Shown piece by piece: positions 1-64,000 of a stretch of 64,000 nt of DNA. How positions within the stretch are numbered: position 1 is the first letter of the stretch; every line of letters starts with the position of its first letter. Made by a program: the position numbers and the translations under genes. The stretch lies in contig JBNKBE010000010.1 in the NCBI GenBank assembly GCA_050287085.1, positions 1 through 64,000 on the forward strand. The letters run 5' to 3'. The DNA comes from Polyangiaceae bacterium. GTDB lineage: Bacteria > Myxococcota_A > Polyangia > Polyangiales > Polyangiaceae. The notes beneath the pieces were generated by a model, which saw nothing but the letters and a program-made list of their open reading frames with translations, was not told where the DNA came from and made no database searches.

Positions 1-1001
<1,001 letters not shown>

Positions 1002-1170
1002 GTACTCGCTAAGGCAAACATTGATTTCTCGCCCAGAATCGGGCGAATGACTCCGAAGACAACGTTGTGTTGTTTCTCGGTGTGTTCATCTGACTAGCAA
1101 TTGGACACCGTCTCCGCGCTGCGGCTCCCTCCGGACCGCGCCGAGGCGCCTTGCTGAACGCCCAAAACTT

Positions 1171-1287
<117 letters not shown>

Positions 1288-1387
1288 CTAATTTTAGTTG
1301 GAGGGGTTTGAACCAAACCCCTCCCCCCAGCAAAGTGAATTTGCTGGGGCCCCCCACCCCAAGCCTGAAGGCTGCGCGTGGGGCCCC

Positions 1388-1419
1388 AACCCCACTTGCT
1401 CTCGAGCAGGTGGGGTTTT
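1388..1419 (+). terminator. rRNA operon intrinsic terminator (last of several tandem hairpins 1300-1419)
   Basis: AACCCCACTTGCTC-TC-GAGCAGGTGGGGTT followed by T's. Upstream hairpins at 1300-1324 and 1325-1349. Confidence 0.7.
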
Positions 1420-1440
1420 GGTGTTTGTGCGCCCGCCGTC

Positions 1441-1515
1441 CGCGTGGCGCGACGGAACGCGCGACGCGACGGAACGCGCGACGCGACGGAACGCGTGGCG
1501 CGACGGAACGCGTGG
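1441..1515. repeat. 17-bp tandem repeat, about 4.4 copies
   Basis: Units CGCG(TGG/CGA)CGCGACGGAA start at 1441, 1458, 1475, 1492; partial unit at 1509. Confidence 0.9.
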
Positions 1516-1601
1516 AGTCGTGGCGTCAGGGCTAAGGGGGGTGCGCGGCGTCGCCGCGTGCCGCGAGCGACTTGGGGGGCGGGGATGCGCGTGGCGTCGG
1601 G

Positions 1602-1950
1602 GCGGCAGGCAAGCTGTGGCAGCGCACACGCGAGGTAGCTCTTGCCAACACCGGTCGGGGCGGTGATCAGGACGTTCAGGTGTTCACCGATCCAGGTGGC
1701 TTGGGCCAGCTGGCGCAGCTTTGCTTGCGGAAGCCCACGCTCCGGCACGGCCTCAACGTCCTCGGCGCATGCCTCACGGAGCCGCTGGGTTGCGTCGCGA
1801 AGCAGGCGAGCCAGCCGGCGATTCTCCCTCCCCCCGCGCGAGATGTTCAGTATCGACCAGCAGTGAGAAGCGCTCATCGAAGCTCAGATCGGCAAGCTTA
1901 GGCAGCTGCTCGTGTGCTGCCCATGACTGCGCCATCGCGGTTGGTCGCAG
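1602..1950 (-). pseudogene. istB: IS21-family helper ATPase (IstB) remnant, frameshifted and truncated
   Basis: LSFDERFSLLVDTEHLAR, then frameshift near 1825-1835, then ENRRLARLLR...WIGEHLNVLITAPTGVGKSYLACAL (Walker A). Similarity is lost after LACR. Confidence 0.85.
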
Positions 1951-2074
1951 TGTGTGATTGTCTTCGTTCCTTTCTTTGGTAGTAGCATGGGGCCACGGAT
2001 GTTGTCGTGTGACAGGTCCGTGCTTCGGTGTTGACCTGGTCGGCCAACGGACGAAGGTCCAAGCGATGCCGGTG

Positions 2075-2830
2075 CTGAGGTCTACGCCATGCTGCTCGGA
2101 GAAGGTCGGCACCTGTGCTCCGTGCGAACGATGGGTCGTGTTCTCGCGGAAGAATAGCGAGGTTCGAGAGCGAGGCATCAACTCAGACGCCGGGAGTGCT
2201 CGCGTTCGGAGCTTCTGACCGAAGGTCCCAGTAAGCTGTAGAGCTCGCATCTCACTGGGGTGCGCGGGCCGCAGCAGTGGAGCTACTTCTATCTCTACGT
2301 GATTCTGGAGTTGTCCAGTCGCTATCTGGTGGGCTGGATTGTCGCGCACCGCGAAAGCGCGAGCCCAGCGCGCAAGCTCATGTCCGAAACCTATCTGCGC
2401 CAAGCAGTGAAGCCAGAACAACTCACGCTTCGTGCTGCCAGGGGGCGTGGATGAAATGGAAGTGCGTGGCATTTCTACTAGAGAACCTCGGGGGAGCGAA
2501 GACCGATTCCCCGCCGCACGTGTCGGACGACAAGCTGATAGGGGGCCCCGTACAGGAATCGCATTTCAAGACGATGAAGTATCGCCCCAGTCTTCCCGCT
2601 TGCTTCGGGCGCATCGAGGATGCCCGTGCCTTCAGCCAAGACTTCTTCTCTTGATACGACGATGACCGCCACCACCGCGCACCGGAGAGCCTGACGGCGG
2701 CAGCTGTACATTATGGTCGCAGCGAACAGGGCGTCATCGAGCGCCAGACTGTGCTCGATGACGCCTTCGTCGCCCATCCTGAACGGTTTGCGCTAGGCCG
2801 CCCGCTGGCACGACGTCCCGAAGGCGCCGT
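2075..2830 (+). pseudogene. IS3-like DDE (rve) transposase remnant, several frameshifts
   Basis: Fragments in different frames: AEVYAMLLGEGRHLCSVRTM; GPQQWSYFYLYVILELSSRYLVGWIVAHRESA; PHVSDD...ESHFKTMKYRPSLPACFGRIEDARAF. Boundaries approximate. Confidence 0.8.
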
Positions 2831-2963
2831 CGGGGTCAAAGGCCTCAGCCTGGCGCGGGGCGTACGGGCGTGACCTCAGACGGCTCGCGCGATGCACGTG
2901 CCGTGACAGGCGGTCCGTACACGCAGGACGCAGCCCGAACCTGACAACCGAGGAAGGCGGCAC

Positions 2964-3110
2964 GCAACTCTTCTTGACGCTTCCGAACCGTTCGATCGCC
3001 GAGCAAGAAGTGGCCCCGCACAAGACAGCCAGTAGGGTGATGACCAGCACCTGGCTCAGCGGCTGCGCACGACTTCGGTCGAGCCGCGGATCCGATACGT
3101 CCGCGAGGCA
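2964..3110 (-). pseudogene. ISAs1-family (H-repeat) transposase N-terminal fragment
   Basis: LADVSDPRLDRSRAQPLSQVLVITLLAVLCGATSCSAIERFG resembles the ISAs1 N-terminus (DPR...LxAVxCGA...IxxFG); the rest is missing. Confidence 0.75.
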
Positions 3111-3378
3111 CGATGGCCTTTGGCTCCACACCGTTTCTGTCAATACGCAACCGATTTCAGGCAATGGGCAAGTGAGCAAGAATTGGCCGCTTTGGGTGTT
3201 CGTTGAAAGCACATGTTGAAACGCTGACGACTTTGCGCAAACAATGCTCAGTGGGGGACAAGGGTCGGTGCTGAGCAACAACCAGGGTGTGCAGGGGGCG
3301 TTCGTTTTCCAATCTACGATGCCCGGGGAAGTTGAGTTCATGAGTCTGAAAGTCGACGTGACAGTGCCAAGACATCGT

Positions 3379-5441
3379 ATGCGTGTCGGACCAGCCTGGA
3401 CGGGCCTTGCTGCTGCTGGCTTGTTGCTAGCGACCGCTTGTTCGGGTGACACCCGGCCGCCCGTGACGATGGAACCCGACGCGGGTGCCTCGGCAGGTGG
3501 CGTAGGCGGTGGCATGCCGCTGGCTGGCACCGGTGGAGCGGGCGCGGGCGCGGGCGCGGGGGTGGCACCGACGATATGCCCGGCGCCAGCGGTGAAGGCC
3601 CGATGGAACCCGATGCGGGTGCTCCGGCAGGAGGCGTAGGCGGTGGCATGCTGTTGGCTGGCACCGGTGGAGCTGGCGTGGGCGCAGGGGGCGGCACCGA
3701 CGATATGCCCGGCGCCGGCGGTGAAGGCCCGATGGAACCAGACGCGGGTGCTCCGGCAGGAGGCGTAGGCGGTGGCATGCCGCTGGCTGGCACCGGTGGA
3801 GCTGGCGCGGGCGAAGGGGGGGGAGCGGGGGATATGCCGGGCGCCGGCGGTGACGGCCCTGACGTGACGCCTGTTACCGATATCACCCAGGCGACTGAAA
3901 TCACGCGGGCTCGCTTGTTGGTTCGGGCCGAGTATCGCGGCAGCGTCAATGTCCTCTTTGCGGGTCGGATCGATGCTTCGAGCCTCGAGCTCCCGGACGA
4001 TCCTTTGGCGCGCTTCGCCACGGTGGGGGCCTCCTCGGTGGTCCTCTACTCTCAAAGCATTGAACGTCTTGAGAAAGCTAGCCAAACCATCGCCCAGCAG
4101 GTCTTCAGTGACCCACAGAGCTGGCAGGCCTTCGTGGGCTGTGAACCCCAGGCTGACTTGAGTGACGCGTGCGTCGAGACTTTTGTCCAGTCCTTCGGTC
4201 GCAAGGCATTCCGCCGGGACCTCGCCGCTGACGAGGCGGCGCAGTGGGTGGCTTTGGCTCGTGACGCAGCGGTCAAGTCAGGGGATGCAGCCGTGGGGCT
4301 TGCGACTCTTGTCTCCGGCCTATTGCAGTCTCCGAGCTTCTTGTATCGTATTGAACACGCCGTTCCGGATTTGAATCTGGGTCGCGTGAAATACGACGGG
4401 GCCTCGATCGCGATCCGTTTGGCCTACGCTCTCACGGGCGCGCCTCCAAGTTCGGAGCTCCTGGCTCAGGGTGAAGCGGGTGCGCTGGGCACGCCGGAGG
4501 CCATTCGCGCGGCCGCAACGCAGCTCTTGGAAACCCCAGCGGCGAAGGAGTTTGTTGCGGACTACTTTGCTGAGCTGGGGGGCTTGAGCCTCATCTACTC
4601 GGTTGCGCGAGATACGGCGGTATTCCCTGAATTCAGTGAAGCCTTGCGTCCCTCGATGATGGAGGAGATCCGCTTGTGGTTGGCCAATGAGGTTCTGGCG
4701 CCGGGCAAGGACGTACGCAAAGAGCTCTTCACGAGCAACGTAACCTATGTCGACTCACTCTTGGCAGATCTCTATGGGTTAGACCCCGTAGCTCCCGAAG
4801 ATGGTTTCGTACGGGTGGAGCTTGCTCCGGAGCTAGACCGGGCGGGTATTCTGGGCAAAGCGGGTTTCATCATGGCCCATTCCTCCCCAGACTCGAGCAA
4901 CCCAACTCGGCGCGGTAACTTCATCCTGAAGAGCTTCACCTGCACCGAGTTGAAGCCGCCGGCAGGAATCAAGGTTGAGGTTCCGAAGGTCGAGGAGAAC
5001 GAAGAGCCGCGCACGACGCGCTGGTTGTACGAAAACAAGCACATGACGGACGCCACTTGTATTGGCTGTCATACGGTGATGGATCCCTACGGTTTTGCGA
5101 TGGAGCATTTCGATTCCATTGGCAAGTACCGAGAAGTTGAGACCGTGCGCGGCACTGACCTGCCCATCGACGACAACGTGCTCAGCGACACCCGTGGGGA
5201 TAGTTATGAGGGCATCGCGGGGCTTGGTGAGGTACTAGCAACTAGGCCGGAAGGGCCCAAGTGCATGGCCACTAACCTCTATCGCTACGCCAACGGCCTG
5301 GAAGACGTAAGGGCCGACGCAGACCAGATTACGAAGCTTACGGAGGCGTTGGCGGCGAGTAACTTCGTGTGGCGGGACTTCCTGTTGGACTTCGTATCTA
5401 GCGACGCCTTCACCTCTCTGCCCCCAACCGCACAGGAATAA
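3379..5441 (+). CDS. DUF1592-family multi-domain lipoprotein (DUF1587/1595/1592/1588/1585), copy 1; one frameshift at G5 3558-3562
   Basis: Lipobox LATAC lies in the frame of ORF 3244..3639; the body is ORF 3576..5441. Motifs FGRKAFRR, LLQSPSFLYR, RAGILG, PTRRG, CIGCH, DPYGFAMEHFDSIG. Start could also be 3340. Confidence 0.85.
3469..3860 (+). repeat. Three coding tandem repeats of about 129 bp (43-aa Gly/Ala-rich linker)
   Basis: ATGGAACC.GA.GCGGGTGC starts at 3469, 3603, 3732. Unit MEPDAGAPAGGVGGGMPLAGTGGAG..GGTDDMPGAGGEGP. Confidence 0.92.
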
Positions 5442-5448
5442 GAAACAG

Positions 5449-6855
5449 ATGTTAAAGGAACTCAAAGTCTCTCGCCGTTTCGCCCTGCGGGGTGCACTCT
5501 CCGGCATCGGAGTTTCGATGTGGCTGCCCGTGCTCGATGTGATGTGCAACAGCCACGGGGACGCATTTGCCCAGGGTGATGAGTTGCCCACCACCTTCGG
5601 GATCTGGTTCTGGGGTAATGGTAGCCATAACCAGTACTGGACACCGAACGCCACCGGGCAGGGTGATGCGTGGCAGCTCAAGCGCAATATGGAGGCCTTC
5701 CAGGACGTTAAGGACCATATTACGTTCGTAACGGGACTCGATATGCTCGACGGGGTCTTCAAGGGCCACGGTTGGGGCAACGTGTATGTGTTGGCAGGGG
5801 GTGACGGGCAGAACGCAACCGTGACGTCCGATATTGACCGCCATCAGGGGGTCTCCTTTGAGCAGAACTCGTCCACGCAGTATCTACCGACCATCGATCA
5901 GATTATCGCTGATAAGATCGGCGGTGACTCGGTGTTCAAGTCGCTTCAAACCGGTATCATGGAGTACCGGGGCATGGACATGGGTACGACGAGCAAGTAC
6001 CTGTCCCATCGCGGCCCCAACGAGTATCTGCCCCAGGAGAAGGATCCGAGGCGTTTCTTCGATAAGATTTTCGGGAACAGCACGCCTCAACCCCCCGCTG
6101 GGGATGCCACCCCAACGGCTAGCGCACTCTTTTCCAAGGAGCTCCGCAAGAGCACTCTAGATGCCGTGTTGGAAGACGCTAAGCGGCTTCAGGGGCGTCT
6201 TGGCAGCTCGGACCGCGCTCGTATCGACAGCCATATGGAGCGCATTCGTGAGCTCGAGGTGCAAATCGAGGGCGTGGTGATCCCGGACAACGGCGGCGGG
6301 CAGGGCGCGTGTGCCGTTCCAACGGAGCCCGTGGCTCCAGCCAACAATACAGACCGCAGTCAGGCTATGCATCGGCTGCTGGCAACGGCGCTTGCGTGTA
6401 ACCTCACGCGTGTGTTTAGCCACCAGTGGTCGGGCGGGCGCGACGACAATACCTATCCGGAGATTGGGATCAACGCCGACCATCACGGCCTGACCCATGG
6501 AGGTGGCTCCGAGAACGAAGTCGCTGCCACCATCGAGCAATATATCATGGAGCAATACGCGGACTTTGTCCGGGTGTTGAGTGAGACTCAGATCGGCGCC
6601 AAAACGCTGCTGGATCAGACCCTGGTCTACGGAGTGTCGGACGTCTCGGAACCCAACGGGCACGTGATGGCCAACTACCAGATCATTCTGAGCGGACACG
6701 CGGGCGGCAAGATTCCGGGCAATCAGCATATCCGCTTCCCGAAGCGGAAGGTCACGGAGCTGATGCTCACCATGCTTCAGACGATGGGCGTGGAGGTAAC
6801 CGAGTTCGGCACTTGGGATCGTACGACAACGACGATTCCCGAGATCTTCGGTTAG
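5449..6855 (+). CDS. DUF1552-family protein, Tat-type signal, copy 1
   Basis: SRRFALRG..LPVLD N-terminus; PTIDQIIA; LGSSDRARIDSHMERIRELE; ALACNLTRV; HHGLTH; starts 7 nt after the DUF1592 gene. Confidence 0.88.
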   Translation: MLKELKVSRRFALRGALSGIGVSMWLPVLDVMCNSHGDAFAQGDELPTTFGIWFWGNGSHNQYWTPNATGQGDAWQLKRNMEAFQDVKDHITFVTGLDMLDGVFKGHGWGNVYVLAGGDGQNATVTSDIDRHQGVSFEQNSSTQYLPTIDQIIADKIGGDSVFKSLQTGIMEYRGMDMGTTSKYLSHRGPNEYLPQEKDPRRFFDKIFGNSTPQPPAGDATPTASALFSKELRKSTLDAVLEDAKRLQGRLGSSDRARIDSHMERIRELEVQIEGVVIPDNGGGQGACAVPTEPVAPANNTDRSQAMHRLLATALACNLTRVFSHQWSGGRDDNTYPEIGINADHHGLTHGGGSENEVAATIEQYIMEQYADFVRVLSETQIGAKTLLDQTLVYGVSDVSEPNGHVMANYQIILSGHAGGKIPGNQHIRFPKRKVTELMLTMLQTMGVEVTEFGTWDRTTTTIPEIFG

Positions 6856-6877
6856 AGTCCAAAGTACTGCTACGACC

Positions 6878-6910
6878 AGCCGCCGGGGGAAGCTCCGGCG
6901 GCTTTGTTTT
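6878..6910 (+). terminator. Intrinsic terminator
   Basis: AGCCGCCGG..GAAG..CCGGCGGCT followed by TTGTTTT, 22 nt after the stop codon. Confidence 0.75.
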
Positions 6911-7491
6911 GTGCTCTGACGCGCTGCATTCCGGGAAGGGCCTAGCATTGAGCTGCGGAGAAGGCCGAGCGCGGGAGCCCTAAGTGGGCTGTTGCGAGGG
7001 GGGAGTGCAGCCCGTCCTCGCGGCGTGGCCTCCAGCGCTGCGCCCGGCTCCGCGTACTGGGCGCGAGGTTGTGGCCGCTGGGATGGTGCGGCCGTGCAGA
7101 CATCGCTCTGCTGCATTGGACGGCGCGGCCGCGTGGGCATGGTGGCGCTGCGTTGGGATGGGCGCGGCTGCGTAAGTGTTGTGCTGGCGGCGTAGGGGTT
7201 GCGATGCGGACCAACACGGAGTAGCCTCTACGCGAAATCTGGAGGGGCGACGTTCTTTCGGTGTGATATGCAGCCAGGTTCTGTCCAGAGGGCGTTTTCG
7301 GGGCAGGTGGCTGGCAGACGTCGAAGGGACTGGGTGGCTCAGGCATTGGCGGTTGTGGTGTCGAATCGCAACGGCCTCAATCGGGGCATTGAGCTGTGGA
7401 TCGAAGAGTTTGTCAGCTGGGGCAGAATGCGAGCCAGGAGCCGCCAGTTTTCGGATAGGCATCATCACTATTTTGGGTTAGGGCGAAAATC

Positions 7492-8721
7492 ATGAACTCA
7501 TCTCGACTGTTCACTGCCAGTTGTGTGGCACTCATTGTTACAGCCATGAGCTTTGCGTTGCGAGGCGCGGCTACAGGTGACTGGGTTACCGAGTTCAACC
7601 TGACGAACGAACAAGCAGGTTGGGTTAACGGCTCGGCGTTCTGGGGGTTCACCCTCGCCATGGTGGTCGGCGGCCCGCTCGTCGACGCGTTGGGCCTAGG
7701 CCGCATCGTGGGCGTGGCTTTTGTTGGGCACGCGGCGGGTATCGCGCTGACCCTCGCAGCGTGGGACTTCTGGAGTCTCTTCCTAGGCACGTTGCTCTAT
7801 GGCATCGCCAACGGCGCAGTGGAGGCGGCATGCAACCCGATGGTTGCTTCGCTCTACCCTGACAATCAGACGACCAAGCTCAACCACTTTCACGTGTGGT
7901 TCCCCGGCGGTATTGTTATCGGCGGTTTGCTAGCGTTCTTGTTCAGCAAGCTCGGGCTCGGCTGGCGCGTGCAGTTTGCAAGCACCCTGATACCGTTGGT
8001 GGCTTACGGCTTCATGTTCTTCGGTCAGCGCTTTCCTCAGACCGAACGCGTGCAGCGTGGCGAGACGACGGCGTCGATGTTCTCGGCCTGTGCCTCTCCC
8101 GGCTTCCTGCTGATGGTACTGTGCATGCTTGCAACCGCTGCTACGGAGCTTGGACCAGGCCAGTGGATCCCTTCCATTCTAGAGAACGCCGGCGTTTCGG
8201 GCATTCTGGTTCTCGTCTGGATCACAGGTTTGATGGCCGTGGGCCGCATGTTTGCGGGGCCTTTTGTTCACAAGCTGTCACCGATCGGTATGTTGGTAGC
8301 GAGCGCAGCGACGGCTGCGGTCGGGCTCTACGCGATGTCCCACACCACGGGTGTGATGTTGTTCGCGGCCGCCACTGTCTTTGCTTTTGGTGTGTGCTTC
8401 TTCTGGCCAACGATGCTGGGCTACGTCGCAGAGAACTACCCCAAGACCGGGGCTCTGGGGTTGGCCATCATGGGAGGGTCCGGAATGCTCAGTGTGAGCT
8501 TTGTACTCCCCATTATCGGCGGCTGGTATGACGCTGGCATTGCGGAGCGCACCGCGGCGGCGCCCAATCCGAGTCCAGAGCAGATGGCTGCAATACAGTC
8601 CGCAGCCGGTCTCGAGGCACTCGGGATGGTCGCTTTCTTGCCAGTGGCGCTCACCGCGGTATTCGCAGCGATTGCTGTGGCCAAGAAGAAGAAGGCCCCT
8701 GTGGCAGCTGCGGCTCACTGA
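7492..8721 (+). CDS. MFS transporter (sugar-permease-like)
   Basis: 409 aa, about 12 hydrophobic segments, GPLVDALGLGR motif-A variant, LNHFHVWFPGGIVIGG, FWPTMLG. Confidence 0.88.
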   Translation: MNSSRLFTASCVALIVTAMSFALRGAATGDWVTEFNLTNEQAGWVNGSAFWGFTLAMVVGGPLVDALGLGRIVGVAFVGHAAGIALTLAAWDFWSLFLGTLLYGIANGAVEAACNPMVASLYPDNQTTKLNHFHVWFPGGIVIGGLLAFLFSKLGLGWRVQFASTLIPLVAYGFMFFGQRFPQTERVQRGETTASMFSACASPGFLLMVLCMLATAATELGPGQWIPSILENAGVSGILVLVWITGLMAVGRMFAGPFVHKLSPIGMLVASAATAAVGLYAMSHTTGVMLFAAATVFAFGVCFFWPTMLGYVAENYPKTGALGLAIMGGSGMLSVSFVLPIIGGWYDAGIAERTAAAPNPSPEQMAAIQSAAGLEALGMVAFLPVALTAVFAAIAVAKKKKAPVAAAAH

Positions 8722-8742
8722 GAGACTGCGCTCTTTGGAGCC

Positions 8743-8777
8743 AAGGGTCGCGCCCACGCATGGGTCGCGGCCCTTTT
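8743..8777 (+). terminator. Intrinsic terminator between convergent genes
   Basis: AAGGGTCGCGCCCA-CGCA-TGGGTCGCGGCCCTT followed by TT. Confidence 0.6.
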
Positions 8778-8869
8778 GCTTTGAGCCGCACACAAAGACG
8801 GCCGCCTGCCACTGTTTTGGGGAGACGGCCGTCGCTTGGCGCCCAGGTGCAGCTACCGCTAGCTACTAC

Positions 8870-9550
8870 TCACGCGTTCTTGAGATGTTTCTCGAAGAAA
8901 GCCAGAGTACGATCCCAAGCCAGCTGTGCGGTCTGGGCGTCGTACACTTCCGGTCGAGCCTCGTTCATGAAGGCGTGTTGCGCGTCGTAGCGGTACAGGT
9001 CGAACGCAGCCTTCGATCTCTTCAGATCGGCTTCCAAGCTGTCGACGAGCTCAGGGGTGCACCAGTAGTCCTGGTCAGCGAAGTGGTAGATTACGGGGAC
9101 GGCCATCGCGCTCGGATCGGCGAATTCCTTTGGGGGGATTCCGTAGAAGCAGCCTCCGGCGCTTACGCCACTTACGTTCAGTGCTGAAAGAATGGTGAGG
9201 GCGCCTCCCATACAGAAGCCTGCGACGCCGCAGCGCTCGGATTCTTTAAGCAGGTAGTTCACGCAGCCCTGAACGTCCTGCCCCGCGGCATCGCCGAAAT
9301 TCAGACCGCTCATGAGGTGATTCGCCTCGTCGGCGTCGCTGGCGAGCTTGCCTCGGAAGAGATCCGGTACGACAACCCGATAGCCGGCCTCCGCAAAGCG
9401 ATCGGCAACCTTCTGTATCTGTTCGTTCAGGCCCCACCACTCCTGGATGACGACCAGGCCGGGAGCTCCGCCTGGCGCGCGGTCCAAGTTGGCATAAGCG
9501 GGGCAAGTGCCCCCGTCCGGACGTGGAATCTCGATTCGTTGACCCATCAA
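8870..9550 (-). CDS. Dienelactone hydrolase family protein
   Basis: VVIQEWWGLN, nucleophile GFCMGG, HAFMNEAR, AQLAWDRTLAFF; GAGG upstream. Confidence 0.92.
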   Translation of the reverse strand: MMGQRIEIPRPDGGTCPAYANLDRAPGGAPGLVVIQEWWGLNEQIQKVADRFAEAGYRVVVPDLFRGKLASDADEANHLMSGLNFGDAAGQDVQGCVNYLLKESERCGVAGFCMGGALTILSALNVSGVSAGGCFYGIPPKEFADPSAMAVPVIYHFADQDYWCTPELVDSLEADLKRSKAAFDLYRYDAQHAFMNEARPEVYDAQTAQLAWDRTLAFFEKHLKNA

Positions 9551-9877
9551 TTTCCTCCTCTAGGGAGGTGGAGTATGGGGCAGTCGACCTGTGCTGTACA
9601 GGCTCACCCGTCCTACCGGCGGGGGCATTTCCCGGGCAGCCGGGGTACGGCGCAATCGAACGTGCATCTTCTGCGGCTGGGCCCTAGTCTGGGGGCGAGG
9701 AAGTCTCGCCAGGAGGGCGTTCGCGAGGTGGCAGTGCCACGAGCAAGGTGCGAGGTGAAGGCTTGCTCGTTTGGACTGGCAGCAGTCCGCAATGGGATGT
9801 AAATCGATCAGGTTGGTTGGGGCGGCTCTGAATAGTGTTCGGAGTCGGCAAGGCATCACTTTTTTCCACTGTGCTTC

Positions 9878-10390
9878 ATGCTTTTTACCGTCGAGATGAA
9901 GATGGGAAGATTGCTCGAGATTCGTGTGGCCTCGGGCTTTCGCACGGTTGCGGACGTAGACGCTATGTTTCATGAGCTTGCGTCGGTAGTGGCGGACAAG
10001 AGTCCGCGCTCGTGGTCGGGGGCCGGGCAGCGAGGTGGAGAGCGTCACATCACCATTGCCGACTGGCGGCAGTGCGTGATCATGTCGACGGAAGCCGCGG
10101 AGCGCCTCCAGCAACGCATGACCGACACCAATCCGAACGTCATCCGTGCTGCGGCGATCGCATCGTATGAGTCTCCTTCGGCGGTCATGCAGTTCCTGCG
10201 AGTGGTGCGCGATAGCCAACACGAAGAGCGCCGCCTCTTCTTCGAAGAAGGGCAGACCGCGAATTGGCTGGGCGAGGTACTGACGCCAACTGAGGCCGCG
10301 CGACTCCGGATATTCCTACGTGAAGGTCGTCCGAGTGGCGTGACCAGCGACATACCGCGCTCGCGCTCATTTCCACCAAGTAGTCGCTAA
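9878..10390 (+). CDS. Hypothetical protein, possibly STAS/SEC14-like alpha/beta fold
   Basis: 170 aa with alternating beta/alpha pattern: LLEIRVASG..TIADWR..RAAAI..MQFLRVVR..RRLF..A.WL. Confidence 0.6.
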   Translation: MLFTVEMKMGRLLEIRVASGFRTVADVDAMFHELASVVADKSPRSWSGAGQRGGERHITIADWRQCVIMSTEAAERLQQRMTDTNPNVIRAAAIASYESPSAVMQFLRVVRDSQHEERRLFFEEGQTANWLGEVLTPTEAARLRIFLREGRPSGVTSDIPRSRSFPPSSR

Positions 10391-10560
10391 CGCGCCTGCG
10401 TTCGGCACGGGTGACGCTTTCGTTGGCATTGGCGTCGCAAGGGCGTCCAGGAAGGGCAGCGTTGTTGTTGTGCCCGAGGTCGGCGTGCCCGTGAGCTCGT
10501 GTGGATGGCGGGCGCCGGTGAGCCCGGGATGTGGAGCCCGAGTTGCGGGACGTGCCGGAG

Positions 10561-12414
10561 TTAAGCCGATGAGGGCGTCGCGTCGTCTGATGCCAGATCG
10601 GGGACGGATTGAGGCTCCGGGCGCGACTGTGTAGCGGGACTGCTGCTTGTGTCCAAGCCGTCAAGCTCGATGTCAGAATGGCTGGGGCGTGCCGCCGCGT
10701 CGGACCATTCGCGTTGTGCGCCTTCAGCGCGCTCGGTCGCGTTCGCGGCTGCTTCCAGGCATTGGTCGTAGCGGGCTCGAAGAGCGGCTAGTTGTGCGCG
10801 CATTGCGTCCCGCTCTGCGCGGGCATCCCGTTCGAAGCTGCTCAAGCTGCGTTGTAGCTGGTTAAGCTGGTAGCGTACATCGTCAGCGCGTGACTTCGCT
10901 CTGTGGTGTTGCTCCAGGACTTCGGAGTATTCACCCTCACGTTTGCTGAAGGCTACGAATGCTTCTCTGGCACGCCGCAGCACTCCGGCGTCCTGTTTAG
11001 AGAGATGCATTCCGGGTTCGAATGGAAGAGGTAGGATCTCCGACACCAGCTCATTCAGGTTGGCTATGCTCTTGTCGCGCGCGGTGGCTGCCGTCTGGAG
11101 GCATGCGTCTAGCTCTCCCAGCTTGGCACAGTCGCGGGCGACGACCGTGGTGAGTTGCTGAACTGCGTGGTTGAGTTGTGCTGCTCGCGTCTCCCGAGAC
11201 CGTTCTGTTCGATCGATGTTGTGCTTTGCGGCGAGGACGGCATCTTGTGCCTGTCTCAAGGCGGTGAGTGCATCTTGGGCCTTGGCCAGCTCGGATTCGA
11301 TTTCCGTGCACGAGCGAGCCAGCAGTTGCGATAGGCGTGTCTGCAGTTGCTCCGACAGCTGCTGTGGGAGTAGCGCTTGGGGGGAGTAGGTCGAGAGTGG
11401 ACCGCTTGTGGACCGGGGTTCGTCTAGATCGAGGGCTGCCAGCAGAGCCTGAGCGCTGGGGTACCGTGCGGCGGGAGCCTTCTGCAGCAGACGATCGACG
11501 ACGTGGGCAAGCGATGAGGGCACCTGGGGTGCCAGGGAGGCCAGGGGCGGCGGCGAAACGTGCACTTGCGCGTGCATTTGCACGAGTGGCGGGCCTTTGA
11601 ATGGGGGCTGGCCCGCGAGCAATTCGAACAATACACAACCCAAGCTGTAGAGATCGCTTTCCGGCCCGAGCGAGCGTCCTTCGGCTTGTTCCGGCGACAT
11701 ATATTGAGGTGTGCCGAGCACGCTGTGTGATTGCGTTAGCGCGGTGTCGGTGTCGTTCCGCGCGATTCCGAAATCCATGACTTTCACGAAGTCCGGATCG
11801 CGGCCGACGCGACTGAGCAACAGGTTGCTCGGCTTGATGTCGCGATGCACAACTCCGCGCTGGTGAGCGCGCGCCAGCGCGCGGGCGATCTGTCGTACCA
11901 CATGCAGGGCTCGATCCGGCGCAAAGGGGCCGTCGCTTTCGAGCACCGCGCTGAGCGTTCTTCCGCGCACCAATTCCATGATCAACACGGGGGCAGCCCC
12001 TTCGGGGAGCAAGAGATCGATGACGCGGACGATGTTTTCGTGATCGAGCTGTCCGATGTGGCGGGCCTCGCGGATCAGGCGCAGCCGGTAGTCGGCCTTT
12101 GCGGCGACACCCGCGTGCAAGAACTTGACCGCGGCCTCCCGTCCCAACGTGCGATGGCGCGCACGGTATACCCGGCCGGCGCCGCCGCTCCCCAGGCGTT
12201 CCAGGATTCGGTATTCGCCCGCCAACAGACCGATCCGGGCGTCGCCTTCTGGTACCATCGGCGCTCCGTCGTTGGGGCATACGATGTCCTGCGAATGGGC
12301 CAGGTAGCCGCAGCGCAAGCACCTGCGCCACGAGGTCTCTTCTTGCGGCGCAGGACTGCCGGGTAGGGCGAACGCCTCCTGGAGCAGGGCGTCAAATGCG
12401 TCGTCGTCGCTCAC
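10561..12414 (-). CDS. Hanks-type Ser/Thr kinase with N-terminal Zn-ribbon-like motif and C-terminal coiled coil
   Basis: GSGGAGRV, AVK, HRDIKPSN, DFG, GTPQYMSPEQ, DLYSLG; CLRC-x10-CPNDG. GTG start at 12414 overlaps the sigma-factor stop (GTGA). Confidence 0.9.
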   Translation of the reverse strand: MSDDDAFDALLQEAFALPGSPAPQEETSWRRCLRCGYLAHSQDIVCPNDGAPMVPEGDARIGLLAGEYRILERLGSGGAGRVYRARHRTLGREAAVKFLHAGVAAKADYRLRLIREARHIGQLDHENIVRVIDLLLPEGAAPVLIMELVRGRTLSAVLESDGPFAPDRALHVVRQIARALARAHQRGVVHRDIKPSNLLLSRVGRDPDFVKVMDFGIARNDTDTALTQSHSVLGTPQYMSPEQAEGRSLGPESDLYSLGCVLFELLAGQPPFKGPPLVQMHAQVHVSPPPLASLAPQVPSSLAHVVDRLLQKAPAARYPSAQALLAALDLDEPRSTSGPLSTYSPQALLPQQLSEQLQTRLSQLLARSCTEIESELAKAQDALTALRQAQDAVLAAKHNIDRTERSRETRAAQLNHAVQQLTTVVARDCAKLGELDACLQTAATARDKSIANLNELVSEILPLPFEPGMHLSKQDAGVLRRAREAFVAFSKREGEYSEVLEQHHRAKSRADDVRYQLNQLQRSLSSFERDARAERDAMRAQLAALRARYDQCLEAAANATERAEGAQREWSDAAARPSHSDIELDGLDTSSSPATQSRPEPQSVPDLASDDATPSSA

Positions 12415-13034
12415 AGCAGACCTTCGCGCTTGGCGAAGGCCTTGAGCTTCTCTTTGGCGCTCTTGAAACGCTGTCGGAGTCGTGCGGCCTCGCGCGTCAG
12501 CTCGTCTTCGTCTGGGGCCGCCGCGTCTTCGTCGAAGCTCATTGCGAGAGCTAGTTCGCGCCAATCGAGCGCGCGATCGAGGCGCAGCGTAAGAAGCACC
12601 TGATCGTCGGGTGAGAGCTGAGCACGAAGGTCTCTGAAGCGGTCCTTCACCTCCGTCTTGAGAAAGGGCAGTGTTGCTGTGCGCACGCGCTCCACCACCT
12701 CGGAGACACCAGCTCGGCTCAGTGCGAGGTTGCGTTCGGGGCGATGTCCCGCCGCCTTGCGATAGTTGACCGCACTGTTGCGGGCTATGGCGTAGCAGTA
12801 GCCGCGTGCCCCATTGCGCCAATCGAAGCGGGGCAGATTGCGCCACAACCGTTCTACTACGTCGGAGTACACTTCAGATGCTGCCTCCACGTCACCTAGG
12901 CGCGAGACGAGAAATCGCAGTAGCTCCGCGCCGTAGGCCTCAACCAGTCTCGTCATACCCTGATCGTAGTCGCCGGCTCCGCAGGCGCGTCGCGCGTTCT
13001 CTTCGAGCGACTCTTGAGTTGCGTTCGCGGCCAT
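12411..13034 (-). CDS. ECF sigma-70 factor
   Basis: Region 2 (YGAELLRFL..LWRNLPRFDWR..YAIARN) and region 4 (LSPDDQVLLTLR..LDWRELA..LRQRFKSAKEKL). Confidence 0.88.
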   Translation of the reverse strand: MAANATQESLEENARRACGAGDYDQGMTRLVEAYGAELLRFLVSRLGDVEAASEVYSDVVERLWRNLPRFDWRNGARGYCYAIARNSAVNYRKAAGHRPERNLALSRAGVSEVVERVRTATLPFLKTEVKDRFRDLRAQLSPDDQVLLTLRLDRALDWRELALAMSFDEDAAAPDEDELTREAARLRQRFKSAKEKLKAFAKREGLL

Positions 13035-13123
13035 GGAGTTGCAAACATACCCAATAGTTGCCAGAAGGCAAAGAGCCCCACTTCGAGTTGCTCGGAGTGG
13101 GGCAGGGATCGCCTCTGCGAAGG

Positions 13124-14005
13124 TCAGTTTGAGCGGCAGTCACCGGTTTGGCGGAACCAACGTTTGCCGTCCAGAAACACCTTGTTGTCCCGCACAGACA
13201 GAGCGTGAATGGCTTGAGTGCCGTCATGGTAGTGCAGTAGTAATTGACCTTCTTGTGTCGAGTAGCGGCCACTACTCCCATTGGTAACAGCGCCCGATCC
13301 GAGCCCCGATACGCTACTTGCGTTGAAGCTGCGCCGGAACGTGCCGTCGCCGCAGAGGTGTAGGATCGTCTGCTCTGAGTAGCCTGAGACGGTGTGATAG
13401 CGCACCAAACGGACAGCGGAGAGGGGTGGCATGGCGCTAGCGGAAGGGCTCGACTCCGGGGCGCTCGGCGGGCTACTCGGGGATGCGAAGGTGAGTGAGC
13501 GTTGGAGGTGTTGGGCCGCGCTTCTAAGCGTGCCCCGCTCTCCTGGAGGTGCGATCGCGATGATTGCGACACCGACTCCATTTTGCCCAACCACCGTATC
13601 GACATCGGCAAGCAGGCCGTTTGTTGCTCCGGCAACGGAATACCCACCGTGTACGCGTTGCCCTTCGACACTTGGCGGAAAGAGGGGAACGAGTTGGAGC
13701 CCGCCGCCAAGATCGAGGGTCGTGGCCATTTCTCGCTTTGCGTCAGCGAGTGTCATCTGATCGGCAGTCATGAGAATTCGGCCCGAGCCCGTGTGCGGAG
13801 CCAAAACAAAGACGCTGGTGCCCTCGGGCAACATGCCACGGAAGCCTGTTGGGACTTGGAACGTGACGCCGGCGCTGGGGACCTTGAGCTGGGCCGGTGC
13901 GTCGTAGGTCACCCCGGGGCTGAGCATTTTGGGGGCTGCGCTGGCGAGCTGACTCGCGAGCGAGAGGGTTGTTGCAATGCAGAGTGAAAGGAAAGTCTTG
14001 GTCAT
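13124..14005 (-). CDS. Secreted hypothetical protein
   Basis: Signal peptide MTKTFLSLCIATTLSLASQLASA; two beta-rich domains joined by a Ser/Pro linker. Confidence 0.75.
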   Translation of the reverse strand: MTKTFLSLCIATTLSLASQLASAAPKMLSPGVTYDAPAQLKVPSAGVTFQVPTGFRGMLPEGTSVFVLAPHTGSGRILMTADQMTLADAKREMATTLDLGGGLQLVPLFPPSVEGQRVHGGYSVAGATNGLLADVDTVVGQNGVGVAIIAIAPPGERGTLRSAAQHLQRSLTFASPSSPPSAPESSPSASAMPPLSAVRLVRYHTVSGYSEQTILHLCGDGTFRRSFNASSVSGLGSGAVTNGSSGRYSTQEGQLLLHYHDGTQAIHALSVRDNKVFLDGKRWFRQTGDCRSN

Positions 14006-14040
14006 GGCGTTGCTTCTCGGGGGGTAGCGCCTTGTGCAGG

Positions 14041-15750
14041 CTAGGCAGTGATGTCGATGCTGCTGAGGGTGGCTAGCACCTGCGCTAGTGTTTGCGAGTA
14101 TGCGCTTGCGAGGGCCTGAGCGAGTGAGTTCAGGCTGGCGGGAGTCTTCTGGCTAGCGTTCCACAGCGCGCGGGCTACGTGGGTCAGGGTGAACCCGGCG
14201 GACTTCAGGCTCTTGGCCAGGGTTGTCATGCTATCGCCATAGGCAGATTTCATGGCGGTAGTGACGGCTGTTAGCGTGTAGCCAGCTCTCTTGAGAGCGA
14301 GCGCAGTTTGTTCGGCGTTGGTGTTCAGCTCTTGCTTGAGGGCCGCGGCGATGTCGCCGGCGGAGAAACTGACCGCCTTTAGAGTGTCAGCTACCTGCTG
14401 GGTTGTTGCGTGCATGCCCCGTTTCAATGCGCGCGCAACCTGGCGTGCACTGCGCCCTGAACTGCGGAGCAGTCGGGCTACCTGAACCCGGTTTCGTCCA
14501 AGGTAGGTCTGGAGTAGAGTTGCTACCTGCTCTGGGGTCCTCCCTGCTTCGAACAGTGCTTGACAGAGCTGCTCTTCATCCAGGTCCCCTCCAAGCGCTG
14601 CCTTGACCGCGGCAATCGTTTCTCCGAAGTCGCGACCGGCCTCGAGCAGTCCGCGGACTAGGCGTCGTGTGTTGTGACTGGTGGCACGCGCAACCGCACG
14701 GGTAGCTTGCTGGAGGTCGTAGCCGGCGCCAAGCAGCGTCGACACCATCTGCGCGACGGTCTTGCCCTGAGCATGCAGAGCCTCAGCCAGCTCCCATACG
14801 GTCTTCTTGCCGCCTTCTTCGACGACGTATCCCAGGGTCTTGTGCGGTTTGGCCGTGAGGTTGCCGAGGCCCTCAACGATGTGGCGGGAATCGCTAACGT
14901 ATTGTCCATAGCCAAAGGCGCCGTACGCAGGCAGGGAGTAGAGACTGCTTTCCTTGTAGCTTTCCGCGATGGCGTAGTCGAAGCGCGCGCCTCCAAGCCA
15001 GTGGCGCATGAAGTGATAGTACTGCTGCGGCATGTAGTTGTTCTTGTGGCCGATGGTACCGTTGACGACCTTGGCGCCCGCGTCACGCCAGTTGTCCGTC
15101 AGCGTACCGCTGACGCAATTCATTTGATAAACGGCGCCAAGCTCCAGTCCGCCGATCTTCTTTACGCCCTCAAAGAAGCCGCTTCCAAACGAGGCAGCTT
15201 GTTCGTCGGGCGCGGGCTTACCACCGATGAAGCGTTCCGCCGCGCCGTGCGCCAGGACGTGTACGTCAATGATGTGGGAGGGGGCCAGGCGTCGAAGCTC
15301 GGACAGCGCTCGAGTCGGGTTCATTTGCGCATCCTCGAGGACGACGATTCGATCGTAGAGACCTCGGGCGTTCTGCGCCATCGAGAGACCCTTGGCGACT
15401 TCTTCGATGACGAGATCGCTATTGATGCGACTGAAAGTCTCGAAGTCGACTTGCTGAACGCGCCATGCTCGCGGGTTGAGGCAGCGCGGGTTGTCCGCGA
15501 TGACAGTCCCCAAGCGAGCCACCATTTGAGCGGGGCTTTCGCCAGGATTCAGGGCGAAGCCGAGGGTGCCGCAGCTTGCGAGTGGGAGCCGAACCCGGTG
15601 GTTGGAGCTGGAGAGATCGGGCAGGTTGGCTTTGACGCCCCCGTTTTCCAGCAGGACGAGGAGGCCCTTTTTCTTGGCGGCAGCGCTGGCCTCCGAGGCG
15701 AACGCGAGGGATAGAACAGCGAGAGCGAGGGCGCTTGTGAGCTTTGACAT
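14041..15750 (-). CDS. Secreted protein, putative caspase/CHAT-like His-Cys peptidase domain plus 29-aa helical repeats
   Basis: Signal peptide; VHVLAHG...VYQMNC...AGAKVVNG; about 7 C-terminal repeats L-x-x-AG-(Y/F/R). The CDS is well supported; the function is inferred. Confidence 0.72.
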   Translation of the reverse strand: MSKLTSALALAVLSLAFASEASAAAKKKGLLVLLENGGVKANLPDLSSSNHRVRLPLASCGTLGFALNPGESPAQMVARLGTVIADNPRCLNPRAWRVQQVDFETFSRINSDLVIEEVAKGLSMAQNARGLYDRIVVLEDAQMNPTRALSELRRLAPSHIIDVHVLAHGAAERFIGGKPAPDEQAASFGSGFFEGVKKIGGLELGAVYQMNCVSGTLTDNWRDAGAKVVNGTIGHKNNYMPQQYYHFMRHWLGGARFDYAIAESYKESSLYSLPAYGAFGYGQYVSDSRHIVEGLGNLTAKPHKTLGYVVEEGGKKTVWELAEALHAQGKTVAQMVSTLLGAGYDLQQATRAVARATSHNTRRLVRGLLEAGRDFGETIAAVKAALGGDLDEEQLCQALFEAGRTPEQVATLLQTYLGRNRVQVARLLRSSGRSARQVARALKRGMHATTQQVADTLKAVSFSAGDIAAALKQELNTNAEQTALALKRAGYTLTAVTTAMKSAYGDSMTTLAKSLKSAGFTLTHVARALWNASQKTPASLNSLAQALASAYSQTLAQVLATLSSIDITA

Positions 15751-16069
15751 TCTGGGTTTTCCTTTCTGGAGCTTCGCTCCGTTGTTTGGAAAACCGGGTC
15801 GGTGGGGGATGTGAGGAAAAAAGGAAGCCCGAGCGCAACTCAGGTCTCACCCAGGTGGTGATTGTGATGCGGTGTAGGCAGGTCCAGGCGTCCAAAGCGC
15901 CAGACGTGATGACGCGCACGCCCCGCCAACGCCAGCGGATCGACAGCCCTGTCATTGAGGTCTCGGTCGGCGTCGGTGCTTGGGGCTTGCATACGCAGTC
16001 TACCGCAGCAGCCGTCGTCTTATGGCTTAACGTCGGCCGCGCGTGGGAACAGCCGATAAGAGGTCGCTG

Positions 16070-16588
16070 TCAGTGTTGCCCTGGTGCGCCCGCGTCGAGA
16101 GCTGGCAGCTGAAGGTCGATGGAAACTGTTAGCAGCGCCGAGCAACCCTGGTGCGCCGGGTTATCATCGAGTTCCGCGGTGAGCAGCTGCGACGAGTTCT
16201 CGAACCCGGGTGCAGAAAGGGTGGCCTCGGCAGCGCCGTGGGTCCAAGCCTCGCAATACAATACCTGCGGCGCGCTCGCGTCGGGGCTAGCAGCGGCGTC
16301 TTTGCGCTCTCGCGAACACGAGCCAATATTAGCAGCTTCCGCGCGGGTTGAAGCGCAACACAACACGTCTGGTTCCGTGCTGAAGCCAGCCAGCGTGTAG
16401 CGTGCTCGTTCATCCCCACCGTAGCGCAGCTCGATCGCGAGCTCCGGCGGCAAGGGCTCTTCGTCGGGTGCTGTGATGCGCAGCACGAAAGCGGCTCGCG
16501 GCCGAGGACAAGGGTCTGTTGGTCCACTGCGACAAGCCATGGCCAGAGTGCTCACCGCAACGAGACCGTGCCGCAGTTTGGACGTCAT
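16070..16588 (-). CDS. Hypothetical lipoprotein
   Basis: MTSKLRHGLVAVSTLAMAC lipobox; Cys-containing beta-rich body. Confidence 0.65.
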   Translation of the reverse strand: MTSKLRHGLVAVSTLAMACRSGPTDPCPRPRAAFVLRITAPDEEPLPPELAIELRYGGDERARYTLAGFSTEPDVLCCASTRAEAANIGSCSRERKDAAASPDASAPQVLYCEAWTHGAAEATLSAPGFENSSQLLTAELDDNPAHQGCSALLTVSIDLQLPALDAGAPGQH

Positions 16589-16734
16589 GATTTCCAACCC
16601 CAAAAGAGAAAGACCGGCCCAATGAATGTAGGACCGGTCTCTTCGTATGGCCACGAAATCCGTGACCCATATGAGCCACGGGCCGACTTGTGTCGACCCA
16701 TGGTCACTCAGGCAACTATAGGATTCGTTGCGAC

Positions 16735-18378
<1,644 letters not shown>

Positions 18379-18397
18379 TTAAATCTTGCCGGTGGAC

Positions 18398-18688
18398 TTA
18401 CTTCTCGATGACTCCGAGGATGTCGTCCTCGCGCATGATCAAGTGCTCGACGCCGTCGAGCTTGACCTCGGTGCCGGCGTACTTGCCGAACAGCACGCGA
18501 TCGCCCTTCTTGATGTCTAGGGCGCGAACGGAGCCGTCCTCCAGAACCTTGCCCTTGCCGACGGCAATGACCTTGCCCTCGACCGGCTTCTCTTTGGCCG
18601 AGTCCGGAATGATGATTCCGCCCTTGGTCTTCTCTTCTTCCTCTACCCGCTTAACGATCACTCGGTCCTGCAACGGTCGAATATTCAT
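18398..18688 (-). CDS. groES: Co-chaperonin GroES
   Basis: [43 protein letters not shown]. Confidence 0.99.
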
Positions 18689-18795
18689 GGCTGGTTAGCC
18701 TCCGTATGGTGTTCTCTAAGGCGCTCACGAGCGGAGCGCGAAACGAGTCTGTACATGCGAGCCCGATGAACGGTCTCGGCGTCACTTGCGGGCGG

Positions 18796-18823
18796 AACGT
18801 AGCCACGGCCCTCAGGGTGTCAA
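18796..18823 (-). promoter_or_regulatory. Candidate sigma70-type promoter of groESL
   Basis: TTGACA-N16-TACGTT on the minus strand, about 110 nt upstream of groES. Confidence 0.5.
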
Positions 18824-19029
18824 GGGCGCCCTCCCGCATTTTTTCTTCGGGCTTTTTTCGGCGTTCCGACGTTCAGTGGTGCGCGTCGACCTTTCGTGTC
18901 CGGGTTTTTTGCCCTCGCGGGCGGTCGTGAGCGCAGGTCTGAGCAGGCCGGCCACGCGAAGAGGGGACTTTGTCGTCGTGAGCTGGCTGGGCCTTCCGTT
19001 CTGTCCTGGCTCCTGGCAGGCTGGCTTGG

Positions 19030-21660
19030 ATGCGGTTGGTGTTGCGCTTGGGTTTGTTGCGTCTAGCGCGGGCCTCGACCGCGCTTCTGCTCGTCTCGCT
19101 GGCCTTTCACGCCTGTGCGCCTCAGATGCCGGAGGTCCCTCCGGTGAAGTGGGTTCCGGCCCGGGACCAGATCGATCCTGGCCCGCCCTCCGTCCAAGTC
19201 CCTCGGGGCGCTCTTGGACCACATCTGGTGGTGGGTTCGAGTGGAGCTTTGATGGTCTGGGCGTACAACGCAGACTCCGGCACTGTGTGGTTGACGCGGC
19301 CGCTGGGGCGCGATGCAAAGCCCACGCAGCCACCGGCGCTTGTCGCAGAGGCCCCGAGCTCGACGGGGCATCTAACGGTGCAGCCATTTGCCGGAGGCGC
19401 CATCGGGTTGTCGACGAGTCGGGCAAATGAGACGTCAACCATTGAGCTCGTGGTCTTCGAACTCGACGGTAGCCTCCGCACATCGCCGAGTGCCGTGGTG
19501 CGTACCCCGCATGAGATCGCTTGGGTCGATGTGGTTTCTTTCGAGCGAGGAGGGCTCCTGCTGTGGGCGGTTCGGACCGGGCGGAGCGCCGCTCTATACG
19601 CTTTGCCGCTGACTGGCTTCGGCCAAGGAGAAGGCGAAGTGGTCGCTGTGCACAGTGGCGCGACCGGATGGCAGGCACGTCGCGCCGGGGATGGCGCGAT
19701 CGTCGCCGTGGTCACTGAGAGCTCTGAGTTGGAGTTTCTCGTCCTCGATGAACATGCCCGGCCGATAGTCGAGAACGTGGCTCCCGGCGTGAAGGGGGTT
19801 CGTGCGCATGTCGACATCGTCGATCGTGGCGGGGAGTTTCTGGCGGTATTTGCCGCTAGACACATCGCCGACGACCAGGTCTTCTCCCTGCGTCTGGGCC
19901 CCGACGGAGCCGCGGTGGAAGCACCCCGCCTCGCGGTCCCCCCAATGGGGGAGCAGCGACCGAAGCAGTTGCTCGCCACTCCGCGTGGGGCGCTCTACCT
20001 AGTCTGGGAGTCCGAGCAATACACCGGCAGTTGGCTCTTGGCGGCGCTGCGGCCCGACGGCAGCGTATTGGGTCCAATCGTGACGCTGCCGGTAAGGGGT
20101 ATGCTGCCGCCATCCGTTGCGGTTGATGATCGCGGAGTGGTCGTGCTGCTGGGTGCCTGTGCGTCGCAGGGTGAGCCTTGTTCTACGAACGCGCTCAGCG
20201 AGAGCGCTTCACCGGGCGGGGCGGAGGTGTGGCTATTGTCTCCAGAGCTCGCCTTCATTTCGCGACAACACGTGGCTGTTGATGGTCAACCAGCGGACAT
20301 GGCGTGGGGCGCGCGCTGTCAGGGGGGCAACTGCTACGGCTTGTTGGCGCGAGCGGACGGTGATCGTCAGGTCGTCGCAGCCTCGTTGCAAGTGAGCATG
20401 CCGCAGCGACAGGCGTCGCTAGCGACGCCCGAGAGTCGCCCTGCCGCGGCGCTATTTCCGACCCTTGATTCCGGGGGCATCGTCTCGACGCTTGGGATTC
20501 GCTCCCTTCTAGCGCCCCCGGAGCCGCTCGTTGCCGTGGCCAGTGCGGCCGGTGCGGGGGAAACATTGTTTACGCTGAGCGACTTCGAGCCAAGCACACC
20601 TTACCGGACCCCGAAGCAGCCCGCTCCAGATGGGCGACTGGCTCCGGTGCGAGCCGTGCTGCGTGCATACGACCTCGAGGCGACCGCCGGGGGCGGTGGA
20701 CTCGCGCCGCAGGCGGTGATCTCATATCGCGCACGAAGCGTTGGGGGGCTTGCCGCGGCGAGTCAGGGAGACCGCAATGTGGTTGTCTGGTCCGCCCTTG
20801 ATCCAAAAGTGCCGCAGGTGTTTGCCACCTTGCTGATCGCGGGCAAAGCGGTGACTCAGCGCATGCTTACACGCAACAGGGGAGAGATTCGAACTGTCGC
20901 CGTGGCTCCCGGATTGGAGCAGAAGTGGGCGGTAGCCTGGGTCGATGAGCGCGGGGGGGCGGCGGCGGCTCATCTGATGCTGGTCAGCGAGAAGCTTTAT
21001 CCGGTGACCCATGAGCTAGCTCTACACCAGGGGCTTGAGCCGAGCGTCGTCCGGCTTAGGGCGGAGGGCGATGAGCTGTGGGCGCTAGTGCAAGGGCGAA
21101 GCGTGCGGGGGGACGACGTCGGCCGCGAGGTGATCGTCTTGCGGCGCTTTGAACGGAAGACGATGCTTCCTTTGGGTGAGCCCAGCAGATTGTTGGCGAG
21201 TGACACCCCGCTTCTTTCGGTCGATTTCGCGAGTGGGAAGCGCCCGGCTGTAATCTGGATCCGCGACGGGACAGCTGAAGTCGCGCTGCTCGGACCGCAG
21301 GGGCGCCTGATTGACACGCGCCAGTGGCTGAGCACAGAAGGGTTGGTCCAGATCGCCATGCGTTGTGACGCCAGCTGCCGCGGCGTCGGGGCGGCGAGTC
21401 ACCGGGGGGGGAGCGTATGGCGCGCTGTTGAGCTTGGGCTCGACACGACCACAGCGGCCAGCGTGATTGCGCGTAGCAGTGACGCGGCCGCCGCCGCCGT
21501 GTTACCGCTCATTGCCGCGACCGATGACGTGCTCTTTTACGACACCACCGGTGAAGGCAATATGCGGCTTAACTATGTCAGTTTGGACTGGCACTCGCAA
21601 GTTGGCGCCGAGTCTTCCGAGCCTATTGAGAGGCCGGGAACTGGGGGCGCAGCGCCATAA
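19030..21660 (+). CDS. Large hypothetical lipoprotein, probably two beta-propeller-like halves
   Basis: 876-aa ORF; hydrophobic signal ending AFHAC; repeated short beta strands ending in W (LMVW, LLLW, YLVW, VVVW, AVAW, AVIW). Confidence 0.72.
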   Translation: MRLVLRLGLLRLARASTALLLVSLAFHACAPQMPEVPPVKWVPARDQIDPGPPSVQVPRGALGPHLVVGSSGALMVWAYNADSGTVWLTRPLGRDAKPTQPPALVAEAPSSTGHLTVQPFAGGAIGLSTSRANETSTIELVVFELDGSLRTSPSAVVRTPHEIAWVDVVSFERGGLLLWAVRTGRSAALYALPLTGFGQGEGEVVAVHSGATGWQARRAGDGAIVAVVTESSELEFLVLDEHARPIVENVAPGVKGVRAHVDIVDRGGEFLAVFAARHIADDQVFSLRLGPDGAAVEAPRLAVPPMGEQRPKQLLATPRGALYLVWESEQYTGSWLLAALRPDGSVLGPIVTLPVRGMLPPSVAVDDRGVVVLLGACASQGEPCSTNALSESASPGGAEVWLLSPELAFISRQHVAVDGQPADMAWGARCQGGNCYGLLARADGDRQVVAASLQVSMPQRQASLATPESRPAAALFPTLDSGGIVSTLGIRSLLAPPEPLVAVASAAGAGETLFTLSDFEPSTPYRTPKQPAPDGRLAPVRAVLRAYDLEATAGGGGLAPQAVISYRARSVGGLAAASQGDRNVVVWSALDPKVPQVFATLLIAGKAVTQRMLTRNRGEIRTVAVAPGLEQKWAVAWVDERGGAAAAHLMLVSEKLYPVTHELALHQGLEPSVVRLRAEGDELWALVQGRSVRGDDVGREVIVLRRFERKTMLPLGEPSRLLASDTPLLSVDFASGKRPAVIWIRDGTAEVALLGPQGRLIDTRQWLSTEGLVQIAMRCDASCRGVGAASHRGGSVWRAVELGLDTTTAASVIARSSDAAAAAVLPLIAATDDVLFYDTTGEGNMRLNYVSLDWHSQVGAESSEPIERPGTGGAAP

Positions 21661-22735
21661 CGACCTCGGCGGCAATACTCGCGTGGGTGGCGCGGCTTGG
21701 GTGATAGTCGCATCCGGGATTCACATTCGGCGTTTTCAGCAGGAGCATTTCCACTCGTCCGTCCCCTGCTCGACGCCGCGTCTCCAGCGCCCGCTCGATC
21801 CCCTCTCGCGCCCGTATTTTTCCTTCTCCGGCTAGCAGCGGCCCAAGGAGGCACAAGATGTAGGCCTCGGGGTTCCGCGCTCGGATGCGGGCCAGGAGCT
21901 GCGCATAGGCGTGGGCAAATGTTGACAGCTCTGGATGCGGCTTGGTGCTGAAGTCGTTTGTTCCGAGATTGACCACCACCACGTCTGCTGCTTGCGCGCC
22001 ATTCCAGCGTGAGTCCTTGGTCTCAGGGAGGGTCCGCTCGTACAAATCAGGCATCGTGTCGCCAGGTTCGTCTGCGTAGTTGCGGACTATCCCCCGCCCC
22101 GACCACGCGACGGTAGTGGCCTCGGCGTCGAGGGCACGGGCAACCAATGCCGGATATGCTTCTTCGTAATTTTCCGTTTCTGGTCCGAACTTGCAGCTCG
22201 GATCAGAGCCCAGGTTGCCGTATCCAGCGGTAATTGAGTCGCCCACGAACTCGAGGTGTGTTTTCCGCGCTCCAGCGGGCTTGAGCATGACACCCGAGAC
22301 TCGCAGTTCGAGCAGGCGAGTTGGGCCGAAGAGAGCTTCGGTGCGGCGTGTCAGTCGGACAATGTGTTCACGCGAGTCGGCTTCGTCCACGACTTGGTAT
22401 TCGTGTCTTCCCTGCGCTGTAATCAGCGGGTCTCGCACGAGCCCATCCACGTCGAGGGTGTGCCAGTTGCCGCTGTCCTCGAGCAGAATGCTCAGCTTTC
22501 GTCCGATGAAGCGGAGCTCGAAGCCGGCGCCGGACCAGGCATAATGCAGGCTGCCGTCAGCGAGCCTCTCCGTCCGTCCCAGCGGACGTGCATGCCCTGC
22601 TGGTGAGATCGACTTGACCTCGGGTAAGGGCGTTTCCGGCATGTGAGACTCACTCCCTCCGCAGCCGGTCGCCGCGACCAAGCCGACGCACACTATCCTC
22701 GGCAACCACGAGGCACGAGTCAGCGAGGTTCGCAT
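21623..22735 (-). CDS. SGNH/GDSL esterase lipoprotein, CE2 acetylxylan-esterase-like
   Basis: AWSG N-terminal beta domain, RRTEA, FVGDSITAGYG, AWSGRG, NLGTND, DYHP; lipobox ATGC. Confidence 0.88.
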   Translation of the reverse strand: MRTSLTRASWLPRIVCVGLVAATGCGGSESHMPETPLPEVKSISPAGHARPLGRTERLADGSLHYAWSGAGFELRFIGRKLSILLEDSGNWHTLDVDGLVRDPLITAQGRHEYQVVDEADSREHIVRLTRRTEALFGPTRLLELRVSGVMLKPAGARKTHLEFVGDSITAGYGNLGSDPSCKFGPETENYEEAYPALVARALDAEATTVAWSGRGIVRNYADEPGDTMPDLYERTLPETKDSRWNGAQAADVVVVNLGTNDFSTKPHPELSTFAHAYAQLLARIRARNPEAYILCLLGPLLAGEGKIRAREGIERALETRRRAGDGRVEMLLLKTPNVNPGCDYHPSRATHASIAAEVVMALRPQFPASQ

Positions 22736-22861
22736 CGGTTGTACATCGAAATTGCCGACGATTTCGAAGTCCGCCGTCGACGCCCACCGGGCGTGCCTGA
22801 GCCGCCGCGAGCAGGGGACACACACCGGTCGGAACTCAAACAGAGCACCCGGGTGCTTTAG

Positions 22862-22934
22862 TGGGTCATGAAGGACTTGAACCTTCAACAAATGGATTAA
22901 GAGTCCACTGCTCTACCAATTGAGCTAATGACCC
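22862..22934 (-). tRNA. tRNA-Lys (anticodon CTT); CCA not encoded
   Basis: Minus strand GGGTCATTAGCTCAATTGGTAGAGCAGTGGACTCTTAATCCATTTGTTGAAGGTTCAAGTCCTTCATGACCCA, 73 nt, full cloverleaf; followed by CTA. Confidence 0.96.
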
Positions 22935-22950
22935 GATTCGAAGGATGGCC

Positions 22951-22978
22951 CTTGTATCAAAAGTCTTGCCCCGGTCAA
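22951..22978 (-). promoter_or_regulatory. Candidate promoter of tRNA-Lys
   Basis: TTGACC-N16-TACAAG with extended TGn, ending 16 nt before the tRNA. Confidence 0.4.
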
Positions 22979-23023
22979 GACGCAAAACACAGAAAAAGGG
23001 CCCGGTCGCAGTGACTCACCCCG

Positions 23024-24499
23024 TCAATAGCCGAAGTCGGTGTCGCCGTCGCCGCTTGGGCGGGCGGGTTCCGGCGCGGGCCGCGGGGTCTCGACCTGCG
23101 GTCTCGTACGCGGCGCGGCGGTACGACGCCTGACCGGCGTTGCTGCAGGCCGACGTGGCTGTGATGCTCTCCTCGCCCTATCCACCGTTGGCGCGGCTTC
23201 CGGCTCGTCGGCGGTCGGTTCGGTGCTGGGGGGGGGTTCTGGAGTGGGGGCGCTTGCGCTGGGGTTCGGAGCGTCGGGATTCAGCGCGGCGCTCGGGTTC
23301 GGCGCTGGCGCCTCGGCGGATACGGTGACGGGAGGCAGGGCGGAGGACGCGGCAGAGGACACCGCAGGGGGCAAGGCGGAGCTCGCGATCGTTGGCTCGA
23401 CGTCGTCAGCGCCGTCGTTGGATACGGCCAAGGCAATGCCGAGCAGTGCGAGTGCGCCCACGGTGCCGGCGGCCAGAAACGCCGGCGTGCGGCTCCGCTT
23501 GGGAATGTCGAGCGTGCTGTTGGTCCAACCTGGGCCGGTGCGATCCGGTATGGCGGGAACGTCGGTCATCAGCCCGCGGAAGGCGGGGGCCGACGAGTCT
23601 GACGGCGGGGCACCGGCGATCGTCGGTGCGGATACGCCCGTACCTGCCTGGGCCCAGCGATCGAGTGCCGCCATGAATTCGCGCGCATTGGCGAATCGCT
23701 CGTTGGGATCACGCGCCATGGCTTTGAGAATCAGCGATTCAAATGCTGGATCGAGCGTCGGCTCGTGCTCACGCGGGGGAGGAGGGGTCTTTAGAACGAT
23801 GGCGAACAGCAGCTCGTTGAAGTTGTCCGCGGCGAAGGGGACCTGTCCCGTCACGCAACGGTACATGATCACGCCCAAGGCGTAGATATCCGTCCGATGA
23901 TCCGCGTCCTTGCTCCCGCGAGCCTGCTCCGGCGCCATGTAGTAGGGCGTACCCATGACCGCCCCCGTGGCAGTCATTCTCAAGTCGCTGTCAGCGTCAA
24001 CGAACTTGGAAATGCCGAAGTCGATGAGCTTGACGAAGTCCTCTTGACCGGCCTTGTGCTTGGAGATGAAGACGTTGTCGGGTTTCAGGTCGCGGTGGAT
24101 GATATTTGACGCATGGGCGGCGTCCAGCGCGATGAGCACCTGGCGCACGAGGGGATATACCTCCGCTGGCGAAAGCCGACCTCGTCGTTCTGCTCGCTCC
24201 TCCAGCGTTTCGCCGTCGAGGAACTCCATCACGATGAATCGCGACCCGTCGTCCAAGCTTCCGAGGTCGAGCACCTCCAGGATATGATCGTTTCCGATGC
24301 GCCCAGCTGCCTGGGCTTCCCGCTCGAAACGTTCCACCACGCCATGTTGGCTGGCAACTTCGGCGTGGAGCACCTTGATCGCCACCCGTCGTGCAATGGC
24401 GGCGTTTTCCCCCTCGTAGACCGCACCCATGCCGCCCTGCCCGAGCAGACGAGTGATACGGTACTTGTTCTGGATGACGGTGCCTTCGCTCAGTTCCAC
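23024..24499 (-). CDS. Membrane Ser/Thr protein kinase
   Basis: GQGGMGAVY, HRDLKPDN, DFGISK, GTPYYMAPEQ; one TM segment; Pro-rich tail ending DFGY. Confidence 0.93.
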   Translation of the reverse strand: MELSEGTVIQNKYRITRLLGQGGMGAVYEGENAAIARRVAIKVLHAEVASQHGVVERFEREAQAAGRIGNDHILEVLDLGSLDDGSRFIVMEFLDGETLEERAERRGRLSPAEVYPLVRQVLIALDAAHASNIIHRDLKPDNVFISKHKAGQEDFVKLIDFGISKFVDADSDLRMTATGAVMGTPYYMAPEQARGSKDADHRTDIYALGVIMYRCVTGQVPFAADNFNELLFAIVLKTPPPPREHEPTLDPAFESLILKAMARDPNERFANAREFMAALDRWAQAGTGVSAPTIAGAPPSDSSAPAFRGLMTDVPAIPDRTGPGWTNSTLDIPKRSRTPAFLAAGTVGALALLGIALAVSNDGADDVEPTIASSALPPAVSSAASSALPPVTVSAEAPAPNPSAALNPDAPNPSASAPTPEPPPSTEPTADEPEAAPTVDRARRASQPRRPAATPVRRRTAAPRTRPQVETPRPAPEPARPSGDGDTDFGY

Positions 24500-24779
24500 G
24501 GCGCAATACTCAAGGGTTAAGTGGATAGGTGCTGTCGCCCGGGGTACGCCCTCATCGGATCTCGAGAGCTCACCGCGACTGCCGCGACGGACCAGTAGTC
24601 TACTGCTCTACGCCCGTCTTGCCTTCGTTCTTTGACGTTGGACCAGAAAAACTCGGTGAGACGCACGGGGGTTTTTTGCGGCCCGCCGCAAATTGCCATG
24701 CGCGCTGGCGTGTCAGAAGTGTCCTCCGGAGCGATCCCGATGATGTTTCGGCTGCCGTTAGACTGACATTTTTTTCGGG

Positions 24780-25847
24780 ATGTGCTTAGTAGCGACCATG
24801 CCAAGCTTGGTTTCGGGTCGCGGGCGTGGGCGTTTGGGGCTCGTGCTGCTCCTCTTGTCTTCTCTCACGCTGCTGACGACAACCGGCGCGCATGCCGCCA
24901 CGGACGAGGAAAAGGCCGCCGCACGCTCGCTCGCCAAACAGGGGCTTGCGGCGTTCAAAGACGGCAATGCGGAGGGCGCAGTCGACTACTTCAGTCGCGC
25001 CGAAGCGCTGGTGCATTCGCCTGTGCACCTGCTTTTTCTCGCCCGCGCCTATGCTCAACTGGGGCGCTTGGTGAAGGCTCAGGAGGCGTACATCAAGATT
25101 GGCCGCGAGCCGGCTGATCCCCGTAGTCCGAAGGCATTTCGCCAGGCAAAAGCGGATGCCGAGAAGGAGCTAGCGGGGATTGAACCGCGGCTATCGCATC
25201 TCACGGTACGGGTCGTCAACGAAGCGGGCGGAGAGGTCAGCGTGCTTCTTGACGACGAGGTCGTGCCCAGCGTGTTGCTCGGTGTTCCAATGCCTGTCGA
25301 TCCGGGGAAACATGCACTTCGTGCCACCGCTGAGCGCGCTCGGGAGGCGAGCGGTTCAGTGACCCTGGCTGAAGGTGAAGACGGCCGCATCGAGTTGCGT
25401 CTCGACCCGCTGCCGATGGCCGAGGAGGACGGAGCCGCTGCCGATTCGGACGCCGTTTCACCGCTTATGACGACCCAAAGCGAGGCCGGATCGGCATGGC
25501 AGACCTACGCGGGGTGGACGGGGGTTGGACTCGGCGGGGTGGGCTTGGGCGTGGCCGGTTACTTTCTTTTCACCAGTCGGCAGACCGTCTCAGAATATCA
25601 GCGCTATGAGAATGAGCACTGCGTCGAGGGCACCTGCGATACTTCGGGCGGGGCTCAGTATGTCAAGAGCCGATACAACCTGGCCGTGAAGCAGAATGGC
25701 AACGCGCGTCTGTTCGGCATCATTGGGGCCGGATTGGCCGTCGCTGGCGGCGTGTTGCTCTTCACCCGCACCAGCGAGGACACCGATTCCGGGTGGATAG
25801 CTCCGGTGATCGGGCCCGGATCGCTTGGCGTGGTCGGCACGTTCTAG
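24780..25847 (+). CDS. TPR + PEGA-like exported/membrane protein
   Basis: Signal peptide; ARSLAKQG..A.DYFSRAEAL..LFLARAY TPR; VDPGKH beta domain; two Gly-rich hydrophobic segments; terminal GTF. Confidence 0.82.
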   Translation: MCLVATMPSLVSGRGRGRLGLVLLLLSSLTLLTTTGAHAATDEEKAAARSLAKQGLAAFKDGNAEGAVDYFSRAEALVHSPVHLLFLARAYAQLGRLVKAQEAYIKIGREPADPRSPKAFRQAKADAEKELAGIEPRLSHLTVRVVNEAGGEVSVLLDDEVVPSVLLGVPMPVDPGKHALRATAERAREASGSVTLAEGEDGRIELRLDPLPMAEEDGAAADSDAVSPLMTTQSEAGSAWQTYAGWTGVGLGGVGLGVAGYFLFTSRQTVSEYQRYENEHCVEGTCDTSGGAQYVKSRYNLAVKQNGNARLFGIIGAGLAVAGGVLLFTRTSEDTDSGWIAPVIGPGSLGVVGTF

Positions 25848-25908
25848 CTTGGGATCAGCCACGGCGGCGAAGCGCGAGGGGGCGCAGGGCTCAACCGGGA
25901 CCCTCTGG

Positions 25909-26484
25909 TCATTCTTCGGCCGCGCGCACCGCAACCAGAAGCGCTCCCGCCCCGCCCCATGCTTCGGGGGCCGAACAGAAGCCGTGTAGATGATGACGGA
26001 GAGGGCCTCGTAAGAGCCCGACCACGTATTCTGGGAGCACAGCCCCCGCAGGGCCCGAATGGCGTCCCTTTCCGCAGATTATTAGCACCGAGCGGTGTTT
26101 GTTCCGGCGCGCAGTGGGCAGTGCTTGGGCCAGCGCGCTTCGGGTCTGCTTGCGCGTTAGACCGTGAAGATCGAGCTCGTAGAAGGGGAGTATTGGGCCT
26201 CGTGCGAGGGCGGCCAGCTTGCGCCGAGGATAACTTGGATGTCGTGCGGCAACACCATTGCACTCTTCGACTACTAGCTCTGGGCAGGGGGGCTGAGTGC
26301 CCGGATGAGGCGCAACGGGGGCGGGCAGGCTCAGTTGTCGCGACGCCTTGAGCTGCTCCACCTCGCCGAGCAGTGCGGCAAACGAGGCGTGCGCAGCGGG
26401 CGCTTCCGAAATCGGCTCGGTCTCGGTCGGGGTGGATGCGCTACGGCGCGCCGCGTCTTTGAGAGTCCAGCTCCTTCGGGACAC
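25909..26484 (-). CDS. Smr domain protein
   Basis: LDLHGLT, VLIICGKGRHS, GGAGALLV. Confidence 0.88.
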   Translation of the reverse strand: MSRRSWTLKDAARRSASTPTETEPISEAPAAHASFAALLGEVEQLKASRQLSLPAPVAPHPGTQPPCPELVVEECNGVAARHPSYPRRKLAALARGPILPFYELDLHGLTRKQTRSALAQALPTARRNKHRSVLIICGKGRHSGPAGAVLPEYVVGLLRGPLRHHLHGFCSAPEAWGGAGALLVAVRAAEE

Positions 26485-26608
26485 CGTTATTCCTCGCAGC
26501 CAGTCCTCTTTGCTAGGGCATGGTTATAGGCGAGCCGACGCACAGGTCAATGAGCTCCCGGCCGCGCCAACGCTGGCGGCTACGTCGCTGCCTGCGCCCT
26601 TTCACGGG

Positions 26609-28162
26609 TCAGGCGTTGGCTGCGACCGAATGCTCCTGGCCGATGAGAATCCGCCCGACCGCCTCGATCAAGGCGTCGCGATTGGTGGGCTTCAGCAATA
26701 CCGGGTTGGGAATGGTCTGGAGAAAAGACGCCATGTCCTCGCGAAACGCGCCTCCGGAGCAGAAGACAAACTTGGAGGCAAGGCTCGGATCCAGTTGCTG
26801 AGCGCTTTCGTACACCGCTTGCCCGTCGACCTGGGGCATCATGACGTCGCAAATGATCGCGTCCACGCGTTGGGCGTTGTCGCCCTGTTGCAGCCATTCG
26901 ACGGCTTCGACGCCGTCCACGGCCACGACCGAATGGGGTCGAAGGAGGCGTGAATAGGCACGACGAAGCGCGGGCTCATCGTCGACGACCAGAATCGTCA
27001 GACGCTGCAGTCCAATGCGTCCGACCGACGCCGGTTCCTTGCGCTCCGTGAGCACCAAGCCCGTCTCAAGGGGCAGGGTGACACGGACCTTCAGGCCCCC
27101 GAGTTCCGAGTCGAGCAATTCGAGGGTGCCGCCATGTTCTTCAGTAATTTCACGTGCTAACGCCAGACCCAAACCAGTGCCCTGGCCGGCGGGCTTGGTG
27201 GTGAAGAAGGGTTCGACGGCCCGAGGTCGGAGTTCGGGCGCGAGCCCTGGGCCCGAGTCTTCGACTTCCGCTACCACGCTGTCGGGTTGCTGTCGGGTGA
27301 TGAGGCGCACGATGCGATGGTCAACCTGGGCTACCGCTTGACTTGCGTTGAGCAGCAGATTGGTGAGCACTTGCGCCAGACGCCCGGGACGACCCGCAAA
27401 CGGGCGCACGTCTTGAGTGAGGTGGAACTCGAATTCCGCGCTGTGCGTGATGTGGGTGCGCGTCAGGGCTACTGCCCACTGCGCGACATCCGAGAGCGTG
27501 ACTTCGCTGACCGGTTCTACCTCGTCGGGTCTTCGGGCGAAGCTGCGGAGCTGGCGCACAATGGCTCCGATGCGTTCCAGACCGCGCTCGCTGTCGCGAA
27601 GAGCACTGCTGAGCTCGGTGAAGCCGGCTTCCTGTTGGAGTTCAGGCGAGCGGCTCCCCAGTGCGTCGAACCACCGCCGCACGTTTTCGACGTTGGCGGC
27701 GACAAAGGCCGTTGGGTTGTTGATCTCGTGGGCAACGCTGGCCGCGAGCTGACCCAGACTCGCCAGGCGGTCATGGTGTTCGATCCTGCGCTGGTACAAC
27801 TGCAACCGTTTCCGTTCGATGGCGTATTCCAGGGCGCGTCCCAGCCAGTAGGGCTCGATATGGTCTTTGACCAAGTAGTCTTGGGCCCCTTGTTTGAGCA
27901 CGCGGCGGCCTGATTCGGGACTGAGGCCTGTCAGCGCCACGAACGCGGGGCCCGGGGCGATGGCGGTCAGGCTGAGGCCGTCACCGTCGGGCAGCGTCAG
28001 ATCAGCGAGGATACAATCGAAGGTTTCCTCGCCCAAAGCGGCTGTGGCTGCTTTCAAGGTGTCTACCTCGCGGACGCTGATGCTGACGTCGGAGGCCTCC
28101 AGTGCTCGGCGGGTGACAGCGCGGTCGACGTCATCGTCTTCGACGAGCAGAAGTCGAATCAT
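26609..28162 (-). CDS. Hybrid histidine kinase REC-HisKA-HATPase-REC
   Basis: LLVEDD..DLTLPD; VAHEINNP; NLLLNA, DSGPG, PFFTTK, GTGLGL; LVVDDE..DVMMP..KP. No TM segment seen. Confidence 0.92.
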   Translation of the reverse strand: MIRLLLVEDDDVDRAVTRRALEASDVSISVREVDTLKAATAALGEETFDCILADLTLPDGDGLSLTAIAPGPAFVALTGLSPESGRRVLKQGAQDYLVKDHIEPYWLGRALEYAIERKRLQLYQRRIEHHDRLASLGQLAASVAHEINNPTAFVAANVENVRRWFDALGSRSPELQQEAGFTELSSALRDSERGLERIGAIVRQLRSFARRPDEVEPVSEVTLSDVAQWAVALTRTHITHSAEFEFHLTQDVRPFAGRPGRLAQVLTNLLLNASQAVAQVDHRIVRLITRQQPDSVVAEVEDSGPGLAPELRPRAVEPFFTTKPAGQGTGLGLALAREITEEHGGTLELLDSELGGLKVRVTLPLETGLVLTERKEPASVGRIGLQRLTILVVDDEPALRRAYSRLLRPHSVVAVDGVEAVEWLQQGDNAQRVDAIICDVMMPQVDGQAVYESAQQLDPSLASKFVFCSGGAFREDMASFLQTIPNPVLLKPTNRDALIEAVGRILIGQEHSVAANA

Positions 28163-28276
28163 CAAGAAGGCCAACGTCGAAAGTACAATGTGTATAAGCG
28201 TCCATCCGGCGACTTCGCCTCGGAGTGGCGTCTTTAAGCCCGCTGGCCGAAGATACTTCTTCGTACGGCCCTGCGG

Positions 28277-29458
28277 TTACAGCAGCTCCGATAAAATTCG
28301 ACCGGTGGCCTGGGGCAGGGTGAGGCCGAGCAACGCCGCCGCGGTGGGTGCGATGTCCTCCGTGTGTCCAACCCCGCTCACGACGCCGCGTGCTGTCAGC
28401 TGATCGCCTCCGGCGATCAGCCAGGTGGGGCCCGCTTCTTGATGCCCCCCGTGCTCGTAGAACTCTGTAGCTCGGCCGTGATCTGTCGTGATGAACCAAC
28501 TCACCTTGCGACCGCGCGCTCGGAGCTCGTCGGCTTCGCTCAGAAACCGTCCGAGCCAGGCATCAAAGTGCTCCAGAGCTTCCAGATAGGCGCGGTAGTT
28601 GTTGTAGTGGGCGTATTCATCCGTATCCCCAAAGCCGATGAACATCAGGTGCGGTTCCAGTTCTCGCAGGGCCGCCAGAGCGACTTCGCCGGTGTAGGCG
28701 TCGGGTCGGTAGTCTCCGAGTCCAGGTTTGGGCGATACCACGCTCGCCGCGCTCAGTTCCCGTCTGACACCACGTCTGGCCAGCTCATCTCTGCCGGCCC
28801 CTGCGTTGCGGCCCGCGGAAACCCACGCGTGTTCGGCGTCGCTGACCGCTGCGCGTTCGAGCTCGGGCCACGATGAAATGACCACCGCGTTCTCCGGTCC
28901 ATATTGTTCTGCGACCGCGTCGAACAACGTTGGCGTCTTCGTGCGCGCGCAATAGTTGCTGCGGCAGGGTGTTGCGGCTCTTCCTGAGAACAGCTGAGTG
29001 TAGCCTGGAAGAGACATGTAGCTTGGGCCGTTGACACTGAAGCGTGACTCTGGGCGCCCCCCCATGATGGCTCCCTCATGGGTGCTCAGGCGGGAAAGAT
29101 TCTTGAGCTCGAGGTTCCTTGCCTCGCTGATGCCATCGTTAACCCGATCAGGGTCGGCGCCCAGAAAGAGCTCCTGCCATCGAACCCCATCGACGGCAAT
29201 GATTACGACGGTTTCGAGCGTGTCGCGCTTCGGTGTGCTGGGGGTCAGCGCCTTTACGTCGGGGTAGGCGGAGGACCAGGTCAAGACCCCGACGGCGATG
29301 CCCAGTGCCGGATGTCTCCAAGTGCTTCGCAGCCCGAGCGGGCGCCAGCGTGCTGTCGCTGACGGCTGCGCGTCGACTGCTTGTGCTGCGTTGGCTGCCG
29401 TGCGGGTTCCGAGCCTCGATAGCAGGAGTTTAGCTTTCGCCCAGTTGGAGGTCGCCAT
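28277..29458 (-). CDS. Alkaline phosphatase superfamily metalloenzyme
   Basis: IIAVDGVRWQE, SLPGY (Ser nucleophile), DTDEYAH, TTDHGR, HG, DIAPT. Start uncertain. Confidence 0.82.
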   Translation of the reverse strand: MATSNWAKAKLLLSRLGTRTAANAAQAVDAQPSATARWRPLGLRSTWRHPALGIAVGVLTWSSAYPDVKALTPSTPKRDTLETVVIIAVDGVRWQELFLGADPDRVNDGISEARNLELKNLSRLSTHEGAIMGGRPESRFSVNGPSYMSLPGYTQLFSGRAATPCRSNYCARTKTPTLFDAVAEQYGPENAVVISSWPELERAAVSDAEHAWVSAGRNAGAGRDELARRGVRRELSAASVVSPKPGLGDYRPDAYTGEVALAALRELEPHLMFIGFGDTDEYAHYNNYRAYLEALEHFDAWLGRFLSEADELRARGRKVSWFITTDHGRATEFYEHGGHQEAGPTWLIAGGDQLTARGVVSGVGHTEDIAPTAAALLGLTLPQATGRILSELL

Positions 29459-29629
29459 TGCCGGCAGCTATGAACTCGGCGCATGACAACCTCGCCGCTT
29501 GGATGCGAAGAGTCATGGTCGTTGCTGTGACGCGGGGGTGAACTTGCGAGTTGGGCTACCGTCGCGGAGCGGGTGTGGCGAATTGTTCGCATTCTGTAGC
29601 GCTGGCGCGACGATTCGCAGGCAATAGCG

Positions 29630-30511
29630 CTACAGTATCCACACGGTGATGATTCCGGCCCGCCACGCTTCGGTGGTCCGTTGTGTGGCGGGCGCGCGCA
29701 GGAACGTTCTCATGCCGAGCGAGGCGGTAAGTTGGAACTCGGCCCCAGCTTCGACCCAGAGGGATAAGCCGCCGGTCGGGGTACGCACTTCTGACACCCG
29801 TCCCTTCGTGCAGAGGCTCGTTTCTGCCGTGGGTGACGCGCAGAGCGTTGCGGCTCGCATTACCCCGCCACTCGTCAGCGTGAGCGCAAGCTCGGGCGTC
29901 CACGCCCAGGCGCCGTGTACGCTCGCCGGCAGGTCGGCGGCATAACCTGCCCGTCGAGCGTCCAGCGCGAGGCCGACCCTGGGCTGGAGAAACCAGCGCT
30001 CGTGTCGCCAAGTGTAACCCCCCCACTGGGTCAACGTGGTGACCGGGCCGGGGTCGAGCCCGGCCGTCAGAGTCTGGGTGGGCAGTGCTACCTCGCTCAG
30101 CATGAGCCAGCCCGAGCCGGAACTGCCGGACGGCTCAGAAAGCCACTTGCCGTAGACAGTGCCACGGCCCAAACCGTAGGAGGCGTCCAGGAGCGTACCC
30201 GTAGCCACCAGGGGCAGTGCGCCGCCAACGGCGAAGCGTCCTGACAAGGCGACTTCAGCCATCATGCGGGCCTCCCGCAGGGATGACGACACACCGTCAT
30301 CGGTCTTGGTGCGCACTTGTTCAAGAGCGAGGCCAGCGCTTGTCGTGCTCTTGCCGCGTTGTTGCGTCAGCGCGGTGAGGCCTCCGCTCAGCCCGCTAGC
30401 GGAGTGGTGTGCAGATGCGACGCAGGCCCACAACGCGGCCACCACAAGCGCGGTCAGGAAGGCAATGAGAGGTCGACGCGCGAACGGGAACTGGTCAGCA
30501 ATCGTCTTCAA
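29630..30511 (-). CDS. Putative outer-membrane beta-barrel protein
   Basis: Signal peptide LIAFLTALVVAALWACVASA followed by HH; amphipathic strands (GGALPLV, VALPT, WVEAGAEFQL). TTG start inferred. Confidence 0.55.
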   Translation of the reverse strand: MKTIADQFPFARRPLIAFLTALVVAALWACVASAHHSASGLSGGLTALTQQRGKSTTSAGLALEQVRTKTDDGVSSSLREARMMAEVALSGRFAVGGALPLVATGTLLDASYGLGRGTVYGKWLSEPSGSSGSGWLMLSEVALPTQTLTAGLDPGPVTTLTQWGGYTWRHERWFLQPRVGLALDARRAGYAADLPASVHGAWAWTPELALTLTSGGVMRAATLCASPTAETSLCTKGRVSEVRTPTGGLSLWVEAGAEFQLTASLGMRTFLRAPATQRTTEAWRAGIITVWIL

Positions 30512-30598
30512 GTCTCGTCCAGTAGACGTCAGCCCTGAGTTTGGGAATGCGAAAAAATGCAGCACCCGTTGGGGTCCCCGAACTGCTACCTCAGTCCT

Positions 30599-30832
30599 AT
30601 GCGATGCTCGATCGGTCTTGTTGTGCTGTGTGTGCTTTCTACCGCTTGCGGGGACGGAGAGGGGGCGCCATGCTCCAAGGATTCCGACTGCGCCGAGGGG
30701 TTGAGCTGCGACAAGCACAATGAGGCGGAGGGCGTATGCCAGAAGCCTCATGCTCACACCTCTTCGGAAGCCAGATACTGCCATTCTGGCGACAAGAACT
30801 GCGACTCCCAAGGCCAAGTTCGCTACCCCTGA
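30599..30832 (+). CDS. Small Cys/His-rich lipoprotein (77 aa)
   Basis: Lipobox LSTAC; PCSKDSDCAEGLSC..GVC module; HAH and CHSGDKNC tail. Confidence 0.6.
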   Translation: MRCSIGLVVLCVLSTACGDGEGAPCSKDSDCAEGLSCDKHNEAEGVCQKPHAHTSSEARYCHSGDKNCDSQGQVRYP

Positions 30833-31570
30833 TATGGGATCTCTTGGCGGGCAGGAGAGGGCCCACTGAGCTGAAGAGCCAGTCGGTTGGGCACTCGCGG
30901 CATCGGCAACGACGCATGGCGGTGCCTGGCGATGTGTGGGGTAATCCGAAGCAAGCCACGTTGCCGTAGCTGTTCATTCTTGACGGTGAATATGAGCGTT
31001 CGATGCAGTGGCCTACACCGGACCCACTGGGGCTCCTCCCATCACGACGGCGCTGCGCCTTCCCGCGTTGCCGTGTGGCTCGGCGGATTCCGCGGCGGAT
31101 GCTGAGGCTCCTGCTCTGCTGCGTCGCGGGGGGTAGCAGGCGGAAGTGCTCGGTTACCGTCACGGCTTCCGCCGCGGGAGCGGGAGGACGGAGGCCAGGT
31201 GAGCCGTTTGGCCTGTTGCTGTGGGGAGGCGCTTGCACTTGGCCAATGACCACGGACCCGCAGGGCGGCTCGTCCGCTTGATAGCCGACAGTGGCTCACT
31301 GTGGGCCCCCTGTGATTCAATTCGGCGCAGTCCAGGCTTTCGCCTAAACGGCGCCTCGGGGTGCCCTCATTGTCCCAGGCCTCGGGTTTGTTACGCGAAA
31401 TTCCTTCGTCGAGACAAGTTGGCTAGTTCCGTGGCACTCGCGGGCGGAATTCGGGGGCATTTGTTCCATGCTCAGAGGTAATTTTCGGTGAGCTTCTCCT
31501 GGAGACAAAGCTTGTGATTTCCTCCGCGTCTCCATGATCCACACGCGTCATGATGGGAATTAAGGTGCGT

Positions 31571-33361
31571 ATGATGTTGAAGCTAAGATTCGCTGGGTTT
31601 GCGGCGCGCGGGTTGCCGGCAGCAAGACCGCTGAGCGCGGTTCGGTTGCTGAGTGCTGCGGGGCTATTGCCCGCATTGGGATTGGCTGCCGCCTGTTCGG
31701 GTGAGGCGACCGCTCCGATGCCGTCGGTGCCCCCTGACAGTCCCATTGCCGGTAGCGCCGGAGCGGGTACGGCTGCGGGCGGTGCCTCGCCGGTGGGCGG
31801 CGGTGGGGACTCTGCCATGGCGGATGACGACTTCCCGGTTATTCCCAACCCGGACGGTTCGCTGACGCTGCCGATGGTTCTCACGGGGGACGGCTTGTCA
31901 ACGCAGTTTGCGCGTTTGACAAACGATCAATGGCGTCGCGCCGTTCGTGACCTTCTGAACCTGGAGGCGTTGCCGGAGCAGGAGTCACTCTTCTTCGAGT
32001 CCGCGCCGACCGGTGCGACCGACTTCGTGAACGCACAGCAGCTGTTGCTGGTGACCAACACGCAGTGGGGGCAGTACCAGAAGGCCGCTGAGACGATCGC
32101 CGCACGGGTATCCGAGACGGACGAGGCGATGCAGCGCGTCTTCGCCGGAACCGATGCAGACGCGTTTATCCGTGACTTCGGGATGAAGGCGTTCCGGCGT
32201 CCGGTGACGGAGGACGAGGTTGTGCGCTACCAGGGCGTCTTCGACACGGGTGCAGCCCTCGAAGGTACTCAGAGCGCCTTCACGCGCGGCGCGGGTCTCG
32301 TGATCGAGACAATGCTCCAGAGTCCGCACTTCCTCTACCGGATAGAGATGACCCCACCTGGGCAGACCCTTTCCGGCTACGAGCTGGCGGCGAAGCTCTC
32401 GCTATACCTGCTGCGCACCATCCCCAGTGACGCACTGATGGAAAAGGCTGCTTCCGGCGCGCTGGACAGCGCGGCGGGTATCGAAGCCGAGGCCCGGGCT
32501 ATGCTGGCCACGCCGGAGGCTGCTGAGACGTTCAGCGCTTTCCACTACGAGTTGCTTGAGCTCAGCCGCTTCAAGGACATTGCCAAGACGGACCCGGCCT
32601 TCACCGAGGACGTCGCAGGTGAGTTGGTGGAGGCGTCCCGGCTGTTCTTTGAGCGCCTGTACGCCCAAGACCAAGGCGTTCGCGAAATGTTGACGACGCG
32701 GACCGGATTTATCGGACCGGCCACGGCACCGTTTTATGGATTGCCGGCGCCAGCCGGCATGGAGGAGACGACGCTTCCCGAGGAACGGGTGGGGTTCTTC
32801 ACCCAGCTTCCCTATCTGATGAACTTTGCGCGAGGAAATCAGAGCTACGCGGTGTTGCGCGGTGTGCATATCAATACAGAGGTATTGTGCGCGAAGCTGC
32901 CGCCGTTACCGACGGCACCGCCGCCCTTGCCCGACATCGAGTACACCACGAGCCGCGAGTACATGGAACTCGGCACCCTACCCTGTGGTGGAGGTTGTCA
33001 TGACACGTACATCAACGCCTTGGGCTACGCGATGGAGAACTTCGACGGACTTGGTCGAACACGGGACCTAGACAACGGTTATCCCATCGATACTGCGAGT
33101 TCATACCCGTTTCTGGGTGGGATTCAGAACTTCAAGGACTCGAAGGAGTTGATGGCTATCATCTCCGAAAACAAGATGGCTCACGAGTGCTACGCGCGTC
33201 ACATCGCGTCTTATGGTCTTGGGCGTGACTTGGGTGACAGCGACTGGCCGGTGGTCAATACCCTCGCTGACTTCAGTTTGAATCAAAATGCGTCGACCAA
33301 GGAGTTGGTCGTGAAGCTGGTAACGGATCCAGCGTTCTACACCCGCTCAGGAGCGAACTAA
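31571..33361 (+). CDS. DUF1592-family lipoprotein, copy 2
   Basis: Lipobox AAAC; RLTNDQW; FGMKAFRRP; LQSPHFLYR; ELAAKLS; LRGVHI; CGGGCH; LGYAMENFDGLG; YGLGR. Confidence 0.9.
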   Translation: MMLKLRFAGFAARGLPAARPLSAVRLLSAAGLLPALGLAAACSGEATAPMPSVPPDSPIAGSAGAGTAAGGASPVGGGGDSAMADDDFPVIPNPDGSLTLPMVLTGDGLSTQFARLTNDQWRRAVRDLLNLEALPEQESLFFESAPTGATDFVNAQQLLLVTNTQWGQYQKAAETIAARVSETDEAMQRVFAGTDADAFIRDFGMKAFRRPVTEDEVVRYQGVFDTGAALEGTQSAFTRGAGLVIETMLQSPHFLYRIEMTPPGQTLSGYELAAKLSLYLLRTIPSDALMEKAASGALDSAAGIEAEARAMLATPEAAETFSAFHYELLELSRFKDIAKTDPAFTEDVAGELVEASRLFFERLYAQDQGVREMLTTRTGFIGPATAPFYGLPAPAGMEETTLPEERVGFFTQLPYLMNFARGNQSYAVLRGVHINTEVLCAKLPPLPTAPPPLPDIEYTTSREYMELGTLPCGGGCHDTYINALGYAMENFDGLGRTRDLDNGYPIDTASSYPFLGGIQNFKDSKELMAIISENKMAHECYARHIASYGLGRDLGDSDWPVVNTLADFSLNQNASTKELVVKLVTDPAFYTRSGAN

Positions 33362-34818
33362 TGAGGCACAATCGTACCAGCCGAATGCACCAGAACCTAC
33401 TGCGCCGCCGCAACTTCATCGGAGGAGCTAGCGGTCTGCTGGTGGGACTGCCATTTCTAGAAAGCCTTCCATCGCGCTCAGCTTGGGCGCAGGGCGAAAA
33501 CCCGGTCTTCTCCTTCGTGATGGTTTCGGCCAACGGAGTGGTTCAGGAGCGATTTTGGCCTACGCAGGAAGGGGCGATATCCGCTCAATCGATGACCGGC
33601 AAGGCGGTTGAGCCGCTTGCCGACTATGCCTCGAACCTGCTCTTCGTGGGAGGTTTGTCGTACCCTGCTGGGCTTCGTAGCTGCGGTCACGCAGAAGGCT
33701 TGTGCGAGTCGCTCACGGGTATTGGTCCGTCCAGCACCGGTAACGGTGCGCAGTCGGGAGGTGAGTCCATCGACATGTACATCTCCAAGACGGTCAACGA
33801 GCAGGGGCTGGATCCGATCAGTCTCTACGCCGGTGCGAGGAACTACATCGGTGAACGATCGTCGTTTGCCGGGCGGGGCACGGCGCGTTCGATGCAGCTT
33901 AACCCCTACGCGGCCTTCCAGGAGCTGGTGGGTGTTGCAGACGATTCGACCGCTCCGAGCACACCTCCTGAGGGCGGCGGGGGAGCGGCCCCTTCCGGTC
34001 CTACGGCGATGACCGACGAAGTCTTGATCCGCCGCAAGAGCGTACTCGACACCGTCCGCGGTGAGCTGAGTGAGCTCGAGAACCTCAGCGGGATCAGCGC
34101 TAGCGACAAAGTGCGTTTGCAGACGCACATGGAGGCGTTCCGCGAGGTAGAGGTGGATCTGGTCGACACTGGCGACGAGATGGGTCAGATGGCAGGGGAC
34201 GATCCGGAAGTGTCTCCGTTCATGGCCAGCTGCTCGATTGGGTCGCTTGATAAGGCCGGCATTGAGGCCTTCAGTGGTGGCGTTAACTTCAGTCAGAACG
34301 GCAACATGATTGAGGATATCGTGCGCTTGCATGGTGAGGTCGTAGCGCTGTCCTTTGCCTGCAATCAGAACCGCGTTGCTGTGTTGCAGTGGGGCGATGG
34401 CACCGACGGTACGAAGTATTCAGGGCTTACGGGCAACGCCGTCAATTGGCCGTTTCATCAGGTGAGTCACGGCATCCAGAGCGACTCGGCTGGGGGTAAC
34501 GACCCGGACGCGCGAGACACACACGCGCAGATCGATGTTATTCGTATGACCACGTTCGGCCAGATCTTGAAGCACTTCAAGGAGCGAGGGTTGTTTGCGC
34601 ATTCCGTGGTCTACTGGACAAGCCATGTGGCCACGGGGTCCCATAGCTTCAACAATCTGCCGTGTATTGTTGCAGGTAGTGGCGGTGGCTACTTCAAGCA
34701 GGGTCAATATGTAAGCGCGCCGGACAAGAACGGTGCGCTATTGGCCGCCATCGGCGAGGCGGCGGGTGCAGGCAGCAACTTCGCGGGCGCAAGCCCCTTG
34801 GGTGTGGTGAAAGTCTAG
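33361..34818 (+). CDS. DUF1552-family protein, Tat-type signal, copy 2
   Basis: RRRNFIGG..LPFLESL; SIDMYI; RKSVLD; SDKVRLQTH; FACNQNRV; FHQVSH; TAATG overlap with the upstream gene. Confidence 0.9.
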   Translation: MRHNRTSRMHQNLLRRRNFIGGASGLLVGLPFLESLPSRSAWAQGENPVFSFVMVSANGVVQERFWPTQEGAISAQSMTGKAVEPLADYASNLLFVGGLSYPAGLRSCGHAEGLCESLTGIGPSSTGNGAQSGGESIDMYISKTVNEQGLDPISLYAGARNYIGERSSFAGRGTARSMQLNPYAAFQELVGVADDSTAPSTPPEGGGGAAPSGPTAMTDEVLIRRKSVLDTVRGELSELENLSGISASDKVRLQTHMEAFREVEVDLVDTGDEMGQMAGDDPEVSPFMASCSIGSLDKAGIEAFSGGVNFSQNGNMIEDIVRLHGEVVALSFACNQNRVAVLQWGDGTDGTKYSGLTGNAVNWPFHQVSHGIQSDSAGGNDPDARDTHAQIDVIRMTTFGQILKHFKERGLFAHSVVYWTSHVATGSHSFNNLPCIVAGSGGGYFKQGQYVSAPDKNGALLAAIGEAAGAGSNFAGASPLGVVKV

Positions 34819-34866
34819 CGGCCGCACTCTTCGAGTGAGCCGCAGTGGTGGCTGCACCAGTTGAAG

Positions 34867-34895
34867 GCCGCACCTCTTTGAGGTGCGGCTTTTTT
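34867..34895 (+). terminator. Intrinsic terminator
   Basis: GCCGCACCTC-TTT-GAGGTGCGGC followed by T6. Confidence 0.85.
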
Positions 34896-34962
34896 CATGG
34901 GGTAGTAGGCTTGTGCCCGACTGACCTTCGCCGCTGGGACCGTCGGGGGGCCGGGGTGCGCG

Positions 34963-35820
34963 TTAGGGTTCCAGGCGGGCTAACACGCGGCTCAAACGCT
35001 CTTGCCAACTGGGGATTGGTCGCCCTAGGGCCGCGATCGTTTCGGTCAGATCGAGCACGCTATAGTGAGGGCGTTGGGCAGGCGTTGGGTACTGCTCCGA
35101 GCTACACGGCAGCACCTCACAGGGGCGCTCGAGCTGCTCAACGATGGCTCGCGCCAACTCGTACCAGGTGCATTCACCGCTGTCTGTGCCGTGAAAGACC
35201 CCCGTGAGACCTCCGTCCAGGAGCCGGAGGGAGGTCTCCACCAGGCCGAGCGCACTGCTCGGACGACCGCGCTGATCGTTGACGATGCGCAGTGTGCTTC
35301 GCTCTTGGCTGAGACGCGCAATCGTGCGAACGAAGTTCTTGCCCCAAGAGGCATAGAGCCAACTTGTTCTGATGAGCAGGGAGTTGGCTCCGCTGGCTAG
35401 AAGAAGCTCTTCGCCGCGTGCTTTGCTGCGACCATAGGCGTTCACGGGGTCACGCTTCGCCGTGACGTGATAGGGCGTGCTGGCCTGACCGCTGAAGACG
35501 TAGTCGGTGCTGTAATGGAGCAGGGTGGCGCCCTGGGCCTTGCACGCTCGTGCGAGCTCACCCACCGCGTCGCCGTTGAGCGCCGTCGCCTCCGCTTCGT
35601 GGACCTCTGCTGCATCCACGTCCGTCCAGGCGGCGCAGTTGACAACCACGCGCGCAGAGCTCGCCGCCTCATTAGCGCCGCCGACCGTGAGCAGGTCGAA
35701 CTCCGGACGATCGAGCACGCGGAAGCTACGCACGGCGAGTGTCAAGGCCTCTTGCCAAGCGCGCCCCAGCATTCCACGCCCGCCGATGAGAGCAAACTCA
35801 CAGTGTTCGCGTCTAGGCAC
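34963..35820 (-). CDS. rmlD: dTDP-4-dehydrorhamnose reductase
   Basis: GGRGMLG, VNCAAWTDVDAAE, STDYVF, YGRSK, RTSWLY. GTG start overlapping the end of rmlB is inferred. Confidence 0.93.
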   Translation of the reverse strand: MPRREHCEFALIGGRGMLGRAWQEALTLAVRSFRVLDRPEFDLLTVGGANEAASSARVVVNCAAWTDVDAAEVHEAEATALNGDAVGELARACKAQGATLLHYSTDYVFSGQASTPYHVTAKRDPVNAYGRSKARGEELLLASGANSLLIRTSWLYASWGKNFVRTIARLSQERSTLRIVNDQRGRPSSALGLVETSLRLLDGGLTGVFHGTDSGECTWYELARAIVEQLERPCEVLPCSSEQYPTPAQRPHYSVLDLTETIAALGRPIPSWQERLSRVLARLEP

Positions 35821-36865
35821 GCGTACGCTCTCCGTAGTTCTTGGTGATCCAGTCGCGGTAGGCTCCAGAGCGAACCTGCTCAACCCAGTCGGGGTGCTCT
35901 AGGTACCATTGTACGGTCTTAGCGAGCCCCGATTCGAACGTGCTTTGCGGTTGCCAACCGAGCTCCCTTTCGAGTTTGGAGGCGTCGATGGCGTATCTCA
36001 AGTCGTGACCAGGCCGGTCTTGCACAAAGGTGATCAGCTTCGTCAAGCTGCCTTCTGGGCTGCCTGTTGTTTGCGCTACCAAAGCGCAGATGGCGTGTAC
36101 CACGTCGAGGTTCGAGACCTCGTTGTGGCCCCCGATGTTGTAGGTTTCACCTACCTGGCCCTGCTGGATGACAGTCCAGATCGCTTCGCAATGATCGTCG
36201 ACGAAGAGCCAGTCTCGTACGTTGAGGCCTTTGCCATATACGGGCAGGGGCTTTCGTTCCAGACAATTGAGAATCATGAGTGGAATGAGTTTCTCAGGAA
36301 ACTGCAGGGGCCCATAGTTGTTGGAGCAGTTGGTAATCTTCACGGCCAGCCCGTAGGTGCGTGCGTAGGCGCGTACGAGATGGTCGCTGGCCGCTTTGCT
36401 TGCAGAGTATGGGCTAGAAGGATCGTAGCGAGAGACTTCTGTGAAACGGCCGCTGCTTCCGAGGGAGCCGTAGACCTCGTCAGTACTGACGTGGTGGAAT
36501 AGGCCGGCCCCGGGTGACCAGTGTGTTCGGCAGGCTTCGAGGAGTTCGAAAGTGCCCTGAATGTTGGTGCGAACGAACTCACCCGGACCCAGGATGCTGC
36601 GGTCGACGTGGCTTTCGGCGGCGAAGTGGATCACTAGATCGGGACGTTCAGCTTCGAATACAGCCAGCACGTCTTCGCGCGAAGCGATGTCTCCATGCAC
36701 GAGCTTGTAGTTCGAGGCTGTTTGCAGCTCAGCCAGATTCGCCGGGTTGGCCGCGTACGTGAGCTTGTCAAAATTGACGAAGTCGTGGTTCGGAAAGCGG
36801 GGGACGAACATGTTCAGGAAGTTCGCTCCGATGAAGCCAGCTCCGCCTGTTACCAGTATGCGCAT
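35813..36865 (-). CDS. rmlB: dTDP-glucose 4,6-dehydratase
   Basis: ILVTGGAGFIG, AAESHVDRSI, STDEVYG, YSASKA, DRPGHDLRY. Confidence 0.97.
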   Translation of the reverse strand: MRILVTGGAGFIGANFLNMFVPRFPNHDFVNFDKLTYAANPANLAELQTASNYKLVHGDIASREDVLAVFEAERPDLVIHFAAESHVDRSILGPGEFVRTNIQGTFELLEACRTHWSPGAGLFHHVSTDEVYGSLGSSGRFTEVSRYDPSSPYSASKAASDHLVRAYARTYGLAVKITNCSNNYGPLQFPEKLIPLMILNCLERKPLPVYGKGLNVRDWLFVDDHCEAIWTVIQQGQVGETYNIGGHNEVSNLDVVHAICALVAQTTGSPEGSLTKLITFVQDRPGHDLRYAIDASKLERELGWQPQSTFESGLAKTVQWYLEHPDWVEQVRSGAYRDWITKNYGERTRA

Positions 36866-36935
36866 GATTCGGTTTGAGACACAGCCGAACCCCGAGGCTC
36901 GGCCGCTGCCGGGTGAAGAAGGGAGTTGCGTGGGG

Positions 36936-37493
36936 CTAGGTGTGATAGTGGGGCAAGCGTTCTACCGGAATGTCTCGCAGGCGCGGCCATGCGCGGTCTT
37001 TTTCGGAGACCTGCTCCGCCTCGTACGGCCACTCGATCGCGAGATCAGGATCATCGAAGCGAATGCCGAGCTCGTTTTCCGGGCTGTAGCCGCTGGTGCA
37101 CTTGTAGGTGAAGATGGCGTGGTCAGAGAGAACGCAGTAGCCGTGTGCAAAGCCGGGCGGAATGTAGAGCTGTCGTAGCGATTGGTCGTCCAGGAGTACG
37201 CTACAGTGTTGACCAAAGGTGGGAGAGCCCACGCGTACGTCAACGGCAACGTCATAGACTTGGCCGCGAGCGACGCTTACGAGCTTGCCCTGACCGTGGG
37301 GGTGCTGAAGGTGCAGTCCGCGCAGGACACCATAGGCAGAGCCAGCGATGTTGTCCTGCACGAAGTGGGTTGGAAGTCCGGCGTCGGAGTAGCGGCGGGC
37401 GGACCACGTTTCTGCAAAGAAGCCTCTTGGGTCTCCGAACACGCGAGGTTCGACGACGACCAATTCGCTAATGGACAGGTGTTCGACTTTCAC
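36936..37493 (-). CDS. rmlC: dTDP-4-dehydrorhamnose 3,5-epimerase
   Basis: [34 protein letters not shown]. Confidence 0.96.
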
Positions 37494-38395
37494 AGGTCGT
37501 CCTCGGCGAGGCGTGCGAGATAGGCGCCGTAGCGTGTTTTCTCGAGGGTTCGGGCGCTTTCAAGTAGCTGGGCCTTGTCGATCCACCCCTTGGTATAGGC
37601 GATTTCCTCGGGGCACGCGATCTGCAGCCCCTGACGGCTAACGACGGTCTGAATGAAGTTGCCCGCGGCCAGCATGTTTTCGGGAGTACCGGTGTCGAGC
37701 CACGCGATGCCGCGCCCCAGCTTTTCGAGATGCAGATTGCGTTCCTCGAGATACAGACGGTTTAGATCGGTGATTTCTAGTTCTCCACGCTGTGAGGGCT
37801 TGAGCGAACGGGCGAGCTCTGGCGCTCTCTCGTCGTAGAAGTACAAGCCCGTAACCGCGTAGTGACTCTTTGGTTGCGTTGGCTTCTCCTCCAGACCCAC
37901 AACGCGACCACTGGCATCGAATTCCGCAACACCGTAGTCTTTGGGGTTCTGGGTGTGGTAGCCGAACACCGTGGCGCCTTGCGTGCGGCGCGCAGCCCGC
38001 TCAACCACGTCCGTGAGTCCGCGCCCGTAGAAGATGTTGTCTCCCAACACCATTGCGGCGTGGGCGCCGGCCAGAAACTCTTCTCCGAGAATAAACGCCT
38101 GAGCCAGGCCCTCGGGCTTTGGCTGAACGGCGAAGGTGATCTGCATGCCCCACTGGGAACCATCACCCAGAAGACGGCGAAACTGTCCGCTTTCCTCAGG
38201 CGTGTTGATGATGAGTACCTCTCGCAGGCCGGCCAGCATCAACACGCTCAGCGGATAGTAGATCATCGGCTTGTCGTAGACGGGGATGAGCTGCTTGCTG
38301 ACCGCCAGGGTGATGGGGTGAAGGCGTGTCCCGGCGCCGCCGGCCAACACGATACCTCGGCGGGTTATCGCGCGCTCGGGAGGCGCGGCGGTCAT
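37490..38395 (-). CDS. rmlA: Glucose-1-phosphate thymidylyltransferase
   Basis: [52 protein letters not shown]. Confidence 0.97.
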
Positions 38396-38619
38396 GATGG
38401 CTCTCCACTCGCTTGGGTGTTGCGGATGGGCTCTCGGCGCAAGGAGGGCGACATAGGCGAAAGCTAGCGCGGAACCGTAGTTGCTTCGAGTATTCGTCGA
38501 TTCGCTTCCCGCTAAGGCGTCGTTACGCGACGCTGAGTCAGTGGAGAGGCCCTGCGGCCGAACAAGCATGGGCTCCAGCGTGGTTGTTTCCGGGACGCGG
38601 CAGGGCTATTGGATTACCT

Positions 38620-41600
38620 GTGCGGATCGTCAACGACCCAGTCGGCGGCGGTGCCGATCTCAGAGCGCGTTGGCGGGGTGGTGGGCCGTCCCGGCTTAGG
38701 CGTGCTTTGGATGGGCGAGGGAGGCCATTTTGCGTCGGCGCGGCGGGGTTGTTGGTGGCCGTGTTGTGCGGGTTGAGGCCGTCCATGGCGTCGGCAGAGC
38801 CGCCCGCCGCGGCGGTCAGCGCCCCCAGCGCTTCGGTTGCGGTCGGCGTTGGGGCCGCGCCGTCCGCAAGTAGCGCTACGGAAGAACCTCCAGCGTCTCA
38901 CGGCGCAGCCAGTTCGGCGCCGCCTACAGAGCCAGGCCCGGTACCGGCTCTCATCGATGCTCTGGAGCGTCGTATTCAAGACGTCGAAGCGCTGACCCGG
39001 AGTCAATTGGCGGGCGACGAAGATCTCGTGCGTCTATTGGGTTTCGACCCGGCTGAGCCAGAAGAAGCGCTCGAGGTGGAGCGAGCCCGCTTGCGGATGC
39101 TGGTCGGGGCTGGCGCTCCAAAGTCAGTTGCAGAAGGTGCTGGCGGTGGTGGAGGCGCTGGCGCGCCGTCGGCGGCTGGCTCAGGGGGAGGCGCGCCTGA
39201 TCCGGAGAGGACGGCTCGTCCGGTGGCTTCGGGTGGGGGCGGGATCGGCGGCGCGGATTCCCTCGGTGCGGGCTCGGCGTCCACTGTCGGCACTCCCTCA
39301 GAGCCGGTGCGGGTCACCCTGGCGGAGGCTCGGCGACGACTCGATGCGGCGCGCCTCAAGTTCTGGGAGTTGCCTCGCTCGGAACGAGAACGCCTCCTTG
39401 CGCAACAGGCGGTCCTCCGCGCCGAGTCGGTAGCTACCGCGCGGAGTCGGCAGATCGACGAGGCTGAAGAGGCGGCCCGACGCGCCGAGGAGGAACAGCG
39501 CCGCGCGCTGGAAGCTGCGCGGCTGGCGCGCACTGAAGCTGCGCGGCTGGTCGCTGAGGAATACGCAACGCTGCTTGCCGTGGCTCAGCGGCAAGCGCAA
39601 TTCGAAGCGCGTTTGCTGCAAGGCCGTGACGCGATGGCGCAACGTCGGGACGAGCTCTTGGTCTGGCGCCGCCGCGTTCAAGCGGTGATCGACGCGCCGG
39701 CCATCGGTGCTGCTGCTGCCGCCAACGCGGATGCCACCTACGTGGAGCTACGCCGGGCGCTGCTCGCGTCACGAACGACCCTAGCCACCTCATTGTCCGA
39801 GTGGGGACGGGCGGCTGAGGTTGTGCCCCAGGCGCCAGCGACTACGCTTAGCCAGTTGCCGGCGGAAGTGGACGTTACCGCGGCGGAACGCGAGCGCGGC
39901 GTTGTCGCAGCAAAAGCGGTTGAGCTGATTGCCGAGCAGCAAGGCTACGAAGCCGAGCGGGCGCAACAGCTGATGGCTGAAGTCGAAGAGCTCAATCGTC
40001 TTCGCCTACAGATCCTGGAGTCCTTGTCGCCCCATATGCGCGGCGAGGTACTTGGCTTTGGGGCGCGTGGCTGGCAGCAGGCGGGCGCCGAGATCTGGCA
40101 GGTGTCGCTGACCGTTCGCTATCATGTTCAGGCGACGCTCGATTGGCTTGCGGCAATTCAAAGCGGCGCACAAAGAAGTCAATCTGCGCTGTTCTCGGCC
40201 ATGCTCGTGTTCAAGCTCCTATTTGCCGTGGGGGTGTTGTGGGCGTGGCGGAGACGGGCGCCCGCGGCATTTGCTGCTTTGCGCGAGCGCTTGCGTGTCG
40301 CGCTGCGCTCGCGCGGGGGAAAAGACTGGCTTGCTATTGGTTCGATCGGAGAGCGCAGTGTCGTCTTCCTCGAGAAAGTGCGACGACCGCTCGAGTGGTT
40401 GCTGCTCGTTGCGACCATCAACATCATGCTACCCAGCGCAGCGCGTGAGTTGCTCGAGGTGCGGGCCACCAGCAGTGTTCTGCTCTGGTTGTTTGGGGGG
40501 CACTTCATCGTTCTGGCGCTCGACGCATTGTCCTCTTCCTCCAGCGCTAGCAGTCGAGCGCCCGCAGAGGCCGTGGCGGCGACTCCCACGGGCTCTCTTC
40601 GCATGCGATCGCTACGTCTTGCGGGGAGAGCGGTAGTCGCTTTCGGACTGCCGCTCTCCCTCAGCGAGCTGCTGGTGGGGCGGGGGACTGTTTACGGCTG
40701 GGTCTTTTCTACCTGCTGGTTCGTTGCGCTGCCGATCTTGCTGGTGATCATTGCCTGGTGGCGCCCCGTCATCTTTGAGCGTTTCGAGTTGATTCGAAAG
40801 CCTTCGCGCTTTGAGGCATGGGTACTCTCGAGACGAGAAAAGCCTGCCAATTGGCGTGCCTCCATCGTTAGCAGCGTCGCGGCGGTGGCCGGCGGCATAT
40901 ACCTTTTCGTTCGCGGCGCGGGCCGCGTTGCCCGAGGCCGAGTTCTCGCTTTCAACGTCACACGTCGCGTATTGGCCTACCTCTTTCGGCGCGACATGAC
41001 CAAGCGGGCCCAAGAGGCTCGTCCCAGCTTGTTGCAGCCCCTGGCGGCTGGGCTGTTCCACTCGCTGGGCCCCGATGTGCCTTCGGAGCAGTTGGTGGGT
41101 AGCATAGCCGACGGCCAAGTCGACGAGGTCGTGGAGCGGATTGTGCGGGCAGGTGGCGGCACCGTTGCCATCGTAGGCGAACGCGGAGCGGGCAAGACGA
41201 CCGTGCTTCGACGCATCGTGGCATCGCGGGCCGAGCCGTTGTCCATCCGATGTGATCGCAGTGGCTTTGCGTCCTTGGTTGACCAGCTCAACACGTTGCT
41301 TGACCTGCCATCACAGACGCCGATCGAGCAAGCCGTGCGGCACCTGGATGCACGCGGCGACGATCACGCGCTTCTCATCGATGATGCCCACTTCCTGGTG
41401 CGGCCCATGATGGGGGGACTACACGAGCTTGATCGCGTATTGGGTCTGCTGCGCCGCTATTCACGCAATTGCACCTGGATTCTCGCGTTCGACTCATCGC
41501 TGTGGGGTTTCGTGGAGCGAGCGCGCGGACAGGGGCCGCTATTCGACAAGGTTATTCGTCTCAAAGCGTGGGACGAAGCCGCCATTGTTCGTTTGATAGT

Positions 41601-42090
41601 GCAGCGCAATCGAGCGACGGAGGTGGTTCCCGACTTTCGGCAGCTCGGTCTTGATTTGCCGGCCAATGCTGATCGGGCGGACATCGCTGAGGCCGCTCGT
41701 CGGACGGAAGCGAACTACTATCGGCTCTTGTGGGACTATGCGGGGGGCAATCCTGGTGTGGCGCTTCACTTCTGGCGTCGTTCGCTTGGAGCGACGCGCG
41801 CCGGCAAGATACTGGTGAAGCTCTTTGACGCTCCCGGTGCGGGGCAACTGGACGCTTTGCCAGAGTCGGCAGCGTTTGCGCTACGAGCATTGGTGCAAAT
41901 GCATTGGGCGAGTGTCGCCGAGGTATCAGAAACCACCAATCTACCCCAGGCCGTGGTCGAGGATGCCCTGCGCCACGGTCAGCAACTCGGCCTGTTTGAT
42001 ATCGAAGATGAGCGTTACCGTATTGCGTGGGATTGGTATCGCGCGGTTACACGCTTTCTCCTGCGCCGTCACCTACTCCCTGCGCCATGA
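38620..42090 (+). CDS. Large membrane protein: signal peptide, coiled coil, multi-TM region, P-loop ATPase, winged helix
   Basis: Open frame 38413..42090; true start probably 38620-38707. Walker A GERGAGKTT, Walker B LLIDDAH, GGNPG, C-terminal SVAEVSETTNLPQAVVEDAL. Confidence 0.82.
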   Translation: MRIVNDPVGGGADLRARWRGGGPSRLRRALDGRGRPFCVGAAGLLVAVLCGLRPSMASAEPPAAAVSAPSASVAVGVGAAPSASSATEEPPASHGAASSAPPTEPGPVPALIDALERRIQDVEALTRSQLAGDEDLVRLLGFDPAEPEEALEVERARLRMLVGAGAPKSVAEGAGGGGGAGAPSAAGSGGGAPDPERTARPVASGGGGIGGADSLGAGSASTVGTPSEPVRVTLAEARRRLDAARLKFWELPRSERERLLAQQAVLRAESVATARSRQIDEAEEAARRAEEEQRRALEAARLARTEAARLVAEEYATLLAVAQRQAQFEARLLQGRDAMAQRRDELLVWRRRVQAVIDAPAIGAAAAANADATYVELRRALLASRTTLATSLSEWGRAAEVVPQAPATTLSQLPAEVDVTAAERERGVVAAKAVELIAEQQGYEAERAQQLMAEVEELNRLRLQILESLSPHMRGEVLGFGARGWQQAGAEIWQVSLTVRYHVQATLDWLAAIQSGAQRSQSALFSAMLVFKLLFAVGVLWAWRRRAPAAFAALRERLRVALRSRGGKDWLAIGSIGERSVVFLEKVRRPLEWLLLVATINIMLPSAARELLEVRATSSVLLWLFGGHFIVLALDALSSSSSASSRAPAEAVAATPTGSLRMRSLRLAGRAVVAFGLPLSLSELLVGRGTVYGWVFSTCWFVALPILLVIIAWWRPVIFERFELIRKPSRFEAWVLSRREKPANWRASIVSSVAAVAGGIYLFVRGAGRVARGRVLAFNVTRRVLAYLFRRDMTKRAQEARPSLLQPLAAGLFHSLGPDVPSEQLVGSIADGQVDEVVERIVRAGGGTVAIVGERGAGKTTVLRRIVASRAEPLSIRCDRSGFASLVDQLNTLLDLPSQTPIEQAVRHLDARGDDHALLIDDAHFLVRPMMGGLHELDRVLGLLRRYSRNCTWILAFDSSLWGFVERARGQGPLFDKVIRLKAWDEAAIVRLIVQRNRATEVVPDFRQLGLDLPANADRADIAEAARRTEANYYRLLWDYAGGNPGVALHFWRRSLGATRAGKILVKLFDAPGAGQLDALPESAAFALRALVQMHWASVAEVSETTNLPQAVVEDALRHGQQLGLFDIEDERYRIAWDWYRAVTRFLLRRHLLPAP

Positions 42091-42986
42091 TCAAGCACCC
42101 TATTCGCTTTGCACTCGCTCTGGCGTGTCTCTTGGTCAGCACGCCCGCGTTGGCGCAAGAGGCGTTGGACGTAACCCAAATCGTCAAGTTCATCCGTTGG
42201 GGCGGCATATTCCTTTCGCTCTTTGTGGTGCTTGGAACCATGCTGCTTCTCCGCGTCGTGCGTTCGCTCGCGACCGGATTGGGTAAACGCTTCTCAAGCT
42301 CGCGGCTGCTCATTCAGAAGCTGGAGTCGATAGCTCAATTCATTATCTACGTAGTGGCGTCGGTGATGGTTCTTGGCCTTAGCGTGCGGCTAGACAATAC
42401 GGCCCTGACGGTGATCGGCGGCGGCTTGGCGTTTTCCGTCGGCTTTGCGATGCGAGATCTGGTTGCGGCGTTCATCGCCGGAATTACGATCATGTTCGAT
42501 CGGCCGTTTCAGGTTGGAGATCGCGTTCAATACGCGGGTGAGTATGGGGACATCGTCAAGATTGGCCTTCGCTCAGTGCGGATGAACACGCTGGATCACA
42601 ACGTGGTGACGATCCCCAACAACAAGGTGCTGACCGATGTGACCTCATGCGGCAACTGGGGCGCGCTGGAAATGCAGGTCGCCATGAGCTTCTACATCGG
42701 AGTGGACCAAGATGTTGAACTTGCCTGTCGTCTGGTGGAAGAGGCCTGTCTAACCAGTCGCTTTTGCTATCTCGAGAACCCGGTGCCGGTGTTGGCAAAG
42801 CAGATCATTATCGAGCACTACTTGGCGTTCGAGTTGAAGGCTCGCCCCTATGTGTTGGACGTGAAGTTCGAGAAGGCCTTCGAGTCCGACGTGCACGTTA
42901 GGGTGCAGCGAGCGTTCGCAAAACATAGGATCTTGCCGCCGGCTATTCTGCACCGGAACCTAGGTCAGGATGGCGATGGGCATTGA
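42087..42986 (+). CDS. MscS-family mechanosensitive channel
   Basis: GFAMRDLVAAFIAG..DRPFQVGDRV..GDIVKIGLRS..IPN; ATGA overlap with the upstream gene. Confidence 0.92.
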   Translation: MIKHPIRFALALACLLVSTPALAQEALDVTQIVKFIRWGGIFLSLFVVLGTMLLLRVVRSLATGLGKRFSSSRLLIQKLESIAQFIIYVVASVMVLGLSVRLDNTALTVIGGGLAFSVGFAMRDLVAAFIAGITIMFDRPFQVGDRVQYAGEYGDIVKIGLRSVRMNTLDHNVVTIPNNKVLTDVTSCGNWGALEMQVAMSFYIGVDQDVELACRLVEEACLTSRFCYLENPVPVLAKQIIIEHYLAFELKARPYVLDVKFEKAFESDVHVRVQRAFAKHRILPPAILHRNLGQDGDGH

Positions 42987-43299
42987 GCCGCAGCTCGGGA
43001 CAGCCTAACAAGAACGCGCAGGATTGGCCTAAACCGAGCCACGGGAGGCGGTAGGAAAGGCCACTGACGGCGACAATTCACCCCGTAGCTTGCTGCGCTC
43101 GGCAAGCATCTGCTGTGCGTAGAGAGCGAAACGCGAGACCCCCAGGGGGTGAGGCTGCCCGATGCTGCCACTTTGGCGTTCTCTTGATCGGTTCTTTCTG
43201 CAATTGTTGGTCCCCGAGCCTTCTTGGGCTCGGTTCTGAGGACGAAGTATGACTGAATTGAGTAGGCTGGGTGCGGCGTCGACGCTTCAGACGCGAGGG

Positions 43300-44937
43300 A
43301 TGCAGCGGTGGTCCGAGCAGGGGCGGTGGTTGAGTCGCATGATAGCGCTTGGCTGTCTTGCAGGGCCCCTACTCGCAGCCCAGCACGTCTCCGCTTCGAG
43401 CGCGGTTGTGGCAGAAGACGACAAGCCTCCCGCCCCTGCGGCAACGCCTCGATACGAACTCCGAGGGAACGTGCTCTACGCCAGAACCCTGGCGGGGGAG
43501 GTCGAAGTCGCGCTACCGGGGCCCGCCCTGGCGCTTGCCGTCGCCGGGGCGCGTGCCTACGTGGCGCTTGGCAGCTTGGGCGCAGCGATTGTCAGCCAGA
43601 ACGCGTCCGGTCAGGTTGCGGTTGAAAAGCGCATTCCCGTGTCGCACGGCACTGTCACCGGCTTCATGGTGAGCGGTGGCGACGTTTGGATGCAGGTGAG
43701 CAGCGAAAACGCAATCCTTCTGGGGTCAGATGGGGCGGAGACGGTTGCCGTGCCGCAGCCAGTGCCCGTCGTCACAGCTCCGGGTGCGCCCGTGCCGGCG
43801 GGGGGTGGCGCTCTGGACCCCAAGGCTGAAGGTCGGGCATCGAGCGTCTCGTCGATTGAGATCCAACGGATCTTCGGCGGGAAGGTTCTGCTCAATCGAG
43901 GGAGCGACGACGGTTTGGCAGTGGGTGAACGTCTGCGCGTGGTGCGCCATGAGGCCGGTGAGGATGCGGCTGGCCGCTTCGAAGCGGAGCGTGAGGTCGC
44001 GGTCTTGGTGGTTGAGTCTCTGGGACGACACGACGCGCGAGCGCGAATATGGAGGGGGGACGAGGTGACCGCCGGCGACCAAGTGCAGGTAGCGGATGAC
44101 AGAGCCGAGCCGAGCTTGCTCTACCCGCGACAACTTGCCGAATACGTCGAGATGGAGGCGAGCTTACGTCCGATCCTAAACGTTGGGGATTCCGGTTTTG
44201 GGTTGCTCTTCGACGGGAACGTTACGTACCAAGGCGAGCATCTGTTCCTGGGGGTTCGGAGTCAACCTCTTGGCTTTGGACGCACTCAGGAGAGTACTGT
44301 GTTCACCCAGACATTGTTGGCTGAAGGCGGCTACAACAGCCGTCCCTTTGCCATTGGCGTGGGTCTCGGATTTGCCTCGGTGTATGGCGATCTTCAGGAA
44401 CTCTTCGAGCTGACATCGCTTGATGCTCCTTCCACTCGGTCCGACGAATCCCCCTGGCAGGATGGGGATCCAGAACACTCTGAGTGGCGCCAAGACATGC
44501 AAAACGCCTTTGCTGTGGGGCAGAGGGTTCGTCTCGGGGCGAGCGATGGCCTGCACCTGAGTGTGGCCAACACGCTGCTTTACTTTGGAGGAGCTGACGG
44601 CCGCGGAAGCAGCGACGACCCTACTAGCGCAGGTTTCATCTGGGGGGGAACGGACGCTAGACTGACCATTCCACTGGCCCTTAACGCTGACCTCTTTCTT
44701 GAGGGAGGGGGCGGCGCTACAGGCTACGCGTATGGAGCGGTGGGTGTCTTCGGCTGGTTGAGCGGCAATGGCGGCGCGGGCTCCTTGGGGCTCTTCGCGT
44801 CGGCGGGTGGGGCGGGCGTGTGGAGCGCCCGCGAGCGCGATAACTACCGCTACAGCTATACCGAGTCTGAGGACATCGCGGTTGGGGGACCTATGATCTC
44901 GCTTGGCGTGCGGTACCGTATGGGCGTCTCTGACTGA
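43300..44937 (+). CDS. Exported protein with probable C-terminal outer-membrane beta-barrel
   Basis: Signal peptide; small central domain VLLNRGSDDGLAVGERL (FlgT C-terminal-like); Gly/aromatic strands ending GPMISLGVRYR. Confidence 0.7.
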   Translation: MQRWSEQGRWLSRMIALGCLAGPLLAAQHVSASSAVVAEDDKPPAPAATPRYELRGNVLYARTLAGEVEVALPGPALALAVAGARAYVALGSLGAAIVSQNASGQVAVEKRIPVSHGTVTGFMVSGGDVWMQVSSENAILLGSDGAETVAVPQPVPVVTAPGAPVPAGGGALDPKAEGRASSVSSIEIQRIFGGKVLLNRGSDDGLAVGERLRVVRHEAGEDAAGRFEAEREVAVLVVESLGRHDARARIWRGDEVTAGDQVQVADDRAEPSLLYPRQLAEYVEMEASLRPILNVGDSGFGLLFDGNVTYQGEHLFLGVRSQPLGFGRTQESTVFTQTLLAEGGYNSRPFAIGVGLGFASVYGDLQELFELTSLDAPSTRSDESPWQDGDPEHSEWRQDMQNAFAVGQRVRLGASDGLHLSVANTLLYFGGADGRGSSDDPTSAGFIWGGTDARLTIPLALNADLFLEGGGGATGYAYGAVGVFGWLSGNGGAGSLGLFASAGGAGVWSARERDNYRYSYTESEDIAVGGPMISLGVRYRMGVSD

Positions 44938-44966
44938 GAGCCCGCGCAGGGGAAAGTCGTCGCAGG

Positions 44967-45665
44967 TTAACTTACGGTATACTTTCGACCCCGGTATACG
45001 ATGGTCCTGCCCCTGGGCGCGGGTCCCGGCGCGCTTGCGTCGGGTGCCGGGATCGCCGAGGCGGAAAGGCTCGGCTCGGTCGGTTCGGAATGCCGGAGCG
45101 CTGCCATGTCGGGTGCACTCGTTCTGTCTCCTAGCCCGGAGTACGGGCTCCTGGCTGACAGGTCAGGCTGCGAAGCTCGTCCGGGGGCCTCCGGAAACGC
45201 GTAGTCTCGGACTGAGTCCGTGGGCAGGGTGCTTTGGGGCGGCCTCATGGTGGCTGATGCCCAACCCGAATCGCTATGGGGGGGGTACGAGGCGTGCCGT
45301 GGGCTTGCGGGGTGGGCCGACTCGACACCGTCCAGGGAGCGATGGATGCGCCGTGCGGCCAGGCGCAACCCGAGCCGCAGCGCGCGCACGTTGACGGTGT
45401 CGTCACCCAGGGCGACCAACCACCCCGCGCCACAGGGCGCGACGAATAGTCGATACGACTCAAAGCGGATGTTGCACAGTTGGATGTCTTCGCTTTCGTC
45501 GGCTAGGGCTTCCATGAGCGTCGCAATGCGGGGCGCCGCGTTGCGGAGCTCTTCGTGTCCGATGAAGCGAGGCACATCGGTGCCCAGCAGGTGTCCACCG
45601 GAATCCAGCACGAAGGCGCCCTGGATCCCCTCGACGTCTCGCAGTCCGGCCAAGCTATGGTTCAT
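44967..45665 (-). CDS. Roadblock/LC7 (MglB-like) domain protein with disordered tail
   Basis: LAGLRDVEGIQGAFVLDSGGHLL..LVAL..VNVRALRL pattern; low-complexity tail ending IVYRGRKY. Confidence 0.75.
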   Translation of the reverse strand: MNHSLAGLRDVEGIQGAFVLDSGGHLLGTDVPRFIGHEELRNAAPRIATLMEALADESEDIQLCNIRFESYRLFVAPCGAGWLVALGDDTVNVRALRLGLRLAARRIHRSLDGVESAHPASPRHASYPPHSDSGWASATMRPPQSTLPTDSVRDYAFPEAPGRASQPDLSARSPYSGLGDRTSAPDMAALRHSEPTEPSLSASAIPAPDASAPGPAPRGRTIVYRGRKYTVS

Positions 45666-45667
45666 CC

Positions 45668-46423
45668 CTAGCGTCTCCTGAAGCGTTCAAGGGTATCGCG
45701 GACCTGTTGAGCTGAGCCGACCATGCCGAGCCAGGACCCGGTTGTTTCGCGGCGGATGACCAGTGTCTTGCCGCTTTCGTAGGACATGTCGAGCGCTCTC
45801 TCACTGCCCAAGCCCAGTTCTTCACCCAGAATGCGAGCCAGAGTGGTGACGTAGGACACGGTTTCTGCGAGTGCTTCTCGGCCGGGACCGTGCGCGGCCT
45901 TCAGTTGGCCTTCGCGCGAGACGCGTACGGCGCAGGGAACCCCCAGTGGGGGTGGTGGCCCGGGGACGTCCTCGTTGTCCAGGTCCTTCTCTCGGGCGCT
46001 GTGCGAGGTCTTCTCGTTGGTGGCCGGTCTAGACGTCGGGCGCGCGCTGACGCGATCGCTCTTCGCCTCGCGGCTTTCGTCCTCGGCGTGGGCTAGGCGG
46101 AGCAACACCGATTGCCATGGGGCGTTAATAGTACGCCGGCGCTCCTGCGCTGTTGAACAGGGACTGAAGCGCCCGTGACCCCAGCGCAGCATGCGCTCAA
46201 GCGCCACTTCACCTTCGAGTCCTGCCGTTTCCGCATGCACTAGGTTCCCGGCGGAGAACACGAGCAAACCGATGTCTCCCCCGGAACTCAGTTCGTAGGT
46301 GGCGTCCGCACGCGACATGCAGTGAAGCTGAATAAGGTCTGAAATGCTGGTGCCGCTGAGCTGGCCTGCGAAGCCAGATCTTGTCGGAAAGGGCGTAACG
46401 TTGTCGGCCATGACGGTTTTCAT
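45668..46423 (-). CDS. DUF4388 (PATAN) domain protein with C-terminal roadblock-like domain
   Basis: FAGQLSGTSISDLIQL..GLLVFSAGNLVHAE..GEVALERMLRWGHGRF..TI..WQSVLL; tail AVRVSREGQL..LGEELGLG. Confidence 0.82.
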   Translation of the reverse strand: MKTVMADNVTPFPTRSGFAGQLSGTSISDLIQLHCMSRADATYELSSGGDIGLLVFSAGNLVHAETAGLEGEVALERMLRWGHGRFSPCSTAQERRRTINAPWQSVLLRLAHAEDESREAKSDRVSARPTSRPATNEKTSHSAREKDLDNEDVPGPPPPLGVPCAVRVSREGQLKAAHGPGREALAETVSYVTTLARILGEELGLGSERALDMSYESGKTLVIRRETTGSWLGMVGSAQQVRDTLERFRRR

Positions 46424-46425
46424 CT

Positions 46426-47818
46426 CTAAGCCTCGCAATCTTCAACCGGTGATGCGAAGGCGAGCTCGGTGGGATACGCTTCGAGCGCGTGTTCGCTGAG
46501 ATCTAGTCCTTCGAGCTCTTCCTCAGGTCCAACACGGAGCTTTCCGAGTGCGCTCATGCTTTGAAAAACCGCGCTGGACATTCCGAAGGACCAGGCAAAG
46601 CAGGCGACGACTCCGATCAGTTGGCTCGCGAGTTGGGCAGCGCTGAAGCCTGCGTGGTGAAAGAGGGCTACTGCCAACGTGCCCCAAGCGCCACTTACGC
46701 CGTGTACGCTGATAGCACCCACAGGGTCATCGACGCCCTTGCGCTCAAACGCAAGCACCGACGCGAGCACCAACACCCCCGCGATACCACCGATGGCGAC
46801 GGCACTCGGGGGGCGAACGTAGGCACACCCTGCAGTGATCGCGACCAGGCCGCCCAAGGCTCCGTTGATCGCGATGCCTAGATCAGGCTTGCCGTTGACG
46901 CGCCAGCTGGCGAGCGTGGCGCTGAGGGCGCCGGCGCAGGCCGCGAGATTGGTGTTGACCGCGATGAATGCCATCGCCTTTCCGGAGCCGCCAAAGAGGT
47001 TGTCGGCGCCGCCCGCGACGCTTGTTGTGCTTCCAGCGTTGAATCCAAACCAGCCCATCCACAGGATGAAACAGCCTGTCGTGGCCAATACGAGGGAGTG
47101 CCCTAGCATGGGGCGCGGTTCGCCTCGGGCGTCGAAGCGCCCGAGGCGGGGGACCCAGGAAAAGAGCCCCCGCGAGGGCGGCCCAGCCTCCGAGGCTGTG
47201 GACCACGGTGGAACCGGCGAAATCTAGAAAAGGAGGCAACTCCAGTCGGGCCAACAAGCCCCCGGCGGGCGCTTCGAGCCATCCGCCGCCTTCGAATAGG
47301 CCGCCCCAGGCCCACGCCCCGAAAACGGGGTAGATGGCCGCGGTCAGGACCAAGCTCGCTACCAGGTAGGCGACGAAGCGAGTTCGCTCTGCCATGGCGC
47401 CCGAGACAATAGTTGCTGCGGTGGCGCAGAACACGGTCTGAAAGAGGAAGAACGAGTAGGTTTCGACCTGGCTTTCGTAGCCGGAGAGAAGAAAGCCCGT
47501 GCTGCCAAAGAGACCATTGCTCTTGCCGAACATGAGCCCGAAGCCGACGATCCAAAACGCAAGAGAGCCGACGGAGAAGTCCATCAGGTTCTTCATCATG
47601 ATGTTGACCACGTTCTTGGCCCGAGTGAATCCGGCTTCGAGCAAGGCAAAGCCGGCCTGCATCCAGAACACCAAGATGGCTGCCATCACGGTCCAGAGCA
47701 TGTCGACGGCGTAGCCGCCCTGCTGACCCATGGGGGTGGACTCGGCGTCCGTGGCCGCATGGGCGCTTGCGGCGCTCAGGAGGCAGCCGAGTGCAAGCCC
47801 TGCCCAGGAGCTGGCCAT
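46426..47818 (-). CDS. amt: Ammonium transporter (Amt), split by a +1 frameshift at G5 47148-47152
   Basis: WMQAGFALLEAG, TIVSGAMAER, DFAGSTVVH, then WMGWFGFNAGS, GLVAITAG, DDPVGAISVHG, EEELEGLD. Removing one base gives LGPRLGRF. Start estimated. Confidence 0.9.
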
Positions 47819-48175
47819 CGGTAGGCGTCGTTTGCGAAATACCCACGCAATAGCGCTCTTGAAGCGGTGGCCAGGGACGAAACCAGGAAGGGAAACGGGG
47901 GCGTGATGCACAGGAGTCTAGCTACTCATGTTCAGATTTCTCCTACGTTTCGCGAGTGTGGAGATCCTTCAACAGTCGTTTGTATTCGGTGATTTGTGCG
48001 CAAGCGAACGCACGGGCGCGCGCTCGCTTACAGGTTGCGAGCGAAAAAGCGAAAGGTCCGTATTGCGCAGGGCCGGATACTCGAATCCGCCGTATTGAGC
48101 GTAAGGGATCGCGGGCGGAGGCGTTTCCAGGGAAAGCGTGGGCCGCTCAGGCACGTCGATAACCGGGAGAATTTT

Positions 48176-50350
48176 ATGCGATTAGCACCCATTTTCATGG
48201 CCGCCCTCTTGATGCAGGGGGCCTGCAACGGCTGTGGAGGCGGTTTGGACCAGCGAGGGCAGGGTCCCCGCGCCGCGGGGCGTGAGGTGCCCCAGCGGAC
48301 CGACATGGATTCCACCCGTCCCGAGGGCTCGGTTATGACCCGGGCGCAGGTCGCAGCGCCAGATGCGAAAGCCTACGTTTTTCAGCCGCGGTCTCATGAG
48401 CCCCGCTACTTCGTGTCCGATCGGGGTCCGGCTCTGGCGGAACTGCCGGCCCTCCGAGAGCGCCGATGTGGCGACTATGCGCCGCATCGTTCCCTTCCGG
48501 GGCGTTATCCGGCAGCCCGCGGCTCCGGTTTCGGCTCGACCGGGGGCCCTGCGTCGAAGCCGGCCCCACGCCGCAAGAGTCCAGCCCCCGCAGTTGCCAT
48601 CGAGGGGGAGCGTTCGTCGCCCGCCGCTCCCCCCGAACACATGCCGGCCAAGTCCGCATCGAATGCGACCGCCAGCGATCGGGCCAGTGGGCAAGGAGCG
48701 CCTATGCCGAAACGGCGCCCGGCCGCCCCTCCCCCAGCGGAGCCTGGGCCGCAAGCGGAGCCCCCGCTGCAAGCTCATGAGGCACTTTCGCAAGCGAATC
48801 CCGGTCAGAGGCAAGGCGGTCCTTGGGACGATTCGGCGGCCGACTCACAAGTGGCCCCGCGCGATTCCGAGCGGGACGGCGATGCCTATCACGATTGGGG
48901 AGCCTCGATCTACTTGTCCAACGACGACACCATGAGTCTGAGTTCGGCGCAGCGAGTGATCGCCGCAATCGAGGGTTTCCTACCTTTGCCGGAGTCGCAC
49001 ATTCGTCCGCACGAGATGCTCAACTACTTCTCTTTTCGCGGCGCACCCATCGGGCCGGGCCGGGACTTCAGCGTCCTGCCCGAGTTGGTGGCTAAGCCGG
49101 GCGCGCCGGGGGAGTACACCCTGGGCCTATCGATCAGCGGGCGGTCGCTAGGGCGCGATAGCCGGAGAAATGCGGCACTGACACTAGTCGTGGATCGCTC
49201 AGGATCGATGGCAGACGAAGGACGTATGACCTACCTCAAGCGCGGTCTCTTGCGCATGACCCATGAACTCAAATACGGTGACATTGTTAACCTGACGCTA
49301 TTTGATAGTACCGTGTGCAATCCGATCGAGAATTTCGTGGTCGGTCGGGACGCACCTCGCGTGCTTCAGAGTGCCATCGAGCGTCTTGCGCCCCGCGGTT
49401 CGACTAACCTCGAAGCTGGTTTGCAGACTGGCTATCAGCTGGCGGACGCGAGTTATCAACCCAGCTACACCAATCGTGTGCTGCTGGTCACGGATGCATT
49501 GGCCAATACCGGGGTTACCAATGAGCACCTGATAAGCTTGATCTCGAAACGCTACGATGCTCGCCGCATTCGGCTAAGCGGGGTTGGAGTCGGCAAGGAC
49601 TTCAACGACTCGCTCTTGGACCGCCTGACTGAGCAAGGCAAGGGCGCCTACGTGTTTCTGGGGTCTGAGGCGGAGACAGATGCGATCTTTGGCGAGCGCT
49701 TCGTATCGCTGATCGAGACAGTTGCCAACGACGTACACTTTCGGCTGAACCTTCCTCCTTCGCTTCGAATGAACGTGTTCTATGGAGAGGAGAGCAGTGA
49801 TCGAAAGGAGGATGTGCAGGCAGTTCACTACTTTGCCGGCACGAACCAGATGTTCCTGAGCGATCTGGTAGCCCGGCGAGGCACGCTGCGAGAGCAGGAC
49901 GAGGTCATGTTGACCATTGACTACCACGATCCGGAAACGGATGAGCCCCTGGTAGAAGAGTACGCTTTTCGCATCGGCGAGGTCTTGGCCACCCATGAGA
50001 GTGAGGCAACGAATGTGCTCAAGGCTCGCCTGGTAACCAGCTTTGTGGACGGCCTGAGCGACCTGGCTCGGCGAACGCCATCCACCACAGCCTACCACGT
50101 TGGTGGTTGGCTGGACGACGGTGCCGTCGAACAGTGTGCGCGTGGCCGGCGCTCGCTTGCTGACCAGTCACGTCCGTTGGCAAGCGATATGGAAGTCGCC
50201 CACGTATTGGATCTCTGGGACACGTTCTGCAGCCGCTATGCGCAGGCGCGACCCCCGCGTCCGGTGCGCCCTTTGGCGGAGCCGGAGCGCAGGCCCTATC
50301 TCCGTCAGCAACCTTCCGGCGCGGATGTGTGGCCCGGCGCTCAGCGATGA
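48176..50350 (+). CDS. VWA domain lipoprotein (YfbK-like)
   Basis: Lipoprotein-like signal (QGAC); Pro-rich linker; IRPHEMLNYF; MIDAS DRSGSM; GSTNLEAGL; TD. Confidence 0.85.
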   Translation: MRLAPIFMAALLMQGACNGCGGGLDQRGQGPRAAGREVPQRTDMDSTRPEGSVMTRAQVAAPDAKAYVFQPRSHEPRYFVSDRGPALAELPALRERRCGDYAPHRSLPGRYPAARGSGFGSTGGPASKPAPRRKSPAPAVAIEGERSSPAAPPEHMPAKSASNATASDRASGQGAPMPKRRPAAPPPAEPGPQAEPPLQAHEALSQANPGQRQGGPWDDSAADSQVAPRDSERDGDAYHDWGASIYLSNDDTMSLSSAQRVIAAIEGFLPLPESHIRPHEMLNYFSFRGAPIGPGRDFSVLPELVAKPGAPGEYTLGLSISGRSLGRDSRRNAALTLVVDRSGSMADEGRMTYLKRGLLRMTHELKYGDIVNLTLFDSTVCNPIENFVVGRDAPRVLQSAIERLAPRGSTNLEAGLQTGYQLADASYQPSYTNRVLLVTDALANTGVTNEHLISLISKRYDARRIRLSGVGVGKDFNDSLLDRLTEQGKGAYVFLGSEAETDAIFGERFVSLIETVANDVHFRLNLPPSLRMNVFYGEESSDRKEDVQAVHYFAGTNQMFLSDLVARRGTLREQDEVMLTIDYHDPETDEPLVEEYAFRIGEVLATHESEATNVLKARLVTSFVDGLSDLARRTPSTTAYHVGGWLDDGAVEQCARGRRSLADQSRPLASDMEVAHVLDLWDTFCSRYAQARPPRPVRPLAEPERRPYLRQQPSGADVWPGAQR

Positions 50351-50400
50351 CGGGAGCGACGGATCTGTCACCTTGACGCCGGACTCGGCGACGGCGCGGG

Positions 50401-51465
50401 TCAGAGCGAGGAAATGAACGCGCCGATCGCCGCTCCGGTAAACGGGGGAATACCGTGTGCACCCTCGTGGGCGCACCACACGATAGGAGCGCTGCAACCG
50501 GCGTGTTGGACGCAAGGTTCGGGGGCGAATGCGCTTGTATCGTCGGAGCACTCGTTGACTTTGACGTAGCGTGAGCGCGTGCTTTGACTAGAAGAGATCG
50601 GCTCCGCGTTGTCAGCCATGCCGTGGATCAACATCAAGGGGATGCGGCTGAGTTCGCAGCCCCCGTTCGGACCACCACCGGCGATGGAAATGACACCGCG
50701 CAGCACGTCAGCCGCGTTGCAGGCGAATTGGGTCGTGGCCCAGCCACCCCAACTGAAGCCAAAGGCAAACACGCGGTCCGCGTCGACGCAGTAGTTCTGG
50801 GTGACGTGCTCGTAGGCTGCGTATTCAAGACTGAAGTCATTGTTGTAGACTTCGTCGCCCCAAATGCCATTGACCCCATCCGGATAGATGTAGATGCCTT
50901 CAACGGCGTCTGCAACGCCCGCCCAGCTCTTGAACTTCTCACCGGTGTCGCCAGCGCCGTGGAAGGCGAACAGCAGGGGGTAGGCGCGATTCGGATCGTA
51001 GTCTTTGGGCAAATCCACGACAAATTGACGCGATACGCCATTGAGCTCGACGGTTTGATACCCAGGGGTGAGCGTATCAGGGGCAACGCCGCAGCCCGTG
51101 GAGCCGGCGTTTGGGGTTCCGCCGGTTTCTTCGTTGCTCGCGCCACCTTTTTCCGACGGACTGCCGCTATCGGCGACGGGCTCATCCGGGGTATTGCTCA
51201 CGCCCCCCTGGGTGTTGCCCGCCATCGTGCCGACAGGGGGCGGATCGGTGCCGCCGGTACCGCCGCTGGCGGCGTCCTGCCCGCCGCTCTCGCCGCCGGC
51301 TGTCACATCATCATCACCGGGTGCATTCGTCGCTGGGTCCTTGTCGCTGAGCTCTCCGGCGTCGGTGGCTTTCACCCCCGTCTCGGGGGTGCCTCGGCAC
51401 GCGCCCAGAAGGCTGCTCAGTGACAAGATGACCCCGTACTTCTTGGCGCTTTGTTTGCTCATCAT
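50401..51465 (-). CDS. Alpha/beta-hydrolase lipoprotein (PHB-depolymerase/LpqC or feruloyl-esterase-like)
   Basis: Lipobox LLGAC; YPLLFAFHG; YPDG; GFSWGG; HGMAD; GAH. Confidence 0.82.
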   Translation of the reverse strand: MMSKQSAKKYGVILSLSSLLGACRGTPETGVKATDAGELSDKDPATNAPGDDDVTAGGESGGQDAASGGTGGTDPPPVGTMAGNTQGGVSNTPDEPVADSGSPSEKGGASNEETGGTPNAGSTGCGVAPDTLTPGYQTVELNGVSRQFVVDLPKDYDPNRAYPLLFAFHGAGDTGEKFKSWAGVADAVEGIYIYPDGVNGIWGDEVYNNDFSLEYAAYEHVTQNYCVDADRVFAFGFSWGGWATTQFACNAADVLRGVISIAGGGPNGGCELSRIPLMLIHGMADNAEPISSSQSTRSRYVKVNECSDDTSAFAPEPCVQHAGCSAPIVWCAHEGAHGIPPFTGAAIGAFISSL

Positions 51466-51679
51466 GCTGGGTTCCGGGGACGCGTATCGGGATGACTTCG
51501 TTCGGTGAATCTACGGTCGCTTCGGCATGAGTCTGAAGCATCGGGGCTAGCGCGCAAGTCCGAGACAACTCACACGCTAGACCTCGCGGGTTCCAAGGGC
51601 TTTTTCGGTGAGCGGTGGCTCTGGTGGGAGGCGACCCCGCCACGGGTGAGCGGCCGTGCCGCCTCGCGACCAAGAACCG

Positions 51680-52885
51680 TCACTCAGCGGTGAACGTGTG
51701 CACCATGTGCTGAGTGTAGGTCTCACCGGGTTTGAGAATGACGGCGTCCTTCCACTCCGGAACGTTGATGGCGTTGACCCAGGCGTGTGTCTCCAGGCAG
51801 AGGGCGTCGTATTGATTGTAGGTAACTCCCTTGCCCTTGATTGTGCCATCCAAGAAGATTCCGGCGTAGAACTGAACTCCGATCTGGTCCGCCGTCAACG
51901 TCATCACACGGCCAGACTTCGGGTCTTTGACCGTCGCGACCGGGCGCAGAGTGCTTGGAGCACCATCAACGATCCAGAAGTGATCGTAACCGACGGGCGT
52001 GCCCCCCACCGCCGCCATGTCTTTGCCGATGGCCTTGGGCGTCCGAAAGTCAAAAGGGGTGCCTTCAACCGGCTCGATGGTGCCATCGGGAACTCGGGCC
52101 ACGTTCGGGTCGCTGGGCTTGTCGCCGGGCGTGTATTTTTCTGCGTGAATGGTCAGTAGAAGGTCTCCGATTCCGCCTTGCCCTACCCCCTGCAGCATCC
52201 AATAGGAGTGGTGTGCTGGGTTTACGATTGTCGTCTTGTCGGTGGTCGCTTCAATGTCGACCTTCAGTTCGTTCTGGCTGGTTAGCGTGTACGTTACCTT
52301 TGCAGTGACGGTGCCCGGAAAGCCCTCCTCGCCATCCTTCGAGACGTAGGTGAAGGCTACGGACGGGTCATCGGCATTCTCACCGGGCTCAGCGGTCCAG
52401 ATAACCTTGTCCCACCCCTTCGTGCCGCCGTGCAGATTGTGGGGTCCGTTGTTGGTAGCAAGCTCGTACGTCTTGCCCTCCAATTCGAACTTGGCGTTCT
52501 TGATGCGGTTCGCGACGCGTCCAACCGTGGTTCCAAAGTAGGGGGTCTTCTCAACGTAGCCGTCGACATTGTCGTATCCGCCAACGATGTCGGCGAACTG
52601 GCCGTCGCGGTCGGGAACCTGAAACTCCGTGATGATCACCCCGTAGTTGGTGACCTTCAGCGAGAGCCCATTGTTGTTGGTGAGCGTGTACAAGTCTACC
52701 GCCTGGCCGTCGACCGTGCCGAAGGGAGCCTTGGTGATGGCCTTGTTGCTTGTTGTTGCGGCACCGCTCGTCGAGCCCTCGTCTTCCGTCTCAGGAGTGT
52801 TGGGCGCTACCTGGGAACCCGTGCAGGCGCACAGCGTGCAGCTCACCAACGCAGCCAAGCCGAGACCCATTCGAAATCGTGTCAT
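51680..52885 (-). CDS. galM: Aldose 1-epimerase (mutarotase), lipoprotein
   Basis: GRVANRI, HNLHGG, DGEEGFPG, HSYW, GTPFDFR, QFY, CLET; lipobox LCAC; GGAGG RBS. Confidence 0.92.
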   Translation of the reverse strand: MTRFRMGLGLAALVSCTLCACTGSQVAPNTPETEDEGSTSGAATTSNKAITKAPFGTVDGQAVDLYTLTNNNGLSLKVTNYGVIITEFQVPDRDGQFADIVGGYDNVDGYVEKTPYFGTTVGRVANRIKNAKFELEGKTYELATNNGPHNLHGGTKGWDKVIWTAEPGENADDPSVAFTYVSKDGEEGFPGTVTAKVTYTLTSQNELKVDIEATTDKTTIVNPAHHSYWMLQGVGQGGIGDLLLTIHAEKYTPGDKPSDPNVARVPDGTIEPVEGTPFDFRTPKAIGKDMAAVGGTPVGYDHFWIVDGAPSTLRPVATVKDPKSGRVMTLTADQIGVQFYAGIFLDGTIKGKGVTYNQYDALCLETHAWVNAINVPEWKDAVILKPGETYTQHMVHTFTAE

Positions 52886-53396
52886 TGTATTACCTCCGTA
52901 GTGTTCAGAGTCGCGTAAGTCCGCCGCGTCTCCACGCGCCGTCGTCGGGCGCACAATCACGCGGATCCTCTTGGGGTTCTTGGGTCAGCGACTCCATCTG
53001 TTCGTGGCGTCCGGCTTGTTCGAGCTGGACGCCGGTGAATCGAATTGCCAGTGTTTCCAGCTCGCTACCACCAAACCGCTTGCGACCGCGAGGGGAAAGT
53101 CCAGCGCGAAATCCAACGCGGCGATAGGTGCGGCGGCCGGTGTGTCTCCACTTGTTTGAGCAGAGCTATCGCCCGCATGGAGTCGATGCGGCCCAAAGCG
53201 GTCCAAGTTCTGCCTTTGCGGGCGCAATCTACTGTCGGCGCAACGGCTCGTCGCGCTTTGCGGTGGAGCTCGTTGGGGGAGTGGCGTTTGTGTGCAAGGC
53301 GCGTAACACTGGCCCCAGGACCCATGCAGCATTGGGGTGAGACGTGTTGTGTCTCGTACCATCAGCGGCTGTGTGAAACCCAAGAAGAAAGCTCCC

Positions 53397-54731
53397 ATGA
53401 TTCGATCGCGCGCAGTCAATATCGTTGCTCTGAGTATCGCGGCGGCCATGTCCTCCTGTGGCTCTTCGGAGGTTGATCCCGGGCCTTCGAGCTCTGAGAC
53501 GAATGCGCCTTGCGACAACGAGCTTTCGGGCTCGTGCGGCGCGGAGTGCATGCGGGACGAGGACTGTGCCTTGGGGACATTTTGCAGAGGGACATATTGT
53601 TCCGCTGAGTGCACCGCAACCGGTGCGCAATGCGATGGCACCTGCGATGAGCGCGGGCGTTGCGATGGTAGTTTGATTGTTACGGTGCCAGTAGCGGAGA
53701 AACCGGCGGGCACGGATACCGTCATCGATACCGCTTCTGGCCCTGCTTCGGGCGGTTCGAATACCGGCGGAGCGGGCACGGGCGTCAAGAGTTGTGGCGG
53801 GTCCCGGCTGACCGCTGAGTTGAAGCCCGTCAACATGTTCCTGTCGTTCGATCGCTCTCGGTCCATGGCGCAGGACGACAAGTGGCAGCAAGCCACGTCG
53901 GCTTTGACCGCTTTCATTTCGGACCCCGCGGCGGCTGACCTCGGAGTTGCGCTCCGTTTCTTTGGTGACAATGAGTGCAACGATGACAATTGCACCGCGG
54001 CCGCGTGCCGTGAACCGTTGGTCCCGCTCGGTACGCTCATGGCAGAAGCGGGCGCCGCGGATCTCCAGGAAACAGCGCTGATTGAAGCTATCCAGTCGGC
54101 GCAACCCGACTACCTGGGCACTCCGATCCACGCGGCGCTAGCAGGCGCTTTGGACTGGGCGGAGGAGTATCAGGGGAGTCATCCAGAACAAACGACGGTG
54201 GTCGTTCTGGTCACAGATGGAGAGCCGAGAGGTTGTAACGAGGACATTGATGACATCTCCGCTCTTGCGAGCGCTGCGTTTACACGAAGCGGCGTCCGCA
54301 CCTACGCAGTAGGGCTCGAGGGATCGAATCCCGATCAGATGGACCAAATCGCTCGAGACGGACACACCGGGCAGGGGTATCTGATCGGCAGTATGGGCGA
54401 CGCTGCCGCCGAGTTCGCTGCTGCCCTAAGCGAAATCCGCGGTCGCTCACTGGCTTGTGAATTCCCCGTACCGACGCCCACCATGGGCAGTTTGGTGCCG
54501 AACGAAGTGAACGTGTTGCTTGGGGACGGAAACTCAACCGCGCCGCTTGACTACGCAGCGAGTGAACAGGACTGTGGCGCTCAAGGCGGCTGGTACTTCG
54601 ACGACCCACAGAATCCGGACACGATCTACCTCTGCGAGAGTGCGTGTGAGCGGGTGCTGTCAGCACCCGACGCGGTACTCGAGGTTCTGCTCGGGTGCCC
54701 CACTGGTCAGGTTTCTGGCGATATCTTTTAG
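53397..54731 (+). CDS. Cys-rich VWA lipoprotein (CglB-like architecture)
   Basis: Lipobox MSSC; Cys-rich N-terminus; MIDAS DRSRSM, TP, TDGEP; C-terminal GWYFD..IYLC..C..GCPT. Confidence 0.82.
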   Translation: MIRSRAVNIVALSIAAAMSSCGSSEVDPGPSSSETNAPCDNELSGSCGAECMRDEDCALGTFCRGTYCSAECTATGAQCDGTCDERGRCDGSLIVTVPVAEKPAGTDTVIDTASGPASGGSNTGGAGTGVKSCGGSRLTAELKPVNMFLSFDRSRSMAQDDKWQQATSALTAFISDPAAADLGVALRFFGDNECNDDNCTAAACREPLVPLGTLMAEAGAADLQETALIEAIQSAQPDYLGTPIHAALAGALDWAEEYQGSHPEQTTVVVLVTDGEPRGCNEDIDDISALASAAFTRSGVRTYAVGLEGSNPDQMDQIARDGHTGQGYLIGSMGDAAAEFAAALSEIRGRSLACEFPVPTPTMGSLVPNEVNVLLGDGNSTAPLDYAASEQDCGAQGGWYFDDPQNPDTIYLCESACERVLSAPDAVLEVLLGCPTGQVSGDIF

Positions 54732-55060
54732 CGATCAACCGCCTCCGCGCGATCTCGTCCTCGCTGGGGCGCAGTAGGTGTACATAGGCCATTCCGCGCA
54801 GGTCCCACTTTGGGCCCGCGGATGGGAGCGTCTTGCTGCGGCGGGCGAGCGTCATGCTGCGGCGGGCGGGCTCGTCGTGGGCGGGACCTTAGCGCTGAGT
54901 CAAGACGCCCTTGGGCTGCACCGCCAAAGCGGCGGAGCGGCTCCAAGCGGACATCCGCTACCAGCGGAATGCGGCAGTTTTTTGTATCGACGGCTGACCG
55001 CTTTCCGGGGTTTGCCGTTCGATATCCGTGACCTCGTTTCAACCTGTGGTCACGACTGAC

Positions 55061-56731
55061 ATGAAGACGACTCAACTATTTCTCACGACACTCGTTCTTG
55101 GCCAGGCGGCGATTGCTGCGGCGACATTGGGCGCCTGCAGCGATGACAAATCGAAGGAACCGGCAGACGGCGCCTTGGGCGCTGCCTGTGAGCCGAGCAA
55201 GGACCAATGCCAAGACGCTCTGGTCTGTGCGCTCATAGCGGAGGGGGAAAGCGCCTGCACCGTTGCGGACGGAGATGTGTGTGAGCCGAAGCGCGACGAT
55301 GTCGACAACGGCGGCTGTCGTCTCAACGCGCTATGTCTGCCTGGCGAAGACGCGGAGGAACCGGCGACTTGCCGCATCGCAGAGGGCGGCGAGTGCGAGC
55401 CTGAGTTCTCGTATTGTCGCGACGAACTGCGCTGTTCCGAGGTGGTAGATGGCTCGCATCGCTGCTTCATGCCCGTCCTGCTCGTTGGTGCGGTCAGTGA
55501 TAGTCGGTCGGGCGCGGCCGTCGAGGGGGCACACATTATCGGCATCGACGACGAGGGCTCCGCGGTCACTTCGGTCGCCGTATCGGATGTCGACGGTCAC
55601 TATGAGCTCGATGTGCCGGTCCTGCGAGAGGAAGACGGAGACCCAAAGAACGCCGCATTCACGCTGCGTGCGGCCGCCCAGGACTATCAGCCCTTTCCAG
55701 AAGGAGTTCGGGTCGCGCTTCCGATTGAGGTTGGGAAGGCAAAGGCGTCGGATGGAGCTTACCGCGTGGACACCGCCCTCACTCAGGTGGCGCTGATCCC
55801 GTTGCCGGAAGGTGAACGATTTCTCGTTGCTGGGCGACTGCTGGCTCGCGACGACGCCGGGACTAGCGGTGACTTGACGGGGGTATTAGTGGTGGCGGCT
55901 GATGGCACCCGTGCCTTGAGCGCAACCACCGACCGGGACGGCACGTTCACCATTTTCAACGTTCCAAAAGGCGACTACGAGGTGCGAGGTTATGCGGCGG
56001 ACGTGCAGCTGAGTTCTACGTCCGTGAAAGTGAACGCGGCCGTTGACGACGTGACGTTGCACGAACTGGGAAGCGAGACCTCAACGCTGCGAGGCAACAT
56101 CCAGCTGGTCAACGCGCCCGGGGGGGCCCTGACGACCGTCATGCTTGTGGTCGAGGATACCTTCGACGCCGCGGCGGGACGCGGCGAGGTGCCTCGGGGC
56201 CTAAGGGCGCCCAGAAGCGGCCAGCCTTCCGTGGATGGTGACTTCGAAATTTCGGGCGTTCCCGAAGGCCGCTATGTGGTGCTGGCAGCCTACGAGAACG
56301 ATGACTTGGTTCGGGATCCGGATGTCAACATTGCTGGCACGGGGTTTGTTAAAGTGGCGGCCCCAGCCAAAGGAACGACGATCGAGCTAAACGATTCCTT
56401 CAAGGTGACTGAGGCCCTCCGCACGATCGGGCCCGGCAGCGACTCACCTGAAGCGGTCAGCGAAGCTCCGATGCTGAGCTGGGCCGACGACAGCAGTGAA
56501 GACTGGTACGAGGTGCGAGTATTTGACGCCTTCGGCGACGAAGTGTGGAGTTTCGAGCAGCCCGGCGTCAGCGGTCAGGACGTCGTCTCGGTCATGTACG
56601 AAGGTCCGCTGGACGCTGGCATGTACTATCAGTTCCGCGTGACCTCGTGGCGTCAGCCGGGCAAGGGCGATCCGGCGCCGATCGCTGCGACGGAGGACTT
56701 GAGAGGGGTCTTCTTTGCGCCGCCGAAGTAG
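55061..56731 (+). CDS. Lipoprotein with Cys-rich repeats and carboxypeptidase-regulatory-like beta-sandwich domains
   Basis: Lipobox LGAC; three G-x-x-C-E-P Cys modules; GAVSD..AVEGA, TDRDGTFTIFNVPKGDY, FEISGVPEGRY. Confidence 0.8.
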   Translation: MKTTQLFLTTLVLGQAAIAAATLGACSDDKSKEPADGALGAACEPSKDQCQDALVCALIAEGESACTVADGDVCEPKRDDVDNGGCRLNALCLPGEDAEEPATCRIAEGGECEPEFSYCRDELRCSEVVDGSHRCFMPVLLVGAVSDSRSGAAVEGAHIIGIDDEGSAVTSVAVSDVDGHYELDVPVLREEDGDPKNAAFTLRAAAQDYQPFPEGVRVALPIEVGKAKASDGAYRVDTALTQVALIPLPEGERFLVAGRLLARDDAGTSGDLTGVLVVAADGTRALSATTDRDGTFTIFNVPKGDYEVRGYAADVQLSSTSVKVNAAVDDVTLHELGSETSTLRGNIQLVNAPGGALTTVMLVVEDTFDAAAGRGEVPRGLRAPRSGQPSVDGDFEISGVPEGRYVVLAAYENDDLVRDPDVNIAGTGFVKVAAPAKGTTIELNDSFKVTEALRTIGPGSDSPEAVSEAPMLSWADDSSEDWYEVRVFDAFGDEVWSFEQPGVSGQDVVSVMYEGPLDAGMYYQFRVTSWRQPGKGDPAPIAATEDLRGVFFAPPK

Positions 56732-57063
56732 CGCGCTAGCGTTATCCGTCCTGGACTAGCGGGGGCGCAGTTTCGCGCTGCTAGAGTCGAGCGAGGCTCG
56801 CCAGAACCCATTGCCGATACGGGGACGCGGCCGAGCGCATTCGGAATGCCGCTTGGCAATGGATGGGCGGCGAGAAACACGCAGAGTGCAGCCTTCTAGT
56901 CAGTCTGCTTTCTCGTGGTGGCCCCCCGGGCGGAATTGCGCGCTGTCTTGAGGTCGGCTGGGGTTGTTTGTGCCCGCTGGCTGGAGGGAGCCTTCGCACT
57001 ATCGAGGGCGGCGCATGCCGATTGGACGGTGGACGTGCGGTCGGGCTACATTGGGGCGGAGTC

Positions 57064-58782
57064 ATGACGCAGACCAAGAAAGTGGAGTCTCCTAGGATGC
57101 TTCGTGCGCGCTCGGGAAATCGGCCTCAGTGGAGTGTGCTCGCCCTCCTAGCCGCCATCGGCTGCTCGGCAGGAGATGACGGAATGGGAGCGGAGCCAAA
57201 GCCTGGCGACAACACGTACGACGGCCCTGGCGCGGCGGGGCAGGACGGCAACGGAGGGCGTGCGACGGACGTCGAAGGTGCTCCCGACGCCGATCCGGTG
57301 GTACCCCCAAAACCCGAGACGGGCGCAGGCATCACTGAGTGCCGCGAGTCTGATGCGGTGGGACCGACTCCCATCCGCCGACTTGAGACCTTCGAGTACG
57401 TCAGTGCCGTGCGCGACGTCTTCGGAGTCGGCGTCAACGAGGGCAGCCTTCCCTCCGATGAGAAGCTTGGCACCTTCGTCGCAAACGTCACGTCGCCTCT
57501 GGTGGCCGATCATATCGACCGCTATCAGGTCGCCGCACGAGGGGTCGCAGGCAGCGTGGCGCAGCGTTTCGCAGAATTGAGCGGCTGTGCGGGGGCGGCG
57601 GACGCCGAGTGTGTCTCGAAATACCTGAAGGGAGCGGCGCGTCGCTTGTTTCACGGCACCTTAGAGGATGCGGATGCAGCGCGCATCGACGACCTCTATT
57701 CGTCGCTCAGCGCTGAAGCCGACGCAGACGTTGCGGTGGATACGGTTGTTCAGTTCATGCTGTTGTCGCCGCGCTTTCTCTATCTCGTCGAGTTCGGAGA
57801 GCCCGACTCTGGACCAGCACCCCTCACGGGCTCTGAAGTAGCGGGACGCCTTGCCGCGTTCTTGTGGCGATCGGTGCCCGACGAGGGGCTGCTTGCGGCT
57901 GCCGACGCGGGTGAATTGGATACGTCGGAAGGCGTGAAGGCCCATGCCCGGGCTATGATGGCTGAACCCCGAGCACAATCTGTGATGGGCAACTTCGCCA
58001 AGCAGTGGCTGCGAATCGCCGATCCCGCCGCGGATGCTGCTGCCCTCGAGATCGAGGAGTCGGAAGAAGTGGGGCGATTCATGGCGAAGGCGCTCACCGA
58101 CAAGGGCATCACCTTCAAGTCACTCATCAATGGCTATCCAGGGCCGGACACGCCGGAGCTGGGGAGCTTCTACGGTGACGATAGTCCGAGATCGAGCGTG
58201 CTGATGACTGCGGGTTATCTGCGGACCAACTCGACCGGAGACTTCCCATCTTCGGTCAAGCGGGGATACGTGATCCGTAGCTCCCTTCTGTGTCAACCGA
58301 TTGGGTTGCCAACCAACCCGACGGATATGCAACTGGAGGTGGACACCGCGGACCTCAGTCCGCAAGAGGTATTTGCTCGGCATTCCGCCGATCCCATGTG
58401 TTGGGGCTGCCATGTGTCGATGGATCCGCTGGGTGACGCCTTCGGAAAGTATGACAACTTGGGTGCCTACCATCCTGATGGTCCCGGTTCCACCGCCGGC
58501 GAGCTCAGTGGTCTTCCGGATGGCACAGCTTCGTTTGCGGGGGCGGAAGAATTGGTAGACCTGTTAGCCACCAACGCCTCAGCTCAGCAGTGCTTCTTGT
58601 TGCAGAACGTTCGTCACGCATTGGGACGAGGTGAGACAGCGGAGGATGCCTGTTCACTGCAGGACATATTGAGTGGCTATCAGGCCACCGAATTCAGCGT
58701 TCAGGACCTGCTGGTCGAGATTGCGGGGAGCCAAATGTTCCGGACGCGCAATAACGTGGTAGCGAAAGGTGAGTGCCGATAA
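57064..58782 (+). CDS. DUF1592-family lipoprotein, copy 3
   Basis: Lipobox AIGC; IRRLETFEY; LLSPRFLYLVE; RLAAFLWRSVPD; VKRG; CWGCH; DPLG; ALGR. Start 57064 or 57097. Confidence 0.88.
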   Translation: MTQTKKVESPRMLRARSGNRPQWSVLALLAAIGCSAGDDGMGAEPKPGDNTYDGPGAAGQDGNGGRATDVEGAPDADPVVPPKPETGAGITECRESDAVGPTPIRRLETFEYVSAVRDVFGVGVNEGSLPSDEKLGTFVANVTSPLVADHIDRYQVAARGVAGSVAQRFAELSGCAGAADAECVSKYLKGAARRLFHGTLEDADAARIDDLYSSLSAEADADVAVDTVVQFMLLSPRFLYLVEFGEPDSGPAPLTGSEVAGRLAAFLWRSVPDEGLLAAADAGELDTSEGVKAHARAMMAEPRAQSVMGNFAKQWLRIADPAADAAALEIEESEEVGRFMAKALTDKGITFKSLINGYPGPDTPELGSFYGDDSPRSSVLMTAGYLRTNSTGDFPSSVKRGYVIRSSLLCQPIGLPTNPTDMQLEVDTADLSPQEVFARHSADPMCWGCHVSMDPLGDAFGKYDNLGAYHPDGPGSTAGELSGLPDGTASFAGAEELVDLLATNASAQQCFLLQNVRHALGRGETAEDACSLQDILSGYQATEFSVQDLLVEIAGSQMFRTRNNVVAKGECR

Positions 58783-60350
58783 TGCGGCTGACTAGAGGTG
58801 CACTGCGTTCTCGACGCAGCTTTCTGAAGAGCGCCGGCGTGACGGCAGCAACCCTGCCGTTCTTGCGTGCCCTGCCCGGGTACGCGCAGAGTTCCACGTC
58901 CAAGCTGATCTTGGGCTTCAACGGAAACGGGCGCATTCGACACTTGTGGGGTGCAGACGACTCCAGTGGCAGCCTGATGATGCGCCCCAACCTGGCTCCC
59001 CTTCAGCCCTATGCCAAGAACGTCACGATTCTCGATGGGATTCGAAACTTTGGGGCGCCGCAGATTGGAGGAACTCACGAAGGCGGAACGATGAGCCTGT
59101 TCACGGGCGTTGGGGGGGCTCTTGATCCAACAGCGACCAGTGTGGGCTTCGGGAGTATCGACGCCATCTTCATGGCCGCTCAGTCCGACACCGTTCGTTC
59201 GGATAGCTTCTATCAGCAGACCGTGGCGGAGCGGAATACTTCGGAAAATGCGGGACCGAACAATCGCGTTGCGTTTGACACCAGCGGGAATCGTAGAGAT
59301 CCCCATCGCTCGTCATGGGAGGCCTTTGACAACTATCTGGATGGTGCGATCAAGCCCGCGGCGGGGGGAGATCAGCCGGCGCCTGAGGTTGACAAGGGAG
59401 ACCTGGCGAGAACCAAGCTGTTTGAGGCACTGAACGGACAGCTTGGCGAGCTCGAATCGCGCTTGTGTCGAGAAGACTACTACCAGATGCAGGCCATGCG
59501 CGAAGCGGTGGCCCAAGCCGGCAAGTCGATGCAACAGGCTGTGGCCTGTGAGGTGCCAGAACTACCGTCGCGCCCGACCGGGCTCGAGGACTGGGAGCCC
59601 ATCTGGTTGCCTCCGAGTACGACTATCGATTTGGAGTCGAATAGCGACTGGTACTATCTGCGTGGAAGGCTAGCGACAGACTTGCTGGTAATGGCGCTGG
59701 CCTGCGGCGTGACTCGAGCCGGGGTATTGCAGTTTGATCAGGGGGCTGGCGAAGCTCAGGCCGTCGGACAGCCTGAGCATCATCACAATACCTCTCACGG
59801 AGTACCCCAGCTGTCTGAGTTCTTGGTGAGCTACATGGGCACGAAGTCCAGCGATCCGAGTTTGCCCGAGCGCTATCTCAACGGCGATCCGTCGGAGACG
59901 GATCAGTACGCCTTCTACACCATCGACTACCAAGACGAGCCGACGCCAGCGATGCGAGAGCGGTTTGCTGAGGTGTGGGAGAGACTCTCGAAGTGGGAGT
60001 TGTTCTATGCCGATCAGTTTGCGTACCTGTTGCAGCAGTTGGAGGCGTTTGGCCTTATGCAGGACACGGCGGTGCTGTGGGGTAGCGAGCTCGACGACGG
60101 CCAGCATGAGCACTACAACATGCCTTTCGTGTTAGCCTCCGGGGAGAACCTACCGTTTGCCCGCGGCAAAGTCGTTCGCTATCCGCGGTCATTCAAGCAG
60201 ACGGATACGCGCTGGCTCGGAACACCCCAGGGGGAGCCACGCTCACACAACGACCTGCTCCGAACAGTGTTGCACGGGGTTGGCGTAGACGTTCCGAGCG
60301 TGGGCACGGAAGCTTTCAATAGTGGCCTCCTGGACTTGCTCCTAGCGTAG
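58782..60350 (+). CDS. DUF1552-family protein, Tat-type signal, copy 3
   Basis: SRRSFLKS..LPFL; GTHEGG; SID; ALACGVTR; HHNTSH; WGSE; HNDLL; TAATG overlap. Confidence 0.88.
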   Translation: MRLTRGALRSRRSFLKSAGVTAATLPFLRALPGYAQSSTSKLILGFNGNGRIRHLWGADDSSGSLMMRPNLAPLQPYAKNVTILDGIRNFGAPQIGGTHEGGTMSLFTGVGGALDPTATSVGFGSIDAIFMAAQSDTVRSDSFYQQTVAERNTSENAGPNNRVAFDTSGNRRDPHRSSWEAFDNYLDGAIKPAAGGDQPAPEVDKGDLARTKLFEALNGQLGELESRLCREDYYQMQAMREAVAQAGKSMQQAVACEVPELPSRPTGLEDWEPIWLPPSTTIDLESNSDWYYLRGRLATDLLVMALACGVTRAGVLQFDQGAGEAQAVGQPEHHHNTSHGVPQLSEFLVSYMGTKSSDPSLPERYLNGDPSETDQYAFYTIDYQDEPTPAMRERFAEVWERLSKWELFYADQFAYLLQQLEAFGLMQDTAVLWGSELDDGQHEHYNMPFVLASGENLPFARGKVVRYPRSFKQTDTRWLGTPQGEPRSHNDLLRTVLHGVGVDVPSVGTEAFNSGLLDLLLA

Positions 60351-60489
60351 AGCCGATCCAAGAAGCGCAGCATCGCGTCGACCCCACCAAGGGTGAAGGC
60401 GCGGCCTGGAGAAAGCTAGGGAGCGAATGCTCGCTCCCGGCGGATTCGGTTTTGGCCGGTAGTAAGGAAAGGGCGCCCCGATGCTCGCT

Positions 60490-61257
60490 CTAGGCAATCA
60501 AGTTGTAGCCAAGCTTCTCGACCAGCGCCTTGTCGAGGCGTTCGTTGATTAGCGCGATCTGGTTTGGCTTCAACTTTTCCCGCCACTTCTCCTGCAAGTA
60601 GTAGTCGCGGTAGTAGGAGAAGTCCTTTCCGCGCTCCTTGGTCGATCGCTCGCGGTTTTCAAATCCGCCCTTGCGCTTCGGGAGGTCGAGCGTCGTTCCC
60701 AACTGCTCCACCGCCCGCTGGGGATCGTCGAGAATGTCCTCGTAGCGCAGGTTCGCCGTAGGAAATGATGTGCTCAGTGCAAAGTAGGAAGCGTTCTTTT
60801 GGTTCCAGACGTCGATTGGACTCGAGAGGCCTGCGGGAGCTCGCTCCCGCTCAACAAACGGCGGGGCCTGAGTGATGAAGTCTTCGAACGACGGCTTCTC
60901 TTCCCACACGGGGTAGTAGTTGTACGGCTTATTGTAGAGCGACAGTGCCCATGAGTATGGGTTCTTGCTCACCGTGAGAAAACACAGGCCGCTACGAGCG
61001 ACTGGTAGGCTTGCAATGTCGCTTGGCGAAGGTGCAAATGCGTGTTTCCAGCCGAGATTGCTCCAATAGGAGATCCGGTGGTAGGCGTTCTGTACCTTCT
61101 CGGTGTGGGGGAGCTTATTCCACCGGATCGCTAGGTTGAGCAGGCGAGGCGGGACGCCCCGTAGCTGCTCCACATCCAAGTTCGCTGCAATCAACTTCGT
61201 TAGATAGTTGGTTCCCGTATTCCGCTCTCCGTAGAGCTTGAGCACAGCATTGGGCAT
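60490..61257 (-). CDS. Sulfotransferase-fold protein
   Basis: 5'-PSB-like GERNTGTNYL, WKH, 3'-PB-like KNPYSWALS, LRYEDILDDP, terminal LGY. Confidence 0.75.
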   Translation of the reverse strand: MPNAVLKLYGERNTGTNYLTKLIAANLDVEQLRGVPPRLLNLAIRWNKLPHTEKVQNAYHRISYWSNLGWKHAFAPSPSDIASLPVARSGLCFLTVSKNPYSWALSLYNKPYNYYPVWEEKPSFEDFITQAPPFVERERAPAGLSSPIDVWNQKNASYFALSTSFPTANLRYEDILDDPQRAVEQLGTTLDLPKRKGGFENRERSTKERGKDFSYYRDYYLQEKWREKLKPNQIALINERLDKALVEKLGYNLIA

Positions 61258-61639
61258 GGGTTGACTAGTACCGCACGCTGCGCTGTTTCGGCCGCAATTT
61301 TCGACCCCCCTTGGCCGATTCGCCCGCTGGGCTGTAGCTGCAGTGGACTTCCCTCCAGGCCTGCCCGTGGCCGTCCCGAGAGGTCGAGGTGCAAGCCGGA
61401 CTTGCGGTGGACGATTCGAATTGATTCTGGCGTTGGTCGCCGAGGAAGCAGTGAGGCTGGAGTGCTTGCAAAGTTCTGACTAGCAATAACTACTAGAGCC
61501 GGCTGGGGTGAAGATTTACTATCCTAGCGTTCACGTTCTGCGCTATGGGTCTGCCAATGCTCCGGAAGGTACTTGTGTCCTTGGGACCGGGCTCGGGTGG
61601 GGAAGTCCCTGTCGCGTTGACTTCGTGGGGGGGCCGCGC

Positions 61640-62740
61640 TTGCCGGACGTAGTTGATGTGGGCGTTTCTGTGGTGGTGCCCACCTACCGAGAGGTGCTCA
61701 ATCTTCCCCTTCTGTTGCCTCGTTTGGCCGAAGTCCGGAAGACGAGTCAACTCGACCTCGAAGTGCTGATCATGGATGACTCCAGCCGTGATGGTTCAGC
61801 CGAGGCGGTTGCTGAACTCGGTCTGCCGTGGGTGCGTTTCGTCGAGCGAACGTCCAATCGCGGGCTCAGTCCGGCAGTGGTCGACGGTCTGCGCTTGTCG
61901 AGCAAAGAGTACGTGGTGGTGATGGACGCGGATCTAAGCCACCCCGCAGAAAAGATCCCCGAGCTGCTCGCGCTGCTCCAGCGCGGTCGAGACTTTGCGA
62001 TTGGGTCGCGCTATGTTGCGGGTGGAACAACCGACGACGATTGGGGGCTATTTCGGTGGCTCAACAGCCGCATAGCGACGCTTCTGTGCCGTCCGTTGAC
62101 CTCTGCATTAGACCCTATGGCGGGTTTCTTCGCGATGCGCCGCGATGACATTCATTTCGAGCTGCTCAATCCGATCGGCTACAAGATCGGCCTAGAGCTC
62201 ATCGTCAAGTGCGGGCTTCGTGTGGTCGGGGAGGTGCCCATCCATTTTACCGACCGGACCCTAGGCGAGAGCAAGCTCAGTCTGAGGGAGCAGCTCAAGT
62301 ATCTGCAGCATCTTCGCCGGCTCTACATATTTCGATTTGGCACCTGGTCGGAGTTTGTGCAGTTCGCGATGGTTGGCACGAGCGGTGTGGTCGTCAATCT
62401 GGTGGTGCTTTCCCTCCTGCTGTGGGCTGGTCTTGAGCGTGACGTCGCGATTGCGCTAGCCATTGCTGTGAGCATGGTGACTAACTTCGGTCTCAATCGA
62501 CGTTTCACCTTCAGCTATGCGCGGTCTGATAGCATCATCAAGCAGTTCTTCGGCTTCGTCTCGGCATCCGCGGTGGGTGCGGCCATCAACTACCTATCGA
62601 CGCTGGGAATTCTAAGCTTGTGGCCCACCCTTTGGGTACAGCTGGCGGCCCTCGGTGGGGTGTTGATGGGGCTTGGCTTCAATTTCGTTGCCAATCGCTT
62701 TCTCGTTTTCAGGAAGCGACACATACGTCCTCGCGACTAG
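61640..62740 (+). CDS. GT2 polyprenol-phosphate glycosyltransferase (DPM1-like) fused to GtrA domain
   Basis: SVVVPTYRE, DDSSRDG, VMDADLSHP, GSRY, DPMAGFF, GESK; GtrA FAMVG..NFGLNRRFTF..NRFLVF. Start 61640 or 61658. Confidence 0.9.
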   Translation: MPDVVDVGVSVVVPTYREVLNLPLLLPRLAEVRKTSQLDLEVLIMDDSSRDGSAEAVAELGLPWVRFVERTSNRGLSPAVVDGLRLSSKEYVVVMDADLSHPAEKIPELLALLQRGRDFAIGSRYVAGGTTDDDWGLFRWLNSRIATLLCRPLTSALDPMAGFFAMRRDDIHFELLNPIGYKIGLELIVKCGLRVVGEVPIHFTDRTLGESKLSLREQLKYLQHLRRLYIFRFGTWSEFVQFAMVGTSGVVVNLVVLSLLLWAGLERDVAIALAIAVSMVTNFGLNRRFTFSYARSDSIIKQFFGFVSASAVGAAINYLSTLGILSLWPTLWVQLAALGGVLMGLGFNFVANRFLVFRKRHIRPRD

Positions 62741-62773
62741 CGGGGGAAGTCGGACGCAGAGGAGCAACATCAT

Positions 62774-64000
62774 ATGAGCCCCAAACGCGAAGTAGTCGAG
62801 GTGATGATTGGACTCTTGCTAGGGGTGATCGGAGTCGCATTATCCCGAGTCGGCTTCGACGCATGGGGGGAGGATTTTGCGCCGCAGTACATGTCGGCGT
62901 GGATGGTCCGCGAGGGGCTGAACGTCTATGACTTTGCCGTCCAGACGGATGGCTACATGCGTCACATTGGGCATGTCACCACCTGGGCGCACTTCTATCC
63001 TCCGGCCGCTTCGGTGGCGGCCCTGCCAGCTACGCTCGTGCCCTACCCTATTGCGCGCGAGCTCTGGTTCGTCGTGGCTTACCTCGTGATGTTCGTTGGC
63101 GTGTGGCGCTTCTTGGAGGGCTATTTCCCGGCTTGGTCGCGTTCACGAAGGGTGCTCATCATTGGGGCCTTATGCTGCGCCGCAGCCATTCGATGGGGCT
63201 TCAAAGTGGCGCAGCCGGGGTCGATTGTTCTCGGCTTGTTCGGCTTGTTTCTGGTCGAAATTCGACGCGACAAGACGTTGGTGCCGCTGCTCTGCGGCGT
63301 TCTGGTGGTGTCATTCAAGGTGACGTTCGGACTGCCTTTTTTCCTCATCGCCGCAGCGCGGGGGCGATACACGATGGTGGCGTTCATGCTCTTCGTGTGG
63401 GGCGTTCTCAACATCGTGGGGTTGTGGGCGATGGGCGGGCCCGAGATCATCACGGATTACATGCACAACATGGCCGAGTTGGAACGACCCGACCAGCTCA
63501 ACTATCCTGACCCAAGAGGCGGCAATTCTCTGGCTCGCACGGACTGGCCGTATCTGCTCAATACCTTCGTTCCGAGTCTGAGCGTCAACAAGGTGATCGG
63601 TCACGTGCTGAGCGTCCTTGCCTTTTCGTGGCTCGGTTGGGAAGTATGGGCTCATCGCACCCTTGTTCGGGCCGGGTCCAAAGCCGTTGACATTGCGCTG
63701 GCGGCGAGCGCTACGGCGCTTTCGCTCTTGGTCGTATATCATCACCACTACGACATGAGTCTGCTGCTTCTGCCGCTCATCGCCATAGCGGGTAGCGCCG
63801 TGCACCGCCGACAGCCTGCTGCTTGGTGGTATATTCTTCCGGTGGTGGCCTACGCAGGGCTATATCCCTATGCGATAGGCGCTCGTGCGGCGACATGGGT
63901 GCTCGGCGTCGAGTACGGATTCGTCGCCAAAGCATTGGCTGTGTGTGTTTGTCTCTGTGCTTTTATCAGCTCCACATGGCTACTCCATGTGTTGCTGCGC
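62774..64000 (+). CDS. GT87/DUF2029-like GT-C membrane glycosyltransferase, runs off the window
   Basis: Absent from the ORF track because it has no stop in the window. Manual translation: MSPKREVV..EDFAPQY..GLNVYD..FYPP..ARELW..VAQP..SFK..HHHYDMSLLLLP, with many TM segments. Confidence 0.8.
   Translation, partial: MSPKREVVEVMIGLLLGVIGVALSRVGFDAWGEDFAPQYMSAWMVREGLNVYDFAVQTDGYMRHIGHVTTWAHFYPPAASVAALPATLVPYPIARELWFVVAYLVMFVGVWRFLEGYFPAWSRSRRVLIIGALCCAAAIRWGFKVAQPGSIVLGLFGLFLVEIRRDKTLVPLLCGVLVVSFKVTFGLPFFLIAAARGRYTMVAFMLFVWGVLNIVGLWAMGGPEIITDYMHNMAELERPDQLNYPDPRGGNSLARTDWPYLLNTFVPSLSVNKVIGHVLSVLAFSWLGWEVWAHRTLVRAGSKAVDIALAASATALSLLVVYHHHYDMSLLLLPLIAIAGSAVHRRQPAAWWYILPVVAYAGLYPYAIGARAATWVLGVEYGFVAKALAVCVCLCAFISSTWLLHVLLR

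Follow-up and report, generated by a model that had tools for sequence, protein, structure and literature searches.

The locus and its interrupted first gene

The window analysed here is a stretch of 64,000 nucleotides from a Polyangiaceae bacterium, in which three minus-strand genes follow one another in the order amt, a PATAN-roadblock gene (gene 2) and a roadblock gene (gene 3). An earlier, sequence-only reading had placed the three genes 2 nt apart, and both junctions (TAG-AG-ATG and TAG-GG-ATG) were re-read as claimed. The features are as follows.

47150..47818, minus strand: N-terminal half of amt, 223 aa (Pfam positions 1-173, N1/N2 signature, first His motif)
46426..47148, minus strand: C-terminal half of amt, 240 aa (Pfam positions 174-399, second His motif, conserved C-terminal region)
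45668..46423, minus strand: gene 2, 251 aa (PATAN/DUF4388 at 46073-46369, disordered linker, roadblock-like domain at 45674-45934)
44967..45665, minus strand: gene 3, 232 aa (roadblock domain at about residues 1-110, linker, C-terminal motif)
44973..45002, minus strand: tail motif IVYRGRKYTV, gene 3 residues 222-231 (Arg225 at 44991-44993; predicted beta-hairpin)
47148..47152, no strand: five-base G/C run with the one-base frame break (both run X1 contigs end here)
47121..47148, no strand: inverted repeat of 11 bp without mismatch, immediately next to the break

The amt gene had been described as a single gene. Its frame is in fact split in two (47818-47150 and 47148-46426) by one surplus base within 47148-47152, and the amt of relatives is a single continuous frame; the joined halves match PF00909 over its whole length (1-173 and 174-399). 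Of 106 conserved columns, intact relatives keep 101-106 and the two halves 103; the remaining three (G-W-L) are in fact present, displaced by a gap. In run X1, which is a possible source of the assembly and so is not independent of it, one long contig stops at 47151, another starts at 47150 and no contig bridges them. Inverted-repeat sites like that at 47121..47148 are hot spots of Illumina error. Because both run X1 contigs end at the site, the break is probably an assembly fault. A recent genuine break is possible as well, since a second copy of the amt-PATAN start on contig C26 of the same genome (C26:80855-82393) looks decayed from its sequence: its amt is without reference residues 96-115 and 201-243 and carries frame changes, and its PATAN gene terminates in a 60-nt element present eight times in the assembly, chiefly where contigs end. 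Elsewhere in the window, 38413-42986 encodes a membrane protein of 1,225 aa whose C-terminal domain is AAA/STAND-like, and the gene directly downstream of it codes for a small mechanosensitive channel.

Two roadblock proteins and an Arg-Gly tail

The domains proposed earlier for the two small proteins were borne out. Gene 2 matches DUF4388 (PF14332) at residues 19-117 with 49.2 bits against a cut-off of 25, and in its AlphaFold model (pLDDT 81) the C-terminal domain has a roadblock fold, with Z about 10 and rmsd 2.5-3.2 to solved roadblock domains; the PATAN domain itself had no fold match in the structure searches. Gene 3 scores 15 bits with Robl_LC7 of Pfam, a weak match below the cut-off, and it is the predicted structure of the intact orthologue from genome G010 (pLDDT 84) that assigns it to the roadblock/LC7 proteins, its N-terminal domain superposing on 3kye with rmsd 1.4 over 116 columns (E 8e-7). 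MglB is among the top fold matches for the roadblock domains of both proteins, and the profile comparison of the two domains with each other is weak (probability 31%). The ESM Atlas returned Myxococcota clusters only, plus a 0.85 Robl_LC7 lead. Membership of gene 3 in the PII family was considered and rejected, its fold being that of a roadblock and the window having no PF00543 match.

Behind the roadblock domain, gene 3 continues into a disordered linker of 110 residues rich in Pro, Ser and Ala (55% P+S+T+A) and ends in a [YF]-R-G motif, which in the window lies in IVYRGRKYTV. The earlier description of gene 3 overlooked this conserved C-terminal YRG motif. In the AlphaFold model of the G010 orthologue, the tail forms a hairpin (181-184/187-190) with R185-G186 at its tip (pLDDT 87). 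The PII T-loop of the same genome as the window reads EVYRGSAYVV, a loop that is nearly invariant in Polyangiaceae (31/31), and the window tail is identical to it at six of nine positions, joint best among the 4,910 C-termini of the genome. What is new here is thus a conserved [YF]-R-G tail on a roadblock protein, predicted from sequence and model to be a hairpin matching the tip of the PII T-loop.

Among the 150 database relatives that match gene 3 best, 132 have the motif [YFW]RG within their final 20 residues, a figure inflated because the search profile included the tail; the background is 16 of the 4,910 called genes of the genome. It is present at all 34 amt-adjacent Polyangiaceae loci and at 14 of 41 amt-less ones (the scripted count of 15/41 included one broken copy), these numbers coming from 80 roadblock rows minus three cut by contig ends and two N-terminal halves of frameshifted genes. 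Outside Polyangiaceae it is found at 4/4 amt-adjacent versus 5/11 other loci, so that across all families every amt-adjacent relative with a complete tail keeps it (38/38). With the tail left out of tree building, the label changes six times and every tail-less row is amt-less; one loss falls at G270, an amt-less sister of the amt-linked G036 and G254. A tree-aware test has only four independent pairs, of which 2.7 go the same way and none the opposite way (p 0.25, not significant), and the naive Fisher value for the association of tail and amt (p 6e-10) is not counted as evidence, since related loci do not vary independently.

Across the family, the residues flanking YRG are no nearer to the T-loop than those of 563 control sites are (p 0.35). 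Scored with the tail profile, the PII loop comes 88th, and the score of the window tail is reached by 5 of the 563 controls. The tail is basic at the position where the T-loop has Glu44, and the equivalent of Tyr51 is Tyr in 24 of 132 tails, for which reason mimicry of a GlnD substrate was set aside. The family-wide likeness is thus a three-residue core, weak alone; what carries the case is that it coincides with the linkage to amt. Similar roadblock proteins (L130, L270, L271-L273) end, after a linker, in other conserved tags that are KKGIW-like or ARF..H..W..T.R-like, suggesting a modular design in which a roadblock domain carries an address tag.

Linkage to amt, separation from PII, and the Amt clades

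At a threshold of 1e-30, the gene 2 profile detects 53 of 301 Polyangiaceae genomes and 10 of 89 genera, a tally that includes the unpublished G319, which is counted nowhere else. The pair of PATAN-roadblock and roadblock genes adjoins amt at 36 loci in nine Polyangiaceae genera: 10 upstream on the same strand as in the window, 16 divergent, 4 downstream on the same strand and 6 convergent. Gene 3 had a match in 27 of the 251 genomes of the order sample. The phylum sample, with eight candidates scored per genome, was positive in 4 of 401 genomes, all of them Polyangiaceae. Among 15 loci from four other families, amt is adjacent in four, which come from two families, and several of the others lie on short contigs; a related-locus search with the PATAN protein as query gave no matches. 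The linked Amts of Polyangiaceae form three supported clades, each with unlinked sisters, and a single-clade constraint is rejected (p-AU 2.5e-43, with one unlinked row in the constraint group, added after inspection of the tree); a fourth linked clade is seen outside the family. The adjacency to amt on which the sequence-only reading depended is therefore conserved, at 36 loci in nine genera and four loci elsewhere and with several Amt clades, and the linkage has been re-formed repeatedly.

Across genera, amt is the only recurrent neighbour of the pair, and other neighbours vary. Fourteen Polyangiaceae loci retain the tail without an adjacent amt; in three such genomes (G005, G007 and G009), none of the Amts listed belongs to a linked clade. 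In the genus of the window, the tail-bearing amt-less pairs of L040, L041, L047 and L121 adjoin an asparaginase_2 gene, and three of them also an aminotransferase gene. Upstream of the module at L030 (genome G017) lies a cluster that includes DUF1989 and a biotin carboxylase, the latter probably a urea carboxylase. Genomes G036, G238, G290 and G100 have five to eight amt matches each, some in tandem, and two of these have an adjacent PII-like gene.

The amt-glnK pair is regarded as ancient and near-universal. The absence of a PII gene beside amt, remarked on earlier, holds: the window contains no PF00543 match, and a check for a separate amt-glnK locus placed the sole PII gene of the genome on another contig, about 9 kb away from another amt gene. 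The genome also encodes GlnD, and its PII is a conventional one. No PII match was found at the 36 amt-linked loci (for 30 of them the sequence read extends 1 kb or more to either side). Of the 31 best Polyangiaceae PII loci, none has an amt closer than 1.5 kb, and 2 of 30 other amt loci have a PII-like neighbour. A PII gene lies 9-11 kb from amt or from the module in the window genome (G000:C8) and at G008:C2, G024:C148, G026:C93, G036:C35 and G138:C178, with ruvB within or beside these regions in the genomes read; this proximity is perhaps a trace of an earlier linkage. Upstream of the amt or PATAN genes, no sequence matched the sigma-54 consensus at the level of 10 of 11, and there was no excess over shuffled sequences.

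Both twin-His motifs and the C-terminal EEELEGLD claimed for the window Amt are found in its sequence, and both His residues are conserved in 75/75 aligned Amts. It has no fused transducer domain, its stop lying about 16 codons past the Pfam end. The N1/N2 signature of ammonium receptors is QX6EX15NX2DF/TX54-60TX2S/T, and some proteins bearing it are transporters, including plant transporters (PMC11152129). The N-terminal half of the window Amt is a strict match; all six ligands are present in 15/15 members of its clade versus 0/60 other Amts, and the strict signature in 12 of the 15. By linked Polyangiaceae clade, the full signature stands at 15/15 versus 0/14 and 0/4, the 18 Amts of the two other clades being without Asp48 or Asn45. 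The solved structures in the PDB nearest by sequence are the receptors Ks-Amt5 and Sd-Amt1. A receptor role is thus plausible, on these sequence grounds, for the clade of the window, and it cannot be a general need of the module since two other linked clades are without the full signature; the earlier notion of Amt as ammonium sensor keeps its footing in one of three linked Polyangiaceae clades. The linked Amts have Gly where AmtB has Asp, and Asn at the exit-narrowing position of Sd-Amt1. This Asp of AmtB (Asp313) is presumably the contact partner of GlnK Arg47. The genome carries four amt loci, of which two, other than that of the window, hold an intact gene.

A possible plug for Amt, weighed against other readings

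The roadblock domains of genes 2 and 3 likely pair as a heterodimer, as roadblock biology and their fixed adjacency suggest, and the Arg-Gly tail, a predicted hairpin, would dock at the exit on the cytoplasmic side of the adjacent Amt, in the manner of the GlnK T-loop. Docking would tether the PATAN complex to the transporter and probably close Amt, which could gate uptake, hold the complex at the membrane, or both, with the PATAN domain as its input or its output. For the window clade, which has the N1/N2 site, such docking could in addition pass the state of ammonium occupancy to the inside. We infer the heterodimer, the binding to Amt and the direction of control alike. The precedents are GlnK, whose Arg47 at the T-loop's tip blocks AmtB (PMC4274968, PMC3198391), and yeast Amu1, in which the Arg of a Gly-Arg-Gly repeat is required to bind and inhibit Mep1/3 (PMC4501750). 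Judged by sequence, model and analogy, docking of the tail on Amt in the manner of GlnK or Amu1 is a serious possibility that we place slightly short of an even chance. Several findings weigh against it: a family-wide likeness of three residues, the basic character of the tail where the T-loop has Glu44, the scarcity of Tyr at the Tyr51 equivalent, the non-significant tree-aware test, the 14 amt-less loci that retain the tail, the Gly and Asn of the linked Amts at the AmtB and Sd-Amt1 positions, and the presence of a conventional PII and GlnD.

The pair may instead be a nitrogen-linked regulator that lies near amt for shared expression, its tail being a general-purpose hairpin that docks on some other partner and makes no contact with Amt. 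The three-residue likeness to the T-loop, the 14 amt-less loci that retain the tail (four of them beside an asparaginase gene) and the different end tags of other PATAN-paired roadblocks would all suit this account; the convergent and downstream arrangements (10 of 36) are a poor fit to shared promoters, no sigma-54 motif lies upstream and the tail is never lost beside amt, and we consider it somewhat unlikely. The core idea of the sequence-only reading, that Amt is a split ammonium receptor signalling to the PATAN-roadblock pair, would work via another surface and without a pore plug. It draws on the strict signature in the window Amt, on the six ligands confined to its clade, on Ks-Amt5 and Sd-Amt1 as nearest structures and on the two other intact amt genes, which argue in its favour; yet it leaves the invariant tail unexplained, 18 linked Amts of two clades are without Asp48 or Asn45, and the signature also occurs in plant transporters (PMC11152129), and it appears unlikely.

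The same reading had also looked to motility or polarity control, in which case the pair would be an MglB-like regulator of polarity or pili and amt would feed it or be a bystander. MglB is indeed a top fold match, in Synechocystis the PilB1 motor is bound by PATAN (bioRxiv 2021.06.11.447907) and PATAN and MglB genes lie near some mglA genes (PMC4316618). However, no small GTPase or pilus family occurs among 169 scanned neighbours (of 279 called; sequences cut to 420 residues), and the canonical mglBA pair of the genome, whose MglA escapes the PF03029 profile and was read directly, is located away from the locus. Linkage with four Amt clades is also unlike a bystander, and such a role is highly improbable.

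Returning to docking on Amt, the broader proposal is that myxobacteria of this order possess a third independent plug for Amt, a tethered copy of the T-loop tip on a roadblock protein that would replace GlnK beside four Amt lineages and couple the state of the transporter to a PATAN partner; this we advance tentatively, as a conjecture that may well fail. The module is a conserved Amt-associated one, apparently undescribed so far: the literature searched, which comprised main texts and few subscription journals, gave no description of an amt-roadblock module or of a PII T-loop mimic at Amt, and supplements of PATAN and small-GTPase surveys may list such a neighbourhood. Further background came from PMC8395244, PMC5764959 and bioRxiv 2024.03.11.584430. 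In this lineage, where amt and PII are no longer coupled, another partner has gone along with four Amt clades. Should the tail plug the pore, it would be a bacterial non-PII regulator of Amt, roadblock proteins would gain a role without a GTPase, and a 12-residue peptide could probe what suffices to bind and close Amt. The module also offers stand-alone Amts that have the N1/N2 site a candidate for their soluble partner.

Several known systems resemble the module in part. As in loci where MglB or other roadblock proteins and PATAN lie near MglA GTPases (PMC4316618), it has roadblock folds and a PATAN domain adjoining a roadblock; unlike them, it has no GTPase in the neighbourhood scan, and amt is the sole recurrent neighbour. 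The clade of the window Amt shares the N1/N2 signature with the receptors Ks-Amt5 and Sd-Amt1, its best PDB sequence matches, but has no fused kinase or cyclase, and two other linked clades are without the full signature. With GlnK-AmtB the module shares a small, predicted cytoplasmic partner encoded beside amt and a Tyr-Arg-Gly at a loop tip, in register with the PII of the same genome. Gene 3 differs from GlnK in its roadblock fold, in carrying the motif on a C-terminal tail after a disordered linker, in having no known ATP/2-oxoglutarate cleft and in an equivalent of Tyr51 that is mostly not Tyr. Yeast Amu1/Par32, the inhibitor of Mep1/Mep3, is likewise a non-PII partner that uses an Arg-Gly motif in a disordered region, whereas it is fungal, has four GRGGAGN repeats and no folded domain and is controlled by kinases (PMC4501750), and homology is not claimed. 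If a third plug does exist, the Arg-Gly tip would be a convergent key to the exit of Amt, shared with GlnK and fungal Amu1.
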